1,676 nucleotides of DNA from Naegleria gruberi (taxonomy: Eukaryota). Under the pieces are notes generated by a model, which did no database searches, was not told where the DNA came from, and was given only the letters and a program-made list of their open reading frames with translations. Of this stretch, positions 1 through 1,676 are shown piece by piece. Both the position numbers and the translations under genes were made by a program. Each line of letters starts with the position of its first letter. Position 1 is the stretch's first letter. The stretch lies in the NCBI GenBank assembly GCA_000004985.1, contig GG739350.1; one strand, 5' to 3'.

Positions 1-111
1 ATTTGCCAATTCAGTCTGTCTATCATGCGAAACGTAAGACATCACAGGTCATTCCTCTTCGTGTCGATTTGATGGATGAAAGACATTGTGACAATTTGTC
101 TAGCAATGGTT

Positions 112-177
112 CTGATTGTGAATATTCGCAATAAACATTTATTTTACAGATATATAATTAATGAGCTGATTGTGAAT
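112..177 (+). repeat. 12-bp direct repeat ctgattgtgaat at 112-123 and 166-177 (54-bp spacing), flanking a TATATAA element at 150-156.
   Basis: Exact 12-mer seen twice. Expected chance occurrence in a 1.7-kb AT-rich window is low but not negligible, roughly 0.1-0.3. Confidence 0.3.
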
Positions 178-570
178 TACATTCTATCTCAATCAATTGA
201 AAAGATTTAGAAATAATAAATTGAATAGAGTGAGAATATATTACTGACAAGCTAACTTCTTCTAACGAGTTTCTAATCTCTTATTCATTGAATTTAATAG
301 TAAAGTATTACAAATATTAAAAGTAGAAGTTTCATAATTTTCTAAAATATCGGATATCCATGATTTTCACAAATTATACATTTAATATATAATAAACAAT
401 ATGAATTGTTGTTTTATTGTTGTTTGATTTGTAATTAGGCCATGAATCAACTCTGGTAGTATCAAATATCGGAACTTGGTAAATTGACAACATGATGAAA
501 ATCTGATAATAAATATGATGTTTATTATCTATTTAAATAGTAGTACTAAAAGACATGATTCAAGTTGGTG

Positions 571-601
571 AAGTACATGTTGAGTTATGGTCCATGTACT
601 T
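571..601 (+). repeat. Perfect inverted repeat / hairpin. Stem is aagtacatg (571-579) and catgtactt (593-601) with a 13-nt loop, followed by ttt. The arm motif acatgtac recurs as a third, direct copy at 613-620.
   Basis: The reverse complement of 593-601 equals 571-579 exactly. The stem can extend by a570:t602 and a g569:t603 wobble. The T-run is partly consumed by the stem and the stem is only about 33% GC, so as an intrinsic terminator it would be weak. Confidence 0.45.
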
Positions 602-840
602 TTTCAAAATTAACATGTACCTATCCCTATCATAACTTGTCCAAAATTGATCAGAGAAAGTTCTCCTACCTACTATTGACCATTCCGAACAATGATACAT
701 TGACAGTTTTCCAACTTGTCCAGTAGATTCAGCAGTGATAGTGATGATGAATTTAGTGACATTTCACCAAAGTTACAGTACTAAAAATTGATTTCCACAA
801 ATAATATTATTATTTTGATGGAAAACAATACGGTTACGCA

Positions 841-900
841 ATGAAGTGCAAGCAATTCTACAATGAAATGCAAGCAATTATTTTTTGAACTGCAACGAAT
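841..900. repeat. Degenerate tandem direct repeat: two 22-bp units (841-862 atgaagtgcaagcaattctaca; 863-884 atgaaatgcaagcaattatttt) plus a partial third copy (886-900 tgaactgcaacgaat). Consensus is roughly ATGAARTGCAASSAAT.
   Basis: Read directly from the sequence. Units 1 and 2 match at 16 of their first 17 positions. The third copy matches 12 of 15. A further weak echo, aatgaattgaaag, lies at 906-918. Confidence 0.6.
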
Positions 901-990
901 AATTTAATGAATTGAAAGTTTCTTGAACCACAATTCTTAAAATAGATCAAAGAGAAGTCACACTGTAAGATCAGCTTGATAATGAATTTG

Positions 991-1001
991 TTTATTATAT
1001 A
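991..1001 (-). promoter_or_regulatory. Putative 3'-end processing / polyadenylation signal for the minus-strand gene. The minus strand reads TATATAATAAA (a UAUAUA-type element fused to AAUAAA), about 45-55 nt downstream of the TGA stop.
   Basis: Plus strand 991-1001 is tttattatata, whose reverse complement is TATATAATAAA. The distance from the stop at 1046 is typical for a short eukaryotic 3' UTR. Only meaningful if the source is eukaryotic. AT-rich DNA produces such hexamers frequently by chance. Confidence 0.3.
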
Positions 1002-1045
1002 AGATATTTTGTATTGTTATTAAGATGATTGATCACTCTTCATGT

Positions 1046-1676
1046 TCATTGAATTTTCTTTCCGAAAATTGAATCCTCCCATGACTCATTAAATAATTCA
1101 TCTAATTCTTCGTCATAATCGCCAAGCTCAATTTTAGAGCTCTTCTTGGGTTCAGATTGAAAACCTTCTGATTCCGAAAGTGGGCTTTGTGGTTCAAATT
1201 CTACTACATGTAAATGTTTCAATCTAGCAACAAGTATAGCTCTGTAATTTGAAATAGAAAATGGTTTGGTCATAATATCGACGGCATCAGATAGTGAAAA
1301 TCCTGCTGAAAGAAAATCCATTAGTAATACACAATAATCACCACAATGATTTCCATCCACTTGAATTTTTTTTTGTAATGTTTTTCGAACAGTCTTTGGT
1401 TTTACAATAAATGATGGCAACATTTCAAATAATTCACTAGTCTCTGATTCTATCACTGAAAAATCCTTAGCGAAAGAATCAAAAAGAAACCAATCAGTGG
1501 ATTGACAATCATAGATTAGTAAGTACCATTGTAAATATTGTGAGCTGATTTTGGAAAAACAAATTCCAAATATATCAAAAGTATTTCCAGGTAAGAATAC
1601 AGTGTCATCTTTGATAGTCTCCAATGCCTCAGTAGATAAAGTGATTGAACAAGCAATTGTTTCTGTTGAAAGAACG
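1046..1676 (-). CDS. Ulp1/SENP-like (clan CE, peptidase family C48) cysteine peptidase catalytic domain protein. Partial: the ORF continues past the window edge at 1676, so the N-terminus is missing. Stop codon is TGA (plus 1046-1048).
   Basis: A six-frame ORF of at least 210 codons with no stop in roughly 70% AT DNA is very unlikely by chance, since stops would occur at about 0.08 per codon. The in-frame codons from 1625 to 1675 translate as ...VLSTETIACSITLSTEA with no stop, and the 'start' at 1622-1624 reads TTG, so the true start is outside the window. Motifs read directly from the translation: LQWYLLIYD (track residues 31-39) aligns with the Ulp1/SENP HW-x-L-x-[IV]-[IV]-D block; FLFDSF (D49) aligns with the [YF]-x-D-S-[LM] catalytic Asp motif exactly 17 residues after the HW position; IQVDGNHCGDYC (Q88, C94) aligns with the P-Q-Q-x-N-G-x-D-C-G-x-[FY] oxyanion-Gln / nucleophile-Cys block with the canonical 6-residue Q-to-C spacing; ISNYRAILVARL resembles the C-terminal helix RMRRFIAHLIL of yeast Ulp1. 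The Trp codons (W33, W45, W182) are all TGG. Confidence 0.75.
   Translation of the reverse strand, partial: VLSTETIACSITLSTEALETIKDDTVFLPGNTFDIFGICFSKISSQYLQWYLLIYDCQSTDWFLFDSFAKDFSVIESETSELFEMLPSFIVKPKTVRKTLQKKIQVDGNHCGDYCVLLMDFLSAGFSLSDAVDIMTKPFSISNYRAILVARLKHLHVVEFEPQSPLSESEGFQSEPKKSSKIELGDYDEELDELFNESWEDSIFGKKIQ

Follow-up and report, generated by a model that had tools for sequence, protein, structure and literature searches.

The window analysed here is a stretch of 1,676 nucleotides of the Naegleria gruberi genome (assembly GCA_000004985.1, contig GG739350.1), and it raises the question of how a reading frame can carry most of the signature of a Ulp1/SENP-type (C48) protease without its catalytic histidine. 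The frame, on the minus strand at positions 1046–1675, is the sole long one in the window; it comprises 209 codons and a TGA stop codon (1046–1048) and is open at the right-hand window end. The window is short and cuts the gene, and the upstream half of this copy, transposase included, falls outside it. The chance of 209 codons staying open was estimated from base composition, in DNA of roughly 30% GC, at about 3e-8. A previous sequence-only reading had recognized three blocks of the C48 fold, with the HW-position block 17 residues before the Asp, the Asp 39 residues before the oxyanion Gln and the Gln 6 residues before the Cys, and had concluded that the catalytic His was replaced by Gln. The codons and spacings are present on the minus strand at the positions that it gave, and it was correct in finding no His N-terminal to the Asp: the visible frame has His at residues 110, 154 and 156 only, none of them N-terminal to Asp66. 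Comparison with intact relatives nevertheless indicates that the His-to-Gln appearance is, in all likelihood, the scar of a 129-nt in-frame deletion. The features of the window are as follows.

1046–1675, minus strand: 3' part of a transposase–C48 fusion ORF, 100% identical to residues 669–717 plus 761–920 of XP_002669668.1.
1529–1675, minus strand: residues 1–49 of the ORF, equivalent to residues 669–717 of the same protein (P0007); N-terminal helical part of the C48 domain, ending ...SSQYLQ.
1528–1534, minus strand: deletion junction, with a single hybrid copy of the imperfect repeat, TTACAAT, kept.
1529–1531, minus strand: Gln49, codon CAA.
1526–1528, minus strand: Trp50, codon TGG.
1478–1480, minus strand: Asp66, codon GAT.
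1361–1363, minus strand: Gln105, the oxyanion residue, codon CAA.
1343–1345, minus strand: Cys111, the nucleophile, codon TGT.
1049–1528, minus strand: residues 50–209 of the ORF, equivalent to residues 761–920 of P0007; remaining C48 core (WYLLIYD strand, Asp66, Gln105, Cys111).
978–1045, minus strand: non-coding 68 nt past the stop codon, common to the window and to a metagenomic copy (L001); probable 3' untranslated or subterminal region of the element.
1–977, no strand assigned: AT-rich stretch (20–33% GC) with several short tandem repeats; either a continuation of the non-coding end of the element or flanking DNA.

An acidic C-terminal tail, predicted with low confidence, follows the C48 core of the window ORF at roughly residues 157–209. 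No ORF of more than 53 amino acids was found in positions 1–1045 of the window, and tRNA and Rfam scans of the window gave no match.

Taken alone, the window ORF has no match beyond noise in Pfam, NCBIfam, PHROGs or the PDB, and a search against the Peptidase_C48 profile (PF02902), proposed as a check in the sequence-only reading, gave no match even at E ≤ 10. Its C48 relationship is, thus, shown through relatives only. When 1.84 billion representative proteins were searched exhaustively with phmmer, three real relatives emerged: a 920-aa protein (P0001), 97% identical to the window ORF and matched in two separate stretches, a 461-aa protein (P0002) and a 215-aa protein (P0003, about 30% identical). 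Three further phmmer matches, P0004–P0006 (E about 5e-4 to 9e-4), were low-complexity or repeat proteins and were set aside as spurious. A word-indexed protein search gave no match with the window ORF; when P0001 or the family alignment served as query, it gave only the query itself or P0003. Tblastn against phages and scans of viral, metagenome and prokaryotic-genome contigs found nothing, and no contig encoding exactly P0001, P0007 or the window product was found by look-up. Against PF02902, which has a gathering score of 20.7 bits, the C-terminal domain of the intact 920-aa protein falls slightly short with 20.1 bits (E 6e-4); P0003 lies above that score (21.4 bits) and P0002 under it (18.6 bits). 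In a comparison of the family profile with the PDB, SENP8/DEN1 was the best match (E 2.2e-5), followed by XopD, ChlaDub2 and SENP5, and the HW, DS and Q-x5-C columns of the family were aligned to THW, YDS and QQNSYDCG of SENP8. Asp66, Gln105 and Cys111 of the window align to YDS and QQNSYDCG, with fitting spacings of 17 and 6 residues, and the intact protein has the complete set, His760/Asp777/Gln816/Cys822. The earlier description of a C48/Ulp1-type ORF without its catalytic His therefore stands by way of the relatives and their match to SENP8, and not for the window ORF itself, which is unmatched.

Structure prediction points in the same direction. For the intact domain of 253 residues, AlphaFold gave a model with a mean pLDDT of 63 (77–88 in the core) and a pTM of 0.68, and all 50 of the PDB matches listed by Foldseek for this model are clan CE proteases, with SENP5 first (3e-7) and SENP2, SENP1, Ulp1 and Den1 among them. 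Profile matches and predicted fold both mark the lineage as a genuine, if divergent, Ulp1/SENP-type domain. The window copy, having no profile match, no catalytic His and a predicted fold that is incomplete, is best classed as a defective C48 derivative rather than as a member enzyme or a selected pseudo-enzyme.

The nature of the defect becomes apparent in the alignment with the closest relatives. The 920-aa protein P0001 and its cluster mate P0007 are the N. gruberi proteins XP_002668708.1 and XP_002669668.1, respectively, both recorded as ‘predicted protein’; they lie on different contigs and differ at 4 of 920 residues. A scripted comparison showed the window translation to be residues 669–717 of P0007 joined directly to residues 761–920, at 100% identity. 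Residues 718–760 are absent (43 residues, YIPSDFSQRVTNQSKKFIETNLPKSMKFTSKGFIIFPVARSLH); this stretch, YIPSDF...FPVARSLH, corresponds to 129 nt or 43 codons, is in frame and has the catalytic His760 as its last residue. The His column and the 42 columns preceding it are a gap in the window copy when it is aligned with the intact ones, whereas His stands at the catalytic column in P0001, P0007, P0008, P0002 and P0003. Gln49 of the window aligns not to the histidine but to Gln717 of the intact protein, at the end of the upstream ...SSQYLQ motif (kept as LQY in distant relatives), and the deletion brings this Gln directly before Trp761. The suggestion that paralogues be compared for His or Gln thus has a clear outcome: the paralogues have His760, and the window has no Gln substitution there but a deletion. 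Nor is a genuine catalytic His supplied by the N-terminal region beyond the window, as the sequence-only reading had allowed for; the His is absent from this copy.

The breakpoints can be read at the nucleotide level against L001, an 832-nt sequence from an ENA metagenome in which the deleted segment is present and contiguous. Over about 690 nt, the window and L001 are separated by two substitutions and a single indel of 3 nt (about 99.7% identity); the two match through the ORF and on to about window position 978, but not beyond. They share every base of the 55-nt stretch that closes with the CAA codon of Gln49, and CAA is, thus, also the codon in L001. At the left boundary, L001 has TTTACAA followed by TACATACC, and at the right boundary CATTACAC followed by TGGTAC; the junction in the window reads ...TATTTACAATGGTACTT... 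This near-identical copy, against which the boundaries were read, is itself 6 nt short immediately ahead of the His codon. The breakpoint lies between positions 1528 and 1529, or 1527 and 1528 (1-nt ambiguity). The deleted DNA is flanked by an imperfect repeat, TTACA(A/C)T, and the junction mimics a single-base substitution because the left copy of this repeat (TTACAA-T) encodes Leu-Gln and the right copy (TTACAC-T) Leu-His. The microhomology at the junction is 5 nt when exact and 6/7 overall, and the retained copy has the left-hand A. Internal deletions of Tc1/mariner elements arise between microhomologies of 6–8 bp, by abortive gap repair or microhomology-mediated end joining (PMC3814204). 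A microhomology-mediated deletion is the likely mechanism here too, although the junction is only suggestive of it because the microhomology is imperfect.

It could be argued that the real locus is intact, the deletion being an artefact of assembly or sequencing or else a variant of rare somatic or clonal origin. The window is short and ends inside a gene, as would a small contig of a repeated element, and no identical product is on record; a second sequence with the deletion junction was found in none of the protein, viral, metagenome or prokaryotic-genome collections searched, and none of the three members of the 90% cluster of P0001 has the deletion. However, the gap is exactly 129 nt and in frame, the flanking similarity of 5–7 nt is far below an assembler k-mer, the flanks are clean and identical to the other copies, and deletions of this kind are what normally befalls cut-and-paste elements (PMC3814204). 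This explanation is, therefore, very unlikely, although it survives better than the other alternatives considered below.

That the element is of the cut-and-paste type is suggested by the N-terminal part of the intact protein. The NCBIfam profile for IS630 transposases (NF033545) matches residues 220–492 of P0001 with an E-value of 1.4e-14 and 54 bits, against an equivalog cutoff of 100 bits, and Pfam DDE_3 matches residues 442–514 with 23–26 bits, under its cutoff of 28.6. An acidic triad was identified by inspection, D366 (VVFDETG), D466 (LLWDNLS) and D501 (SPLDNMC), with DD34D spacing. A profile of the transposase region found nothing in the PDB, and P0001 alone gave only noise (E ≥ 0.2). 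The same layout, a transposase followed by a C48 domain, is present in a metagenomic contig (L002), whose transposase is 43% and whose protease is about 31% identical to the N. gruberi protein, and whose frame is broken once, near position 1119. Sequence comparison, thus, indicates that the transposase–C48 fusion is conserved over a considerable distance, and the intact copies keep His, Gln and Cys. Several near-identical copies exist: the two N. gruberi 920-aa proteins, the window copy and the metagenomic L001. Neither the window, which could hold only one end, nor L002 or L003 showed convincing inverted repeats, and when the 3' flanks of L002 and L003 are aligned, similarity stops at the stop codon. 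A cut-and-paste DNA transposon of the IS630/Tc1/mariner superfamily is the best reading of these sequences, because there is an IS630-type transposase, there are multiple near-identical copies and one of them is an internally deleted derivative; the term ‘transposon’ rests here on transposase homology and near-identical copies, no terminal inverted repeats or target-site duplication, which would be TA in this superfamily, having been found. Transposon DNA is reported to be very scarce in N. gruberi, accounting for 0.28% (bioRxiv 10.64898/2026.06.24.734286). Among the options listed in the sequence-only reading, a recently inactivated, transposon-borne ULP was essentially correct.

The consequences of the deletion for the protease domain were assessed on the model of the intact domain, in which the deleted residues are positions 51–93. 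They are predicted to form two helices (54–58 and 62–71) and a strand (82–90), and to end with the catalytic residue, His93, which opens the next strand. Strand 82–90 carries GFIIFPVAR, presumably the counterpart of the C48 ‘vfiPin’ motif, which fits the SENP8 and XopD alignments. Modelled by AlphaFold with the same five-sequence alignment, the window version has a mean pLDDT of 39.6 and a pTM of 0.34, with no residue above 70; AlphaFold confidence is no measure of stability, and a low-confidence model is no proof of unfolding. Since the core strand and the general base are lost and model confidence is low, an active or well-folded protease is very unlikely. On sequence and model together, the window product is almost certainly protease-dead, and its C48 domain probably misfolds. 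The proposal that a change of CAA to CAT or CAC would restore the enzyme fails for the same reason, as two helices and a core β-strand have gone together with the His.

A copy with a dead protease could conceivably have acquired a new function, as an active transposase without protease or as a dominant-negative regulator of the family. The frame is kept through the deletion to the normal stop codon, the transposase and the protease are separate domains, and internally deleted repressor copies of other DNA transposons provide an analogy. Frame preservation is, however, weak evidence, since one third of random deletions are in frame, and no second copy with the deletion was found in the collections searched; the upstream half of the gene, moreover, lies beyond the window. 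A new function is, thus, a highly improbable explanation.

The reading from which the question arose is less probable still. It supposes a full-length C48 domain in which the His codon has mutated from CAY to CAA, yielding a selected inactive pseudo-protease or Ubl-binding scaffold, and it draws on Gln-Trp at the expected His-Trp site, on the correct spacing to Asp, Gln and Cys and on an ORF open over 209 codons. Against this, 43 residues are gone at exactly that site by comparison with two annotated paralogues and one DNA copy, and Gln49 and its 55-nt context are identical to the context of the upstream Gln717. The difference cannot readily be attributed to an insertion in the other copies, as P0002 and P0003, at 31% identity, also have the 43-residue segment. 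The His is retained in all the other family members identified, which leaves the pseudo-protease or SUMO-binding scaffold unsupported, and the model of the deleted domain collapses, with pLDDT falling from 63 to 40. The intact ORF had been taken as a sign of retained selection, but protein identity to a paralogue is 100%, with two substitutions in about 690 nt of DNA, and the near-identity of the copies accounts for the open frame: the ORF is open because the copies are too young to have gathered stop codons, and its openness, therefore, says nothing about selection. A substitution under selection has a negligible probability in the light of these comparisons. It is just as hard to believe that the missing 129 nt are an intron and the window a processed or transcript-derived copy, even with so clean an in-frame loss of an internal segment, since the ends (TACATA...TTACAC or ACATAC...TACACT, and GTGTAA...TATGTA on the other strand) provide no GT..AG on either strand with the 1-nt ambiguity allowed for, and since the segment encodes conserved fold core and the catalytic His and is present in protein models and distant relatives, and this reading was rejected.

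The window, thus, very probably holds the 3' end of an N. gruberi cut-and-paste DNA transposon, in a young copy with an internal deletion; the copy is an instance of ordinary decay rather than a selected pseudo-enzyme. On this reading, the one long protein of the element consists of a DDD transposase of the IS630/Tc1/mariner superfamily and a C-terminal C48 (clan CE) protease. This copy has lost, in frame, the 129 nt for residues 718–760, perhaps by slippage or abortive gap repair at the microhomology TTACAA-T/TTACAC-T, and with them two predicted helices, the ‘fiiFPv’ core strand and the catalytic His; the upstream Gln has thereby come to adjoin the Trp of the ‘HW’ motif, in a manner resembling a point substitution. 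In intact copies, the N-terminal part of the protein would bind and cut the ends of the element, as in other Tc1/mariner transposases. The C48 domain would presumably strip SUMO, NEDD8 or ubiquitin off the transposase itself, or off proteins of host repair or chromatin at the excision or integration site during transposition. The NEDD8-specific SENP8 is the best profile match, but by a small margin only. A more ambitious proposal, and on balance an unlikely one, is that this is an undescribed heterolobosean IS630/Tc1/mariner lineage in which a fused active C48 domain is needed for transposition, with the window as an expressed protease-null allele. If true, the window copy would be a natural separation-of-function variant for probing transposon-borne Ulp1 domains.

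A motif-level ‘catalytic His to Gln’ can stem from an in-frame deletion between similar short sequences, and a pseudo-enzyme call should be trusted only once the sequence has been aligned with an intact relative. The window copy itself is ordinary transposon debris, and the modest wider interest lies in the architecture of the family.

Among known systems, the cellular C48 proteases SENP8/DEN1/NEDP1, SENP1/2/5 and yeast Ulp1 provide the best profile and fold matches, and the His, Asp, Gln and Cys of the intact paralogue are aligned with theirs. The Naegleria domain differs from these enzymes in its low identity (11–17% in structural alignments), in having HCG where they have DCG and in its attachment to a transposase; the window copy differs further in the loss of the His and 42 other residues. 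With regard to the deletion, internally deleted derivatives of cut-and-paste elements include Ds, derived from Ac, and deleted copies of P, Tc1 and mariner. Ozma, a Tc1/mariner element, is an example of microhomology-mediated miniaturisation (PMC3814204). As in these derivatives, the internal deletion in the window is bounded by a short direct repeat in a copy that is otherwise near-identical and young, but it removes only 129 nt, keeps the frame and affects the accessory protease domain alone, and its microhomology is imperfect.

Ubl-protease domains are carried by several groups of DNA transposons. Ginger1 transposons, of Hydra and other organisms, have a C-terminal Ulp1 domain on the transposase, and Ulp1 domains are also carried by Mutator-like elements (MULEs) of plants, hydra and lancelet, ULP-bearing MULEs including the Kaonashi/KI-MULEs of Arabidopsis and those of melon and rice (PMC2836005). 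A role in the SUMO/ubiquitin pathway has been proposed, without experimental test, for the Ulp1/OTU domains of Ginger1 and MULEs (PMC2836005). The CryptonF and CryptonS elements of oomycetes have C48 peptidases that accompany a tyrosine recombinase, and the peptidase of CryptonS is an additional protein (PMC3212892). The Naegleria element resembles Ginger1 in that a single protein has an N-terminal DDE-type transposase and a C-terminal pfam02902-type protease, in a multi-copy cut-and-paste element. Unlike the transposase of Ginger1, which is a relative of Gypsy integrases, the Naegleria transposase matches IS630/DDE_3 and is DD34D-like, and the host is a heterolobosean amoeba. The Naegleria C48 domain is transposon-borne and present in many copies, as in the ULP-bearing MULEs and Cryptons, of which many C48 domains are degraded. 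MULEs and Cryptons belong to other superfamilies, whereas the Naegleria domain is fused to an IS630/Tc1/mariner-type transposase. The literature search, which covered published papers, found none on a C48 domain with an IS630/Tc1/mariner transposase or on this Naegleria family. The fusion may, therefore, be undescribed, although the proteins are already public under the name ‘predicted protein’, and it adds another independent case of Ubl-protease-bearing DNA transposons to those of Ginger1, MULEs and Cryptons.

Only two base substitutions separate L001, a near-identical metagenomic copy of the gene, from the window copy over the stretches compared (L001:70-800 and window 978-1583). L001 lacks 6 nt, corresponding to the Arg-Ser immediately preceding the catalytic His, and its acidic tail has an additional TCT (Ser) codon relative to the window. 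At the sequence level, copies of the transposase-C48 family seem to diverge mainly through small in-frame indels. Upstream of window position 1583, L001 and the window are unrelated, so that L001 must be a copy that has been truncated or else a contig of chimeric origin. The non-coding window DNA downstream of the ORF holds four short tandem repeats:

Window 191-236, 24 nt x 1.9
Window 405-429, 11 nt x 2.3
Window 840-911, 22 nt x 3.3
Window 987-1026, 21 nt x 1.9

These could be subterminal transposase-binding repeats, or simply AT-rich low complexity.

Residues about 85-120 of P0001 (the intact 920-aa N. gruberi paralogue), which lie beyond the window, resemble a SAP-type DNA-binding motif when judged by eye (LTMKNVKFLKEFLKSEFGETGGNLRKDALVAKLVTRI). 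A Pfam search of P0001 gave no match to this SAP-like N-terminal region at E<=1, so the region is an unconfirmed candidate for such a motif.

Two environmental relatives carry a C48 domain:

L002:1119-2504, P0002
L003:671-1318, P0003

On metagenomic contig L002, the transposase-C48 frame (238-2504) is interrupted, so that one ORF covers 238-1122 and a second, overlapping it, covers 1119-2504; the frame change falls within the transposase, immediately before the second catalytic Asp, and may reflect a genuine frameshift, a small intron or faulty assembly. In the family alignment, P0002 and P0003 retain the C48 His, Gln and Cys, whereas the catalytic Asp column is occupied by Ser in both (...VFSSFS... 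versus ...LFDSFA... in Naegleria). This substitution suggests either that the third triad member is dispensable in these proteins or that another residue is used instead.

The residue directly N-terminal to the nucleophile Cys is His in all family members aligned (the window ORF, P0001, P0002 and P0003), within the motif G-x-H-C-G-D:

Window 1343-1348, minus-strand ORF, His110-Cys111, in an alignment column common to P0001, P0002 and P0003

As judged from this alignment, HCG in place of DCG is an invariant feature specific to the lineage of these four sequences; in SENPs, Ulp1 and XopD, by contrast, the nucleophile is preceded by Asp (DCG).
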